Below are positions 1 to 64,000 of a stretch of 64,000 bases of DNA, piece after piece; position 1 is the stretch's first letter, and each line of letters begins with the position of its first letter. The stretch is taken from the NCBI GenBank assembly GCA_965248195.1, contig CBDFIQ010000002.1, positions 2,112,001 through 2,176,000 of the forward strand, in the 5' to 3' direction. The DNA comes from Longimicrobiales bacterium. Lineage in GTDB: Bacteria > Gemmatimonadota > Gemmatimonadetes > Longimicrobiales > Gaopeijiaceae. The position numbers were made by a program, and so were the translations under genes. The notes beneath the pieces are model-generated. The model saw only the letters and a list, made by a program, of their open reading frames with translations. It made no database searches and was not told where the DNA came from.

Positions 1-421
1 GCGCCCCACCGGTATAGAGGGCCCCCATGATCGTCCTGGCCGCAGCGTCCAGTGGGCGGCCATCGGGCCAGCGAAGCCAGAGCGAGAGGGCGAGCACCAA
101 CAGCGCCGTCCCAAGGACCACTGTGAAAGCCCAGGGAGCGAAGGCTTGATATTCGGGCTGGAGCGCCGCGATCAAAGGCAGCGCTCCGGCAAGAGCAGCT
201 CCCAGCCACCCGAAAGCCACGGCGTCGTCCCGAGTCAATCTGTAGTACTCTCGAGCTCCAAGGGCCCCCATTACGGCCATGAGCACTCCGAGAGGCCAGA
301 CACCCGCATAGATGATGAACGCCACCAAGGGAATCCCGATGATGGCGACCATGAGCCGGCTGGTTAGCTCTCCCCTGGAAGGCTGTTGAAGGGGTACAGT
401 GGGTCGCCTTGCGGATGCCAC
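1..421 (-). CDS. cdsA: Phosphatidate cytidylyltransferase, 5' part (runs off the window)
   Basis: Not in ORF track; manual translation gives GELTSRLMVAIIGIPLVAFIIYAGVWPLGVLMAVMGALGAREYYRL, a typical CdsA N-terminus, downstream of uppS. Start either GTG 421 (inside the MITE) or ATG 352. Confidence 0.85.
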   Translation of the reverse strand, partial: MASARRPTVPLQQPSRGELTSRLMVAIIGIPLVAFIIYAGVWPLGVLMAVMGALGAREYYRLTRDDAVAFGWLGAALAGALPLIAALQPEYQAFAPWAFTVVLGTALLVLALSLWLRWPDGRPLDAAARTIMGALYTGGA

Positions 422-697
422 GGTCCTAGCTCCTAGGCGGAGCGACGACGCCATAGCCGTAGCTATGGCTAGGAGCTCCAACAACGGGGGCACCACGCGC
501 AGCGTGGTCGGGGCCGTGCCACCGCAACCCTTCAACGTGTAAGGTCATGTCATTCGTGATCGTGGGCACAGGGCGGTTGTGCGGTTGATCCTGCGTCTCT
601 CCTCCTCGGAGTAGCGTTGCTACGCCTCGTCGTCGTTCCTTGTCTGAACGCGCACAAGCGCCCTGTGCGCGACCCGCTGTACCCCTTCAACAGCCTT
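379..697. mobile_element. MITE-like non-coding element with 29-bp terminal inverted repeats and flanking CTGG direct repeats
   Basis: 379-407 AAGGCTGTTGAAGGGGTACAGTGGGTCGC vs reverse complement of 669-697 (1 mismatch); CTGG at 375-378 and 698-701; internal hairpins; no transposase. Confidence 0.8.
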
Positions 698-713
698 CTG
701 GCATTCGGCGGTC

Positions 714-1445
714 CTATCCAACCGTCACACGACCAAATCGACGATCGCGTTCCTGGAAATCCACGACGGCCCGGAAGAGGTCCTCTCTTGAAAAATCGGG
801 CCACAGGACCGAGGCGACGTGCAGTTCGGTGTACGCTACTTGCCAGAGCATGAAGTTGGAGAGACGGAACTCGTCCGACGTGCGAATCAGTAGATCGGGA
901 TCCGGTAGGCCCTTGGTGAACAGGGCCGACTCGAACGAAGCCTCATCAAGCTCCTCAGGTGATAGGTCCCCGGAAACCGCCCGCTCGATCATCTGCCTGC
1001 ACGCCCTCAGGATCTCCTCCCGTCCGGAGTAGGAAATCATGAGATTGAGACGTAACTCCGTCCCTCCCGCGGTCTCGGAAGTGATGAAGTCGACCGATTT
1101 TCTCGTGGACGCATCGAGGGCATCCACGTCTCCCAGCACATGGACCTCACAGCGCTGCTCCTTGAGCTTTTGGGTCTCCTTGGACACGTAGCGACGGAGC
1201 AAGCCCATCAGCGCAAGCACTTCGGACCGAGGCCGCTGCCAGTTTTCGGTAGAAAACGCGAACAGCGTCAGGATTTCGATGCCCGCGTCGAGGGCGCCCT
1301 CAACCGACTCCCGGACAGCCGCGATACCCCGTTGATGCCCCGCGGCGCGCGGGAGGCCCCGCTGCGTGGCCCACCGGCCATTACCGTCCATAATGATCGC
1401 GACATGACGCGGAATTGGCCCATTGAGGCGGATTCTGTGCAGCAA
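714..1445 (-). CDS. uppS: Undecaprenyl diphosphate synthase (cis-prenyltransferase)
   Basis: HVAIIMDGNGRWA, FSTENWQRP, DPDLLIRTS..RLSNFMLWQ motifs; frr-uppS-cdsA order. Confidence 0.97.
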   Translation of the reverse strand: MLHRIRLNGPIPRHVAIIMDGNGRWATQRGLPRAAGHQRGIAAVRESVEGALDAGIEILTLFAFSTENWQRPRSEVLALMGLLRRYVSKETQKLKEQRCEVHVLGDVDALDASTRKSVDFITSETAGGTELRLNLMISYSGREEILRACRQMIERAVSGDLSPEELDEASFESALFTKGLPDPDLLIRTSDEFRLSNFMLWQVAYTELHVASVLWPDFSREDLFRAVVDFQERDRRFGRVTVG

Positions 1446-1456
1446 GTCCGAAGACG

Positions 1457-2011
1457 TCAGAGGGCCAGCACCTCCTTCTCTTTGTGCTCGAGCATCTCAT
1501 CGATGCGTTTCGAGCAGGAGTCCGTCAGCTTCTGGATTTCATCCAGTAAACGATGACCCTCGTCTTCGCCGGCCTCATGCTCCTTAATGGCCTGTTTCAC
1601 CTCATCGTTTTCGACTTTCCGCGCGTGGCGCAGTGACACCCTGCCATCCTCCGCCATCTGGTGGAGAAGCTTCGCAAACTCCTTCCGGCGTTCCTCGTTC
1701 AAGGGCGGGACCGGAATCCGGATGATATTCCCGTCGTTCCCGGGATTGAACCCGAGATCCGCGGTCAAAATTGCTCGTTCGATCTCAGGCAGAAGCGTCT
1801 TGTCGAAGGGCTGGATGACCAAGAGCGACGGTTCCGGGGTGGACACGCTGGCCACCTGATTCAGCGGCATCTTCGACCCGTAGGCATCGACCTTCACGGT
1901 ATCGAGCAGCGCCGGTGTAGCCTTTCCGGTGCGCACCGTCGCGAACTCCCGACGCACCGCGTCGACCGCCTCCTCCATCCGTACTTTTGCTTCCTCCAAG
2001 GACATGACCAC
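1457..2011 (-). CDS. frr: Ribosome recycling factor
   Basis: VRTGKATPALLD, PPLNEERRKE motifs; follows pyrH. Confidence 0.97.
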   Translation of the reverse strand: MVMSLEEAKVRMEEAVDAVRREFATVRTGKATPALLDTVKVDAYGSKMPLNQVASVSTPEPSLLVIQPFDKTLLPEIERAILTADLGFNPGNDGNIIRIPVPPLNEERRKEFAKLLHQMAEDGRVSLRHARKVENDEVKQAIKEHEAGEDEGHRLLDEIQKLTDSCSKRIDEMLEHKEKEVLAL

Positions 2012-2057
2012 CCCATTGCATCGGGTTTACCTCCGAGCGGGACGCCCTGCCGGAGGC

Positions 2058-2798
2058 CTATGATACCAAGGTGCCGACCCTATCTCCCCGAATGGCGGCG
2101 CAAACGGCCCCCTGATCCTCGAGATTGAGTACGATGATCGGAAGATCGTTTTCCTTGCACAGAGAAACGGCCGCGGCATCCATTACTGCCAGCTCGCGCT
2201 GGACGACCTCTTGAAAAGTAATGGACGGGATGAACTCTGCCGAGGGGTCTTGTGAAGGGTCCGCGCTGTAAACCCCTTTGACTTTCGTGGCCTTGATGAC
2301 GACTTGCGACTCCATCTCGATCGCTCTAAGCGCCGCCGCTGTATCGGTCGAAAAATACGGATTGCCTGTGCCTCCGGCGAAGAGCACGACCCTTCCTTTC
2401 TCCATATGCCGAAGAGCCTTCCGCCGGATATAGGGCTCCGCGACCTCGTCCATACGGATTGCCGTCATGACCCGCGTGGCAACCTTCTTATGCTCGAGCA
2501 AATCCTGAACCGCCAGGGCGTTGATGACGGTAGCCAACATCCCCATGTAGTCCGCCTGGACCCGATCCATCCCCTTCTGGCTGGCCAGCGCCCCCCGGAC
2601 GATGTTCCCCCCCCCGATGACCACTCCAAGGCTGACGCCCATCTCGTGGACGGCAATTATTTCGTTGGTGAGTAAGTCCACCACGGACGGCTCGATGCCG
2701 AACCCCCGCTTTCCAGCCAACGCCTCGCCGGACAGCTTGAGTAGGACTCTCCCGTACTTGGGAGGCTTGGACACGTCCCTCCCGGTTTTCGGATTCAC
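2058..2798 (-). CDS. pyrH: UMP kinase
   Basis: RVLLKLSGEAL, GGGN, DYMGMLAT, GNPYFSTD motifs. Confidence 0.97.
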   Translation of the reverse strand: MNPKTGRDVSKPPKYGRVLLKLSGEALAGKRGFGIEPSVVDLLTNEIIAVHEMGVSLGVVIGGGNIVRGALASQKGMDRVQADYMGMLATVINALAVQDLLEHKKVATRVMTAIRMDEVAEPYIRRKALRHMEKGRVVLFAGGTGNPYFSTDTAAALRAIEMESQVVIKATKVKGVYSADPSQDPSAEFIPSITFQEVVQRELAVMDAAAVSLCKENDLPIIVLNLEDQGAVCAAIRGDRVGTLVS

Positions 2799-3403
2799 TC
2801 ACCCACCTTGAAACGCATGAACCGAGCGACTTCGATCTTTTCCCCGGTTTTAGCGGAGATCTCGGTGATCATCTCTCCGACCGTCTGATCTGGATTTTTT
2901 ACGAAGGGCTGAGCAAGGAGCGTGCTTTCCTTGAAGAATTTATTGAGCTTACCCTCGACGATCTTCGATGCGATGTTGTCGGGTTTCCCCTGTTCCTTCA
3001 CCTGCTCCTCGTACACCCTTCGCTCGCGCGCCACGATGTCCTCTGGAATATCCTCCGAACTGACGGAGAGCGGCGCCTGAGACGCGATGTGCAGCGCGAT
3101 CTCCTTGGCCAACCCCTGGAAGTCGTCGGTGTTGGCTACGAAGTCGGTCTCGCAGTTCAACTCGACGATGACCGCAGTCCGCTTGTCAAAATGGACGTAA
3201 GACCCGATCGCACCCTCGTTGGCGGATTTCTCCGCCCGCTTCGCGGCCTTTGAGGCTCCCTTCGCCCGAAGCAAGTCGATGGCGGCCTCGATGTCCCCAT
3301 CGGTCTCGGTCAGGGCCTTTTTACAATCCATCATGCCAGCCCCGGTACGGTCCCGGAGGGCCTTCACGTCTTTCGCAGAAACCGACATCGTGTCGTTCGT
3401 CAC
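2795..3403 (-). CDS. tsf: Elongation factor Ts (short form)
   Basis: LRDRTGAGMMDCKKAL, ELNCETDFVA; about 200 aa. Confidence 0.97.
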   Translation of the reverse strand: MTNDTMSVSAKDVKALRDRTGAGMMDCKKALTETDGDIEAAIDLLRAKGASKAAKRAEKSANEGAIGSYVHFDKRTAVIVELNCETDFVANTDDFQGLAKEIALHIASQAPLSVSSEDIPEDIVARERRVYEEQVKEQGKPDNIASKIVEGKLNKFFKESTLLAQPFVKNPDQTVGEMITEISAKTGEKIEVARFMRFKVGE

Positions 3404-3498
3404 TCACTCAATTTGATAGGCCCATCTACAAAAAAGAGGCGGGAGCCCCAACTGCTCCGCCCCTCTCCGCCCCGACGACGGGGGCATGAACACTGCGG

Positions 3499-4746
3499 TC
3501 AGGATCCCGATTCGGCCTCACCCGCTTCAGCATCGGCCGCCACCTCAGCATCGGTGTCCCCTCCAGCATCGGTGATACCTTCCTCGGCGGCAGCCGCCTC
3601 TTGGGAAGAGGCCTTCACCTTCTTGGCCTTCACCTTCTTGGCCTTCACCGTCTTGGCCTCATCCTTCTCGTCCGTAGCCGCCTCGTCCTTCACTTTTTCG
3701 TCCGCAGCTGGCTCGTCCTTCACCTTCTCGTCTGTAGCCGCCTCGTCCTTCACCTGCTCGTCCGTGGCCGCCTCGTCCTTCACCTTCTCGTCCGTAGCCG
3801 CCTCGTCCTTCACTTTTTCGTCCGCAGCTGGCTCGTCCTTCACCTTCTCGTCCGTAGCTGCCTCGTCCTTCACTTTTTCGTCCGCAACTGGCACTTCCGT
3901 TCCTGTAGTCCCGCTAAGTTTTTCGAGGATCCCGGGCCGAGGGACTCGCTTCCTGCGCGGAGCCGCCGGGCGACTAGCGGTCGCGGTCACCTCGCCCGTT
4001 TCAGTCGAGTACGTCGTGGCCTGGGCCTCCTGCACCTTCCGTTTCTGCTCCTCCGGCACCTCTGCACTGGCTTCTCGAACCGACCGGGCGATCGCCTGCG
4101 TGATCAGACCAACCGAGCGGATCGCATCGTCGTTTCCGGGAACGGGGTACTCTACCAGATCGGGATTCGCGTTCGTGTCCGTGATGGCAATGACGGGAAT
4201 GCCGAGACGGTCGGCCTCCCGAACCGCGATCGCCTCGCGCTTCACGTCGACGACGAAAATCGCCCCTGGAAGACGGGACATGTCCTTCACACCCTCCAGA
4301 TACTTGTTGAGCTTCAGCCGCTCGCGGTCCAGAAGAAGTCGCTCCTTCTTCGTATAGAACTCGAAGGCGCTCTCTTCCTGTCCTCGCTCCAACTCCTTGA
4401 GCCGGCGAATCTGCTTCCGGATGGTCTGGAAGTTCGTGAGCATGCCGCCAAGCCAACGCTCGGTGACGTAGAATGCGCCGCACTGCTCCGCCTCTTGCTC
4501 GATGATCGAACGGAGCTGCCGTTTGGTACACACGAACAGGACTCTCTCGCCCGCGAGAACGACCTCCCGCACGGCTTCCTTCGCCGCGATGAGCCGGTCG
4601 AGCGTCTTACGTAGGTCGATGATGTGGATCCCGTTGCGCTCCGTGAAGATGTACTTCCGCATCTTCGGATTCCAACGGCGGGTCTGGTGTCCGAAATGGA
4701 CTCCAGCCTCGAGAAGCTCACTCAGTCCAACCTGCTGCTCCTGCAT
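3499..4746 (-). CDS. rpsB: 30S ribosomal protein S2 with long repetitive charged C-terminal tail
   Basis: LLEAGVHFGHQTRRWNPKM, RWLGGMLTN, PGNDDAIRS. Confidence 0.98.
   Translation of the reverse strand: MQEQQVGLSELLEAGVHFGHQTRRWNPKMRKYIFTERNGIHIIDLRKTLDRLIAAKEAVREVVLAGERVLFVCTKRQLRSIIEQEAEQCGAFYVTERWLGGMLTNFQTIRKQIRRLKELERGQEESAFEFYTKKERLLLDRERLKLNKYLEGVKDMSRLPGAIFVVDVKREAIAVREADRLGIPVIAITDTNANPDLVEYPVPGNDDAIRSVGLITQAIARSVREASAEVPEEQKRKVQEAQATTYSTETGEVTATASRPAAPRRKRVPRPGILEKLSGTTGTEVPVADEKVKDEAATDEKVKDEPAADEKVKDEAATDEKVKDEAATDEQVKDEAATDEKVKDEPAADEKVKDEAATDEKDEAKTVKAKKVKAKKVKASSQEAAAAEEGITDAGGDTDAEVAADAEAGEAESGS
3673..3882 (-). repeat. Coding tandem repeat, 7 x 30 bp (DEKVKDEAAT / DEKVKDEPAA)
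   Basis: Direct inspection of DNA and translation; followed by a 15-bp KAKKV repeat near 3610-3650. Confidence 0.95.
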
Positions 4747-4764
4747 AGATATCGTCTCGGGCTC

Positions 4765-5157
4765 TTAACGCTTCGAGAATTGGAACCGCTTGCGCGCCTT
4801 GGGGCGACCCGGCTTCTTGCGTTCGACCTTCCTTGCATCCCGCGTAAGAAATCCACCGGCGCGCATTACGGGACGGAGATCCTCGTCGTGCTCGACAAGG
4901 GCCCTCGCCAACCCCATGCGAACCGCATCCGCCTGGCCGGTCGGACCCCCACCACGGACCCGGACACGGATGTCGAACTGCCCATCCATTTCCGCAGCCT
5001 TGAGCGGTTGTCCGATCCTTTGCTGGTGGGTGGGACGAGGAAAGTAGTCCTGCAGGGAACGAGCGTTGACCGACCACTCACCCTTGCCGGGCGTGAGGAT
5101 GACGCGGGCCACGGCAGTCTTTCGCCGGCCCAGCGCCTGAATATGGGTTTTCTCCAT
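4765..5157 (-). CDS. rpsI: 30S ribosomal protein S9
   Basis: GRRKTAVARV, GGG..GQA.A, ERKKPG..KARKRFQFSKR; ATG at 5157. Confidence 0.97.
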   Translation of the reverse strand: MEKTHIQALGRRKTAVARVILTPGKGEWSVNARSLQDYFPRPTHQQRIGQPLKAAEMDGQFDIRVRVRGGGPTGQADAVRMGLARALVEHDEDLRPVMRAGGFLTRDARKVERKKPGRPKARKRFQFSKR

Positions 5158-5167
5158 AGATCCTTGT

Positions 5168-5596
5168 TTAAACGTCCAGGTGTTGCGGCTGTTGGCCTTG
5201 GTGCGGGTGGGCCGCACCGGCGTATACCTTCAATTTCTTCCTCATGTGCCGGCCCAATGAATTCTTGGGAAGCATACCCTTGACGGCAAGTTCAACCACA
5301 CGATCGGGGTGCTTTTCGATCATTCTCCGAAACGGAATATGCTTCTCGCTCCCCATGTAACCCGAGTGCTTGAAGTACGTTTTTTGGTCGGCTTTGCGCC
5401 CCGTCAGCGCCACTTTTTCGGCATTGATCACAACGACGTAATCGCCCACGTCCAGGTGCGGTGTGTACATGGGCTTATGCTTGCCACGGAGGATTCCGGC
5501 GACACGTGTGGCCAACCGGCCCAAGGTTTTCCCTTCGGCATCGACGAGCCACCAGAGACGCTCGATGTGTTCGGCTTTTGGAGTATAAGTTTTCAC
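5168..5596 (-). CDS. rplM: 50S ribosomal protein L13
   Basis: [29 protein letters not shown]. Confidence 0.97.
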
Positions 5597-5631
5597 AGCT
5601 TACCCGCACATAATCAACGATAGAGCAGTGA

Positions 5632-5660
5632 AGGATAGTGGAGCTTTTTCGGGGTGTCAA
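5632..5660 (-). promoter_or_regulatory. Sigma70-type promoter for the rplM operon
   Basis: Minus strand TTGACA (5660-5655), 17-bp spacer, TATCCT (5637-5632). Confidence 0.75.
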
Positions 5661-5781
5661 CGGGGCAAAGCACAGCATTTTCACGGGTTTTCGACCCGAG
5701 AGAAACCCGGCTTCGCCCGCCCGGGGGAATCGACCGTGATGGGGACAGGCCGTGGCTCAAGAAGCCTGCTGAAGAGGCCTT

Positions 5782-6633
5782 CTAAAAAAAGGTCTCCAGA
5801 AAACGAGCCCGCGAAGCGTGCCGGAGACGAATCAAGGCCTTTTGTTTGATTTGCCGAACCCGTTCCCGGGTGATGCCCATTAGGGCTCCGATCTCCTCGA
5901 GGGTCATCGGCTCCTGATCGTCCAAGCCGAAGTACAGCCGAAGAATCTTGGCCTCCCGTTCCTTAAGCGAAGAGAGCGCGTTCTCCACACTGCTCTTGAG
6001 GGCGTGGTCGTACGCCTCGTCCTCGGGGCCGGGCGCGTACTGGTCGGGCAGGTAGTCGAGCAGCCGGTGGTCTTCGCCGGGCGTGATCGGAGCGTCCAGA
6101 GAAAGATGCGATTGTGAGATCGCCAACGTCCGCTCCACCTCCTGCTGGGAGATGTCTAGATCATCCGCGATCTCTTCGACCGTGGGCTCACGGCCCAGTT
6201 CCTGGAGCAGCGCCGAACTCCTCCGTCCGATCCGGTGGAGGGCGCCCGCCCGATTGAGGGGCACCCGGACAATGCGGCTCTGCTCGGCGAGGGCCTGCAG
6301 AATGGCCTGCCGGATCCACCACACGGCATAGCTGATGAACTTGATGCCCTTGGTCTCGTCGAACTTATGGGCCGCGCGGATGAGACCGAGGTTACCCTCA
6401 TTGATGAGGTCGGATAGCGGTACTCCTTGGTTCTGATACTTCTTCGCTACCGACACCACGAATCGGAGGTTGGAGCGGACCAGCTTGTCGAGCGCCTCCT
6501 CTTCTCCGCGCTTGATCCCCTTGGCAAGGCGGGCCTCTTCAGCCTTGTCGATGAGAGGATACTGGCTGATCTCCTTGAGGTATTGATCAAGCGACCCTTC
6601 CCGGAAGGAACCTTTACGGGAAGCAAAGCCCAT
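5782..6633 (-). CDS. RNA polymerase sigma70 factor, RpoD/SigA-like, lacking region 1.1
   Basis: NLRFVVSVAKKY, DLINEGNLGL, KFISYAVWWIRQ, TLEEIG..ITRERVRQI. Confidence 0.93.
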   Translation of the reverse strand: MGFASRKGSFREGSLDQYLKEISQYPLIDKAEEARLAKGIKRGEEEALDKLVRSNLRFVVSVAKKYQNQGVPLSDLINEGNLGLIRAAHKFDETKGIKFISYAVWWIRQAILQALAEQSRIVRVPLNRAGALHRIGRRSSALLQELGREPTVEEIADDLDISQQEVERTLAISQSHLSLDAPITPGEDHRLLDYLPDQYAPGPEDEAYDHALKSSVENALSSLKEREAKILRLYFGLDDQEPMTLEEIGALMGITRERVRQIKQKALIRLRHASRARFLETFF

Positions 6634-6797
6634 CTAGCCCTCGACGTGAATCGTGTACGTGACGGCGCCGCCACCTAGGGCGGCGGGGGCACCAAGCCAG
6701 AAACATGATAAGGAAAGGCTCATCCGCGCAACAGCCGCGGGGATGGGCGTTCCGCTGGTCGCATCCCCTGACGTTGGCTCAACTACCCCAACGCGGG

Positions 6798-7574
6798 TCA
6801 GCGGATCGGCTGGCCTACCCGCCCCCACCGCACGGCCTGAAGCCAGGGGACCCCCCGTCGGCTGGAGGGGTCGTAGGAGAAATACAGCCGCCACGGCTGG
6901 CCCCGGATCGAACGCCGGTCCACGAAGCCCCAGTAACGTGAGTCCTCGCTGTTGTCGCGGTTGTCTCCAAGCACGAAATAGTTGCCTTCTGGGACCGAGA
7001 TGGGACCCCAGTTATCCCTTGACGGACGATAGTCGTTCCTGGACGAACGCCGACGAACCCTGCCATCGTTTTCTCCGTATTGCTGGTCGCGAACGATCCG
7101 GGCCGCCAACAGATGTCTGCGCTGCCACCTCATGTCCGAATGGGTCGCATCGCCGCTACGATCAAGATGACGGACGTAGTTCTCCTGCATTTCATGCCCG
7201 TTCACGAAGAGGGTTTTCTCCCTCATCTCGAGCGTGTCGCCGGGCACGCCTACCACCCGCTTGACATAGGTCTTGAGTGGATCATGGGGGGGATGGAACA
7301 CCACGACTTGGCCGCGGCTCGGGTCCCGCCAGGCCGGCAACCTCAGGCCTAAAAACGGAACCTGTGCGCCATACACGGCCTTGTTGACAAGGAGGTAATC
7401 ACCGACGAGCAGGGTCCCCTCCATCGAAGACGTGGGAATCTTGAACGCCTCGACGACGAAGGCACGCACCCCCAAGAAAAGGACGACCGCGAGAATGATC
7501 GATCGCGCCCATTCCCAGGTGACCCATACACGGCCCCTAGACCCTCGCGATGCGCCTCCTTGACTCCCCACCAT
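6798..7574 (-). CDS. lepB: Signal peptidase I
   Basis: IPTSSMEGTL.VGD (Ser), YVKRVVGVPGD (Lys), GDNRDNSEDSRYWG; start uncertain (ATG 7574 with GGAGG upstream). Confidence 0.93.
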   Translation of the reverse strand: MVGSQGGASRGSRGRVWVTWEWARSIILAVVLFLGVRAFVVEAFKIPTSSMEGTLLVGDYLLVNKAVYGAQVPFLGLRLPAWRDPSRGQVVVFHPPHDPLKTYVKRVVGVPGDTLEMREKTLFVNGHEMQENYVRHLDRSGDATHSDMRWQRRHLLAARIVRDQQYGENDGRVRRRSSRNDYRPSRDNWGPISVPEGNYFVLGDNRDNSEDSRYWGFVDRRSIRGQPWRLYFSYDPSSRRGVPWLQAVRWGRVGQPIR

Positions 7575-7888
7575 TCCGAGCGGCACCTCCAAAAAACGTC
7601 TATAGCCAACCACCCGTTCACGCGGCTCACCGCGTGGCGGACGTAGAGCATCGATACACAAATGTCCGAACCCCGGTTCCAGCACGTCAAGTCATTCTTC
7701 CGGCCCACAGGCCAAGGCGGGGTCCCCTGCGGAACACCCGAAAGACGAAAAGCTTCCCCGCCAAGGGGTCCTGATCCTAGTGTTGTAATAGTGGTCGAGG
7801 CTCGCTATGCCAGCGAGTCCTCTCTCCAAACGGGGTAGGTAGATAGTGGCAAGACGTCGGGTAGCAGGACGCACGGGTAGCGTTTTCC

Positions 7889-8701
7889 GTGGGTAGGGTC
7901 CGATCTCCATTCTCGCTTCTTTTCCTCTTGATCGCAGCGGGCCTTCTGATGACCTGGCTTCAGAATCGTGCGCCCGTGTCGGCCGCCAGCCGCACGGACT
8001 TGGCGTTTCGCCCGGTGGAGGCCTGCCCCAAAGTGATGTGGAAAATCTGCGGCGAAAGCGTGACGGTCCAACACGCCAGCGATGAAGTGGCCCTCAGCTC
8101 AGCCTCGGTGTGTGTTGACGTGGGATATCTCTGCGCCGAACTGGAAACCTTGGGTTCCCAGCGAATCCTTCGGTGGCCGGAGGACACAGGCCGCCTCCGG
8201 ATCCGGGTGCCTCCCCCCCGGGGAGTAGCCCCTGAGCGCGCCCGGGATCTTCAGAGCGCCGCAGTGCGCGGAATACAGTACTGGCACCGGCGCCCCTTCG
8301 AACTCGTGATCGACACCCACCCCACTTCCACCGCCCGAGCCGACATAGAGATCTCGTGGGGAGAGGGTCTCACCGGGTCTCAACTCGGCGTCACTCGGGT
8401 TCGGTGGAGCTTCGAAAAGGGTGAGCCGAGGTTTGAGGTCCAAGGGCTCGCACTTGCCATGCGCAGCCCAACGGGCCGGAGGAAGGAACTGGCTCCACAG
8501 CAGGTGCTACTCACGGCGGCCCATGAGATGGGACACGCCCTCGGACTGCCGCACAGTGATTCGGAGCGCGACGTCATGTATCCTACGAACACTGCCCGCA
8601 GCCTCTCCAACCGCGACTTTCGTACCGTCGATGCACTCTACCGTCTGCCGAACGGAGCTGTGATAGAAAAAACCCATTGGCCCGGCAGGGCCGATCGCTA
8701 A
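7889..8701 (+). CDS. Matrixin-like (metzincin) zinc metalloprotease, N-terminal membrane anchor/signal
   Basis: HEMGHALGLPH zinc motif plus Met-turn (VMYP); hydrophobic N-terminus. Confidence 0.85.
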   Translation: MGRVRSPFSLLFLLIAAGLLMTWLQNRAPVSAASRTDLAFRPVEACPKVMWKICGESVTVQHASDEVALSSASVCVDVGYLCAELETLGSQRILRWPEDTGRLRIRVPPPRGVAPERARDLQSAAVRGIQYWHRRPFELVIDTHPTSTARADIEISWGEGLTGSQLGVTRVRWSFEKGEPRFEVQGLALAMRSPTGRRKELAPQQVLLTAAHEMGHALGLPHSDSERDVMYPTNTARSLSNRDFRTVDALYRLPNGAVIEKTHWPGRADR

Positions 8702-8707
8702 GCGCGA

Positions 8708-10069
8708 TCACTTCTCTCGGTTGAGACCGTATTTTTCAATTTTTTTGTAGAGGTTCGACCGCGGCATATCGATCTGGCGGGCGGTCTCGCTCACATTCCA
8801 GTCGTTTACGCGAAGCTTGTGCGCGATATACGCCATCTCGGCGTTCTCCTTGAACTCGCTGAAGGCCTCCACGTTGAGGAGAGCACTGCCTAGAGTGTCA
8901 CCGCTGGCGGTACCGGCAACCAGAGCGTCCACATCCTCCGCACGAACCACCTCGCCCGGCGAAAGAATCAAGAGCCGTTCTACCGTGTTCCGGAGTTCAC
9001 GAACGTTTCCGGGCCAATCGAGCTCCTCGAGCCGTGCCATCGCTCCGTCCTCGATCGTCTTGGGCGGTCCATGGTTCGATCGAACGGCCTGGGAGACGAA
9101 ATACGTGACCAGGGGGCGAACGTCCTCGCGTCGTTCACGCAGTGGGGGCACGACGATCGGGACCACGTTGAGCCTGTAAAAAAGATCCTCACGAAACCGG
9201 CCTTCGGCGATCTCCTTCGACAAGTCCTTGTTCGTCGCGGTGAACACGCGGACGTCTACGGTAATGGCCTTCGAGCCCCCCACCCGCGTAACAACCCCTT
9301 CTTCGAGCGCCCTCAGAACCTTGGCCTGAGCATCCAAAGACATGTCGCCGACTTCATCGAGAAAGAGCGTTCCATCTTGAGCTTGCTCGAACTTGCCGGC
9401 ATGGTCGGCGACTGCCCCGGTGAATGATCCCTTCATGTGGCCGAACAGCTCCGACTCGATCAGCTCAGAGGGGATCGCGGCGCAGTTGACGTCGATGAAG
9501 GGCCCCTCGCGCCTTGACGAAGCGTGATGGAGGGCACGAGCGACGAGCTCCTTTCCCGTGCCGTTCCCACCGGTGATGAGCACTCGCGCATCCGTAGGTG
9601 CGACCCTATCGACGCGCTCCATGACATCGCGCATCGCCTGTGACGAACCAACGATCTCGTGGCGCGTGCCGACCTCGCTTCGGAGCAACTGAACGCTCTC
9701 GGTGAGCCCCCGGAACTCCAGCGCGTTCCGGAGAGTCACGAGCAGCCGGCCCGTATCCAGAGGCTTCTCGAGAAAATCGAACGCTCCTTTTTGCGTCGCC
9801 TCGACCGCGGTATCGATCGTCCCGTGACCGCTGATCATGACCACGCAGGCATTCGCGTCGAGTTTGCGGATCCGTGAAAGCACCTCCAGGCCGTCGAGCC
9901 CTGACATTTTCACGTCCAGGAACGTGATGTGCGGGCGGAAGGCCTCGAAAGACTCCAAAGCCTCCGGCCCGTCTTCCGCGGTCACCACCTCGTGGTCCTC
10001 GTATTCGAAGACCTGCCTCAATGCACCGCGGATCGATTCTTCGTCATCGACGATCAGAATTCGGGGCAT
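8708..10069 (-). CDS. Sigma54-type response regulator (NtrX/NtrC family: REC-AAA+-HTH)
   Basis: ILIVDDE..FLDVKM receiver, G.NGTGKE, ESELFGH..GSFTGA, FREDLFYRLNV, WPGNVREL, Fis-type HTH. Confidence 0.93.
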   Translation of the reverse strand: MPRILIVDDEESIRGALRQVFEYEDHEVVTAEDGPEALESFEAFRPHITFLDVKMSGLDGLEVLSRIRKLDANACVVMISGHGTIDTAVEATQKGAFDFLEKPLDTGRLLVTLRNALEFRGLTESVQLLRSEVGTRHEIVGSSQAMRDVMERVDRVAPTDARVLITGGNGTGKELVARALHHASSRREGPFIDVNCAAIPSELIESELFGHMKGSFTGAVADHAGKFEQAQDGTLFLDEVGDMSLDAQAKVLRALEEGVVTRVGGSKAITVDVRVFTATNKDLSKEIAEGRFREDLFYRLNVVPIVVPPLRERREDVRPLVTYFVSQAVRSNHGPPKTIEDGAMARLEELDWPGNVRELRNTVERLLILSPGEVVRAEDVDALVAGTASGDTLGSALLNVEAFSEFKENAEMAYIAHKLRVNDWNVSETARQIDMPRSNLYKKIEKYGLNREK

Positions 10070-10091
10070 TCTTTCACCGTGAACGGGGAAT

Positions 10092-10757
10092 TCAACCGTC
10101 CCGCACCAGGATCAGGCGGTCGCGGAGCACATGGGCCGACCCTACCCCATCGGGTAGTCGAAATGCCAGCGCATCCTCGGGGAGCCCGGCGGTGCTCCTT
10201 CTGCCCAGGGCCGTCAAAATCTTGGGGGTCATTCCGTCGGGGAGCGGCACCGGAATGAAGGAGGCACGCACGCCATGTACGACGAGCGCAACCCCATCTT
10301 GCCCTAGCGGAGCAAGGGCACCTTCAACCGAGATGGAAACCGTGTCGGGAAGGAAGCCCCGTATCCCATCCAGGGTAGGCAACCCGGGAAAGGCCTCGAC
10401 CGCGATCCGGGCGGTCAGCGTCACGACACCATCTTGAAACTCCACGGCCGGACCCGAAACGCCCCCCGGGACCATCCCGGGGGCCGAATACCGAAGCACG
10501 GAAGCGACCTCCGCAGCGCTGAGACTAAGTTGATCCCCACCCTCTCCGCGGCTAAAGCGTTCGAAGCGATCCAGGGCGGCTTCAGCCAACTCCGGGGACG
10601 GCAAGACCTCCACCGTCCCCTCCTCTTCGGCGAACCAACCCTGCACCCTCGGGAACACCGCCGGCCCCCACCTCCACCCCGCAAAGGCGGCAACGATGAG
10701 CAAGCCCAAGAGCCACACCCTGCCCAGGCACCCCTTGAGACAACCCCTTCCGACCAC
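10092..10757 (-). CDS. Hypothetical membrane-anchored protein
   Basis: Coding-like ORF between thpR and the regulator; single N-terminal TM segment. Confidence 0.7.
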   Translation of the reverse strand: MVGRGCLKGCLGRVWLLGLLIVAAFAGWRWGPAVFPRVQGWFAEEEGTVEVLPSPELAEAALDRFERFSRGEGGDQLSLSAAEVASVLRYSAPGMVPGGVSGPAVEFQDGVVTLTARIAVEAFPGLPTLDGIRGFLPDTVSISVEGALAPLGQDGVALVVHGVRASFIPVPLPDGMTPKILTALGRRSTAGLPEDALAFRLPDGVGSAHVLRDRLILVRDG

Positions 10758-10760
10758 GGC

Positions 10761-11324
10761 TCAGCCCTCGAAAGAGGTACTGTGCTGCAGGGTATACCGA
10801 GCGGCCCCGCTCTTGGACAGTTGACTGCGCATCAAATCGAGCTTGCGGACCTTCACCTGGCCTTGGTAGGTCAAACTTGCGGCCTTGTCATCCAGACCGC
10901 GGAAGGCTCCGGCGCCACCCTTAGCATCCGCTCGTCCAAGCGTGAGATGTGGATGGAACGCCCTTGTTTCCCGCTCGAAGCCGCAACCCATGAGAGCCCA
11001 TTCGACATCCTGTTTCAAACAGCGCAGAGCGGGGCTCGGTTCGATGCCCACCCAGATCACCTGCGGGCGGCGGATGGTCGGAAAGGCGCCAAAACCCTCT
11101 ACGGCCAGATCGAGCTTTACCGTCGTCGAGGCCACATGATTGAGGGCATCCTGCACCCCATCCATACGGTCCTCCGGGACCTCGCCGAGAAACTTCAGGG
11201 TCACATGGTAGTGCGCCGGCTCCACCCAACGCACGGGAAGCTCACATTCCCGTAGGATCTTGGAAACCCGGTAGATTCGGTCGCGCTCCTTCTTGGGGAG
11301 GTTCAGCGCAACGAATAGACGCAT
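10761..11324 (-). CDS. thpR: RNA 2',3'-cyclic phosphodiesterase (2H phosphoesterase)
   Basis: MRLFVAL start, two HxT motifs (HVTLKFLG, HLTLGR). Confidence 0.92.
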   Translation of the reverse strand: MRLFVALNLPKKERDRIYRVSKILRECELPVRWVEPAHYHVTLKFLGEVPEDRMDGVQDALNHVASTTVKLDLAVEGFGAFPTIRRPQVIWVGIEPSPALRCLKQDVEWALMGCGFERETRAFHPHLTLGRADAKGGAGAFRGLDDKAASLTYQGQVKVRKLDLMRSQLSKSGAARYTLQHSTSFEG

Positions 11325-11482
11325 GGCCGAGATGGTGGAACCGAGGAAGGGGTCGAGCTCGACCCGGACGATCTTGCGGCGGTGTCGGCGAAGCCCGGAA
11401 AATACATGGCCAAAAGCTACCGGGATGGGGCGTAGCGTACAACCGGGCACGTCGCTTGGACATGCCCGCGAACGGCTTATGG

Positions 11483-12490
11483 TTAGCCTCGCCCCTCCAC
11501 CCACTCCCCATGAAGCCGGGATGGGTCGCCGGCGGAGCCCTGGTCCTGCCCGACGCCGACGATTCGCTGGGTCGGGTAGGCCAACTCGATGTCCGGCTCG
11601 TTTGACACGATGTCGAGAACACCCTCCCAGAGCGTCTCGTGGAAGGCCCTGCGCCGCCGCGGATCCGTGAGAAACCGCATCGACAAGCAGATCCCGTGGT
11701 CCAGCACCGAGGTATACACGGTCGACGTCACCGTGGCGTATGAAATCAACATCCGGCTCGGTCTCTTACGTAAGAATTCAGCCGCCCTATGGCTCGCCTC
11801 TAGACTCGCGTCGCTCACCATCTCCAGCAACAGCACTTTGGCCCTCCGCCAATCGCTCTCGAACGTGATCACAACGGGCACCTCATGCCACAAGAACGGG
11901 AACTCGGACGTATAGTTCGCGATCGGATCCGTCAGGATGTTCGCGTTCGGGATCCGAATCAGCCGTCCCGTGCTTTGGTCGCTATCCACCCAGTTGCCGA
12001 TCTCGAGCATATGGAAATTCAGAACCGATATGTCCACCACGTCGCCCGAATGGGAGCCGATCTGGATGCGGTCGCCCAGCTCGAAAGGCGGCTTGGTGAT
12101 CAAGATCAACCAGCCAGCCACATTCACGAGGACGTCTTTGAGCGCGATCGCCACACCGGCAGAAACCAACCCCAGGAAGGTCCCGACTTGCGACAAGCCG
12201 TCGACCCAGATGGCGACGGTGAAAAGCGTGGCGAGTCCCGTGGTGACGTAGGCGATCGTCTTCCCCCACCGGTACTGCACCACACGATTTGCCACCGTCC
12301 GGGAAATGATCTGCCGGCCGAGCCTGCGGATGAGCCACGCGCCGAATATTACACCGGCCGTGAGCCCGATTTCTCGCCACGGCAGGGTGTCGAACACGGA
12401 AATCCCTTGTAGAAGGCCCGTCCCCTGCATGAGCGTGCTGGAAAGCACGGCCCCGGTAGGTAAGACGAACGAGAATCCCAGCGTGATCAT
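11483..12490 (-). CDS. Small-conductance mechanosensitive channel (MscS family)
   Basis: TM helices, AGVAIALKD, PFELGDRIQI, IRIPN motif, C-terminal AYPTQ. Confidence 0.9.
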   Translation of the reverse strand: MITLGFSFVLPTGAVLSSTLMQGTGLLQGISVFDTLPWREIGLTAGVIFGAWLIRRLGRQIISRTVANRVVQYRWGKTIAYVTTGLATLFTVAIWVDGLSQVGTFLGLVSAGVAIALKDVLVNVAGWLILITKPPFELGDRIQIGSHSGDVVDISVLNFHMLEIGNWVDSDQSTGRLIRIPNANILTDPIANYTSEFPFLWHEVPVVITFESDWRRAKVLLLEMVSDASLEASHRAAEFLRKRPSRMLISYATVTSTVYTSVLDHGICLSMRFLTDPRRRRAFHETLWEGVLDIVSNEPDIELAYPTQRIVGVGQDQGSAGDPSRLHGEWVEGRG

Positions 12491-12678
12491 AGCCCCTTTG
12501 AAACCTGTCGTGCCCGCCGAATAGTGGCTGCTGAGTCGTGCCTGCCGAGCACGGCTCAGAGGGGCTCACGCGCGTCAACTCCGGCGGGAAGAATGACGAA
12601 ACCACATGATCGAGTGCCCTGTTCAAATCAGGTGATCATGCGTCGTAAATGCAAGGTTTTAAAACAGCTTTGCGTCCG

Positions 12679-13278
12679 TCAGCCGCGCGGGGCCGATAGC
12701 CCTAGTTGGCTCATGACGAACGTCCGTACCCCCTCCAAGCTGCTAGAGATTGAGACGCTGTCCGGCAACCGGGGGATCTCCTGATCCGATTCGACAAAAG
12801 CTATGACCGGTCGCTCGTACCTGACCGCGAGCCTGATTTCGCTAAGGGTCCCTGCATCTCCAGGCAGTGCCACGATTACGTCCGAGGAGAGGACGTTGAT
12901 ATGGTTTCGCGACATGGGCTCCGTGCCACGTTCACCACTCAAGGGAAGATGCGTCAGAACCGGAATCTCCACCCATTGGTTCGGATACCCGTCCTTTGGA
13001 TTCGGACCCCCACCCTTCGATTCCTCCGGCGACTCATCGCAAGGAAGAACGCCGATGACCAGCCCCTGGCGGTTGGGCGTGTCATAGAACGACTTACTGA
13101 CCGCCGCCATTACACCGCCTCCGCCTCCGGTCAGCAGGTGAACTCCACACCCTGCCAACCAGCGACCCAAAGCTGAAGCGCGCTCCAGATAGGGCCTGCT
13201 ACCGGATCCCATCACTCCGACGATGGGAAGGCGGATCACGGGAGGATCGTCCCCGCCGTCGACCGGGAGGATCACCAC
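12679..13278 (-). CDS. LOG/SLOG superfamily protein (molybdenum cofactor carrier-like)
   Basis: IVGVMGSG, LLTGGGGGVM, SRNHINVLSSD..VALPG..GTLSE. Confidence 0.82.
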   Translation of the reverse strand: MVILPVDGGDDPPVIRLPIVGVMGSGSRPYLERASALGRWLAGCGVHLLTGGGGGVMAAVSKSFYDTPNRQGLVIGVLPCDESPEESKGGGPNPKDGYPNQWVEIPVLTHLPLSGERGTEPMSRNHINVLSSDVIVALPGDAGTLSEIRLAVRYERPVIAFVESDQEIPRLPDSVSISSSLEGVRTFVMSQLGLSAPRG

Positions 13279-13324
13279 ACCGTCACCGGGAAATCACCAC
13301 GTTGTCAACCGGGACGATCACCAC
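13262..13324. repeat. Three imperfect 23-bp tandem units ACCGGGA-N1-2-ATCACCAC
   Basis: Units start at 13262, 13285, 13308. Confidence 0.7.
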
Positions 13325-13369
13325 GCCTTCGACGAAGACGCGAAGCCTGCGGGTCAGACGGGCCATCTC

Positions 13370-16038
13370 CTAATTTCCCACCCGCTCCCTGAGCACCTCG
13401 AAGAAGTTCTGGACGACCACGTCTCGAACAACGGCGCCCGCGATCCCCCCCAATCGGCCTGCGAGCAGACGCCGATCGTCGGGTGAGATGTCAAAGTGGC
13501 GAGTGCTCCTCGGTGCGAGGAATCCCAGCGTGCTAGCGAACGGCACGCGCGACTCCACCGCGAAGTCGGGATCCGTGCGGACCGTCGCCACCACCCAAGA
13601 GTTGTCGGCGGACTGATAAACGATCTCTCGACCGTTGTGCGCCCAGACCGGGCCAGTCCCCCCGTCAACGGAAACAGGGCTGACGCCCCCAGGGCCGGGG
13701 AAGGGCCGGACGTAGACTTCGTCCTGGCCGGACTCGTCGGATTGGTACGCCAGCCAGCGCCCGTCCGGCGAGAGGGATGGCACGGACTCCAGGAACGGTG
13801 TGTTCAGGATGGTTACAGCCGCACTGTCCGGGTGGGGGGCGGCGTAGTACAGGTCGCCACCGAGCGCGGTTTCGCCTGGGGTCTGAGCCTCGTACACGAG
13901 CCACCGCGCGTTCGGCGTCCAGAGGGCTTCGAAAATCTCAGCGCCCGATCCGGCACGAAGGAGCCGTGCTTCCCCACTCCGGTCCCAGGCCCGAGCGTAC
14001 ACCGCTCGCTCGCCATCCCGGTCGGAGAGGAACCCGACCTCAGCACCATCGGGGCTCCAAAACGGCCTCGTGTTCGTCCCCTCGAAAGTCAGTGGGGAAA
14101 ACGTCTCCTGATCGAGATCGTAGATCCAGATTTGCGACTCGGCGCTTCCCTCCGCCAAGTTTTGCATTGCTACTTTGCGCCCGTCGGGAGACACGCGAGG
14201 CACTTCGAACGCCCCGACCAACGTAGGATCCAGAACCTCCTCTGAGCCGTCTCGACCCACCCAAGTGGGTGTAAATTCCCCCGCGCCCCCTCCTCCGGGC
14301 CGGTACACCAACACCCCCGTCTCCGAGAGCGCGAAGTAACCGGCCGAGCCATTGTTGACCAGGATCCCCTCCAGGAGAGTCCGGCTCGGACCCGTGACCT
14401 CGAGCCGGTCGATGTCGAAGGGGGCCGCGAAGAGCGTCCCCTCTCCCGATGTATAGACGATGTGGCCCGAGTGGGCGTACCTCGCCATGGCGCCCTGGAA
14501 CAGCGTGGTGATCCGTCCGGTCTCGAGCGACAGGACCGAGATCGAGTCCGTGGTGGGTGTTCCGATGTCTCTCGTGAAGAGGACCCCCTTGCCGTTGGGC
14601 AGCACGTCCGGCCAGAGTTGGGCCTCTTCCCCCGGTTCGAGGCCGGTGACCGATTCCGATTCACCTCCGTTTGCGGACACGCGCCAGAGTCTCCCACGAC
14701 CAGCGTACCTGAAGTAGAGCATCCCATCCGGGCCCCACGCGAGTCCTGAGCTTGCTACCGCCTCGGAGACGAGGGTCAAGGGCGGAGCGCCGCCGAGCGA
14801 GACGGTCGTGAGGCTGCCGCCGCCCGTGAACGCGATGGACTCGCCATCCGGCGAGAAGCGCGGGTTTCGGGCGCTTGCCGTGCCGGCGATTGGGACGGGG
14901 GCGAGCTGGTCCAGCGGTCGCAGCCAGAGCTGCCGCCCCCCAGCGGCCGAGATTCCCACAAAAACGACGCGTGATCCGTCGGGGGATATCGTCAAGCTCA
15001 GGTTCCCGTTCCCGCCGAAGAGCCCGAGGCCGTCCGGCACGTTCAACTCGAAGCGCACGACCGGCGTCGGCGTGTCGGGGCGGAGGAGCGACCAGCCGAA
15101 GCCCAAGGTGGAGACAAGCGCCAGTGCGGCCAGGGCCATCGACAACGTTTTCCACGAACCTGCCCCTTCACCAGCGGCCGCCCCCGCGGGCTCCCCATAT
15201 CGGAATCCCGGATCGGCCAACGCCCTCACGAAGTCCTGAACTCCCGTGAACCTGTCCGCGGGCAGCTTCTCCAGGGCACAACGGACCGCCGCATCCACAT
15301 TGGGCGGGACCGAGGGCCGATGTTTGGCCGCTGACACCAGCTCACCCGCGATGATCTTGCCCAGCACCGCCTGCGCAGTCGTTCCCGGATAAGGCGGTTC
15401 ACCTACCAGCATCTCGTACAGCACGGAGCCCAGCGCGTAGGTGTCGGTGGAAGCTCCCACGGCCTGATCGCCCGTCGCCTGCTCGGGGGACATGTAGTGT
15501 GGAGTCCCGAGACTCAGGCCCGTTTCCGTTAAACGTCCTCCTCCAGCTGCCCCAACCGCCAACGCAATGCCGAAGTCCGAAACGACGGGCTTGCCTTCCA
15601 GCATGAGGACGTTCTCAGGCTTGATGTCGCGGTGAATCACGCCTTGGCGGTGAGCATAGTCGAGCCCTCGGCCACGTCGGTGGCGATGTGGACAGCCTCA
15701 CTCACCGGAAGCTGATGCTCGCGCTCGAGCCGGTCCTTCAGTGTGTCACCTTCCACGTAGGGCATCACGTAGAAGAGGAAGCCGTCGGCCTCGCCGGAGT
15801 CGAAGAGCGGGAGGATATTGGGATGTTGGAGCTTGGCTGTGACCTCGATCTCGGCCAGGAAGCGCTCGGCCCCGACAACCACGGCCAATTCCGGCTTCAA
15901 GACCTTGAGCGCCACGTTCCGGTGGTGCTTCAGATCCTCGGCCAGGTACACCGTGGCCATCCCGCCCTCGCCGAGCTCATGCTTGATCGCGTAGCGGCCC
16001 TTGAGGGCGGCGTTCAGACGGGTGACGGCATCCGACAT
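13370..16038 (-). pseudogene. Hanks-type Ser/Thr kinase + TM + TolB/PD40 beta-propeller, interrupted by a 1-nt frameshift near 15666
   Basis: ORF 15637-16038 has LGEGGMATVY and VALKVLK; ORF 13370-15640 starts at IHRDIKPEN with DFG and GTPHYMSPEQ; junction reads GAG GG CTC GAC TAT GCT CAC (E-x-LDYAH) with one base missing. Confidence 0.85.
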
Positions 16039-16102
16039 AGCAGACAAGATGTGTCTAACGCGTGTGGGGTTGCAAGCACCCCTGCCCCCGTCCCCGGCAG
16101 TT

Positions 16103-16126
16103 TCCCAGTTTCCGCGGAAACTGGGA
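16103..16126. repeat. Perfect 24-bp palindrome TCCCAGTTTCCGCGGAAACTGGGA
   Basis: Self-complementary; core shared with palindromes at 16898-16913 and 18105-18122. Confidence 0.95.
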
Positions 16127-16132
16127 TTACTC

Positions 16133-17776
16133 TCAGGCCGCGTCCTCGAACAGCTCGCCCTTCTCCAACTCACCTTTCTCGGGCTCGTCGTCCTCCAGCT
16201 CGCATCGCCTAGGCTCGTCGTTCTCCGTCTCACCCTTCTCTAGCTGGTCATTCTCCAGCTCGTCGTTCTCCGGGTCGTCGTTCTCCCCCCCGCCCTCATT
16301 CGGCTCGCCCAAGGAAAGGACCGCTTCCAGCGCCGCGTACTCGATCTCCCACGGGATGTCGTGGTCACGCTTCCATTTTGGCATCCCGCTCCGCCCGTCG
16401 GGCGTGATCCCACGCTCTCGGTTTCGTCTCACGAGCTCTTCGAAGGGATCCGGAGGGTGCTCCGGTAGCTGCGGCAGTTCGGGCAGCGGTGTCAGCTCCG
16501 GCATCGGTGTCAGCTCCAGCATCTGCGGCACCTCCGACATCTGCGGCATCAGCGGCACCTCCGCGAATGCCCTCCCTTGCGGCGTGAAGAAGACGATCTG
16601 ACCGTCGGCACCGCTATAGACGCTGTATCCGTCCTCGTGCACCCTCCGGTGGTGTCGCCTGCAGAGCAGCACCATATTCGCCAGTACGGTCTCGCCGCCG
16701 TCCGCCCAGTGCACGATGTGATGCGCGTCGGTAAACCGGAGCCCACAGCCTGGGAACCGGCACCCGCGGTCCCTGGCCTCGAGCGCACGCCGCAGTGCCG
16801 ACGGCACGGTGCGGGTCCGACGGCCGACATCGAGCACGGAGCCGTCAGAGTCGCTCTGTACTTCGACTCGGCCGGCGTCGCACGCGAGTCTCCGGGCAGT
16901 TTCCGCGGAAACTCGCGTGCCGTCTTCGAACTCGGACATGCCGGGCTCGACTTGCTCGGCAAGCGTCTCCGGCTCGACGTGCAGCATGACCTGATAGCGC
17001 TCCGGCCGGGAGCCCGAGATAGGCGCTGCGTTCCCGCCGAAGCCCGCCGCGAGGGCCCGCTCGGCCAAGAGCCCCACCGCGTCGGCTCGCAGCTGCTGGG
17101 GCTCCGCCCGCTCGCCGTCGTCCTTGGCTGACTCGGCGAAGAGCGCGTCGCTCGCCGCCTCGACCGCCCGCATGAGCACGGTCGCGACCTCCGGGGTCAA
17201 CCGTCCCTTCACGACGTACATCCCGTCCTCGTCGGGGAAGACCGAGAAACGGCGGCCGCGATGCCTGATTCGCTCCGCCCGCTGCTCGTCGGAGCGGCCG
17301 AGCGTCTTCCAGCTCCGGACCAGCCGCTCCAGGTTCGCGGCCGAGCCGGCACGGGCGAACTCCAGCAGCTCGGACTCATTGTCGGCCGTGGCCGCACGGG
17401 TGAGCGACCGGACCTTCGAGTACGAGATTTCTCCCCGGGCCATCGCGTCTGAGATGAGCGGAAGGCCTTCGAGCGCCCGTGCGGCCCGGACCTTCTCGTT
17501 CGCCGTGTTCCTCGTGATGCCGATCCGCCACGCCAGCCACTCGGCACACGAGCCGAAGTCCTCTTCCGCCCAGTCGCAATGGCGGTCCGACTTCGCGAGC
17601 GCCCTCAGGAACTCGCGAGTCGTGGCCGTGATCTCACCGTAGAGCACCGCGACACGGTCCATGCGGTCCTGGCGCACGTCGGACTCGAGTCCGGCCCGAT
17701 CCATCGTCTCCATCGTTTCCGTGGATTCCATCGTTTCCATGGTTCCCACTGTCTCCATCACCCCTCCCATCCCCAT
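16133..17776 (-). CDS. DUF222 (13E12-repeat-like) protein with C-terminal HNH endonuclease domain
   Basis: ARRLACDA, DVGRRTR, RDRGCRFPGC..DAHHIVHWADGGET.L.N..LLCRRHHRRVH. Confidence 0.9.
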   Translation of the reverse strand: MGMGGVMETVGTMETMESTETMETMDRAGLESDVRQDRMDRVAVLYGEITATTREFLRALAKSDRHCDWAEEDFGSCAEWLAWRIGITRNTANEKVRAARALEGLPLISDAMARGEISYSKVRSLTRAATADNESELLEFARAGSAANLERLVRSWKTLGRSDEQRAERIRHRGRRFSVFPDEDGMYVVKGRLTPEVATVLMRAVEAASDALFAESAKDDGERAEPQQLRADAVGLLAERALAAGFGGNAAPISGSRPERYQVMLHVEPETLAEQVEPGMSEFEDGTRVSAETARRLACDAGRVEVQSDSDGSVLDVGRRTRTVPSALRRALEARDRGCRFPGCGLRFTDAHHIVHWADGGETVLANMVLLCRRHHRRVHEDGYSVYSGADGQIVFFTPQGRAFAEVPLMPQMSEVPQMLELTPMPELTPLPELPQLPEHPPDPFEELVRRNRERGITPDGRSGMPKWKRDHDIPWEIEYAALEAVLSLGEPNEGGGENDDPENDELENDQLEKGETENDEPRRCELEDDEPEKGELEKGELFEDAA

Positions 17777-17981
17777 TGGTTACAACGAGTTAGGTCACAA
17801 TATAACAGGGTGATTCTCGAGGCTCTGGGAGGCCGCTAGACTGAAAAAGGGGGGTTGGTAGACCTTCAAACGAGGCCTCGGGTCGCCACGCGGTTCCACG
17901 CCCAGCGACCGGCCTCAGGAGCGAAGCACGAGCCACGTCCCGGACCACCCCCAGAGCCCGTCCCCAGATCTGTCAATGGCT

Positions 17982-18074
17982 GAATGGGACGGATCGATGT
18001 CTGGATGGGACGGATCGATGTCCGGGTGGGACGGACCCACGTCCGGATGGGAGGCATCGATCGCCGGATGGTAC
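17982..18074. repeat. About 4.5 imperfect 21-bp tandem units (GGATGGGACGGATCGATGTCC consensus)
   Basis: Units start at 17982, 18003, 18024, 18045, 18066; no spacers. Confidence 0.85.
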
Positions 18075-18104
18075 CCGTCACCGCGGCGCGTCTCGTTTTC
18101 TGCT

Positions 18105-18122
18105 CGATTTCCGCGGAAATCG
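18105..18122. repeat. Perfect 18-bp palindrome CGATTTCCGCGGAAATCG
   Basis: Self-complementary; same TTTCCGCGGAAA core. Confidence 0.95.
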
Positions 18123-18271
18123 TGTGTGCAACGCACGTGACCCACGTATCGTCAGGCAAGGCCGCTTGGACACACGGTCGCTTTGGCCACGGCCACCTGC
18201 ACCCTGCACCTCCGTTGCCGACCCGATGGCGCAGGAGGAGAGTGGATTAGAGCCTCAGCTCAAACTGCCGC

Positions 18272-19807
18272 TCACCCCAACCGGGAGCGATCCAGTAGAC
18301 GGTATTGGATGGCCTCACCCACATGATGGACACCCAGGCGATCCGCCCCTTCCAAGTCGGCGATGGTCCTGGCGACCTTGAGCACCCGATCGTGTGCTCG
18401 GGCCGAGAGCCCCAGACGGGTCATGGCCTGTCCAAGAATCCGGGTGGACGCATCGTCCATGGCGCACCAACGCCGGATCTCTCGAGATCTCATGTGGCTG
18501 TTCGCCCCTATTTCGGGAGCGCGGCGAAAACGGTGGTGCTGCCGCTCACGGGCGGCGGTAACACGGGCCCGAACGGTGTCGCTCGGCTCCGCCGAACCAG
18601 CCGCCCTCAACTCTTCGACCGGGACGGCAGGTACCTCGATGTGGAGATCGATGCGGTCCAACAAGGGACCGGAGAGACGGGAACGATACCGCGCCACATG
18701 AGCCGGATCGCACGTACACCGGTCTCCCTCTGCGCCGTACAGCCCGCACGGACATGGGTTCATCGCGGCCGCAAGCATGAATCGCGCCGGATAGCGTAAC
18801 GTCGAGCGCGCCCGCGCGTGGGTCACGACACCGTCTTCCATCGGTTGCCGAAGCGCCTCCAGAACGGACCGCCGATACTCGGGGAGCTCGTCGAGGAACA
18901 GCACGCCGTGATGGGCAAGGCTCACCTCGCCGGGTCGGGGAATCGCTCCGCCACCGACAAGCCCCGCGTCGCTCGCGGTGTGATGGGGTGCCCGGAACGG
19001 ACGCTCCGCGACAAGTGTGCCCCCGGCCGGAACCAGCCCGGCCACCGAATGGACCTTCGTGAGGTCGATCGACTCGGCCACCGTGAGCGGAGGAAGGATC
19101 CCGGGAAGTCGCCGGGCCAGCATCGTCTTGCCGGATCCCGGGGGTCCGATCAACAGGAGGTTGTGGCCCCCGGCGGCGGCGATCTCGAGTGCCCGCTTCG
19201 CGAACTGCTGCCCACGCACGTCGGACAGATCGGGTTGCCGGGCCGGAGGACGCTCGAGGAGGCGGGCCATATCGAGCCGAGTCGGCCCAATCGGGCTCCC
19301 CCCTGAGAGATGTGCCAACACCTCTCCGAGCGTCTCGCCACCCAAGACCTGCACCCCGTCTACCGCGCCGGCCTCTCGGGCATTCGCCTTGGGTAGTAGA
19401 AGCGTCGTCACACCCCGGGCCTGGCACCCGGCGGCGATCGGCAGTGCCCCGCGAATCGGCCTCAGGCATCCATCCAGCCCGAGTTCCCCGACCAGGCAAA
19501 GGCCGTCTACGCGCTCTTGGGGCACCACGCCCGTGGCTAACAGAACTGCCACCGCAATGGGCAGGTCGAAGGCGCTGCCCTCCTTGGGCATGTCAGCGGG
19601 TGCGAGGTTGACGGTGATCCGCCGGTGAGGGACCGGATGGTCCACGTTGCTCAGGGCGGCGGTGACGCGTTCCCGACCCTCTCGAACCGCGCCATGGGGC
19701 AGGCCGACGACCACGAATGACGGGAGTCCCACCGAGATGTTGACCTCCACCGACACCGGATGGCTCTCGACACCGGCGACCGAAGCAGACCCGACCTGCG
19801 CCAGCAT
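18272..19807 (-). CDS. comM: YifB/ComM family Mg-chelatase-like AAA+ ATPase
   Basis: ITVNLAPAD..KEGSAFDL, GPPGSGKTM, PFRAPHH, GEVSLAHHGVLFLDE, AMNPCPCG, SGPLLDRID. Confidence 0.95.
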   Translation of the reverse strand: MLAQVGSASVAGVESHPVSVEVNISVGLPSFVVVGLPHGAVREGRERVTAALSNVDHPVPHRRITVNLAPADMPKEGSAFDLPIAVAVLLATGVVPQERVDGLCLVGELGLDGCLRPIRGALPIAAGCQARGVTTLLLPKANAREAGAVDGVQVLGGETLGEVLAHLSGGSPIGPTRLDMARLLERPPARQPDLSDVRGQQFAKRALEIAAAGGHNLLLIGPPGSGKTMLARRLPGILPPLTVAESIDLTKVHSVAGLVPAGGTLVAERPFRAPHHTASDAGLVGGGAIPRPGEVSLAHHGVLFLDELPEYRRSVLEALRQPMEDGVVTHARARSTLRYPARFMLAAAMNPCPCGLYGAEGDRCTCDPAHVARYRSRLSGPLLDRIDLHIEVPAVPVEELRAAGSAEPSDTVRARVTAARERQHHRFRRAPEIGANSHMRSREIRRWCAMDDASTRILGQAMTRLGLSARAHDRVLKVARTIADLEGADRLGVHHVGEAIQYRLLDRSRLG

Positions 19808-19975
19808 GGACTTCTCCCCCGTACGGGACACACGTCCCCGGAGGGGCACGTCGCCCTACGCTGATCGAGCTGGCGGGGCAGATCCATGCCGGGACGGGAC
19901 CCCTGGGGGGGGACCCAGCCGGAGCAGATCCGACGGCACGTGAAGCCAAGGGATCTGATCTGAGCCTTCACTGTC

Positions 19976-21676
19976 TCAGCTGAACAGCGGCGGCCTCCGC
20001 GTGTGGAAGTCGTTCGCGTCCTGCCAGGCCCTCGCCACCCTGAGCGTCTCAGCATCGGCCCAAAGCTGCCCGACGAAGACCGTGCTCACCGGTGTTCCAT
20101 CATCGTTGAAGCCGCTCGGCACAACCACGGCCGGGTGCCCGGTCAAATTGGTCATCAGCAGCTGGTCCGGGGCGCGCGTCGGCGTGATGAACACGTCGAT
20201 CCCTTCAAGCGCCGCCTCGAGCGCGCCCATGAGCATCGTACGGACTCGGTTGGCTTGGATGTACTCCACTGCCGGAATCATCCGGGCGACCCGGAACGAG
20301 TTGGGCCATGATCCGGGCGTCTGCCTGACGAGCAGATCGTCCCTACCACTCAGCGTCAGTTCGTCGAACGCGGCCGCCGCTTCCGCCAACAGGATGATTC
20401 GCAACGCGTCGAGCGGATAGTCCGAAGGAAGATCGATCGGCACCGGCTCGACTCCGAGCGAGCGGAGCGTCTCGAGCGCCGCCCGGTCGTGTCCAGTCGC
20501 GCGCTCAGCTTCGAAACCGCGGCCGAAGTACCCGACCCGGAGATCCGACAGCGGCCGTTCGGAGTCCCAGTTGAAGGGCGCCGTGCGTGCCGTGGGATCC
20601 CGGCCATCCGCCCCGTGGATGGCATTGAAGACCAGTGCACAGTCCTCCACGCTGCGGGCGATGGGACCCAGCTTGTCCATGCTCCATGAGAGTGCCATGG
20701 CGCCCGACCGGCTGACCCGCCCGTAGGTGGGCCGGAGCCCCGTCACGCCGCAACGCGTCGCCGGCGACACGATGGAGCCGAGCGTCTCACTGCCGATGGC
20801 GAAGCCCACGAGTCCGGCCGCGGTCGTCGCAGCCGAGCCTGCCGAAGAACCGCTCGAGCCCTGCTCGAGGTTCCAAGGGTTCCGGGTCCGGCCACCGTAC
20901 CAGTAGTCCCCCTGGGCGAGGGCGCCCAAGGTCAGCTTCGCCACCAGGATGGCGCCGGCCTCTTCGAGGCGACGCACCACGGTCGCGTCTTCCCCGATGA
21001 CCTGATCCTCGTACGGCTTGGCACCCCAGGTGGTGCGGAAACCCTCGGCCGCCAGCAGATCCTTGGCCCCCCACGGGATGCCGTGAAGTGGGCCGCGATA
21101 GGCGCCGCTCGCGATCTCACGATCCGCCCGGGCCGCATGCTCGAGCGCTCGATCGCTCATCAGTGTTATGACAGCCTCCAACGTCGGCCCGTGCCGTTCC
21201 AGCCGCTCCAGGTAGAGCGTGGTCAGCTCGGTCGAGCTCAGTTGCCGAGTCCGAATCAGCTCAGAAAGCTGGGTGACCGGCATGAACGCCAGGGTCTCCG
21301 GGTCCGCCGGCCGCCGCAGCCCGATGTTCCGCGTGAACCGGAACGGACGCGTCTCCGAAGGAAGGTCCCGTCCCGGAAGGGCCGGATCGAACTGGACCGC
21401 CGGCGGCACATGATTCGATACGGACACCTCACGCAGCGCCTCATACGCCTCCAGGTTCGAGTTCAGGTCCACGAGCATCATGTCGCGCTCCGCATCCGTG
21501 AAGTCGAGGCCAGCCACCGCCCCCGCGTCCGCTACGATCTCCGAGGTGATCTCCCCACGTGCCTGCATGTGTGCCCAGAGCACCCCCGGAAACACGGTCC
21601 CACCCAGACCCAGCGCGGACATATACGCCATGAATCCACGCCGGTCGACGGATGCGATATCTACGAGGATCTTCAT
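19976..21676 (-). CDS. Amidase signature family protein with twin-arginine-like N-terminus
   Basis: GPLHGIPWGAKD, GSSAGSA, GSETLGSI..P; DRRGFM near N-terminus. Confidence 0.92.
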   Translation of the reverse strand: MKILVDIASVDRRGFMAYMSALGLGGTVFPGVLWAHMQARGEITSEIVADAGAVAGLDFTDAERDMMLVDLNSNLEAYEALREVSVSNHVPPAVQFDPALPGRDLPSETRPFRFTRNIGLRRPADPETLAFMPVTQLSELIRTRQLSSTELTTLYLERLERHGPTLEAVITLMSDRALEHAARADREIASGAYRGPLHGIPWGAKDLLAAEGFRTTWGAKPYEDQVIGEDATVVRRLEEAGAILVAKLTLGALAQGDYWYGGRTRNPWNLEQGSSGSSAGSAATTAAGLVGFAIGSETLGSIVSPATRCGVTGLRPTYGRVSRSGAMALSWSMDKLGPIARSVEDCALVFNAIHGADGRDPTARTAPFNWDSERPLSDLRVGYFGRGFEAERATGHDRAALETLRSLGVEPVPIDLPSDYPLDALRIILLAEAAAAFDELTLSGRDDLLVRQTPGSWPNSFRVARMIPAVEYIQANRVRTMLMGALEAALEGIDVFITPTRAPDQLLMTNLTGHPAVVVPSGFNDDGTPVSTVFVGQLWADAETLRVARAWQDANDFHTRRPPLFS

Positions 21677-21803
21677 CGGTCCCTCGCGAGCCTTGAGGAA
21701 AGAGCGGTGGGCCGGTATGGTGCGCCCGTATAATGCCGCCACGCAAGTTCGCGCCGGGTGGGTCGACCGGTTCCTGGTCAAGAAATCAAGGTGGGAGCAC
21801 TAC

Positions 21804-22931
21804 ATGAACGTCGCCGTTCTCGGTGAAACACATCCTGGTGAAGACCGGGTCGCGCTGATTCCTTCGAGCGTGCCCAAGCTTGAAAAACTCGGGTGCGAGG
21901 TCACCGTGGTGTCCGGAGCCGGCCTTCCGTCCCACTTCTCGGACGAGGAGTACCGCGAGGCGGGGGCGACGATCGCGCCGGACGTGAGGGCGGCCGTGCA
22001 GGGCGCCGGAGTCGTCTTGAAGGTTCAAGCACCAACCGACGAAGAGATTGAAACGCTCCCCGAGGGTGTCGTGCTCATCTCGCTCCTCTCGCCACTCACA
22101 CAACCGGAGTTGATCGGCAAACTGGGCAACGCCAACGTCACGGCCTTCGCTTTGGAACTCATCCCGCGGATCACGCGTGCACAGAGCATGGACGTCCTTT
22201 CGTCTCAGGCCACGGTGGCCGGATACAAGGCGGTACTCACCGGCGCGGACGAACTCGCCAAGTTCCTGCCGATGTTCATGACCGCCGCCGGGACCATCCG
22301 CCCAGGGAAGGTCCTGATCCTCGGCGCTGGCGTGGCCGGGCTCCAGGCCATCGCCACCGCGCGGCGGCTGGGCGCCAAGGTAGAGGCCTTCGACGTGCGT
22401 CCCGCCGTGAAGGAGCAGATCGAAAGCTTGGGAGCCACGTTCCTCGAGACCGAAGAGGAGGTCGCCGGAGAAGGAGAGGGCGGCTACGCCAAGGAGCTCA
22501 GTGAAGAGCAGCACCAACGCGAGCTCGAGCTCATCGCCGCGCACATCGCCGATACCGACCTCGTCATCACCACCGCCCAGATCCCCGGCCGGCCTGCGCC
22601 TCGGCTCATCACCGAAGAGATGGTGGACTCCATGCACCCCGGATCGGTGATCGTGGATCTCGCCGCGTCCTCCGGGGGCAACTGTGCCGTCACCCGCGAG
22701 GGCGAGACCGTCGAACGAAACGGAGTCAAAGTGATGGGCCCCGCCAACCTACCCGCCGAGATCCCAACGCACGCGAGCCAGATGTTCTCGAAGAACGTCG
22801 AGACGCTCCTCAAGGAGCTCGTCGCTGAGGGTGAGCTTTCGCTCGACTTCGAGGACGAGATCGTCGCTGGCACGTGCGTGACGCACGGCGGTGAAGTGCG
22901 GCACGGCCCGACGAAGGAGAAGCTCGGCTAA
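21804..22931 (+). CDS. pntAA: NAD(P) transhydrogenase alpha subunit part 1 (soluble dI)
   Basis: PRITRAQSMDVLSSQ, GAGVAGLQAIATA, GEGGYAKE, TTAQIPG. Confidence 0.95.
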   Translation: MNVAVLGETHPGEDRVALIPSSVPKLEKLGCEVTVVSGAGLPSHFSDEEYREAGATIAPDVRAAVQGAGVVLKVQAPTDEEIETLPEGVVLISLLSPLTQPELIGKLGNANVTAFALELIPRITRAQSMDVLSSQATVAGYKAVLTGADELAKFLPMFMTAAGTIRPGKVLILGAGVAGLQAIATARRLGAKVEAFDVRPAVKEQIESLGATFLETEEEVAGEGEGGYAKELSEEQHQRELELIAAHIADTDLVITTAQIPGRPAPRLITEEMVDSMHPGSVIVDLAASSGGNCAVTREGETVERNGVKVMGPANLPAEIPTHASQMFSKNVETLLKELVAEGELSLDFEDEIVAGTCVTHGGEVRHGPTKEKLG

Positions 22932-22949
22932 GGAGAAGCTCGGCTAAGG
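22914..22949 (+). repeat. 16-bp exact tandem duplication across the pntAA stop codon
   Basis: AAGGAGAAGCTCGGCT at 22914-22929 and 22930-22945, then AAGG. Confidence 0.9.
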
Positions 22950-22985
22950 TACGTTCAGAACCCGCCGCCGCCTCAACCCTCCCCT

Positions 22986-23014
22986 TTGCCAATCTCTCCC
23001 CCGACCCATAGCCT
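22986..23014 (+). promoter_or_regulatory. Putative sigma70 promoter for the serine hydrolase gene
   Basis: TTGCCA, 17-bp spacer, TAGCCT. Confidence 0.5.
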
Positions 23015-23101
23015 AAAGCAACACACGAAGAGCAGCAGCCCCGGGACCGACCCACGTCGCTCCCGTGGCACATCCAGTTCCGCCACCGACCGGAGCCGAC
23101 C

Positions 23102-24373
23102 ATGACCCGCGCACTCCCCCACCGAGCCCGCACGATCTCCCTCTTCGCCGCCGCGCTGATGCTGCTACCCTCCGCGATCGCGGCTCAATACGTCCCCGCT
23201 CGGGGAGACGGGTGGGAGACGCGACGGCCCGCAGAGGTAGGGATGAGTGAGTCCGGAGTACAGGCGGCCGTGCAATTCGCCTTGGCTCACGAGACCTCTG
23301 TGCCGCGAGACCAGGAGTGGAGCCAGAGCCAGAGTTTCGGCCGCCGCGAGCCGTTCGGTTTCGCCGTCGGTCCCTTCAAAGTCCGTAGTGGCGCGGCCGG
23401 GGTGATCGTACGGCACGGATACATCGTCGCCGAGTGGGGCGATACGCGTAGCGTGGACATGACGCACAGCGTGGTGAAGTCCTTCCTGTCCACCACCGTC
23501 GGACTGGCGGTTCAAGACGGCCTTATCGGCTCGATCGACGACCTGGCCCGAGACTACATGGCGCCGGTGGATCTTCCTGCTGGGGACGGCGAGCCGGGCA
23601 TCGACCGGGTTGCCTTCGGCGGGCCCGATGTCACGACCCTTTTCAACACGGAGCACAACCGTCAGATCACCTGGAGACACCTTCTCACCCAAAGTTCGGA
23701 CTGGGAAGGAACACTTTGGGGTAAGCCGGATTGGGCGGACCGGCCCGATGACGATCCCTCGACCTGGACCACCCGTGCGCGGCGGACTCCGGGCACGCGA
23801 TACGAGTACAACGACACCCGTGTGAATCTGCTAGCTCTTTTAACGACAAGCGTTTGGCGCGAACCGCTCCCGCAGATTCTCAAGGAGCGAGTCATGGATC
23901 CCATTGGTGCGTCACCGACCTGGCGCTGGTACGGCTATGAAAACTCGTGGATCACCCTCGACGGTCGGCAGGTACAGGCCGTGAGCGGAGGCGGGCATTG
24001 GGGTGGGGGCATGTTCATTCACGCACGGGACCAGGCACGCTTCGGGTTATTCACCCTTCGGAAAGGACGCTGGGGTGATCTGCAGCTCGTGGACGAAAAG
24101 TGGTTCGACATGGCCGTGACACCGTCCGACGCGAACCCGACGTACGGGTTCATGAACCACTTTCTGAATGTGCCCAACGCGGAGGGCCGGAAGGGTTATC
24201 CGAGCGCGCCCCGTACAGCATACTCACACCGCGGCAACGGCACCAACTTGGTCTACGTGGATCAGGAAAACGATCTGGTCGTGGTGGCACGTTGGATCCC
24301 CGGCGGGGACATCGACGAGCTCTTGAGCTTGGTCATCGGCTCGATCCAGAGGACGGCGGAGGGCGGGTCCTGA
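23102..24373 (+). CDS. Secreted serine hydrolase (beta-lactamase-related family)
   Basis: Signal peptide, SxxK (SVVK), ITWRHLLTQ, PG..YEYND, PIG, GGM...ARDQARFG. Confidence 0.87.
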   Translation: MTRALPHRARTISLFAAALMLLPSAIAAQYVPARGDGWETRRPAEVGMSESGVQAAVQFALAHETSVPRDQEWSQSQSFGRREPFGFAVGPFKVRSGAAGVIVRHGYIVAEWGDTRSVDMTHSVVKSFLSTTVGLAVQDGLIGSIDDLARDYMAPVDLPAGDGEPGIDRVAFGGPDVTTLFNTEHNRQITWRHLLTQSSDWEGTLWGKPDWADRPDDDPSTWTTRARRTPGTRYEYNDTRVNLLALLTTSVWREPLPQILKERVMDPIGASPTWRWYGYENSWITLDGRQVQAVSGGGHWGGGMFIHARDQARFGLFTLRKGRWGDLQLVDEKWFDMAVTPSDANPTYGFMNHFLNVPNAEGRKGYPSAPRTAYSHRGNGTNLVYVDQENDLVVVARWIPGGDIDELLSLVIGSIQRTAEGGS

Positions 24374-24406
24374 CCCGGATCAGCCTCAGCAGACCCACCC
24401 AAGGCG

Positions 24407-25090
24407 TCACACGCTGACGGTCGCGGGCTCTTGTTCCTGTTTCATCATCCCCCACGCGGTCGAAACGGCGAGGAACGCCCAGAGAAGATCGAAGGGGCCC
24501 ATCTGCGCTGTCACGCGTCCCAGAAGCCCGACCTGAGCGAACGCGAATCCGGTAAACTGTTCGGCCAAGCCCATACGCTCGTCCTCGGTGAGCGTCCCAA
24601 GGTGCGTCGAGCCTGCAGAGACCATCTGCTCCCACAAGGCGTCGGAAATCGTGTCTCCATCGGGAATGGCGTCGTACCTCGCCTGGACGTCCTTCGGAAA
24701 GCCCCCGTTGAACTGCAGATCCAGGGTCACAGCCTGGACCATGAGTTCTTCGTCGGCCAGCACGTCGGCGAGGGTGCTGTTCCCAAGGACGAACTCTCCG
24801 ATGAGGACCCGAGCGATCAATAGGCCTACAAGGGCCAAGGCCGCCGCGGATCCGGCCGCCACCGTGTCCCTACGCGCGGTGGTGTGGGCCATGCCGAAGC
24901 CCACCAGACCTCCGAGCGCCCACGCGGCGTACCCGATCTCGTAGCCGGTCAGGGCCGTAATCATGGTCCACCCGATGCCACCGACAAGCGCGGCGCCGAG
25001 GCCGGCGAGCATCGCCGGAAAAATAGATTGGGAGGGTGCTACGGGCGCAATCTCGACCGCCCGATAAGTCTCAAGTGATTCCTGGTCCAC
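24407..25090 (-). CDS. Hypothetical membrane protein
   Basis: 3-4 hydrophobic segments, GYEIGYAAW; AGGAGG upstream of GTG. Confidence 0.75.
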   Translation of the reverse strand: MDQESLETYRAVEIAPVAPSQSIFPAMLAGLGAALVGGIGWTMITALTGYEIGYAAWALGGLVGFGMAHTTARRDTVAAGSAAALALVGLLIARVLIGEFVLGNSTLADVLADEELMVQAVTLDLQFNGGFPKDVQARYDAIPDGDTISDALWEQMVSAGSTHLGTLTEDERMGLAEQFTGFAFAQVGLLGRVTAQMGPFDLLWAFLAVSTAWGMMKQEQEPATVSV

Positions 25091-25345
25091 GGTCGACCTC
25101 CTCTGAACGGGACAGGTCGGTGGTAGACTCGACAGCCAACGACCGACACGGAGACAGAGAGCGGTCGGCGCAATCCGTCCTTTTCGACGCTAAAACGCGT
25201 ATTCGTTGGAGGGCAACACATTTTTTCGGCAAGCATCCGATGCGTGTGGCGAGTTGGCGCATCCGGAGAACCTGACTAGGTTCCCCGGCATTCACCACAG
25301 CGGTTTTCCGCCGAGCCAGCGCTTACACCGAAATGGAGGAATCTG

Positions 25346-25624
25346 ATGGGCGAGATGGTCGTGGGACTGTACGTCTTCGTCCTCGCCACCCTCACCGGCC
25401 GGGAGGTCATCACCAAGGTGCCCCCGACCCTGCATACGCCCCTGATGTCGGGCGCCAACGCCATTTCTGGAATCGCGGTCGTCGGAGCCCTGGTGGTTTC
25501 AGCGCAGGTCGATTCCGGGATTGCGCGGGTCCTGGGAATCACCGCCATCGTGATGGCGATGGTCAATGTGGTCGGGGGCTTCATGGTCACCGATCGCATG
25601 CTCGAAATGTTCAAAAAGAAATAG
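25346..25624 (+). CDS. pntAB: NAD(P) transhydrogenase alpha subunit part 2 (membrane)
   Basis: VPPTLHTPLMSGANAISG, NVVGGF.VTDRML.MF; GGAGG RBS. Confidence 0.95.
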   Translation: MGEMVVGLYVFVLATLTGREVITKVPPTLHTPLMSGANAISGIAVVGALVVSAQVDSGIARVLGITAIVMAMVNVVGGFMVTDRMLEMFKKK

Positions 25625-25647
25625 CGGCCACTCAGAGGAGCTTATCC

Positions 25648-27051
<1,404 letters not shown>

Positions 27052-27085
27052 CCCCTCCGAAGGGGAGGCGGGCTGGCGTTCAAGA

Positions 27086-27715
27086 TCAGCCGGGCTTGCC
27101 CTCGGCTGCCCACTCCCTTTCGAGCGCATCTAGTTGCTCTTCGACCTCCGCCACGAGCTTCGCGGTAGGAACGGTCGAGACACCACTCGCGTGGAAGAGG
27201 GCGAAAAAGAGACCGTCCGTGTGGCCGATGCTCGCATGCGTCACACCACTATCCAGAAAGCGGTTCAGCCGAAGCGCGTCGGAGAGTGAGAGCGCGGCTC
27301 CGTACCTCGCGGGCGGGGCCTGGAAGAGTATCCGCACGACCGCCTCACGCACGATCTGGAACTCTTCAACGATGTCGCCTGCGGCCAAACCCCTCTTGGC
27401 ACCGAGCGCCCCATAAAGTTCCGCTGCGCTCTTCCACACGGGGTCCACCGCAGATCGCCGGTGATCAAGAGCCCCCGGGATCATCTGCGTGAGGAGGTTG
27501 AGAAACCGTTCGAGAACACGCTCCATTTCCTGATCCATACCGACCCGATGCAATATTTCCTCGAACCAGTATCTCGCTAGAAATCCTCGCTGGACCTCGA
27601 GCCAATCTCCGAGGTGATGAGTTTCTGGAGCGGGATGAGTGCTGGGAGACGGATACGTACTTCTTGCGGGAGACTGGGAGGATCGGATCTCGGCGGGCTG
27701 AGCGAAATCCCTCAT
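27086..27715 (-). CDS. Hypothetical protein, RsbRD N-terminal (globin-like) domain-like
   Basis: Helical ORF with YG...A.RGLAAGDIVEEFQIVRE pattern; family call tentative. Confidence 0.6.
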   Translation of the reverse strand: MRDFAQPAEIRSSQSPARSTYPSPSTHPAPETHHLGDWLEVQRGFLARYWFEEILHRVGMDQEMERVLERFLNLLTQMIPGALDHRRSAVDPVWKSAAELYGALGAKRGLAAGDIVEEFQIVREAVVRILFQAPPARYGAALSLSDALRLNRFLDSGVTHASIGHTDGLFFALFHASGVSTVPTAKLVAEVEEQLDALEREWAAEGKPG

Positions 27716-27804
27716 GTCACTCCATATGGAGGGAAAGGGTCTCCTGCGCGAACGCCTTAAGTTGGGTCATCGGGCCCCATATCGCCAGAGTATGGATTCC
27801 CGTC

Positions 27805-30800
27805 CTAGGAGTCATCCTCACTTTCGGAGTCGTCCTCACTTTGGGAGCCATCCTCACTCCCCCCCCGCTCACCGTCCGTCCACGGCCTCAGCTGCAGGCG
27901 GATCACGGTGCCCTCCCCGCGGTCCACCTCGGCGGCCACCGTACCATCCCACGATTCCACCAACTTGCGAACGATGGCGAGGCCGAGTCCGGTGCCGGTC
28001 GAACGGGTACTGAACTGCGGCTCGAAGATCCTTCCCATGAGGTCGACCGGTATGCCGGCGCCGTCATCCCGGACCCGAACTTCCACGGCGTTCGGCACTG
28101 ACACCGCTTCGATGACCACGCTTCCGTTTCCCTCGATCGCCGCCCGCGCATTCTCGAGCAGGTTGCTCAAGACCTCCTTGAGTTCGGTCTCACGGGCGCT
28201 GATCCGGGGCAGGTCCTCGGGGATGTCGGCGGCGAATTCGATGGGCCCGCCCTCGCCTCCCCGATACAGCGTGAGCAGCTCCCGCGCCACGGCGCCCACG
28301 TCCACGGGCTCGAGCGGCACCTTGCCAGCTGCCGCGGCGGGTGCGCCGAATCGTGAAAATCCCCTCGCGATTTCGGCGAGCCGGTCGATCTCCTTCAGGA
28401 TGGCCCCGACGTTACGCTCCAGAACGGTCTCGAACTCCCCCTTCTGGTCCTTCCAGGCCCTTCGGATGTGCTGTACGCTGAGCTTGATCGGAGTGAGTGG
28501 GTTCTTCACTTCGTGTGCAACTTGGCGCGCCATCTCACCCCAGGCGAGAATCCGCTCGGTCCGCAGTTCATCGGTGATATCCTCGAGGGAAAGGACGATG
28601 CCCCCGGGCTCCTGCCGTGAGACTTCACGGGCGCGTACCCGAATGCGACGGTCCCCCCATTGAAACTCGACCGTAGCTTCGCGAAGCCCGTCTCGCATAC
28701 ACCCCTCGACCCACTCGACGAACTCGCCTCTCGGGCCCTCGAACCGGGGCATGGGCTCACCAACCTGCATCCGTCCCTCCAGCACGGCCTGAGCCCTCGC
28801 GTTCACCAGAATCACGCGGCCCAAGGCATCCAGTGCCACGACCCCAGTCGCCGCATCCTCGACGATTGCCTCCGTACGCCTCGTCGTTCTGACGAGTGCC
28901 CGCCGCGCTCGTTGGAGACGCAACACCATACGGTTGAAAGCCGTGAAGACGGACCCGAACTCATCCGCCCGGTCACTGGGTAGCTGTAGTTTCAGATTGC
29001 CCCCGCCCACGCTCTCGGATGCCACCTGGAGCGTGCGCATCGGGCTGGTGAGGGTACGGCCGACCAGGAAGGCGAGACCCAGGGACAGCCCCGCACCGAG
29101 CAACACCACGAAGGCGATCAACTCGAGGATCTCACGCTGCCTCAACGTGGTCGCACCGGCCTGAAGCGGCACCTGCGTAGCCACCACGTCCCCGTCCGGA
29201 AGCCTTCGGAAGGCCATCAAATACTGGCGCCGTCCGAGGTTCCCAAGCGTGGTCTCGAGGAGCTCTTCCCGGCTCTCGATCCGCTGATTCAACTCGAAGG
29301 GAATCAGCCCATTGTACAGGCCGAGTTCCACGAGGTCGTCCACCGACCCGCCGCGCAGCTCTCCCGCTCGATACTCCAGAAGGTCCGCGCCCACGCGACC
29401 GGACAGCAGCGTCATCGAGCCCTGTACGTCGCGGTAGAAGGCGGCCGCATCCGCCGCGACACGCCCCGCGATCGCGGCGGCCGTTCTCACGGTGGCTCCG
29501 TTCAGCGTCCGGAACGCGAGGGTGCCGAAGAGGGTGGCAGACACGAGGAAGAATCCGAAGAGCGCCACCGTGACTCTGGCACGAAAGGATGAGAACGGGT
29601 TCCTCCACGTTCGGACGGTGGGGCGCCGCCCGACGAGCACATACTGGCCCAAGGCCCACAAAAGAAGAATCGCCAGTCCATTGCCGAGCACCAGAAGAGT
29701 CCCTCGCGCCACAGCCAGTAGCGGCCTCGGCAGATCCAGGGCGTATTGGGCGTCGACCGCCCCATCGGGATAGGGCACGCCTACGGTGGCCTCCCATCCC
29801 TCGGCGGTGCGCCGCCAGACCGTCTCTTCGGAAAACGTCGCCTCGTCACCTTCCAGAACCGGAACCATGGTGAGCGGACTCTCGCTCAAGGCGGTCAAAG
29901 TGCCGAAAATCGGGCCGAATGGCGAGGAGTTCGAGAGTTCCCTTCGGGCCGGCAAGACGCCCGTGAGCACGCGCCCGTTAGCCAGCGGGATTTGAACCAC
30001 GTAGTTCGCGTCACCGAGGCCGAGACGCCGAACGAGGGCAGGCTCACCTTGCCGGGCCTCCTCGAGAAAATCGTCGGCGGGGCCGGGGCGTCCACCCTCC
30101 ACACCGATTGTGATCTCGAATTCCGGAAGATCCCCGGCCGACCAAAGCGTGAGCCACACACCGGTTCCCTCCTCGGCCAAACCGCTCATGATCCAGCTCT
30201 CGTAGAGAAGCTCCGCCGACTCCGCGCCTGCCGCATCGAGCGAATCGGCCGTATCCACGAAGCGGTGTAGCACGTACTCGAGGTAGGGATCCGCCGGAAT
30301 ACCCAGGCGCGCTAATTGAAGCTCGGCCTCGTCCATCCGGGCGTCTATGCGGGCTCCCCAAGCCGTCACGACGGCCGCGGAGGACCCGATCGCCGCCGCT
30401 GCGCACCAGGCCATCCAGTCGCGACGCCTTCCTCGGACGCATGACAGCCCGTAGGCGGCCAGAAGCGCCGGCAACGCCCAGGCCCCGGTCACCCATCCGG
30501 GGATCGTTCCGGCCATCCGAACCCAGAAGGCTCCCGCAAGGCAGAGCACCACGAGCGTTGCGATGGCCAACGTGAGGGGGATCCGTGGAGGGGCTCCGCC
30601 ATCGGTGCGCTCCCCGATTCGAAACGCACCGAGACAAACGAGTGTGAGTACGAGACCCAAGCCCATCTGATAGACGACCCATTTCCCCTCCGCACCCGCC
30701 AGCAGCACGGGACCCGCACCGCCCAGGATCAGCGTCGACAGAAGTGGAAATCCGATCAGCACCGCGAGCCCAGACGCCAGCGACCGGAACCGGATCGCCG

Positions 30801-31893
30801 GCGGCATATGAGCGGCCACCACTACGCTTAATGCCACCCCAAGGAGAAGGACGCGCTCGAACGACACCGGTACGGGTCCAGGCAAAACGAAATCGGCGGC
30901 CGTGAAGAAGGGTCCCGAACCGATGGCGGCTCCCACCGGAGCCAGAAGGGCCAGCCCCAGCGGGGTAAGCGCCGCAGCAGCGCGGTCGCTTCGTTCGGCC
31001 CCAGCGGTGAAGGCGAGCACCAACCACGCGATGACCGCCAGTAAACCCACGATCCTCGACCATGTGGATCGAACGTCCCGCAGGCGTTGCTCCTGGGTGG
31101 GCCGGACGACCGCGACGCTGAAGAGGGCCTCGTCCTCCCAACGCAGGTCGAACACATCCTCCCCGGACGTCCTCTCAGCGCGGAAAATTCGGAGGTCCTC
31201 ACCCACTCCCTCCCGGAAGTCCGTTACGAAGTCGCCGGGGTTCTCCTCCAGATTCCGGGGCAGGTTCGCCTTGATGAGCGCCGCGGCCATCGCGGTCCCG
31301 CCGCCCGGGATCGGAGCGGTGAAGTACAAGTAGCTGAAAAGGGGGCGATCCGGGTATAGATAACGGACATCCCCCATCCTCAGCTCCGTGGGTACAACAC
31401 CGCGGTGTACCCCGTCCCACACACGGAAATCGCCCTCCGGCCCATAAATCGTGGCGAGGGTCATTCCGGTCTCCTGTCGAATGTCGCGCAACCCGTCCAG
31501 AACGGTTGTATTCGTGCCGCGAGGCGCCAGATTTCCAATACGCGTCACCGCTTCTTCGCCCATCGTGAGTAGGCGCTGGAGGCGCGTGTCGAGCGCTTCC
31601 TCCGCTCGGGCGCTTCGGGAACCCCAGTAGGCATCGAAGTCCTGCGAGATTCGGCGCAGGTTGATGTGCCCGGAGGAGCCGGCTATGGCACCGGCCAGGA
31701 CGATGACGCTCGAGAGCACGCGAGCACGCCCGCCCCGCGGCCGGGCGGCGAGGACCGCGAACGCAGACGCTCCGGCGAAGACGAGCAAAGCGACCGACGG
31801 CCAGCGTGTCCAAGCAGCCAGGCCGAGAACGCCGAGCCAGGGCGCGAGACGAGTGAGGGTGTGCGCCAGATGGGAGGGGTTCGGACCTTCCAT
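27805..31893 (-). CDS. Large multi-pass membrane sensor histidine kinase (NtrY-like HAMP-PAS-HisKA-HATPase C-terminus)
   Basis: DEFG.V..AFNRM (HAMP), AHEVKNPLTPI (H box), NLLENA, DDGAGI, GTGLGL; start uncertain (31893 to 32046). Confidence 0.9.
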   Translation of the reverse strand: MEGPNPSHLAHTLTRLAPWLGVLGLAAWTRWPSVALLVFAGASAFAVLAARPRGGRARVLSSVIVLAGAIAGSSGHINLRRISQDFDAYWGSRSARAEEALDTRLQRLLTMGEEAVTRIGNLAPRGTNTTVLDGLRDIRQETGMTLATIYGPEGDFRVWDGVHRGVVPTELRMGDVRYLYPDRPLFSYLYFTAPIPGGGTAMAAALIKANLPRNLEENPGDFVTDFREGVGEDLRIFRAERTSGEDVFDLRWEDEALFSVAVVRPTQEQRLRDVRSTWSRIVGLLAVIAWLVLAFTAGAERSDRAAAALTPLGLALLAPVGAAIGSGPFFTAADFVLPGPVPVSFERVLLLGVALSVVVAAHMPPAIRFRSLASGLAVLIGFPLLSTLILGGAGPVLLAGAEGKWVVYQMGLGLVLTLVCLGAFRIGERTDGGAPPRIPLTLAIATLVVLCLAGAFWVRMAGTIPGWVTGAWALPALLAAYGLSCVRGRRRDWMAWCAAAAIGSSAAVVTAWGARIDARMDEAELQLARLGIPADPYLEYVLHRFVDTADSLDAAGAESAELLYESWIMSGLAEEGTGVWLTLWSAGDLPEFEITIGVEGGRPGPADDFLEEARQGEPALVRRLGLGDANYVVQIPLANGRVLTGVLPARRELSNSSPFGPIFGTLTALSESPLTMVPVLEGDEATFSEETVWRRTAEGWEATVGVPYPDGAVDAQYALDLPRPLLAVARGTLLVLGNGLAILLLWALGQYVLVGRRPTVRTWRNPFSSFRARVTVALFGFFLVSATLFGTLAFRTLNGATVRTAAAIAGRVAADAAAFYRDVQGSMTLLSGRVGADLLEYRAGELRGGSVDDLVELGLYNGLIPFELNQRIESREELLETTLGNLGRRQYLMAFRRLPDGDVVATQVPLQAGATTLRQREILELIAFVVLLGAGLSLGLAFLVGRTLTSPMRTLQVASESVGGGNLKLQLPSDRADEFGSVFTAFNRMVLRLQRARRALVRTTRRTEAIVEDAATGVVALDALGRVILVNARAQAVLEGRMQVGEPMPRFEGPRGEFVEWVEGCMRDGLREATVEFQWGDRRIRVRAREVSRQEPGGIVLSLEDITDELRTERILAWGEMARQVAHEVKNPLTPIKLSVQHIRRAWKDQKGEFETVLERNVGAILKEIDRLAEIARGFSRFGAPAAAAGKVPLEPVDVGAVARELLTLYRGGEGGPIEFAADIPEDLPRISARETELKEVLSNLLENARAAIEGNGSVVIEAVSVPNAVEVRVRDDGAGIPVDLMGRIFEPQFSTRSTGTGLGLAIVRKLVESWDGTVAAEVDRGEGTVIRLQLRPWTDGERGGSEDGSQSEDDSESEDDS

Positions 31894-32116
31894 CACGGCC
31901 TGACGAAGCCGGATTGGGCGCCGTTCCCAAGTACCGTAACCGTGCGTCGGAAGACCTTCCATCGTGCCATCAATGAACTCCTCGCCAGTTGGGACGACGT
32001 AACGAAGGCCACCCGTGAGAAAGTACGTCGAGGGTCGAGGCACCACACCTCCTCCTCATCGGACGCCTCACCCATACCATCGAACGATCTACCGAGATCC
32101 GGTGTATTCTGGGGCT

Positions 32117-32902
32117 ATGCGTCTCTCGGCGACCTTGTACTCCCTACTTCTCGCTCCTCCGGGTGGATTCGGCCTCGCCGGATCGGGCGTCGCCGGATTG
32201 GGTGTCATCGGATTGGGTGTCATCGGACTTGGCCTCCTCCCGCAAGCGGTCGCCGCCCAGGCGGTCGAGGTGGACCAAGGCACATTCATCGTCGAATTGG
32301 GCGGACGGGCAGTCGGAACCGAGACCTTTCGAATTCGCCGGTCGGGGTTGGGTGACAACGCCCGGACCATCGCCCAAGGCACACTCGAAATCGTTCTAGA
32401 CGGGTCGAGACAGACGATTCAGTCCGCGCTCGGAACCCTCGGGGTCGGGATGTCCCTCGACGCGTACGAGGTCAACGTTTCCCCTCCCTCTGAACTCTCG
32501 ATTCGCCTGCAGCGCCGGGGAGCCCGAATAGTCTCGGCGATATCGTCCCAAGCCGGAGTCGAGGAGCGCGAGTATCGCCAGGCTCTGCCTCAAACGCCGA
32601 CGGTGGTGTTGGATCGACTTTTCGCCCATCACTACTACTTCCTGGCACCCTATCAGAGTCCGGGGGACATCAGCCTTTCGGCCATTCTCCCTAGGCAGGG
32701 AGGCCAGTCGAACGGAACGCTGCGCATGACGACCGTAGGGCCCATCACCGTGGGGGGAGCCACCATTTCGGCCCAACGCCTGGAGTTACGACTTGACGGG
32801 GCCTTGCATGATATATGGTTGGACGGACAAAACCGGGTTTTGCGCGTTCAGATTCCCTCGCAGGACTACGTCGCGGTGCGCCGGGACCCACCACCGAGTT
32901 AG
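32117..32902 (+). CDS. Hypothetical secreted beta-rich protein
   Basis: Signal-like N-terminus lengthened by a 15-bp repeat (GLGVI); coding-like codon use. Confidence 0.72.
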   Translation: MRLSATLYSLLLAPPGGFGLAGSGVAGLGVIGLGVIGLGLLPQAVAAQAVEVDQGTFIVELGGRAVGTETFRIRRSGLGDNARTIAQGTLEIVLDGSRQTIQSALGTLGVGMSLDAYEVNVSPPSELSIRLQRRGARIVSAISSQAGVEEREYRQALPQTPTVVLDRLFAHHYYFLAPYQSPGDISLSAILPRQGGQSNGTLRMTTVGPITVGGATISAQRLELRLDGALHDIWLDGQNRVLRVQIPSQDYVAVRRDPPPS

Positions 32903-32989
32903 CCCCAACGTTGACTTGAGCAGAACCAGCTTCGCGTCCGCAAGGGAGCAGGGCTCCCCTAAAAACCACTCGAGACCCCTGCCCTGCCG

Positions 32990-33190
32990 CACAAAGGAGT
33001 TTCACGACTCTGCGATCGGCTCGATCTCGCAAGCCCTCGATTCCCTCACGGGAACGCAACGCAAGAAGCTCAATCGTGGCTTGAAAATCCTCCGCGATTC
33101 ATTCGCGGAAGCGCCGCCCGGGCGGGAAGGGAGGGCCCGCGGTCGGGCTCCCCGGCCAACGGGGATAGGCAAGAATGAGAACTCTCTACG
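32990..33190 (+). pseudogene. Possible remnant of a MarR-type regulator (C-terminal helices)
   Basis: Coding-like stretch ISQALDSLTGTQRKKLNRGLKILRDSF upstream of an efflux operon; no credible start or HTH. Confidence 0.3.
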
Positions 33191-33329
33191 CATCAGGGGT
33201 GTAGGGCCTGAAGGATCTCGGCAACCGATACGTAAGTGTGCCGGACGAGTATTTCACAGCGCCACCAACGGCGCCTGAAACCGGTAGAATTCTCTATGCG
33301 TAGGTCTGGATGATGATGCCGAATGGGAT

Positions 33330-34901
33330 GTGGGTCTTTACTGGGCGGGTGGCTCGCTCAGTGCGTGCGCCATCCAACTCAAACGGAGACTTCCCTTGTT
33401 GACTCGATCGCTCCAAAGCGGGGCGCTGGCTCTGGCGCTCTTCCTCCTTCCGCGAGGAACCGCCGCACAGGACTTCGTACCCGTCTCCCTCAGTTTGGAA
33501 GAAGCGATCGATATCGCCCGCCAGAACAATCCGGGTCTTCGGGCCATCCGCAACGATGAAGACCTCGCGAACTGGAACGTGAGGTCCGCGTACGGGGCTC
33601 TCTTTCCGGCGGCGTCGGTGAACGGTGGGGTCACCTGGCAGGGTGCGGGGGAACAGATCTTCGGGAGTTTGACCGCCGAGCAGCTCGGATTTGCGAACCA
33701 GCCCTCTTGGCTGTCTTCCAACTACAGCCTCCGGCTGGACTACCAGATCAACGGCAGGACGTTGATGGCCCCGGGACAGGCGAAGGCGGATCGCGCGGCG
33801 ACTCTGGCGCAGATGGCCGACGCGGAGGCGAATCTCGTTTTCCAGGTCACTCAGGGCTACATCGACGTTTTGCGGCAAACCGAACAGGTGCGGGTCTCCG
33901 AGCAGCAGCGGGAGCGGGCAGCCTTCAACCTTCGCCTTGCGGTGGCACAGCTAGCGGTGGGCAGCGCAACCGGCGTGGACGTCGCTCAGGCCGAAGTGGC
34001 AGTAGGCCGGGCCGAGGTCACGATCCTACAGACCACCAATGCCCTCGAGACCGCGCGGATAAGACTCCTGCAGCAGATGGGAGTCGACCTCGACGCGCCC
34101 TTCGTGCCCACTACGCCCTTTGCGCTCTCGGAGCCCCTTTGGGTTCGTGAAGAACTTTACCAGATGGGATTGGAAAATAACCCCAACCTCCGGTCTCTCC
34201 GCGCGAGTCGCTCGTCTAGCAGCTATGGGGTGAAAATGGCGAAAAGCACGTACCTTCCCTCGCTGAACCTGTTCGCGGGGACGAGCGGTTTTACCCGCCG
34301 GTCGTCGAATACCGCGGTCGACGTCCAGCAAGGGGAGTTTCAGGCCCAGAGCTCCATTCAGAATTGTCTTTTCTTCAACGATCTCTTTTCCCGGCTAGCG
34401 AACCCGCTTCCCTCTCAGGATTGCTCACAATTTCAGTTCACCGATGCGGACGCACGGCGCATAGAGGATCGAAATGCGGGTTTCCCGTTCAGCTTTACGG
34501 GCCAACCGCCGACGGCGGGTATTTCGATCAGCCTTCCCATCTTCCAGGGCCTCAGCCGACAACGCCAGGTCTCGGAGGCCCAGGTCCGCCTCGAGGACCT
34601 CGACCTCGGTCTGCGGGAACAGGAATTGGCGCTCCGAGCGGACATCGCCACGACGTTGGCCACGGTTCGGACGGCGTACCAGGCCGCCCTCATCGAAGAA
34701 CAGAACCAGACGTTGGCCGACGAACAACTCCGGCTTGCGAGGGAGCGCTTCACGGTCGGGCTCGCCGACTTTCTAGAGCTCCTCGAAGCGGAGACCCTGA
34801 AGGTCGAAGCCGATCGGGAGCAGATAGCGGCGATCTTCGCGTACCACGACTTCCTTGCAAATCTGGAGGCAGTGGTGGGAAACTCCCTCCGCACACCCTG
34901 A
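33330..34901 (+). CDS. TolC family outer membrane efflux protein
   Basis: LSLEEAI..A..NNP, two OEP repeats, A.ERF.VG..DFLELL. Confidence 0.9.
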   Translation: MGLYWAGGSLSACAIQLKRRLPLLTRSLQSGALALALFLLPRGTAAQDFVPVSLSLEEAIDIARQNNPGLRAIRNDEDLANWNVRSAYGALFPAASVNGGVTWQGAGEQIFGSLTAEQLGFANQPSWLSSNYSLRLDYQINGRTLMAPGQAKADRAATLAQMADAEANLVFQVTQGYIDVLRQTEQVRVSEQQRERAAFNLRLAVAQLAVGSATGVDVAQAEVAVGRAEVTILQTTNALETARIRLLQQMGVDLDAPFVPTTPFALSEPLWVREELYQMGLENNPNLRSLRASRSSSSYGVKMAKSTYLPSLNLFAGTSGFTRRSSNTAVDVQQGEFQAQSSIQNCLFFNDLFSRLANPLPSQDCSQFQFTDADARRIEDRNAGFPFSFTGQPPTAGISISLPIFQGLSRQRQVSEAQVRLEDLDLGLREQELALRADIATTLATVRTAYQAALIEEQNQTLADEQLRLARERFTVGLADFLELLEAETLKVEADREQIAAIFAYHDFLANLEAVVGNSLRTP

Positions 34902-34916
34902 GGCTTCGCACAATCC

Positions 34917-36218
34917 ATGGCCGCTGACCCTTCCATGAACGCTAGAAACAAAGTCTTGATCGCGATCGCGATCGTCGCCGTGATCGGTGGCGCCACGGCC
35001 TTCACCGTTAATCAGCGCCGCGACCGAGGCGTCCCCGTTCGCCTGGATGTCGTTACCCGCAGGGACCTCGTCGAAACCGTCACGGCCAGCGGCAACATTC
35101 GAGCCGGGCGAGTGGTCGAGATCAGCTCCGAAGTGTCGGCCCGGGTCACCGAATTGCTCGTCGACGAAGGGGACGACGTGGTGCTTGATCAGCTCTTGCT
35201 GCGGCTCGACCCGACCCAGTTCGAGGCCTCCGTGTCCCGGACTGAGGCATCGCTGAATCAGGCCCGCGCCGAGGTGCGCCAACAGGAAGCCAATCTGCAG
35301 CGTGCCACTAGGGATTTCGAACGGCTAAGAAACCTGTTCGCCCGTGATTCGCTGTTGATCGCGCGACAGCTACTCGATGACGCGGATACAGGGGTGGAGG
35401 TGGCCTCTCGCCAGTTGGAGTCGCTCCGTTTCCAGGTCGAGCAGGCGGTCGCCTCGCTCGATGAGGCGAATGAGCAGCTGAGCAAGACGTTTTTCAGGGC
35501 TCAAATCGCCGGAAAAGTGACCCGTCTCAACGTGGAAGTGGGAGAGACAGTCATCGTCGGCACCATGAACAACCCCGGCAGCCTGGTTCTGACGATCAGT
35601 GAGCTCTCACGGGTCGAAGCGGTCCTTGAGGTGGACGAGACGGACATTCCGTATATCGCCTTTGGCGACAGTACGGTCCTGGAGTTGGACGCTTTTCCGA
35701 ACCGGCTCTTCGGCGGCTTCGTGACGGAGATCGGCAACAGCGCCATCAGACCTCCGGAGTCCTCGGCCGCAAGTGGCCAGGCGGCCGCGATCGACTTCGA
35801 GGTAGTGATCACGATGCACGATCCTCCCGGAGGCATCCGCCCGGATCTGTCGGCCACGGCCGACATCATCACGGCGAGGAGACAGAACTCCCTTTCCGTG
35901 CCGATCATCGCGCTCACGGTTCGTCCCGAGGAGGAGGACGACGCCGCGCCGATCGGAGAGAGCGAAGACGATGAGCGCACACGAGGTCCGCTGTCTCGCC
36001 CGGACATGGAGGACGTAGAAGGCGTGTTCGTCGTAGAGGACGGCCAGGTCAGATTCGCCCCGGTTGAGATCGGGATTACCGGCCAAGAGCATTTCGAGGT
36101 GCTCACGGGTGTCAAGCAAGGGGACACGATCGTGGCCGGTCCCTACCAGCAGATTCGTAACCTCAACAACGGAGACCGTGTGCAGGAGCAGGATGACAGC
36201 AATGGGTCGTCCGGCTAA
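34917..36218 (+). CDS. Efflux periplasmic adaptor (MacA/HlyD family)
   Basis: TM anchor, V.EGD.V, coiled coil, VDETDI, IRPDLSATADI. Confidence 0.92.
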   Translation: MAADPSMNARNKVLIAIAIVAVIGGATAFTVNQRRDRGVPVRLDVVTRRDLVETVTASGNIRAGRVVEISSEVSARVTELLVDEGDDVVLDQLLLRLDPTQFEASVSRTEASLNQARAEVRQQEANLQRATRDFERLRNLFARDSLLIARQLLDDADTGVEVASRQLESLRFQVEQAVASLDEANEQLSKTFFRAQIAGKVTRLNVEVGETVIVGTMNNPGSLVLTISELSRVEAVLEVDETDIPYIAFGDSTVLELDAFPNRLFGGFVTEIGNSAIRPPESSAASGQAAAIDFEVVITMHDPPGGIRPDLSATADIITARRQNSLSVPIIALTVRPEEEDDAAPIGESEDDERTRGPLSRPDMEDVEGVFVVEDGQVRFAPVEIGITGQEHFEVLTGVKQGDTIVAGPYQQIRNLNNGDRVQEQDDSNGSSG

Positions 36219-36247
36219 CGGCGCGCACGGATCCGAGCGGAGATTTC

Positions 36248-37486
36248 ATGCAGTTCGCCGAGGGAATTCGGCTTGCCCTCCAGCAAATCTGGACTGAGAA
36301 GCTGAAGAGTTTCTTCAGTCTGCTCGGTGTTATCGTCGGGGTCATGTTCCTCATCGTGGTAGTGAGCATCGTCGAGGGGCTGGATCGCTACATCCGCGAA
36401 GACCTCGCCTCCGTGGTGTTCGGCGTGAATACCGTCACACTGCGTAGATGGTCGGACGGGCCGGACTTCGGAGGCTCCGGTGGGCGTGCCCGGCAACGCC
36501 GTCCTCGGATTACCTACGAAGATTGGGAAGCCGTGAGGGAGCAAATCACCATCCCGGCCAGGGTGGGCGCGGAGAGCGATACGGGTGGGGAGATCGTAGC
36601 CGACAACGGTCAGTCGGTCGAGAATGTTCGGATTCACGCCGTCTCGCCCGAGATCATGGCGATTCGCGACTGGTCCGTCGAAAAGGGGCGCGTGTTTTCT
36701 CCTCAGGAGGCCGAGCGTGGCACCGCAGTCGTCGTGCTCGGCACCGAGACCGCGAGCCTTCTCTTCGAGAATCGCGATCCCATCGGCCGCCGTGTACGCA
36801 TCCGCGGATTCCCGTATCGCGTGGTTGGCGTCCTCGAGGAGCAAGGCAGCATGTTTGGGCAATCACTCGACAATCAGGCCATCGCTCCAGCCCGGTCGCC
36901 GATTCAAGCGGTGACGAACCCGTGCGGTATCGTGGACCAGGTGGTGGCGCAGTCTCAGGATCCGGGCGACCTGCGGGCCCTCCAGAGTGAGATCGTGGGC
37001 ATCATGCGGACGCAGAGGCGTCTTCGCCCAGCCCAGGACAACAATTTCTCGGTCGAGACGGCCGAGGAAACCCTGAGCTTTTGGGACAATATCTCCAGGA
37101 TCCTTTTCATCGCGCTTCCGGGGTTGGTCGCGATATCACTGGTCGTGGGCGGCGTGGTCATCATGAACATCATGCTCGTGTCGGTGATGCAGCGAACGCG
37201 TGAAATCGGGGTGCGGAAGGCGATCGGCGCCCGCCGGAGAGACATTCTCAGTCAGATCCTGATCGAGAGCGTCACGCTTTCCGGGGTCGGGGCGGCGGTG
37301 GGAGTGGGGGTCGGGATCGGACTCACCTTTTTGGTGAGGACGTTTTCCCCTCTTCCAGCAGCCGTTGATATCAAGTGGATCGCTCTCGGTGTGTCTCTGG
37401 GCGTAATCGTGGGTGTGGTTTCCGGCGTGTACCCCGCCGTCCGGGCCTCCAAGCTCGCCCCCGTCGACGCCCTGAGGTACGAGTGA
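36248..37486 (+). CDS. MacB/FtsX-type ABC transporter permease
   Basis: KLKSFFSLLGVIVG, VIMNIMLVSV..RTREIGVRKAIGA, P.DALRYE. Confidence 0.93.
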   Translation: MQFAEGIRLALQQIWTEKLKSFFSLLGVIVGVMFLIVVVSIVEGLDRYIREDLASVVFGVNTVTLRRWSDGPDFGGSGGRARQRRPRITYEDWEAVREQITIPARVGAESDTGGEIVADNGQSVENVRIHAVSPEIMAIRDWSVEKGRVFSPQEAERGTAVVVLGTETASLLFENRDPIGRRVRIRGFPYRVVGVLEEQGSMFGQSLDNQAIAPARSPIQAVTNPCGIVDQVVAQSQDPGDLRALQSEIVGIMRTQRRLRPAQDNNFSVETAEETLSFWDNISRILFIALPGLVAISLVVGGVVIMNIMLVSVMQRTREIGVRKAIGARRRDILSQILIESVTLSGVGAAVGVGVGIGLTFLVRTFSPLPAAVDIKWIALGVSLGVIVGVVSGVYPAVRASKLAPVDALRYE

Positions 37487-37487
37487 G

Positions 37488-38747
37488 ATGAACCGCCTCG
37501 ACACGCTCGGCGAGGGCGTCAGCATCGCCCTCGACTCGATCCAGGCCAACAAGGTTCGCTCCGGCCTGACGATTCTCGGCGTCGCGATCGGTGTGGGTGT
37601 GGTGGTCATGGTCGCGGCGCTCATAACTGGAATTCGAACGTCGGTCATGGCGGGCTTCGAGTCGGCAGGTCCGGACAATTTCGGCGTCATGCGCTTCGAT
37701 TTCTCAGCGGTCCGCGTCTCGTTCGGAAGCCGTCGTCCGCCTTGGTGGAACAAGCCGGCCATCGAGCCCGAGGAGGCCGAGCGTATAGCTCGTCTCCCTG
37801 CGGTCCAAGATGCGCTGTACAACTTCAGCTTCAATACGACCATGGCGGTGGATGCACGCCGGGTGAATGGGGTGCAGTCCTCCGGATATTCATCCGGCTG
37901 GCCGGCCTACCAGCCCGGCACCTTCGATTCGGGCCGCGACTTCACACCCCAAGAGGTCGCCCAATCCCGTCCCCTGGTCGTGATCTCACTCGCACTCGCC
38001 GAAGAGCTCTTTGGAGGGCTTGATCCGGTCGGGAGGAAGATTCGTGTCACCGCGGGCCGCCGAGCCGTGAGTGAGGCTTTCACGGTGGTGGGCGTGTTCG
38101 AACCGGAGGAGAACGTCTTCTCAGCCGCGGTACCGCATTGGGCCGTTTTTCCATTCACGTCAGCCATGAAAAGGCTCAAAGCCTCGACTTTTCAAGCCAA
38201 TATCTGGATCGTGCCGAGGCCGTCCTTCTCTCCCGCGGAAGCGATCGACCAAGTGATCGGCTCTATGCGCTCTATGCGCGGCCTGCGCCCGAGAGATGAG
38301 AACAATTTCGCCATCGTGCGGTCAGATCAGCTTTTCGAGATGTTCAACACCTTCATCGGAGTATTCTTCTTGATCATGCTCGCTCTCTCCTCCGTGGGTC
38401 TCCTGGTGGGCGGAATCGGCGTCATCGGTATCATGATGATTTCCGTGACCGAGCGTACGAGGGAAATCGGCATTCGAAAGGCCGTGGGAGCCACCCGCCA
38501 GGAGATCATGTGGCAATTCCTGGTCGAGTCGGCAGTGCTCACACTCTTGGGGGGTGTGGCCGGTCTGGCTCTCGGCGCCGGACTTGCCGAGGCCGTCGCC
38601 GCCTACACACCGATCCCCGCCTCTATCCCATTGTGGGCGATCTTCACGGCGATGGCGATGGCGATCGTTACCGGCATACTCTTCGGCATCGCCCCGGCTT
38701 ATCGAGCCTCCCGTTTGGACCCCATCAGCGCTCTCCGTCACGAGTAG
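37488..38747 (+). CDS. MacB/FtsX-type ABC transporter permease
   Basis: NKVRSGLTILG, SVTERTREIGIRKAVGA, LDPISALRHE. Confidence 0.93.
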   Translation: MNRLDTLGEGVSIALDSIQANKVRSGLTILGVAIGVGVVVMVAALITGIRTSVMAGFESAGPDNFGVMRFDFSAVRVSFGSRRPPWWNKPAIEPEEAERIARLPAVQDALYNFSFNTTMAVDARRVNGVQSSGYSSGWPAYQPGTFDSGRDFTPQEVAQSRPLVVISLALAEELFGGLDPVGRKIRVTAGRRAVSEAFTVVGVFEPEENVFSAAVPHWAVFPFTSAMKRLKASTFQANIWIVPRPSFSPAEAIDQVIGSMRSMRGLRPRDENNFAIVRSDQLFEMFNTFIGVFFLIMLALSSVGLLVGGIGVIGIMMISVTERTREIGIRKAVGATRQEIMWQFLVESAVLTLLGGVAGLALGAGLAEAVAAYTPIPASIPLWAIFTAMAMAIVTGILFGIAPAYRASRLDPISALRHE

Positions 38748-38774
38748 GCACCCCACCGAATTCAGGTAACACCG

Positions 38775-39500
38775 ATGACCGAACCCCTCGATCTCCTCGC
38801 GATCATGGCCCACCCCGACGATGCCGAACTCTTATGCGGCGGCTCTCTCTCGAAAACAGCCGCGCAGGGCAACCGGGTGGGGGTTCTCGACCTCACACGG
38901 GGCGAAGCCGCGAGTTTCGGGTCGGTGGAGACCCGCGCGGAGGAGGCGGCTCGCTCCGCCGAAGTCTTGGGTCTTGCTATTCGTAGGAACGCGGGGCTTC
39001 GCGATTCAGGCCTGATCAACGATGACGCGTCGCGAAGCGTCGTAGTGGGATTGATCCGAGAGCTGAGGCCAAGGGTGATCGTTACCCATTGGCTCGAGGG
39101 CCGGCATCCGGATCACCGGGTCGCCGCCCAACTTGCCTATGACGCCTCCTTCCTTTCCTCGCTCAAGAAATACGATGCGCCCGGAGACGCCCACCGGCCC
39201 GACAAGGTCGTGCACTGTCTGCTCTTCCGTGAGGACGCGCCAGGGCCGTCCTTCGTCGTGGATATCACCGAGCACGTCGAGACGAAAATGGCGGCGTTGG
39301 CTTGTTTCGAGTCCCAGTTCTCCGGAAAAGCGTCTGCGGGTGAGGTGTTCGGTGGGGGCGATCGGCCTGTCGCAGACCAGATCCGTGCCCAGTGCGCCCA
39401 ACACGGCTCGCGGATTCGTTGCGCCTACGGAGAACCCTTCTGGACACGGGAGACCGTCGCGCTGGGGTCACTCGTGAGTGACCGAGTCTCGACGTTCTGA
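38775..39500 (+). CDS. bshB1: Bacillithiol biosynthesis deacetylase (PIG-L family)
   Basis: AHPDDAEL..GG, DLTRGE, RHPDH, YGEPF. Confidence 0.82.
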   Translation: MTEPLDLLAIMAHPDDAELLCGGSLSKTAAQGNRVGVLDLTRGEAASFGSVETRAEEAARSAEVLGLAIRRNAGLRDSGLINDDASRSVVVGLIRELRPRVIVTHWLEGRHPDHRVAAQLAYDASFLSSLKKYDAPGDAHRPDKVVHCLLFREDAPGPSFVVDITEHVETKMAALACFESQFSGKASAGEVFGGGDRPVADQIRAQCAQHGSRIRCAYGEPFWTRETVALGSLVSDRVSTF

Positions 39501-39534
39501 CGCCAGCCCCACCGACCCCAGCCCGAACAGTACC

Positions 39535-39873
39535 TTAGAGCGAACAGGACACCTCGAGAAGTAGTCTACGCCAACTTGGGACATCCGACCCGTGGATCTT
39601 CAGAGCCTTGGCCCTGGCTCCGCCGCCATCGGAGAGCCACGGGCCCAGCCACGCACTGATCTCCGGAGGGAGGTGGCCAAGGAGGTCTCCGCCCGGCCGG
39701 TGCACCCACACCTTTGGCGTTTCCTGATCCGGAGGATCGGGGATCAAATAGAGCGAGTCGCCCGCCTCGAGTGCCTCCAGATGGCGATCCCGGTCGGCGA
39801 AAGCGATGCCGTGGACCGTAGCACGGAAGTGCGGAGGGTGCCCATCCGGAAAGGGCGGACGATCGCTGCTCAT
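39535..39873 (-). CDS. Stand-alone HIRAN domain protein
   Basis: VHGIAF..R......L..GD.L.L..DP, LGHLP..IS..L.PWL. Confidence 0.72.
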   Translation of the reverse strand: MSSDRPPFPDGHPPHFRATVHGIAFADRDRHLEALEAGDSLYLIPDPPDQETPKVWVHRPGGDLLGHLPPEISAWLGPWLSDGGGARAKALKIHGSDVPSWRRLLLEVSCSL

Positions 39874-39993
39874 ACTGGATTCAACGTTCGGATCACGGTT
39901 CACTGCCCTAGGCTCATTCGGTATGTTGTCCAACATAGGAGAGGCCTCGGCTAAGAGAAATACCAGGCCCGATTCGTACACCACGAGGAGCCC

Positions 39994-41151
39994 ATGCCGT
40001 CGATTTACCTCGATCACGCGGCAACGACACCGATTCGCTCCGAGGTGCGTGACGAGATGATCGCCATTCTCGATGGCGATTTCGGCAATCCCTCCAGTGC
40101 GCATGGTTGGGGGCGCCGCGCGGCTGCGCGCCTGGAGGAGGCGCGCGAACGGGTGGCCGGGGCCATTGGAGCCGACCGAAATGAGGTCTACTTCGTGCGC
40201 GGAGGAACGGAGTCGGACAACATGGCTATCCTCGGCCACGCCGACGCCATGCGCCGTCGAGGAGACCCGCCCTTCGCCGTCGTCTCAGCTGTGGAGCACA
40301 AAGCTGTGATGAGCGCCGCCGCCGAGGTAGGAGAACGGGGCGGGCGATGGAGCACGGTTCCAGTCTACCCCGACGGCACACTCGATCTGGATGCGCTCGA
40401 CACGGCACTGGCCGACGGAGCGTCGATCGTGTCCGTGATGACCGTGAACAACGAGGTCGGCATTCACCTGCCGATCGAGGCCGTGATGGAACGGACACGC
40501 GCCCATGGGGCCGTTTTTCATACCGATGCCGTCCAGGCCCTCGGAAAGGTTCCGGTCACCGTCGAGGACCTTCCAATCGACCTCCTCTCCCTTACGGGCC
40601 ACAAGATCTACGGCGCGAAAGGCACGGGCGTGCTGTTCGTCCGGCGAGGTGTGGACCTCACACCGCTGATCTTTGGTGGAGGGCAGGAAAGGGCGTTACG
40701 CCCCGGCACGGAGGACGTCGCGGGGGCCGTTGGGATGTCTATTGCGGTGGATTTGGCGGTGCAGGAACAGGAGTCCGAGGCCGATCGGATCCGCGGCCTC
40801 CGCGACCTGCTCCAGTCCCGGCTGGAGAGCGGCATTGCCGGCCTCCGGGTCCATGGAAACGTGCCCAACCGTGCGCCGCATATCCTCAACGTGGGTATTC
40901 CGAACGTGGATCCCGAGGCGCTCCTCGCCGGTCTCGATCTCGAAGGGATCGCCGCTTCCGCCGGATCGGCCTGCGACAGCGGAGCTCAGACGGCAAGCCA
41001 CGTTCTCGAGGCGTTGTACGGCCGGTTGGAGGGGGTCGCAGCTCTTCGGTTCAGTCCCGGACACACCACCACCGAGGACGATGTGATTCACGCGGCCGAG
41101 GCGACCTTGAGGGTATTGGAACTGATTGGGAGTGTCGAGGCGCGAGCCTGA
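39994..41151 (+). CDS. Cysteine desulfurase (IscS/NifS family)
   Basis: YLDHAATTP, GNPSS, GGTESDN, HTDAVQ, GHKIYG, SAGSAC. Confidence 0.95.
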   Translation: MPSIYLDHAATTPIRSEVRDEMIAILDGDFGNPSSAHGWGRRAAARLEEARERVAGAIGADRNEVYFVRGGTESDNMAILGHADAMRRRGDPPFAVVSAVEHKAVMSAAAEVGERGGRWSTVPVYPDGTLDLDALDTALADGASIVSVMTVNNEVGIHLPIEAVMERTRAHGAVFHTDAVQALGKVPVTVEDLPIDLLSLTGHKIYGAKGTGVLFVRRGVDLTPLIFGGGQERALRPGTEDVAGAVGMSIAVDLAVQEQESEADRIRGLRDLLQSRLESGIAGLRVHGNVPNRAPHILNVGIPNVDPEALLAGLDLEGIAASAGSACDSGAQTASHVLEALYGRLEGVAALRFSPGHTTTEDDVIHAAEATLRVLELIGSVEARA

Positions 41152-41170
41152 TGAACCCGACGAGAGAGCC

Positions 41171-42271
41171 ATGAGGAGTCAACGCATCCTGGTTGCCATG
41201 TCGGGTGGCGTAGACTCCTCGGTCGCAGCTGCTCTTCTCGTCCAGCAGGGACACGACGTAGTGGGTGCAACGATGAAGACCTTCTGCTATTCCGGCGAGG
41301 AGGCGCACTCCAAGACGTGTTGCGGGCTCGACGGTATCACCGACGCCCGCCGCGTCTCGGACACATTAGGAATTCCGCATTACGTTTTCGACGTGGAGGA
41401 GGACTTCACGCGCGACGTGATCGACGACTTCGTCTCCGAGTACGCCCGTGGCCGGACGCCAAATCCATGCGTGCGCTGCAATTCCAACACGAAGTTTCAG
41501 GATCTCATGCAGCGAGGGCGACTCTTGGGTTGTGACGGGATCGCCTCCGGCCATTACGTCCGGATCGATCACTCGAACCCCTCCACTCCGACGCTTTACC
41601 GGGGTGTCGATACATCGAAGGATCAGTCCTACTTTCTCTGGGGCCTCCCCGCGGAGATGCTGCCTCTTCTCCATTTTCCTCTTGGGGACCTGACGAAAAC
41701 GCAGGTACGGGAACACGCGCGTGCGCTCCGCCTTGTCACCGCCGATAAGCCAGAGTCGCAGGAAATCTGTTTCGTGCCCACGGGAGATTACCGCGATCTC
41801 CTCGAGAAGAGGCTCGAAACGCGGCATCCGGCCCTGGAGCCGGGCCTTATCGTAACAAGCGATGGCTCGGTGCTCGGAGAGCACTCGGGGTACGCCAATT
41901 TCACGGTCGGCCAGCGCAAGGGACTCGGTGGGGGCTTCGGCCAGCCTCTCTACGTAATCGAGATCCGGGCGGATTCTCGCGAAGTCGTGGTGGGGACGGC
42001 CGAAGAGGGCGCATCCGGGGGCGTCGAGATCGGTGAGGTGAACTGGCTTGCGACACCTTCGCCGGTGGACTCAGCCGTTCGCGTGCAGATCCGGTACCGC
42101 GCTACGGCCGTTCCTGCGACGGTGAAGTCGACCGACGGGCGGGTTCTGCTGGCCTTCGACGAGCCTCAGCGAGCCGTGACGCCGGGGCAATCGGCGGTCT
42201 TCTTCGAGGGCGAGCAGGTTCTTGGCGGCGGACGCATCGAACGCTCTTTGGTCAGTTCCAAGGACTGTTGA
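41171..42271 (+). CDS. mnmA: tRNA 2-thiouridine(34) synthase
   Basis: AMSGGVDSS, TPNPCVRCN, KDQSYFL, ESQEICF, TVGQRKG, AVTPGQ. Confidence 0.96.
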   Translation: MRSQRILVAMSGGVDSSVAAALLVQQGHDVVGATMKTFCYSGEEAHSKTCCGLDGITDARRVSDTLGIPHYVFDVEEDFTRDVIDDFVSEYARGRTPNPCVRCNSNTKFQDLMQRGRLLGCDGIASGHYVRIDHSNPSTPTLYRGVDTSKDQSYFLWGLPAEMLPLLHFPLGDLTKTQVREHARALRLVTADKPESQEICFVPTGDYRDLLEKRLETRHPALEPGLIVTSDGSVLGEHSGYANFTVGQRKGLGGGFGQPLYVIEIRADSREVVVGTAEEGASGGVEIGEVNWLATPSPVDSAVRVQIRYRATAVPATVKSTDGRVLLAFDEPQRAVTPGQSAVFFEGEQVLGGGRIERSLVSSKDC

Positions 42272-42280
42272 AACAAGCCT

Positions 42281-43393
42281 TCAATGCCTCAGACCGGATG
42301 ACGAAGCGAATTCCTTCATTGCTTCCCGTTGCTCGTCGGTCAACGTCTCCGGGATATCCACCTCCACCTCGACGATCTGGTCCCCCACACGCTCTCCCCT
42401 TTCGATCCCCTGTCCCCGAAGGCGAAGCTTCGTCCCATTCTGGGTACCCGGTGGAATCCGGAGATGTACTTTCTTACCGTACACCGTTCTTATCGCCATC
42501 TTCGAGCCGAGCGTGGCCTGGGCGAGATTGACCGGTATGGTCACATGGATGTCCAACCCTTCCCGACGGAAGAAGTCGTGTGGCTTGATCTTGAACATGA
42601 TGATCAGGTCCCCGGGTTTTCCGCCGCGGCTGCCCCGCTCACCCTTCCCGGACAGGCGGACCTTCGATCCGGCCTCCGCACCCTTCGGCACGGTGATCTT
42701 GAACCGCCGGTTCTGGCGTACCGTGCCACTCCCGCTGCATGCCTTGCACGGGGACTCCGGGATCTCCCCGCGGCCGAAGCACGCCGGGCACGGCCGATTG
42801 ACCGCAAAGCCTCCCTGGCCGAAAGAGATCGCGCCAGTGCCTTTGCATTCGCCGCACTTCTGGGTCTGCGTGCCGGGCGATGCGCCCGACCCTCCACACG
42901 TGGCGCATTCCTCCGTGATGGGTACGTCGATGGAAATCTTTCCCCCCCTTGCGGCAGTGAGGAAGGAAATCTCCACCAAGTATTCTATACTGCGCCCCTT
43001 TGCGGGCCCCCTATGCGTTGCTTTTCCTCCGGACTTCGGTCCACGATCGAAGATGGAACTGAAGATGTCCCCGAGGCCTCCGAACCCCTCGAGATCTTCG
43101 AAGGAGAATCCGCCTTCGGCTTCGGCGCCTGAACCTTTCGACGCCCCCCGCCCGCGACCGAATCCGAGGTTGGGAATGCGGCGCATCCGGTCGTAGTGCT
43201 TGCGCTTCTCGGGGTCTGACAGCACCCCGTAGGCCTCCCCGATCCCCTTGAAGCGCCCCGCTGCCTTGGCCCCCGGTTTCGCGTCCGGATGGTACTTCTT
43301 CGCCAATGCCCGGTAGGCCGACTTGATCTCCGCCTGGCTGGCCTTCTCCGAAACGCCGAGCGTCTTGTAGAAGTCCTTGGTGCCTGTGGCCAC
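42281..43393 (-). CDS. dnaJ: Chaperone DnaJ
   Basis: HPD J domain, four CxxCxGxG motifs, C-terminal domain. Confidence 0.95.
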   Translation of the reverse strand: MATGTKDFYKTLGVSEKASQAEIKSAYRALAKKYHPDAKPGAKAAGRFKGIGEAYGVLSDPEKRKHYDRMRRIPNLGFGRGRGASKGSGAEAEGGFSFEDLEGFGGLGDIFSSIFDRGPKSGGKATHRGPAKGRSIEYLVEISFLTAARGGKISIDVPITEECATCGGSGASPGTQTQKCGECKGTGAISFGQGGFAVNRPCPACFGRGEIPESPCKACSGSGTVRQNRRFKITVPKGAEAGSKVRLSGKGERGSRGGKPGDLIIMFKIKPHDFFRREGLDIHVTIPVNLAQATLGSKMAIRTVYGKKVHLRIPPGTQNGTKLRLRGQGIERGERVGDQIVEVEVDIPETLTDEQREAMKEFASSSGLRH

Positions 43394-43402
43394 GACTCTC
43401 GC

Positions 43403-44092
43403 CTATTCGTGTTTGAAGACGGTGACCCGGGCAGGTCGTACGAGGTGGCCTTTGAAGGTGTATCCCTTCTGGAACACGTCCTGGACCTTTTGATCCTCCT
43501 CGGGATCCTCGGTCGGCACGCCCAGCATGGCCTCCATGATGTTGGGATCGAAGAGCTCGCCGACCGGGTCGATCAACTCGACGCCCGCGGCCTCGAGGGC
43601 CTGGCGGAACTTGCGCTCCACAAGGTCGACACCCTCGATCAATGCCTCCACGGTGGTGCTCTCGACCTGCCACGTTCCAACGCGCTGCAGATCATCCAGG
43701 CCGTCGACAAAACTCCGGAGCATGTCCGCCTGGCCTCTCGTCCACGCCTCGGACAACTCGTTCTCGGCCCGGCGGCGATAGTTCGTGAACTCAGCGACCA
43801 ACCGAAGATGACGATCGTCGAACGCAGTGAGCTCCTTCCGCATCTGGTCGAGATCACTTGCCAGCTCGACCCCCGGCTCAGCGACCCCCCGCTCCGCGAC
43901 GTCCTGCTGCACGATCTCCTGCTCCTCTACCTCCTGCCCCTCGACGTCCGGCTCCCCGATCTCGTCGACGGAGGTATTACCCGCCGAAGCGGTCTGGGCG
44001 GATGGCTTCGGCGTTGCGGAGGCGCCCTCTTCCATCGCCTCCGCCTCGGAGGTCGTCATTTTTTGGGGCGTGCTTGTCTTTTTTTTACCCAT
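43403..44092 (-). CDS. grpE: Nucleotide exchange factor GrpE
   Basis: LRL.AEF.NYRRR, FDPN..EA, QKGY......RPARV.V. Confidence 0.94.
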   Translation of the reverse strand: MGKKKTSTPQKMTTSEAEAMEEGASATPKPSAQTASAGNTSVDEIGEPDVEGQEVEEQEIVQQDVAERGVAEPGVELASDLDQMRKELTAFDDRHLRLVAEFTNYRRRAENELSEAWTRGQADMLRSFVDGLDDLQRVGTWQVESTTVEALIEGVDLVERKFRQALEAAGVELIDPVGELFDPNIMEAMLGVPTEDPEEDQKVQDVFQKGYTFKGHLVRPARVTVFKHE

Positions 44093-44209
44093 CGTGCTCT
44101 CGATATCCCTGGACAGCGGAGGCGCGTCCGACCGGCTTGCCTGTGAATTTACTGCTTCTCGGGCCCTTCGGGAGCCCCGACTCGAGTACGGAATCCACGA
44201 GAGGAGAAT

Positions 44210-45484
44210 TCAGGGGCCGTCGGCCAACATCTGGTAGAGGAGAAGCAGTGCGGCCTGGCTCGCCCGTTCACGGACCGCCTCACGATCCCCGCTGAAGACG
44301 CGGTGCGACGTGCGCACACGTCCCTTCAAAGCCACGGCGAGCCATACTGTGCCCACGGGCTTCTCAGGTGTGCCTCCCCCTGGCCCCGCGACTCCCGTAA
44401 CTCCGACGCCGACGTCGGTGTCCAGAAGGTCGGCGACGCCACGAGCCATGCCGGCCGCAACAGCCTCCGAAACCGCTCCGTTCTCGACGAGCACCACCTC
44501 CTCTACGCCGAGTAAATCTAGCTTGACGCTATCCGCATAGGCGATCACTCCCCCTCGAAAAAAAATCGAGGAGCCGGGGAGATCGGTGAGTCTCTTCGCC
44601 ACGAGCCCCCCCGTACAGCTCTCGGCCACCGCCAAAGTGTGCGATTTCCTCGTCAGGACGTCTGCGACGGCCTCGACCAGGTCGCCCTTCTCCGTCCCGA
44701 TGCGGTAGGGCGCCACGATGGGGTCCAGAAAGGCCTGTGCTTCGTCCAGCAATCGCGCCGCCGTTGGGGCCCGCGCTCGCGTCGAGATGCGTATCGAAAC
44801 ACCCCGGAGGCCAGGAAGAAAAGCCAGGTCGACCTCTCCGGGAAGCCGTGCCCGCACCTCATCGACACGCTCACCGAGTACGGACTCGGGGATCCCTGTC
44901 GTGAAGAGGGTCCGGTGCACGAGAGGCACCAGGCGAGCCTCGAACCGATCACGGATGAGATCCTCGAGTACCCCCTCGAAGATCCCCCGCATTTCGCGAG
45001 GCACCCCCGGCAGAAGCGCCACGGAATGGCCCTCATGCTCCATCAGCAGCCCCGGTGCACTTCCGCGCGCGTTGGCCAGCACCCGAGCCCCGCGAGGCAC
45101 CTCGGCCTGGGATAGATTACTCACAGGCAGGTCCGGAAAACCACAGGCTCGAAAACGTTCACTCAGGTCTTCGACGATCTTTGGATCGGAACGAAGGTCG
45201 AGGCCTAGCAAATCCGCGACGGCCGGCCGCGTCAGATCGTCTCGGGTAGGTCCGAGTCCACCCGTCACGACGATGAAATCGGCCACAGCGAGAGCCGCGG
45301 AAAGCGCGGCCTGAATCGCCTCGGTGTCGTCCCCAACGACCCACCTCCGAACGACAGGCACACCGAGGGACGCCAGCTTCCTACCGAGCCAAGCTCCGTT
45401 CGAATCGGTCGTCTCGCCGGAGAGAAGCTCCTCGCCGACAGTGACAACCGCAGCCGTAACCCCGTTGTTTTGTGACACACGCAA
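44210..45484 (-). CDS. cinA: Competence/damage-inducible protein CinA (MCF + NMN deamidase)
   Basis: GEELLSG...D.N, TGGLGPT.DD, LPGVPREM, AESCTGG, GVAGPGG..EKPVG. Confidence 0.93.
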   Translation of the reverse strand: MRVSQNNGVTAAVVTVGEELLSGETTDSNGAWLGRKLASLGVPVVRRWVVGDDTEAIQAALSAALAVADFIVVTGGLGPTRDDLTRPAVADLLGLDLRSDPKIVEDLSERFRACGFPDLPVSNLSQAEVPRGARVLANARGSAPGLLMEHEGHSVALLPGVPREMRGIFEGVLEDLIRDRFEARLVPLVHRTLFTTGIPESVLGERVDEVRARLPGEVDLAFLPGLRGVSIRISTRARAPTAARLLDEAQAFLDPIVAPYRIGTEKGDLVEAVADVLTRKSHTLAVAESCTGGLVAKRLTDLPGSSIFFRGGVIAYADSVKLDLLGVEEVVLVENGAVSEAVAAGMARGVADLLDTDVGVGVTGVAGPGGGTPEKPVGTVWLAVALKGRVRTSHRVFSGDREAVRERASQAALLLLYQMLADGP

Positions 45485-46126
45485 TCAATCCCTGAAGCCC
45501 ATCAGGCCACGGTAGCTCCACAGGTAGTCCACCATGGAGTAGATCGTGAGGATCAGCGCGAGAGCGAGGGTCACCCCGACCCAGGTTGCATGGACTTGAA
45601 CGAAGGCCCTGTAGGGCAGGTTGGCCAGCCCCCGCGCGGCACCGATTTCCTGCAGGGGGTACCACAGCAGGAGCCCGCCCGAAAACAGGTTCTGGAGAAG
45701 CGCCTTGTACTTGCCCGAGGTTCCGGCGGCGATTACCACATCCTGCCGGACGGCCCACTGCCTGAAGAGAGTGACCAGGAGCTCTCTTCCCAGGATCACG
45801 ATCAACACCCACATCGGGAGCATGCCCCACAAGGGAATCAGCCCGGCGTCCCCGCCCCGGTGTGAAATGATGTAGAAAGGGATCAGCGTCGAAACCAGCA
45901 GCAGCTTATCAGCCAGGGGGTCGAGCAGCTTGCCGACGTCGGTGATCCAGCCGTGCTTTCGCGCCAGATACCCGTCCCATACGTCGGACAGCCCGGCCCC
46001 AACGAAGAGGACGAAGGCAGCCAGACGTGCGCCCACGGAGGGTGACAGGGCAAGGAAGAAAATCGCCGGACAGGCTACGATCCGCCCGACCGTGATCACA
46101 TTGGGGAGGTTAGGGCTCCCTGCCAT
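45485..46126 (-). CDS. pgsA: CDP-alcohol phosphatidyltransferase (PGP synthase)
   Basis: NLPN.IT..R, D.WDGYLAR....T..GKLLDPLADK. Confidence 0.9.
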   Translation of the reverse strand: MAGSPNLPNVITVGRIVACPAIFFLALSPSVGARLAAFVLFVGAGLSDVWDGYLARKHGWITDVGKLLDPLADKLLLVSTLIPFYIISHRGGDAGLIPLWGMLPMWVLIVILGRELLVTLFRQWAVRQDVVIAAGTSGKYKALLQNLFSGGLLLWYPLQEIGAARGLANLPYRAFVQVHATWVGVTLALALILTIYSMVDYLWSYRGLMGFRD

Positions 46127-46133
46127 GATCGCC

Positions 46134-46712
46134 TCAGCTAAGGGCCTGAACGACCATTTTGCTGACCGAGCCCAGCGTCTCGAAGACCCCTTGGCCCTGG
46201 ACCGCTACTCCCTCGAAATCGGGCACTCCCATGGGATTGAGCTGCGATCTGAGCTGGCCCATCGACATGGCGTTGGGCAGATCACGCTTGTTGAATTGCA
46301 TGGCGAACGGGATGTTCGTGAGATCGTAACCGTATGACTCGAGGTTTTCGTAGAGATTGTGCATGGCCTCGATATTCGCCTCCATACGTTCGGCCTGTGA
46401 GTCCGCCACGAAAATCACGCCGTCGACACCCTTCAAGATCAGCTTGCGACTCGCGTTGTAGTAAACCTGACCTGGAACCGTGTACAGGTGAAACCGGGTC
46501 TTGAAGCCCTTCACCTCACCGAGATCGATTGGGAGAAAGTCGAAAAACAGCGTCCGCTCGGTCTCCGTCGCAAGGGAGATCATCTTGCCTTTTTCTTCAG
46601 GATTTACCTTCGAATAAACGTATTCCAAGTTGGTGGTTTTTCCGCCCAACCCCGTGCCATAATAGACGATCTTACAGTTGATTTCCCGGCTGGCGTAGTT
46701 GATCAGCGACAT
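46134..46712 (-). CDS. mglA: MglA-family small GTPase
   Basis: [49 protein letters not shown]. Confidence 0.93.
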
Positions 46713-46718
46713 GAGGAG

Positions 46719-46853
46719 CTACGCTCTCTTCCGGAATCGCGAGTCGATCACTCCCTCCAAATGCTCTCCCACGATCTCTAGCCCCCGCAGCAGAGCAAAA
46801 ATCGGGATGCAGCGCGACTTGAGGCGGTGACAAAGACGAGCCGTTCCCACCAC
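46719..46853 (-). pseudogene. Possible eroded mglB (roadblock/LC7) C-terminal remnant
   Basis: Occupies the usual mglB position; VGTARL...IFALL...LEGVIDSRF resembles the MglB C-terminus LGLVRL...IFESL...DDIDNLF. Confidence 0.3.
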
Positions 46854-46903
46854 CTGGGGAAGAAGAGCATAAGGTCGGGCAGAGGGCCACCAACGGCAAC
46901 CTA

Positions 46904-47203
46904 TCAAGTAGACAACGCAGGACCCATCGCGTCCCGCTCCATTCGTTCGACGATCGCCTGAGCCCGCCGACGGAGCGCTTCTCGCGACTCCCAAGCGACG
47001 AAATCTTTCATTAAGTTGATGTGGTCCACGGTGGCATCGGCCTTGGCCATGTATCCCAGAGCGGCAAGACGCCGAAGAAACGAAGGGCTGAAAAGGTCTC
47101 GGCTATGCCGCTGTATCTGATCACGAATCACCCACGCGGCCACCGCCCCCGCGGCGGCTGCCGCCAGAACCGCCATGCCCGTATTCCGTGTTTTCTTGTC
47201 CAT
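46904..47203 (-). CDS. Small hypothetical membrane-anchored protein
   Basis: Starts 3 nt after recR stop; N-terminal Ala-rich hydrophobic helix then HEAT-like helices. Confidence 0.75.
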   Translation of the reverse strand: MDKKTRNTGMAVLAAAAAGAVAAWVIRDQIQRHSRDLFSPSFLRRLAALGYMAKADATVDHINLMKDFVAWESREALRRRAQAIVERMERDAMGPALST

Positions 47204-47206
47204 AGC

Positions 47207-47800
47207 CTACATCTCCCGTCGCCCGGCCAGAGCTTCGACGATCGTGGAACCATCGACATACTCCAGCTCGCTTCCCACGGGAAGGCCACGTGCCAAACGG
47301 GTGACCCTCGGCCCCAGGGGGCGAATCACTCCCTCCAAATACACCGCCGTGGCCTCTCCCTCGACGCTCGAGTTCGTGGCCACAACGACCTCCTTCACTG
47401 CCCCACTAGACGACCGGATCCGCCCCAAGAGCAGCGTGACGCTTATCTCGTCTGGACCGACTCCATCTAACGGCGAAAGCCGGCCACCCAGCACATGGTA
47501 CAGACCCCTGTATCCCCCTGCTCTTTCGATCGCTCCGACCTCGTAGGCCTCCTCAACGACGCAGATCGTGGCATCGTCTCGGTTCGGATTCGAGCAGATC
47601 TCGCATCGCGCTGATTCCGAAAAATTCCCGCATACCTCACACGGACCGATCTTTTCCGCCAACTCGCGAATCGCCGCGGCGAGGCTGAAGGCCTCCTCGC
47701 GAGGACGTTTCAGGAGGTAGTAGCCAAAGCGTTGGGCGGTCTTGGACCCGACACCCGGAAGGCGTGAAAACTCCGTTATGAGTTGTTGGATGACCGACAC
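47207..47800 (-). CDS. recR: Recombination mediator RecR
   Basis: LPGVG.KTAQR, C4 zinc finger, YHVLGG.LSPLDG, EGEATA, RLARGLPVG.ELEY.D. Confidence 0.97.
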   Translation of the reverse strand: MSVIQQLITEFSRLPGVGSKTAQRFGYYLLKRPREEAFSLAAAIRELAEKIGPCEVCGNFSESARCEICSNPNRDDATICVVEEAYEVGAIERAGGYRGLYHVLGGRLSPLDGVGPDEISVTLLLGRIRSSSGAVKEVVVATNSSVEGEATAVYLEGVIRPLGPRVTRLARGLPVGSELEYVDGSTIVEALAGRREM

Positions 47801-47874
47801 TAAAAACTAACAGGTCGACGGAGGGCCCGGGGGGACTTTTTTACGAACACGATCCGTCCGGATGGGCCAACGTG

Positions 47875-48192
47875 CTAGAAAAGGCCGGGGATTTGGATCG
47901 GCATTCCTCCTGCCGCCTTCCGCATGTCTTCCTCATACTGGCCCTGTGCCTTGCTCTGAGCTTCCGTTACCGCAGCCAACACCAGGTCTTCGAGCATCTC
48001 CACGTCCCTCGGATCCACCACCGTGGGATCGATCACGATCCGGGTCACGGTACCCTTTCCGTCTACAGTCGCCGTCACCATCCCCCCACCGGACGACGCA
48101 GAGATCTCGCGGGCTGAAAGCTCCTCTTGTAACTGAGCCATCCGCGCCTGGAGCTGCTGGCCCATTTGCATGAGCTGCTGAATGTCGGTCAT
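47875..48192 (-). CDS. ybaB: YbaB/EbfC nucleoid-associated protein
   Basis: SGGGMV, D.EMLEDLVLAA; between dnaX and recR. Confidence 0.93.
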   Translation of the reverse strand: MTDIQQLMQMGQQLQARMAQLQEELSAREISASSGGGMVTATVDGKGTVTRIVIDPTVVDPRDVEMLEDLVLAAVTEAQSKAQGQYEEDMRKAAGGMPIQIPGLF

Positions 48193-48223
48193 CGTCAAGC
48201 CCCTGCCTTGCAACGTGTTGGGA

Positions 48224-49876
48224 TCAATCTAGTAATTCCAAGTCAAGTTCGTCCACTGCGTGTTGGAGGAGCGGTTCCCGCTTGATCAGCCCCTTCATCC
48301 TGTCGTTCCGAACCGCCTCGGGACTGATACGCCCGCTGCGCCGAGGCGTGCCATCGTCGGAACCCCGAACTACGATCTCGAGCTCCCCCTTCATCAAAGC
48401 CCCTAGCGCCTTTTGAAGGGTTCTGCGGGCCGAGGCGTCTTCGAGGCGTTCCAGACCCGGTCCGGCTGGAATTTTAATGACCACGACGCCCTCGGCCTCG
48501 GAGTGGGCGACGGTGGCGGCCCTGAGAAATGGGCGCATACCGCTGGGAACTCCAGTGCCTTGCTCGACCAACAAATCCCACGCGTCCGTCGCCGTGAGTG
48601 CGCCGGACGAGCTCTGAGCGGAGGCTCCCTCGGGTACCTGGGGAGCGAGCGAAAGCACCTCGGAAACCGGTTCATCTGTGGATACCCCCCCTGAAGAGGG
48701 CTCCGGTGCCGCCGCGCCGTCCGGTGGAGGGCTCCCGCCAAGACCAGCCAGCAACTCCTCCAACCCCACGGTCCGATCGACATAGCTTATACGCAGCAGA
48801 AGCATTTCAAGCACCACCTGAGGATTCGGACTCCGCCTAAGGCTTCCGGAACTCTCGACGTCGGAGGCCAACGCAAGCATCCGAGTCAGGTCCGCCGGGC
48901 TGAAAGGAGCAAGCCTGGCCTTGAAAGCGTCATGGGTGTCGGCATCGAGATCCGGAGGAGTTCCTCCCAGCGAAATCCTCAGCAGAGCCCGAAGCGAATC
49001 AACCAGGCCGTGGTAGAATTCGATCAGATCGTACCCCTCGTCGAGCAGCCGCTCCACGAAGCCGAAGATCTCGCCATGTTTCCCCTCGGCCCATACGTCC
49101 AAGAGCTCCACGTAGCGCTCGTTATCGACCAGGCCCAGTACCCGGCGCACCGAATCTTGACTGATTTCCCCACCAGTGAGAGCGATCACCTGATCCAACA
49201 GAGAGAGGGCGTCCCTCATCCCTCCGTCGGCCTTCCGCGCGATGGTCCTGATAGCATCTTTCGGAGCGGGAAAGCCCTCTTGGTCGAGCACGGTCACCAG
49301 GCGGTCCATGATGTCGGCGATGCCGATGCGCCGGAAATCGAATCGCTGGCACCGTGAAAGAATCGGCGCCGCGGTCTGCTGGATCTTCTGCGGCTCCGTA
49401 GTCGCGAACACGAAAATCACTCGGGGTGGCGGTTCTTCGAGGATCTTCAGCAGTGTGTTCCAAGCCTCCCGCGTGAGCATGTGGGCCTCATCCACGATGT
49501 AGACCTTGTGGCTGCCTTCCTGCGACGGCGCATACATGGCCCGCTCACGCAGTTGCCTCGCATCCTCCACACCTCGGTTCGAAGCGGCGTCGATCTCAAC
49601 CACGTCTAGCGCGGTCTGCCCGCTCCAGATTCTGGCACAGCTTTCACATTCTCCGCACGGCTCCCCCGAAGCTTCCCTAGCCGAGCAGTTGAGGGACATC
49701 GCGAGCATACGCGCAAGCGTCGTCTTGCCAACGCCTCGGGGGCCGCAGAAAAGGTATGCGTGTCCCACCCGGCCGTCTGATACGGCCCGGCGCAGCGTCT
49801 CGGAGACATGTTCCTGGGTCGCGACATCGGCGAAACGCCGCGGTCGATATTTACGAGCTAACGCCGTGTAGGACAA
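48224..49876 (-). CDS. dnaX: DNA polymerase III gamma/tau
   Basis: SY.ALARKYRP, GPRGVGKTT, EIDAASNRGV, DEAHML, SRCQRF; TTG start at 49876. Confidence 0.96.
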   Translation of the reverse strand: MSYTALARKYRPRRFADVATQEHVSETLRRAVSDGRVGHAYLFCGPRGVGKTTLARMLAMSLNCSAREASGEPCGECESCARIWSGQTALDVVEIDAASNRGVEDARQLRERAMYAPSQEGSHKVYIVDEAHMLTREAWNTLLKILEEPPPRVIFVFATTEPQKIQQTAAPILSRCQRFDFRRIGIADIMDRLVTVLDQEGFPAPKDAIRTIARKADGGMRDALSLLDQVIALTGGEISQDSVRRVLGLVDNERYVELLDVWAEGKHGEIFGFVERLLDEGYDLIEFYHGLVDSLRALLRISLGGTPPDLDADTHDAFKARLAPFSPADLTRMLALASDVESSGSLRRSPNPQVVLEMLLLRISYVDRTVGLEELLAGLGGSPPPDGAAAPEPSSGGVSTDEPVSEVLSLAPQVPEGASAQSSSGALTATDAWDLLVEQGTGVPSGMRPFLRAATVAHSEAEGVVVIKIPAGPGLERLEDASARRTLQKALGALMKGELEIVVRGSDDGTPRRSGRISPEAVRNDRMKGLIKREPLLQHAVDELDLELLD

Positions 49877-49970
49877 CGCTTTACCGTTCCCAGACCGGTG
49901 GTGCGGTAGCCCGGCACGCCGCCACCTGTGGCACGCGGTCGGGTGAGACGCCGCACGAGAAGCAAAAAAA

Positions 49971-50070
49971 ATGCCCCAGGCGACCCGCAGCAACGATCAC
50001 CACACTCACCGCTGCTACCGGCAAGGTCCTGACGGAGTTCGTGGGCTTTCGCCCTACGGACCTGGGGCAC
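49971..50070 (-). ncRNA. ffs: Signal recognition particle RNA (4.5S, small bacterial type)
   Basis: Terminal helix GTGCCCCAGG/CCTGGGGCAT; domain IV GAACTCCGTCAGG...AGCAGCGG; directly upstream of dnaX; T-run follows. Confidence 0.88.
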
Positions 50071-50074
50071 CTGA

Positions 50075-50103
50075 AATTTAGAACTCGACGAAAGGAGCGT
50101 CAA
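50075..50103 (-). promoter_or_regulatory. Sigma70-type promoter for ffs
   Basis: Minus strand TTGACG (50103-50098), 17-bp spacer, TAAATT (50080-50075). Confidence 0.7.
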
Positions 50104-50169
50104 CGTTACGGAAACCGCACAGAAAATGCCTGTGCGGTAAAGTTGACGGCGGATTTCAGGACGCGGCGA

Positions 50170-50622
50170 TCACTCGGTCCACGCTCCCTCGACGTGCTCC
50201 AATTCAACGGCTCCACCAGGCATTATCCGTACCGAAACGGCGTCGAACCGATAGGATCGTGCGTTGAAGTCACTCCGTGCGATCCACGCGCTGGCGGCGA
50301 CGGAGATCGCGCGGCGCTTTCTCCAGGTGATGGCCTCCAGGGGATGGCCGAATGCGGGCCCGCTGCGGCCCTTTACCTCCACAAACGCGACGAGTCCATC
50401 CTTCTCCACCACGAGGTCTATTTCCTTGCGGAGAAAGCGGACGTTGCGGTCGAGGACTCGCCAACCCCGCTCCTTCAAGAGGGCTTCGGCCAGCGCTTCG
50501 AAACGGCATCCGCGACGTACGGTGTTCAAAAAATGAAGGGCGTATGCTTCGGGCTCGGGGGGGGAACGTCTACCCCTAGCTTCGCTAGGATGGGAGGGCG
50601 CAGCCATGGTAGGAGGGGCCAT
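50170..50622 (-). CDS. yraN: YraN family PD-(D/E)xK nuclease
   Basis: E.LA...L...GW.VL.RN.R....EIDLV, FVEVK.R, RFDAV; start uncertain. Confidence 0.88.
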   Translation of the reverse strand: MAPPTMAAPSHPSEARGRRSPPEPEAYALHFLNTVRRGCRFEALAEALLKERGWRVLDRNVRFLRKEIDLVVEKDGLVAFVEVKGRSGPAFGHPLEAITWRKRRAISVAASAWIARSDFNARSYRFDAVSVRIMPGGAVELEHVEGAWTE

Positions 50623-50652
50623 CCTGGAAGGCTGTCGAGAACTTAAAACCCT

Positions 50653-51681
50653 CTAGAGCGGCCGCTGCACTTCACGCCCGATCGCGTCCGCAATCACCCG
50701 GATCTGATCCATGAGCTCTGTGAACTGATCGGGATAGAGCGACTGCGCACCGTCTGAGCGAGCCTCCGGGGGGTTCGCATGCACTTCGATCATCAACCCG
50801 TCGGCGCCAGCCGCTACCGCCGCGCGCGCCATTGGAATGACCTTATCCCGAATCCCCGTGCCATGACTCGGGTCCGCGATGATCGGAAGGTGCGAAAGGG
50901 ACTTCACGACCGGGATCGCCGTGAGGTCCAAAAGGTTGCGTGTGTGCGTGTCGAAACTGCGCACACCGCGCTCACACAGGATCACCTGTTCGTTTCCTTC
51001 GGCCAGGATATACTCGGCCGCGAGGAGCAATTCGTTGATCGTTGCGGACATCCCCCGCTTGAGCAGCACCGGCGTTTTGTTTTGGCCAGCCCGCCGCAGC
51101 ACAGGGTAGTTCTGCATGTTGCGGGCGCCGATCTGAATGATGTCGGCGTACTGAGCAACCAGGTCGACCCCTTCGGGGTCCAACGCCTCAGTCACGATGG
51201 CCATCCCCGTGGCCTCCCTGGCCTGGGCCAACATCTTGAGCCCCTCCTCCCCGAGCCCCTGCCACGAGTAGGGTGAGGTTCGGGGCTTGAAAGCCCCCCC
51301 CCGGAGTACGGTGGCCCCCGCCGCCTTGAGTTGGTGTGCGATGTCGAGGATGTCCGAAGCACCCTCCACGGCGCACGGACCGGCGATGATGTTTATCTCT
51401 TCGCCACCGAACCGAACGCCGTTTTCCAGCTCGACGACGGTGTCCGAATCACGCCATTCACGAGAGACCTGCTTGTACGGCTTGGTCACCGGGATGATCT
51501 CGAGGACGCCCAACAATCCCCGGATCCGGCCGTCGTCGACCCCGCCGTCGTTCCCCATGAGCCCGACGGTGGTCCGTTGCTTCCCCGGCATGGGGCGCGC
51601 TTCGTAGCCGAGTCGCTCGATCTCGTCCACGACGGCCTGCACCTCGCTCTCGGAGGCGCCGTGCTTCATCACGACCAACAT
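50653..51681 (-). CDS. aroF: DAHP synthase type I-beta with N-terminal regulatory domain
   Basis: AGPCAVE, GGAFKPRTSPY, QIGARNMQN, KRG, CERG, DPSHGTG. Confidence 0.95.
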   Translation of the reverse strand: MLVVMKHGASESEVQAVVDEIERLGYEARPMPGKQRTTVGLMGNDGGVDDGRIRGLLGVLEIIPVTKPYKQVSREWRDSDTVVELENGVRFGGEEINIIAGPCAVEGASDILDIAHQLKAAGATVLRGGAFKPRTSPYSWQGLGEEGLKMLAQAREATGMAIVTEALDPEGVDLVAQYADIIQIGARNMQNYPVLRRAGQNKTPVLLKRGMSATINELLLAAEYILAEGNEQVILCERGVRSFDTHTRNLLDLTAIPVVKSLSHLPIIADPSHGTGIRDKVIPMARAAVAAGADGLMIEVHANPPEARSDGAQSLYPDQFTELMDQIRVIADAIGREVQRPL

Positions 51682-51682
51682 A

Positions 51683-54600
51683 TCAGGCAGCCGATCCGGT
51701 CGTTTGGAGAGCCTCGCGAAGCTGTACGCCCACGACGGTACTTACGCCGGGCTCTTCCATCGTCACGCCGTAAATCCAGTCGGCGGCCTCGATCGAGCGC
51801 GGATTATGGGTGATGAGCACGAATTGTGTCTGCTCCTTGAACTCCTGGAGAAGTCGGATGAAACGACCGATGTTGTTCTCGTCCAAAGGTGCGTCCACCT
51901 CATCGAGCACGCAGAACGGACTTGGCTTTACAAGATAGATCCCGAAGAGCAGCGAAAGCGCCGTGAGCGCTCGCTCCCCACCCGAGAGCAGGTCAATGCG
52001 CTGCGTCTTCTTTCCTTTCGGCGACGCATGGATCTCGATGGGAGACTCCAGTGGATCCTCCGAATCGGAAAGCCAGATATCAGCATCTCCGCCCTCGAAC
52101 AGGCGCGTGAAGGTGGCGCGGAAATTTTCGCGGATCTTCTCGAACGTATCCTCGAAAAGGTCGATGGCAGTCTCGTTGATTTTCCGAATGGCTGCCTTCA
52201 GGTCGTTGCGGGCGGCCACGAGATCGTCTCTCTGCTCCGAGAGGAACCCGAGCCTGGCGCTCTCCTCCTCATGCTCCTCCACCGCAAGCATATTGACGAG
52301 TCCCATCCGCTCCAGCTTGACGACGATGTCCGAGAGTTCCGCCTTCAGCTCCTCCGGCGTGCCCTCCACGGGTTCTGCCTCTTCCAAGAGGCGATCGAGC
52401 GGCCGTCCCCACTCGCCCTCCAACCTCTCCCGAATCAAGCCGATGCCGCCTGACACCTCTTGATGCTCGAGTTCGAGCTGGTGCCGCTGGTCCACGGCCT
52501 CCCGCTCTGCACTCCGAAGCTCGCGGGCCGCTCGCTCAGCTTCGGCCAGAGCCTCTGCGACCCCGGTAAGCAACGCACTCTTTTCGTTCAACACCGTTCG
52601 AGCGTCGTCCCGTTCGCCGAATAGGCGCTCGGTCTCCTTCTTGCCCTCCTCTTGGCACTGGACGGCAGTCGCCACGTCACCAGTCAGAACTTCCTCTTCG
52701 GCATCTAGATCGTCCAAACGTTTCTCCTGCGCGTTACGATCACGGGTCAAATCCTCGAAGCGTTGCGCCACCTGCTTGGCCTCTTCCTCCGCACGTGCTA
52801 GCCGAATCGAAAGGCGGGCCTCCTCGGCACGCGCCTCCTCCCACTCATTTCGGACCACCGCCAAATCGCTTCGGGAAGCCTCCCGTACCGCCCGCGTATC
52901 GCTCTCCTGTGTGAGAAGTCGCTCCCGATCCTCCTTGGCCGTCGTTGCACGCTCCAGCGCGCGAGCGCGTGCGGCCCTGGTCCCCTCGAGTTGTCTCGCA
53001 AGCTCGTCCCGGTGCCCGTCCATGCGAGCACGCTGGTCTACCTGGGCCGCACCCTCGGCGCTCGCCGTCCGGAATTCATCCTGCGCATTGCCTAGCGTGG
53101 TGCGTGCCTGTTCGACCGCAACCTCTGCATGGGCGTATCGAGCTTCTTCATCCTCCAGGCTTTGCCGAGAGGCCGAGGCTTCTACCTCCGCCTTCGACAA
53201 CGTGGCGCGGAGCGTCACGAGGCGGTCCTTTCGCTCGAGCCGTCCTGAAATCACGGAGGGAGTTCCGACCCGAATCAGGCCTCGCGGGTCGAGAATCGTG
53301 CCGTCCCGAAGGAGCCGTTGCCGTGCGGTGGGGGCCTCCACTTTGGCCGATTCGACGAGATCGACCTCGCCGAGCAAGGCCTCGACCCAAGGAGCACCCT
53401 CGCCCAGGGCGTGGACCGACTCGAGGAGAGTCCCAGTCGCCTTGTCCGGAACGTTATCGAGCGGGAGCAAGACCAGCCCGCCGCCGCCCTGCCAGTCCTC
53501 GGAGAACCACCGTATGAGGCGATCGGCGGTTCGGCTGTCCCTCACGATCAAGGCCTCCGCCAGCGTCCCTAGGTAGGCCTCCACCGCGGGGCCCAACTCG
53601 GCTGGCGCCTCGATGAAACTCAACAGCGACCCGACCACATCCGGGTCCCCGAGTGCGAGCGCGGCCTTGGCCACCGGATCGATCCCCTCCTGCCCCCGCT
53701 CAATGGCTTCCAACGCTGCCAACTCCGCCTCGATGCCGTGTGCGGCACGCACCGCCCTCAGTTCTTCACGCCGCGCAGTTTCGAGGGAGAGCTTCGCTTT
53801 CCCCAGAGCAGCTCGTGCCGAATCCAACTGGGCTGTAGCCTCCTCGACGGCACCCTCGAGCCCGCCGATGCGACCGGTGAACAGATCTCCCTGAGACTCG
53901 AGATCGGAGAGGGCGTCGGATGCGTCACTCAACTCGGTATCGATCCGTTGCAAGCGGCGCTCGAGTTCCGCTGCCTGGCTTTCCGCCGCGTCCGCATCAC
54001 CCTCGAGTTGAGCCCCCTTCCGCACCACGTCGCGTTCGTGGTGTTCCGTCTCTTCCAGGCGAGCCCGGGCCTTATCGAGACGGCCGCGGACGGCCGCCAC
54101 CACCTCGGCGCGGTCTTTGACATCCTCCCTAATCCGCTCCAACTCTTCGTTCCCGTCACCATGGCGCGAAGCCAACACCTCCAACTCCTCCACCAATCCC
54201 CGCAATCGAGTCTCCGAACTCGCCCGATCCCCTCCGATCTGTTCGAGGCGGCGTTCCGCGAGCCCCTTGCGCTCGTCCGCCACCGCGAGATCACGTTCCC
54301 ACTCGACGAGACGCCCCCCGATTCCGTCCAGGGCCTCCGCGGCCTCTCTCCTGATTCGCTCCGCATCGACCTCTTCCAGACGCAACACCTCGACGGTCGC
54401 TTCAGCCGTCCGGAGTTGGGCTACCATTCCCTGGCCGGTCTTCCGGTCCCCGTCCAGGGTCTCGTCCAACTCCGACAAGCGATCACGCAGCCGGCCCAGG
54501 TCGTGGCCAACGACGGACACTTCAACGGCCAGGCGCCGATCTCTAAGGGTCTTGTAACGCTCAGCCTTTCCTTTCTGCCGGGCCAAGGATCGAACCTTGG

Positions 54601-55198
54601 TCTCGACTTCGCCGATCACGTCCTCCAATCGTGTCAGGTCCCGTTCGGCATGCTCAAGGCGCCTCATCGCCGCCTTGCGGCGGTCCTTGTACTTTCCGAT
54701 CCCCGAGGCTTCCTCGAAGAGGTGGCGGCGCTCCTCGGCCCGATCCGACAGAATCGCGTCGATCATTCGATTCTCGATGACCGAGTAGGCGTTGGCCCCG
54801 AGCCCGGTACCGCGGCACATGTCCAAGACATCGCGGAGCCGACACGTGGAGCGATTCAGCGAATAGTCGCTTCCCCCGTCCCTGTAGACGGTGCGTCCGA
54901 TCTCGACCTCTTTGAACGCCACCGGTAGCCCGCCGTCCTCATTGGAAACCACCATGGTGACCGCACCCCGGTTGACCGGTGGGCGATTCAACGATCCCTG
55001 GAAGATTGCCTCTTCCATCTTGCCACCTCGAATGGCGGAGGGACGCTGCTCCCCCAAGACCCACCGGATGGCATCGCTGATATTGGATTTTCCGCACCCG
55101 TTGGGACCAACGACTGCGGTGATCCCTTCATGGAAGTCGATGACGGTGGCGTCGGCGAAGGACTTGAACCCATGAATGGTGAGGGATCGAAGCTTCAT
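51683..55198 (-). CDS. smc: Chromosome segregation protein SMC
   Basis: GFKSF, GPNGCGKSN, long coiled coils, hinge, LSGGE, LDEVDAPLD. Confidence 0.96.
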   Translation of the reverse strand: MKLRSLTIHGFKSFADATVIDFHEGITAVVGPNGCGKSNISDAIRWVLGEQRPSAIRGGKMEEAIFQGSLNRPPVNRGAVTMVVSNEDGGLPVAFKEVEIGRTVYRDGGSDYSLNRSTCRLRDVLDMCRGTGLGANAYSVIENRMIDAILSDRAEERRHLFEEASGIGKYKDRRKAAMRRLEHAERDLTRLEDVIGEVETKVRSLARQKGKAERYKTLRDRRLAVEVSVVGHDLGRLRDRLSELDETLDGDRKTGQGMVAQLRTAEATVEVLRLEEVDAERIRREAAEALDGIGGRLVEWERDLAVADERKGLAERRLEQIGGDRASSETRLRGLVEELEVLASRHGDGNEELERIREDVKDRAEVVAAVRGRLDKARARLEETEHHERDVVRKGAQLEGDADAAESQAAELERRLQRIDTELSDASDALSDLESQGDLFTGRIGGLEGAVEEATAQLDSARAALGKAKLSLETARREELRAVRAAHGIEAELAALEAIERGQEGIDPVAKAALALGDPDVVGSLLSFIEAPAELGPAVEAYLGTLAEALIVRDSRTADRLIRWFSEDWQGGGGLVLLPLDNVPDKATGTLLESVHALGEGAPWVEALLGEVDLVESAKVEAPTARQRLLRDGTILDPRGLIRVGTPSVISGRLERKDRLVTLRATLSKAEVEASASRQSLEDEEARYAHAEVAVEQARTTLGNAQDEFRTASAEGAAQVDQRARMDGHRDELARQLEGTRAARARALERATTAKEDRERLLTQESDTRAVREASRSDLAVVRNEWEEARAEEARLSIRLARAEEEAKQVAQRFEDLTRDRNAQEKRLDDLDAEEEVLTGDVATAVQCQEEGKKETERLFGERDDARTVLNEKSALLTGVAEALAEAERAARELRSAEREAVDQRHQLELEHQEVSGGIGLIRERLEGEWGRPLDRLLEEAEPVEGTPEELKAELSDIVVKLERMGLVNMLAVEEHEEESARLGFLSEQRDDLVAARNDLKAAIRKINETAIDLFEDTFEKIRENFRATFTRLFEGGDADIWLSDSEDPLESPIEIHASPKGKKTQRIDLLSGGERALTALSLLFGIYLVKPSPFCVLDEVDAPLDENNIGRFIRLLQEFKEQTQFVLITHNPRSIEAADWIYGVTMEEPGVSTVVGVQLREALQTTGSAA

Positions 55199-57186
55199 TC
55201 AGGCAGTGTTCCTCGGCGGGACGTCAGAACTATTCTTCCGACGTCGGCGTCGCTGACCATCCGTCCCATCTCAGCGGCCTGGAACTCATCCGAAAAGGCT
55301 CCGCCGTATACCCGCACGCCCGTCGTGCCATCGGCATATGCAACCTGGAGCGAGTACGCTGGTATCGAAATCTCGGCCAACGCCTGTACCCTGCCTTCCG
55401 CATTCGTCGCCGAATCATACTCGCCGAAATAAAACGCGTATGGAGCATTGAGCACCCGCCAATCGTTCGGGTCCAGCCGATCCAAGACGACGGCGACCGG
55501 GTCTTTCAGGGCATTGGCCTCCACGGCACTGTACGCGGGACCCACGTAGAGTGCGAACCGTCGCGTCCCTGCCACCTCCAGCGGGGTTACGAAAAAGAGA
55601 AGATTCGGAAGCCTGCTCAGTAGGGCCTCGGCGGTACTCAGCGGAGTCTCTGCCGTGGGCCAGGTGTCGATGAACAGAACGTGGTTCATGATCGCGGATT
55701 GCGGTACTGGACCCGGCAAAGCCAGGGGGGGAGGCACGGATCCTACCCGGTCGGGGGGCGTAATTCCGGGAAAGTTTATCAGGCCGTAGTAGGCTGCAAC
55801 CGCCCCGGCACCACCCACGATCAAGATCGTCAGCAACCCGGCAAGGGATTGACGGACGAAGACCGCAAACTTCCGTCGCCGCTCCAGCCGGGCGAGACCC
55901 CGGTATCGGATCCGGCGTGCCGGAGCAGAAGCGTCAACATCGGGCTCCGTTGAGGGTTCCGCGATCACCAACTCCGAAAGCGAACCGGAAGTAGAGGCCG
56001 GGGCGGCCGCTTCGAGGTCCAGTTCCCCGAAATCAATCCCAACACTCGCGACAGCACCGGCAGGCTCGGGCTCGGAAAGCCCTTCGACGTCGTCCGGCGC
56101 ATCAACGAGCTCATTCGGTGCACCCTCTAGCTCGTCCGGCGGAGGCAGGACGCCGATTCCGGCCCTGGCCTCAAAGCCTTCCATACCAAGAGATGTGTCT
56201 GCGCCAGCGGCGACCGCCTCACCTGCAGCATCGTCCTGACCCTCGGCATCGTCCTCGACATCTGCGTCTGTCTGGCTCGCTGTCTCCAGATCCGTTCCGG
56301 AGTCCAGATCTGCGGTCTCCACCCCGACCTCCGGCGAGTCGCTCACTCCGTATTGTCCGCCCCCCAGGTCGCTTAGGCTGAAATCAACGGGCGTCTCACC
56401 CTCCTCAGATGCGCTAGAGGGCACCTCCGGCAGATCATCGACCGTGAAGGCCGGCGGCGCCTCTACCTCAGGAGAACTACCCAGGTCCTCGACCACCGCC
56501 ACAACACCCTCGTCCTCCCCAATCGAGACGACGGGAGCGTCTCCGTTCACCGGGCCCAAAACTCCGATGAGCGCGCCCGACGCACTCCCCAGGATAGTAT
56601 CGATATCCTTAGATGCCGGAGCGAGCACCAGAACTCCCTCGGCTCGCTCGGTCATAGCCTCCACACCCGGGGTGCCAGTCGACACATAAAAAACGAGCGT
56701 GGCTTTCGCCTCCCGACACCCGTTAATCATCATATCCCATCTGACGTGCCTCAGAACATCGGCGACTTCAACCACCGGCGTTCCGGCGGGGGCGAGCATC
56801 AAGCCGCCTGCGACGGGTCCCGCGAATCGCTGAGCTGACGCTCCAAAGAGCACCATGTCGGACACACCCTCACCGTTCTCCACACCCACCGCCTCGTGAA
56901 GCACCGGACGGTCGAGGCACCCATCCGCAAGAATGACGCGATGTCCGGACGCCGCCCATTTCTTTGCGACTGCCAGGCTCGCTTGGGCTCCCCAGTCGCG
57001 ATCGATTTCGGAATCGACGAGAATGACGACGCAAGCGGGCAGGGAGTCCGCGTCAACGAGGGCGGACTCGATCTCCTGCGGCAGACTCCCAGCCGTCGGA
57101 TCTAAGGGCTGCCAAGCCTGATTTCTTGGATTCATTCGTGCGTTCTCGACCTGACGATCATTCCGCCTCGTGAGTCGCCGATCCAT
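55195..57186 (-). CDS. Hypothetical membrane protein: degenerate CpsD/MinD-like domain, acidic linker, TM helix, SPOR-like C-terminus
   Basis: RVILADG.L.RP.LH...G..N..GVSD; D/E-rich middle; RRRK + hydrophobic helix; YFGEY...NAE..V.AL and RVYGGAF; start may be 57135. Confidence 0.75.
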   Translation of the reverse strand: MDRRLTRRNDRQVENARMNPRNQAWQPLDPTAGSLPQEIESALVDADSLPACVVILVDSEIDRDWGAQASLAVAKKWAASGHRVILADGCLDRPVLHEAVGVENGEGVSDMVLFGASAQRFAGPVAGGLMLAPAGTPVVEVADVLRHVRWDMMINGCREAKATLVFYVSTGTPGVEAMTERAEGVLVLAPASKDIDTILGSASGALIGVLGPVNGDAPVVSIGEDEGVVAVVEDLGSSPEVEAPPAFTVDDLPEVPSSASEEGETPVDFSLSDLGGGQYGVSDSPEVGVETADLDSGTDLETASQTDADVEDDAEGQDDAAGEAVAAGADTSLGMEGFEARAGIGVLPPPDELEGAPNELVDAPDDVEGLSEPEPAGAVASVGIDFGELDLEAAAPASTSGSLSELVIAEPSTEPDVDASAPARRIRYRGLARLERRRKFAVFVRQSLAGLLTILIVGGAGAVAAYYGLINFPGITPPDRVGSVPPPLALPGPVPQSAIMNHVLFIDTWPTAETPLSTAEALLSRLPNLLFFVTPLEVAGTRRFALYVGPAYSAVEANALKDPVAVVLDRLDPNDWRVLNAPYAFYFGEYDSATNAEGRVQALAEISIPAYSLQVAYADGTTGVRVYGGAFSDEFQAAEMGRMVSDADVGRIVLTSRRGTLPE

Positions 57187-57308
57187 GCACAGAGCGACCG
57201 CGAAGCGGCCACCCGCTCAACGGCGGCAAGGTAACGCCCCCTCACGTAGAGGTCCATCGGGTGTCTAATTGGCCACTTCGCAGTACATCGGCGGGATCCG
57301 CGGTCGGC

Positions 57309-57587
57309 GTACCGGCTGAGAGGAACAGTAAGGCCGGCGTGATAAAGATGATGCCGCAGCCTCCGGAACGCTCGATGAGAGGTCCGAATTTCGCGATCTC
57401 CGGAATCAGTCCGGAGTCGGTCGAACGGGTGAAAACGATAGGCGCCTTGGTCCAACAGGCCCTACGCTCCTGGCGAGGCTCGGATTTTAACCTCCGTATC
57501 TGAGTTCGACCGGCGCGGGTCTCCCGCCGCATCCCTGGTCACAGAAAGCTACCCCTCGATGGGGACAACTGTAAACAGGTCATCGCC
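57309..57587 (-). pseudogene. rlmH: Heavily decayed rlmH (23S rRNA m3-pseudouridine methyltransferase) remnant
   Basis: Single frame with two TAG stops: GDDLFTVVPIEG*LSVTRDAAG...RASPGA*GLLDQGAYRFHPFDRLRTD...SHRAFRRLRHHLYHAG...RY, colinear with RlmH motifs; directly after rsfS. Confidence 0.55.
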
Positions 57588-57604
57588 CGAACGGATTGGC
57601 CGTG

Positions 57605-57976
57605 TCAGCCGTCGAACTCGAGCCTCGGAGCATCTCCCCAGAGGACCTCCAGCTGGTAGAACTGGCGCGCCTCGTCGTGGAACACGTGGACGACGAAGTC
57701 GATGTAGTCGATCAGTACCCACCGGCCACCCTGGAGGCCCTCGATATGTTCTGGCCGGATCTCTTTCTCCTTCAATTGTTCGACGATGTTTTCGGCGATC
57801 GCCTTCACCTGGACATCGGACCGGCCGGAGGCGAGCAGAAAATAGTCCGTGGCACCCGAAATGCTGGCGAGGTCTAGCGCAACGACATCGGCCGCCTTGC
57901 GCTCAAGGGCGAGCTCTGCCGCTCGCGCGACAGCGTCGGTGATTTCGGGTCTAATTTTCTTGGATCCTACCGGCAT
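57605..57976 (-). CDS. rsfS: Ribosome silencing factor
   Basis: KA.DV..LD, DYFLLASG.S..QVKAI, W.LIDY.D.VVHVF..R.FY.LE.LW. Confidence 0.95.
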   Translation of the reverse strand: MPVGSKKIRPEITDAVARAAELALERKAADVVALDLASISGATDYFLLASGRSDVQVKAIAENIVEQLKEKEIRPEHIEGLQGGRWVLIDYIDFVVHVFHDEARQFYQLEVLWGDAPRLEFDG

Positions 57977-57995
57977 ATCGGACCTTGGCGATGGG

Positions 57996-58451
57996 CTAAT
58001 CTTCGCCCGGCTCCACCTGGATCTCGACCTCTACCTCGACCTGGCTGTGGAGCCGGACAAGCACCTTCGAGACCCCTAACAGCTTCAGGGGCTCCTCGAG
58101 CTGGACGATCCGGCGATCTACTTCGAAATCCAGTTCGCCTTGGTTCAGTCGATCCGCCACATCGGCGTTGGTAACCGCCCCGAACAGCCTCCCATCTTCC
58201 CCCGCGCGGACGTGGAACACCAGGGACGTGCCTTCCAACTGCGACGCCCGGCGGCGAGCCTCAAGGTAGTCATGCTTCGCCAGTTCCTCGGCATCATCAC
58301 GCTCCCGCTCCAATCTCCGTAAATTGCCGGCGCTTGCGAGGTAGGCCAGTCCCTGGGGAAGGAGATAGTTACGCGCGTACCCCGCCTTAACATCGACGAC
58401 GTCGCCTTGATCGCCGAGCCGGTCAACCGTCCTTCTCAGAATGAGCTTCAT
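57996..58451 (-). CDS. rplI: 50S ribosomal protein L9
   Basis: MKLIL...V..LG..GDVVDVK.GYARNYL.P, G.LFG.VT. Confidence 0.96.
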   Translation of the reverse strand: MKLILRRTVDRLGDQGDVVDVKAGYARNYLLPQGLAYLASAGNLRRLERERDDAEELAKHDYLEARRRASQLEGTSLVFHVRAGEDGRLFGAVTNADVADRLNQGELDFEVDRRIVQLEEPLKLLGVSKVLVRLHSQVEVEVEIQVEPGED

Positions 58452-58465
58452 CAATCCTTCTCCAT

Positions 58466-59410
58466 CTACGATTTGCCCGCGGCGATTCCCGTGGCCTTCG
58501 ACCGGAGGTCGAGCCAGGTATCGCCGACACCTACAACCAGGGCGCCCATGATCAGCACGGGCGCGAGGAACAACATTCCGACTGCCAAGAAAAAGAAACC
58601 GAAACCCGTCACGCCTCCGTTGAGAAAAAGCAACACTGCGGCGCCGCGCATGGCGTAGAGCCCGCCCATGAAAACGACGGCGTTGCTCCCTGCACTCGTC
58701 CATCCCTCTCCGGCACCGAAAACGATCAGTGCGATCCCCGTCAATAATAGCCACACCAGATGATCATTGAATCGGAATTCGCGAAGTGGGCCTAATTCCA
58801 GTCCGCTCCCGGCCGAGAGCCTCACGTAGGCCCACCACGCAACCGCCAAACCCGACAGAGAGGATAACCCCAGAAGAGCCGGAAAAAGCCTTCCCTGCTG
58901 TGCCGCCAACTCGAAGAGCGTATTCAGTTGGGCGGTAGAGAGGGACACCTCGGAATCGACCGCCATGGACATCTGTGCGATGAGGCTGACACTCCGCATC
59001 TTCCCCTCGGTGATGAGCCAATTCACCATGGACCATGAACCCGGTCGGACCATCAGCAAGAGGCCTACGAGTGCGGCGGTCGCAGCAACCGCAGCGAACG
59101 CTCGAGGAAAGAACCGGCTCCGGGGCCACCGCATGGATAACACGACAAACCAACCGGCGAGCACGACGGACCACCCACGCTCCAGATACCAGACGCCACC
59201 GCACGTCGGTACTCCCACAGCCACAAAGACCGCCAACATCGCCGCTACCGCCGCAGGCAACCTTCGCAAACCGAGCACCATCGTGAGGGTGACGAAGGGA
59301 ACGGCCACCAACACCCCAGCACTGGACACGGAGAAGACCAGCGTAATGACCAGAAGAGCCGCAGCCCTGGGCCAGGTTCGCTCATCAGCCACCGCACTCG
59401 CCTGGAGCAA
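58466..59410 (-). CDS. DUF2232/YybS-like membrane protein
   Basis: Multi-TM ORF between rpsR and rplI ending G.GDTWLDLR. Confidence 0.8.
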   Translation of the reverse strand: MLQASAVADERTWPRAAALLVITLVFSVSSAGVLVAVPFVTLTMVLGLRRLPAAVAAMLAVFVAVGVPTCGGVWYLERGWSVVLAGWFVVLSMRWPRSRFFPRAFAAVAATAALVGLLLMVRPGSWSMVNWLITEGKMRSVSLIAQMSMAVDSEVSLSTAQLNTLFELAAQQGRLFPALLGLSSLSGLAVAWWAYVRLSAGSGLELGPLREFRFNDHLVWLLLTGIALIVFGAGEGWTSAGSNAVVFMGGLYAMRGAAVLLFLNGGVTGFGFFFLAVGMLFLAPVLIMGALVVGVGDTWLDLRSKATGIAAGKS

Positions 59411-59420
59411 CGGAATTTGT

Positions 59421-60095
59421 TTAGACCTCGTGATCTCGGATATACGGGATCAGGGCCAGAAAACGAGCCCGCTTGATCGCCCGTCCGAGCTGACGCTGAA
59501 AACGGGCGGTGACCTTCGTGGTTCGCTTCGGCAGGATCTTGCCCTGCTCGGTCATGAACTGCGAAAGCGTCGAGACATCCTTGTAATTGAGAAGCTCGAT
59601 GACCGGTCCCTCCATGCGGCGACGGCGTCCGCGACCTCCACTGAACTCCGGGGGACTGAAGCCCCTAGCACCATCATCCTCTTCGCTCGAGGGATCCTCA
59701 CCGGACCCACGATCCTCTTCAGCTTCCTTGTCGCCGTGGTCGTCATCATCGTCCGCGTCGGCGCGGGAGGGAGGCGCTGCCCCGAGCAGGGAGTGCCCAG
59801 TCGTCGGCTCTCCCTCATTGAGCACGATCAAATATCGAAGGAGCTCCGCGTCGAGCCTGAGCACGCGCTCGAATTCCGGAAGCCCGTCCACTTCGGCCCG
59901 GACCTGGGCAACGACGTAAAACCCGCTGTTCTGCTTCCTGACCGGGTAGGCCATTTGCCGCGTACCCCAATGATCGACGGCAACGACCTCACCAATTTTC
60001 CCGACCACCAGAGGATGAAACTTCTCTAGCTTCTTGTTGACGCTGTCCTCGTCGAGGGTGGCGTCGAAGATGTAGACGATCTCGTACAAGCGCAT
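59421..60095 (-). CDS. rpsF-rpsR: Fused 30S ribosomal proteins S6 and S18
   Basis: N-terminal S6 (RLYE, HWG.RQMAYPV, GFY, LLRYL), acidic linker, C-terminal S18 (NYKD..L..F..E.GKILP.R.T......QR.L..AIKRAR.LAL.PY); no stop between. Confidence 0.92.
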
Positions 60096-60216
60096 GTCGA
60101 TTCTCCCACGGTCCGCTTGAAAATACGGGCTCCGCCGATCCGACGGAGCGGGATGAGCCACCTAATATAGGCTGTGGCTCATTCTTGGGTACCCCGGTTG
60201 GCACCTGGGTGGGGCC

Positions 60217-62334
60217 CTACCCCAACAGGCGCGCAACCCAGCCCGCGAGCGTGGACACTTGGCCCCCCACATCGAGGTCGTGGACCCGCACGAACCATGG
60301 TGCCAATACCAACGAAACCACACTCATCAATTTGATCAGGATGTTCAAAGACGGCCCCGACGTATCCTTGAACGGGTCTCCCACGGTATCCCCGACGACC
60401 GCGGCCTTGTGGGGCTCGGAGCCCTTCCCACCGTGGGCACCGGCCTCGATCATCTTCTTGGCGTTGTCCCACGCACCGCCCGCGTTGGCCATGAAGAGAG
60501 CCATGAGCACGCCCGTCACGGTGGCTCCGGCGAGGAGGCCTCCAAGGGCCTCGACACCGAGCACCCGACCCACGACGACCGGAGCGAGAATGGCGGTTAC
60601 GCCCGGAACGATCATTTCCCGAAGCGCGGCATCTGTCGAGATCGCCACGCAGCGGGCGGAGTCCGGCTGCTCGGTCCCGTCCATGATGCCCGGCCTTTCA
60701 CGGAACTGCCGCCGGACCTCCTCGACCATCCCCTGCGCCGCGCGCCCGACGGCCGTCATCGTGAGGGCCGCGATGAAGAAAGGTAGCGTCCCGCCAATGA
60801 ACAACCCGATCACGACCAACGGATTCACGAGGTCGATGCCGGTTTGGTCCAGCCCCACCTTGCTGGCGAAGGCAGAGAAGAGCGCGAGCGCGGTGAGGGC
60901 GGCAGAGCCAATGGCGAAACCCTTGCCCTGAGCCGCAGTAGTATTCCCGATCGCGTCCAGGGAGTCCGTGATCGCCCGGGTTTCCGCTCCCAGGCCACTC
61001 ATCTCGCTGATTCCGCCCGCATTGTCAGCGATCGGACCGTAGGCGTCGACGGACATAGTCACGCCGACAGTCGCCAGCATCCCAACCGCCGCAATGCCGA
61101 TCCCGTACAGGCCGGCCGATTGGAAGGAGGCGTAGATCCCGACACAGATGAGAAGCATGGGAACGGCCGTAGACTCCATACCTACGGCCAGTCCGGTGAT
61201 CAGGTTTGTCGCCGCCCCGGTCTTGCTGGCTTCTGCAATCTTTCGGACCGGCTTCATGGATGTGTAGTACTCGGTGACCAAACCGATGGCCGTACCGACC
61301 AGTGTTCCAGCCAAAATCGCGAACCAGGGTCCGAGAGCCGGATAACTCCGGCCATCAACCACCATCCTGAAGTCCATCGAACGCACTACGAAGAACATCG
61401 CCAACAGGAAAAGGCCGGCGGCGATGAAGGTGACGTTCCGTAGCGCCGCTGCCGGATCCGTGCGCTCCAGCACCTTCATCATGCCGATGCCGACGAGCGA
61501 AGCAAGCAGCCCAGCCATGACCGTCACGATGGGGAGCGCTATAGCGTTTCCGACGCTCCCTGCGAGAGCGGCTGAAGTGGCTGCGATTGCGATCGTGGCG
61601 ATCACGGACCCCACGTATGACTCGAAGATGTCGGCGCCCATGCCGGCGACGTCTCCGACGTTGTCGCCCACGTTGTCTGCGATGGTGGCCGGGTTGCGTG
61701 GATCATCCTCCGGAATACCGACTTCGACCTTGCCCACTAGATCCGCTCCGACATCGGCCGCCTTCGTGTAGATACCGCCTCCGACGCGAGCGAACAGGGC
61801 GATCGTGCTCGCACCCATCGCAAAGCCGGAGACGATCTCGGCAAACCGCGAGTGCTCCGAGGCTCCGATGGCCCCGGCTCCGTACCACCAGTAAATCGCT
61901 CCAATTCCCACGAGGCCGAGTGCTGCCACCGAGAGTCCCATGACGGCCCCACCAAAGAAGGCGACTCGAAGTGCCTTGCCCGTGCCCTCCTGGTTCGCGG
62001 CGGCCGAAGTCCGAACGTTCGCCCTGGTGGCGGACTTCATGCCGAAGAATCCTGCCATGACCGAGCAGAAAGCACCGATGAGGTACGCCACGGCCGTGGG
62101 AGGGGAAATGGCCCACGCCAGCCCAGCCGCAACCGCTGCCACGGCAACCGCCAACATGGAGTACTCGCGGCGGAGAAAGGCCATAGCCCCGTCATGGATC
62201 TGCTCAGCGATGGCCTCCATCGCCTCACTCCCACTGGGCTGGCCCTTTACGTAACGATAGGTAAAGCCGGCCAGAGCCAGGCCGCCGAGGCCCACAGCCC
62301 ACGCCCAGCTCGAAATTGTCACGAAATCAATCAT
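60217..62334 (-). CDS. hppA: Membrane-integral pyrophosphatase, K+-dependent type, probably Na+-translocating
   Basis: [38 protein letters not shown] (Ala at the A/K determinant), [16 protein letters not shown]. Confidence 0.93.
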
Positions 62335-62388
62335 CGGGTTCCTTTTGCTGATACCCTGTTGGCGGCGCCCGCACCGAATTTGAGCGGG

Positions 62389-62952
62389 TCACCGATTGAA
62401 CTGGTTCATCACCTCTTCGATACCGTCACGCACCCAGACTTCCACGGCCTCACTCAACTCGGGGAGAAGCCCGACGACCGTGGACTCGTCGGCCTCACTC
62501 ATCGGCGACAGGACCCAATCGGACAGGTCGGCTCCCTCGGGCATCATTCCGACACCCACCCGCAGACGGGCGTACGCGTCCGTACCCAGCGTCCCGGAGA
62601 CCGACTTCAAGCCCTTGTGTCCCCCGGAGCCTCCCTCCGGTCGGAACCGTACACGGCCCACATCCAGCGTCGCATCATCGACCACAAGGAGAAGGTCGGA
62701 CTCGAAATCGCATTCCTCGAGCCCATCCACGCCGACGAGCGCGGCTCCGCTTCGGTTCATGAACGTGGTCGGCTTGATCAAGAGTACTGAAGTGTCCCCT
62801 ACCGATCCGCCCGTCCGCAGGCTTCGGCCTTCCTTTTCAAAAGAGCCGAATCCCCAGTCATACGCGAGCCGGTCGACGACCCACCAACCGACATTGTGGC
62901 GCGTGTCGTCGAAGCGGGGCCCAGGGTTGCCGAGCCCGACTACAACCTTCAC
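62389..62952 (-). CDS. pth: Peptidyl-tRNA hydrolase
   Basis: VGLGNPG...TRHNVG, KPTTFMN.SG, GGH.GLKS. Confidence 0.96.
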   Translation of the reverse strand: MKVVVGLGNPGPRFDDTRHNVGWWVVDRLAYDWGFGSFEKEGRSLRTGGSVGDTSVLLIKPTTFMNRSGAALVGVDGLEECDFESDLLLVVDDATLDVGRVRFRPEGGSGGHKGLKSVSGTLGTDAYARLRVGVGMMPEGADLSDWVLSPMSEADESTVVGLLPELSEAVEVWVRDGIEEVMNQFNR

Positions 62953-62973
62953 GTCCCGACCGTCGAGAAGAGA

Positions 62974-63666
62974 TCAGCGTTCCGAGTCTTCTTCCGCCGC
63001 CGCAGCGCCATCCTCCCCAGCCACCTCTTCGGCACCTTCCTCACCCTCGGCAACTTCCTCACCCTCGATACCTTCCTCAATCTCCTCCTCTTCCTCTTCC
63101 TCTTCCCTCGGAGCCGACACTAGACAGATCGTCTGGCCTGGATCCGTCAGGAGCTCGACGCCTTCCTCCATCGAGATTTCGCTGGCATGGATCGAATCAC
63201 CGATGTTCAACGCCGAGATTTCGATCTCGATGGTATCGGGGATCAGGGAAGGAAGACACTTCACTCGAAGCTCATGGAGGATCACTTCTAGGATGCCGCC
63301 ATCCCGCACGCCTTGGGGGGTGCCGACGTAGTTGGCCGGAATATCGACTTCGAGGGCCACGCCCCGCTCGATGCAGTAGAAGTCCACATGGACGATGTCG
63401 GGGCGATAGGCGTGCATTTGGATTTCCCGCACCAGGGTCTCCAACTCCTCCTTGTCATCATCGATGCGAACGTTGACGATCGTGTTCTCCACCGAGATGG
63501 AATGAAACAGATGGAGCGCCTCCCTCGCGTCGAGCGTGAGCGAGATCGTCTCTTGATCCTTTCCGTAGAGCACCGCCGGAACCTGTCCGGCCGTGCGAAG
63601 TCGTCTTGCCACACCCTTCCCGGTTTCGTGCCGACGTCTTGCCGTCAGTCCTGTCTTGACTGTCAT
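62974..63666 (-). CDS. rplY: 50S ribosomal protein L25 (Ctc form, acidic tail)
   Basis: GK..ARRLR..G.VPAVLYG, HVDF, G...GG.L, L.IGDSI. Confidence 0.95.
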   Translation of the reverse strand: MTVKTGLTARRRHETGKGVARRLRTAGQVPAVLYGKDQETISLTLDAREALHLFHSISVENTIVNVRIDDDKEELETLVREIQMHAYRPDIVHVDFYCIERGVALEVDIPANYVGTPQGVRDGGILEVILHELRVKCLPSLIPDTIEIEISALNIGDSIHASEISMEEGVELLTDPGQTICLVSAPREEEEEEEEIEEGIEGEEVAEGEEGAEEVAGEDGAAAAEEDSER

Positions 63667-63705
63667 CTTCCCTATTCCTGCTCCGTTGTTTTGGTCCTGA
63701 GCCGG

Positions 63706-64000
63706 TCACGCACCGGAATCAGCTTCGGCCGCCATCTCGAAGAGCTGGCTCACCGATTTGTTTTCGTGAACACATTCGATTGCGGTCGCGAACAGGCTGG
63801 CAACCGACAAAATCTTGAGGCGATTAAATCGCCTTTCCTCCGGGACGTGGATCGTATTGGTCACCACGAATTCCTCCAGTGGCGCTGCTGCGAGCTTCTC
63901 GGCCGCAGAGCCCGAGAGGAGCGCGTGCGTCGCTCCCGCAAAAACCTTCGTCGCCCCACGATCCTTTAGAGCTACGACCGCGTTGGCGAGTGTGCCGCCC
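63706..64000 (-). CDS. prs: Ribose-phosphate pyrophosphokinase, 3' part
   Basis: Manual translation GGTLANA...GA..VFAGATHALLSG...VVTNTI...SVSQLF; upstream of rplY. Confidence 0.92.
   Translation of the reverse strand, partial: GGTLANAVVALKDRGATKVFAGATHALLSGSAAEKLAAAPLEEFVVTNTIHVPEERRFNRLKILSVASLFATAIECVHENKSVSQLFEMAAEADSGA

Follow-up and report, generated by a model that had tools for sequence, protein, structure and literature searches.

The window analysed here (the whole 64,000-nucleotide stretch of a Longimicrobiales genome) carries on its minus strand a single gene for two ribosomal proteins: an rpsF-rpsR fusion (59421..60095), whose frame runs from 60095 to 59421 and encodes 224 amino acids followed by TAA, with no internal stop and no cysteine. 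Read on the plus strand, the same interval contains a stop and is not the gene. Pfam places S6 at residues 4-91 (PF01250, E 1e-22) and S18 at residues 169-216 (PF01084, E 3e-21), and NCBIfam models TIGR00166 and TIGR00165 match residues 1-92 and 166-221, both exceeding their cut-offs, so that the single stop-free frame with both domains proposed in a first-pass annotation is borne out, on the minus strand. Searches of the whole genome returned one S6 and one S18, both inside this frame, and no second copy of either domain.

S6 and S18 normally pair as separate chains of the small ribosomal subunit. With the canonical bS6:bS18 heterodimer of the 30S platform (for example PDB 1G1X and 7K00) the fused protein shares both domains, their S6-then-S18 order, the S6 fold, the RNA-reading Lys/Arg and the interface Tyr-Lys; it differs from the canonical rpsF-rpsR pair in being one chain, with an acidic linker (38-180 aa among relatives) and no stop between the two parts. 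The gene upstream of the fusion encodes an H+-pyrophosphatase. Ten nucleotides downstream, and probably in the same operon, lies a gene for a DUF2232 membrane protein (58466..59410, minus strand); rplI, which encodes bL9 (57996..58451, minus strand; scanned from 58436, in frame), probably shares the operon as well, which runs on through 57605-59410 on that strand with DUF2232, rplI and rsfS. The interval 55195-57186, also on the minus strand, encodes a protein of 663 aa for which Pfam gave nothing at E <=0.001; it has a long acidic middle and a hydrophobic, probably membrane-spanning segment, and its stop and the start of an smc-like gene overlap.

The bS6 domain itself (residues 1-93; 59817..60095, minus strand, as are all features of the gene) is predicted with pLDDT 94-97, and Foldseek matches it to solved S6 chains (TM 0.91 over the target 8cwo_F, rmsd 1.4) in a single-chain comparison, a method whose scope is one chain and not the two-chain S6:S18 arrangement. 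It is followed by an ordered S6 C-terminal segment (59775..59816; pLDDT 88 and 80 in the blocks covering residues 91-110), which is similar in kind in split relatives, and then by a disordered, acidic linker that stems from the S6 tail (59658..59774), with pLDDT below 50 at residues 120-127 and 129-145. A conserved 19-residue junction motif (59601..59657) occupies the place of the S18 N-terminal zinc knuckle and leads into a bS18 core without zinc ligands (59424..59600; pLDDT 79-94), which retains the RNA-reading residues K208 and R211 and the interface residues Y171 and K172, their roles being assigned after PMC3854524 and PMC4647458. The AlphaFold model has 164 of 224 residues at pLDDT of at least 70, and its pTM of 0.71 suggests that both domains are placed together in the predicted structure. 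A sequence search of the PDB gave a match covering both stretches in none of the best 60 of 122 hits.

The variable acidic part of the linker here spans approximately residues 108-146, with Asp or Glu at 17 of 38 residues. In the family, linkers are 38-180 aa long (median 50, mean 39% D/E) and always in frame, as measured at 87 of 92 fused loci. The view that the linker is an ordinary acidic S6 tail agrees with the split relatives, all 28 of which end S6 with an acidic tail, then a stop, then S18. Very long, Ala/Glu-rich acidic linkers, up to 180 aa, occur in the fused loci L107, L112 and L114-L124, and free S6 tails are likewise very long and Ala/Glu-rich in the split loci L130-L132, L134 and L135 (one genus of another family). 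Directly after the linker, the 92 distinct fused loci share the consensus PPEFSG(G/A)RGRRRR-x-EGP (P in 90, P in 88, F in 89, G in 89, R in 85-90 and the final P in 92), so that the GRGRRRR noted earlier is indeed present and is only one piece of a longer conserved motif. The PP-x-F/Y portion is retained in 90 of 92 fusions right beside a freely varying linker. The codons of the junction vary synonymously and hold no conserved nucleotide signal; selection therefore acts on the protein. In a lineage with small genomes (L110, L111 and P0243; 1.7-2.0 Mb), the fusion is kept and the PPEF part of the junction has been lost.

Fusion of the two genes is nearly family-wide: we counted 92 distinct fused loci, all in one Longimicrobiales family. 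When 40 relatives were searched, 23 of 24 family genomes matched, 22 of these with one stop-free, full-length match, and the remaining one (G016) also carries the fusion, its linker being longer. Of 200 family genomes drawn, 195 matched, and the best 150 of 221 matches (the window's own included) all cover both domains without a stop; the family search covered more than 80 genus codes. Re-reading individually the 29 family genomes with odd or low scores showed 18 to be fused (up to 345 aa), five to be cut by a contig end or an N gap, two to be frameshifted yet with the fused motif intact and two to be truly split (G100 and G107), leaving one without an S6 match and one with a foreign-looking pair (G094, 60% complete). 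In that last genome approximately 430 nt separate S6 from S18 (locus L099), and the tree places them well away from the phylum; the contig is probably a contaminant.

That the fusion might be an assembly artefact or a private mutation, a stop lost in this one assembly, deserves mention because 13 of 28 split loci differ by merely one in-frame stop and because frameshifts occur in three loci (L094, L096=L109, L103). Its probability is nevertheless negligible: against it stand the 92 distinct fused loci, the best 120 of 1796 protein hits (all of which carry both domains) and contigs from three independent runs, each of which bridges all or most of the linker. Contigs from four public runs, the kind of read-level check over the linker that had been proposed, show inside the gene no indels other than in-frame ones of 3 and 9 nt. 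A metatranscriptome contig spans 59426-59856 with a 9-nt in-frame deletion as its sole difference (such contigs carry neither strand nor level, and an RNA library can contain DNA). Close relatives, far from all having separate genes, thus have PF01250 and PF01084 on one protein throughout nearly the whole family, and the artefact reading is already refuted by this conservation.

Beyond the family, 301 genomes of the phylum and 251 of the order were searched and, among the matches listed, none outside the family was full-length and stop-free. Most outside genomes give two matches that were not read singly, so a fusion with a long linker could hide there; the 26 outside loci that were read individually are all split. 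(Genomes G025, G273, G355, G374, G478, G512, G523, G556 and G563 are counted only in these outside-family tallies of phylum and order.) When a tree was built from the S6 and S18 cores joined end to end (54 rows, 150 columns, LG+G4), all 21 fusions sampled from the 92 form one clade (support 100/98), and its sister is the split pair G100 and G107 (support 95/89). On this evidence the fusion is of single origin, inside the family. Both sister genomes read acidic tail, TAG, three bases and ATG (TAG-NNN-ATG), in frame, and S6 and S18 lie in the same frame in 13 of 28 split loci. Since the sister is split by a single in-frame TAG, the stop was probably lost once, and the loss of one stop codon would have been enough to create the fusion. 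The free S18 of the sisters begins MAPPK or MPPPK, an N-terminus that offers a possible source for the PP of the junction. As to the lack of ssb or priB between the domains, the observation stands and its bearing on the fusion does not: rpsF and rpsR lie within approximately 0-52 nt of each other in 27 of 28 split relatives (the longest gaps are in L136 and L141), and because these relatives also have the genes adjacent, the absence is older than the fusion. Three further S6-S18 fusions that look like Gemmatimonadota (P0249, P0254 and P0257) have neither PPEF nor zinc ligands; they group apart (99/93), an AU test did not reject joining them to the family clade (p 0.33), and they are possibly a second fusion origin in Gemmatimonadota.

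The S18 half of the fusion has changed as well. An S18 core without the N-terminal zinc-binding cysteines had been described from the first reading, and in fact the protein has no cysteine at all. None of the 92 fusions has CxxC or CxxH, and the four ligand positions have become Arg, Glu/Asp, Thr/Ser and Phe; the CxxC...CxxH ligands are kept in 28 of 28 split relatives, both sisters included. On the tree, loss and fusion fall on one and the same branch. A genome-wide sparing of zinc was considered and rejected: bL28, bL31, bL32, bL36, uS14 and uS4 of the source genome keep their Cys motifs, and only for bL33 was there no match to its pattern. Since these other zinc ribosomal proteins keep their cysteines, the loss is specific to S18. 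bS18 is classed into zinc-ribbon (C+) and zinc-free (C-) forms. The fused S18 resembles the C- form, Thr and Phe having taken the positions held by Cys and His in relatives; it is no paralogue, being the only S18 in the genome, and not visibly imported, falling inside Longimicrobiales in the joined tree.

Upstream of the start codon lies a candidate 5' leader of the S6:S18-binding-motif type (60103..60153, minus strand), with a stem P1 (UCCC/GGGA, which contains the SD), a P2 hairpin and an extra P3 hairpin. An unpaired CCG (60111-60109) stands 1 nt ahead of the SD GGGAG (60107-60103). The pattern recurs in 89 of 90 fused leaders, the same sequences from which it was derived. Across 48 leaders, 96% of cells were paired, against 34-51% when the partners were slid, and two-sided changes occurred in 6 of 16 pairs, with the caveat that related sequences can beat a shuffle control even without structure. 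No relevant Rfam family, the known S6:S18 leaders included, was found at E up to 10. P3 is shared by the fusions and both split sisters, and none of the 26 other split loci has it; its presence in the sisters means that P3 predates the fusion. A weak -10-like hexamer, TATATT (60164..60169, minus strand), emerged from the alignment consensus just before the leader, and a sigma-70 promoter scan gave 0 sites and no full promoter. P2 was considered as a terminator and rejected, the terminator-like hit lacking a conserved U run.

This leader has much in common with the S6S18CBM, or rpsF leader, as set out in the available parts of three papers (PMC3854524, PMC3895269, PMC4647458): the unpaired CCR before a stem-paired SD and the hairpin on top are shared. 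In the motif as given there, the CCR stands 2-3 nt before the SD, as against 1 nt before GGGAG here, and the extra hairpin in the bulge here makes a three-way junction. PMC3854524 names K60 and R63 of E. coli S18 as the reading residues; aligning the fusion with E. coli-type S18 pairs these with K208 and R211, neither of which varies among the 92 fusions. In E. coli the S6:S18 heterodimer represses translation (PMC4647458, available part). Taken together, the features fit S6S18CBM, and an autoregulatory leader of the S6:S18 type would thus persist in the fusions. According to PMC3854524, the motif tends to be missing where rpsF and rpsR are directly adjacent. A CCR immediately before the SD was seen upstream of rpsF in 28 of 28 split loci (among L027-L032 and L128-L147), with rpsF and rpsR adjacent. 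Judged from these sequences, Gemmatimonadota with adjacent rpsF-rpsR appear to be an exception to the reported trend.

Very probably, the product of the fused gene is an uncleaved, covalently tethered bS6:bS18 heterodimer. The earlier suggestion of a natural tether gains support from its presence throughout the family, its single origin and its status as sole source of S6 and S18, and since S6 has no stop of its own, every S6 would be made attached to an S18, fixing the stoichiometry of the two. The tether is the best reading because the family does not conserve the internal Met and the search for Prp found none, points that bear on the two ways in which the chain might yield separate proteins. 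One feature counts against it: conservation of the junction motif exceeds what a simple tether would require, and a protease site would be conserved too. The chain could be a polyprotein that is cleaved once complete, for instance after the Phe in PPEF, to give an acidic-tailed S6 and an S18 starting S-G-G-R-G-R. Prp cuts bL27 at Phe followed by a small residue, a site that PPEF-Ser resembles, and both the retention of PP-x-F/Y in 90 of 92 and the disorder of the junction in the AlphaFold model would suit a cleavage site. However, Prp (PF04327) was not found in the 91.8%-complete genome (it was detected in 3 of 14 control genomes), bL27 here has no N-terminal extension, and the fused lineage of L110, L111 and P0243 does without PPEF altogether. 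PP also stands at the N-terminus of free S18 in both sisters, so that inheritance from S18 is the simpler account of the junction PP. The cleaved polyprotein, which the first-pass annotation had offered as its alternative, thus finds no support in the search for Prp, and we consider it unlikely.

Less probable still is a dual output, in which free S18 would be made from Met161, or free S6 via a programmed frameshift in the linker, besides the fusion. Met161 (59615) is in frame and 64-aa gene calls in the databases begin at it; as had been remarked, it has no well-spaced SD, the nearest GGAGG lying 18 nt before it. Yet the codon at this position is ATG in 33, GTG in 8 and something else in 51 of the 92 fusions, 44 of 92 have no ATG, GTG or TTG anywhere in the junction, and an SD-like word lies in range in only 1 of the 41 ATG/GTG cases although the genome uses SD sequences normally. 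The synonymous variability of the junction codons, with no conserved nucleotide signal, also speaks against a frameshift, and the 64-aa records are most easily explained as gene predictions on contigs that are cut or frameshifted. In the databases, such 64-aa "S18" calls from the internal Met (P0130, P0131, P0134, P0165 and others) are an annotation pitfall, and full fusions are labelled S6 only, or S18/S6.

The tethered heterodimer is thus the reading that we carry forward, and its history and working may be sketched as follows. The fusion arose once in the family from adjacent genes, the sister retaining TAG plus three bases between in-frame coding regions, and on the same branch S18 lost its four zinc ligands and gained the PPEF-Gly/Arg N-terminal motif. 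S6 would fold first and S18 dock onto it within the same chain, the acidic linker looping out into solvent; the single chain would then bind the S15-primed 16S central domain. Spare fusion protein may bind its own leader at the CCG bulge, blocking the SD, like the two-chain E. coli complex, and the 25-kDa chain probably remains uncleaved throughout.

A different role for the same proteins is known from Bacteroidia, where a platform pocket formed by the bS6 tail, bS18 and bS21 hides the anti-SD, as stated in the available text of PMC7797042. The fusion involves the same proteins and likewise a modified S6 C-terminus, but its genome differs in showing a clear SD peak, with SD words most frequent at -12 to -10 (approximately 9% against a 2% background, from crude ORF calling of 3056 long frames and 5268 ATGs), and nothing that points to SD blindness. 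The anti-SD is intact and bS21 is present, and masking of the Bacteroidia kind was ruled out by these facts together with the normal SD use.

S6-S18 fusions also occur elsewhere. A profile search of 1.84 billion representatives, with a profile built from zinc-free proteins, gave 54 two-domain proteins among the best 150 that were inspected: 6 of the family type, 10 excluded on visual inspection as probable chimeras or deletions (P0267, P0276, P0278, P0279, P0288, P0320, P0322, P0323, P0357 and P0368) and 38 credible others. CxxH is present in three of the 10 excluded proteins, in each case together with a truncated S6, and two of the 10, P0276 and P0278, are perhaps real fusions. The 38 credible others form several scattered groups outside the family clade, and none has CxxC. 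They share with the family's fusions the domain order, the single chain and the lack of CxxC, and differ in their linkers (some of approximately 10 residues, as in P0296 and P0299), in lacking PPEF and in lying outside the clade. ESM Atlas holds two-domain clusters from Gemmatimonadota and, as leads only with hits under 0.9, from Pseudomonadota, and a JGI label "ribosomal protein S18/ribosomal protein S6" exists. From the sequences, the S6-S18 fusion architecture is one that recurs in unrelated lineages. We found no description of a natural S6-S18 fusion in the literature searched, mainly the main text of openly accessible papers, and none is named in the part of PMC2837039 that was available.

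What is new here, as far as the sequences go, is the loss of all four S18 zinc ligands in the fusions as against their retention in split relatives. Conceivably, the tether stands in for the zinc ribbon: fusion to S6 would remove the need for the knuckle, or would have been selected after the knuckle was lost. This idea, which we put forward tentatively and regard as possible rather than probable, would explain the zinc-free state of all credible fusions (92 of 92 in the family and 38 of 38 elsewhere), set against the ligands retained by split relatives (28 of 28) and by the other zinc ribosomal proteins of the genome; many of the other fused lineages may already have been zinc-free before fusing. 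S18 is cited as insoluble and only partly folded without S6 in the available part of PMC3895269, which would make a folding benefit of the tether plausible. If the idea is true, gene fusion in place of a metal cofactor would be a recurrent route in a core ribosomal protein, and the coupling of fusion with zinc-site loss is the part worth testing.

There is no pointer here to new chemistry or a new system. The family does offer a natural single-chain S6-S18 for studies of assembly and autoregulation, a ready test of whether tethering can replace the zinc site of S18 and, in the fusion itself, a clean clade marker. The case shows that a heterodimer at the core of the ribosome can become fixed in a single chain across a large family of bacteria, while a sister lineage still keeps the unfused state that came before.
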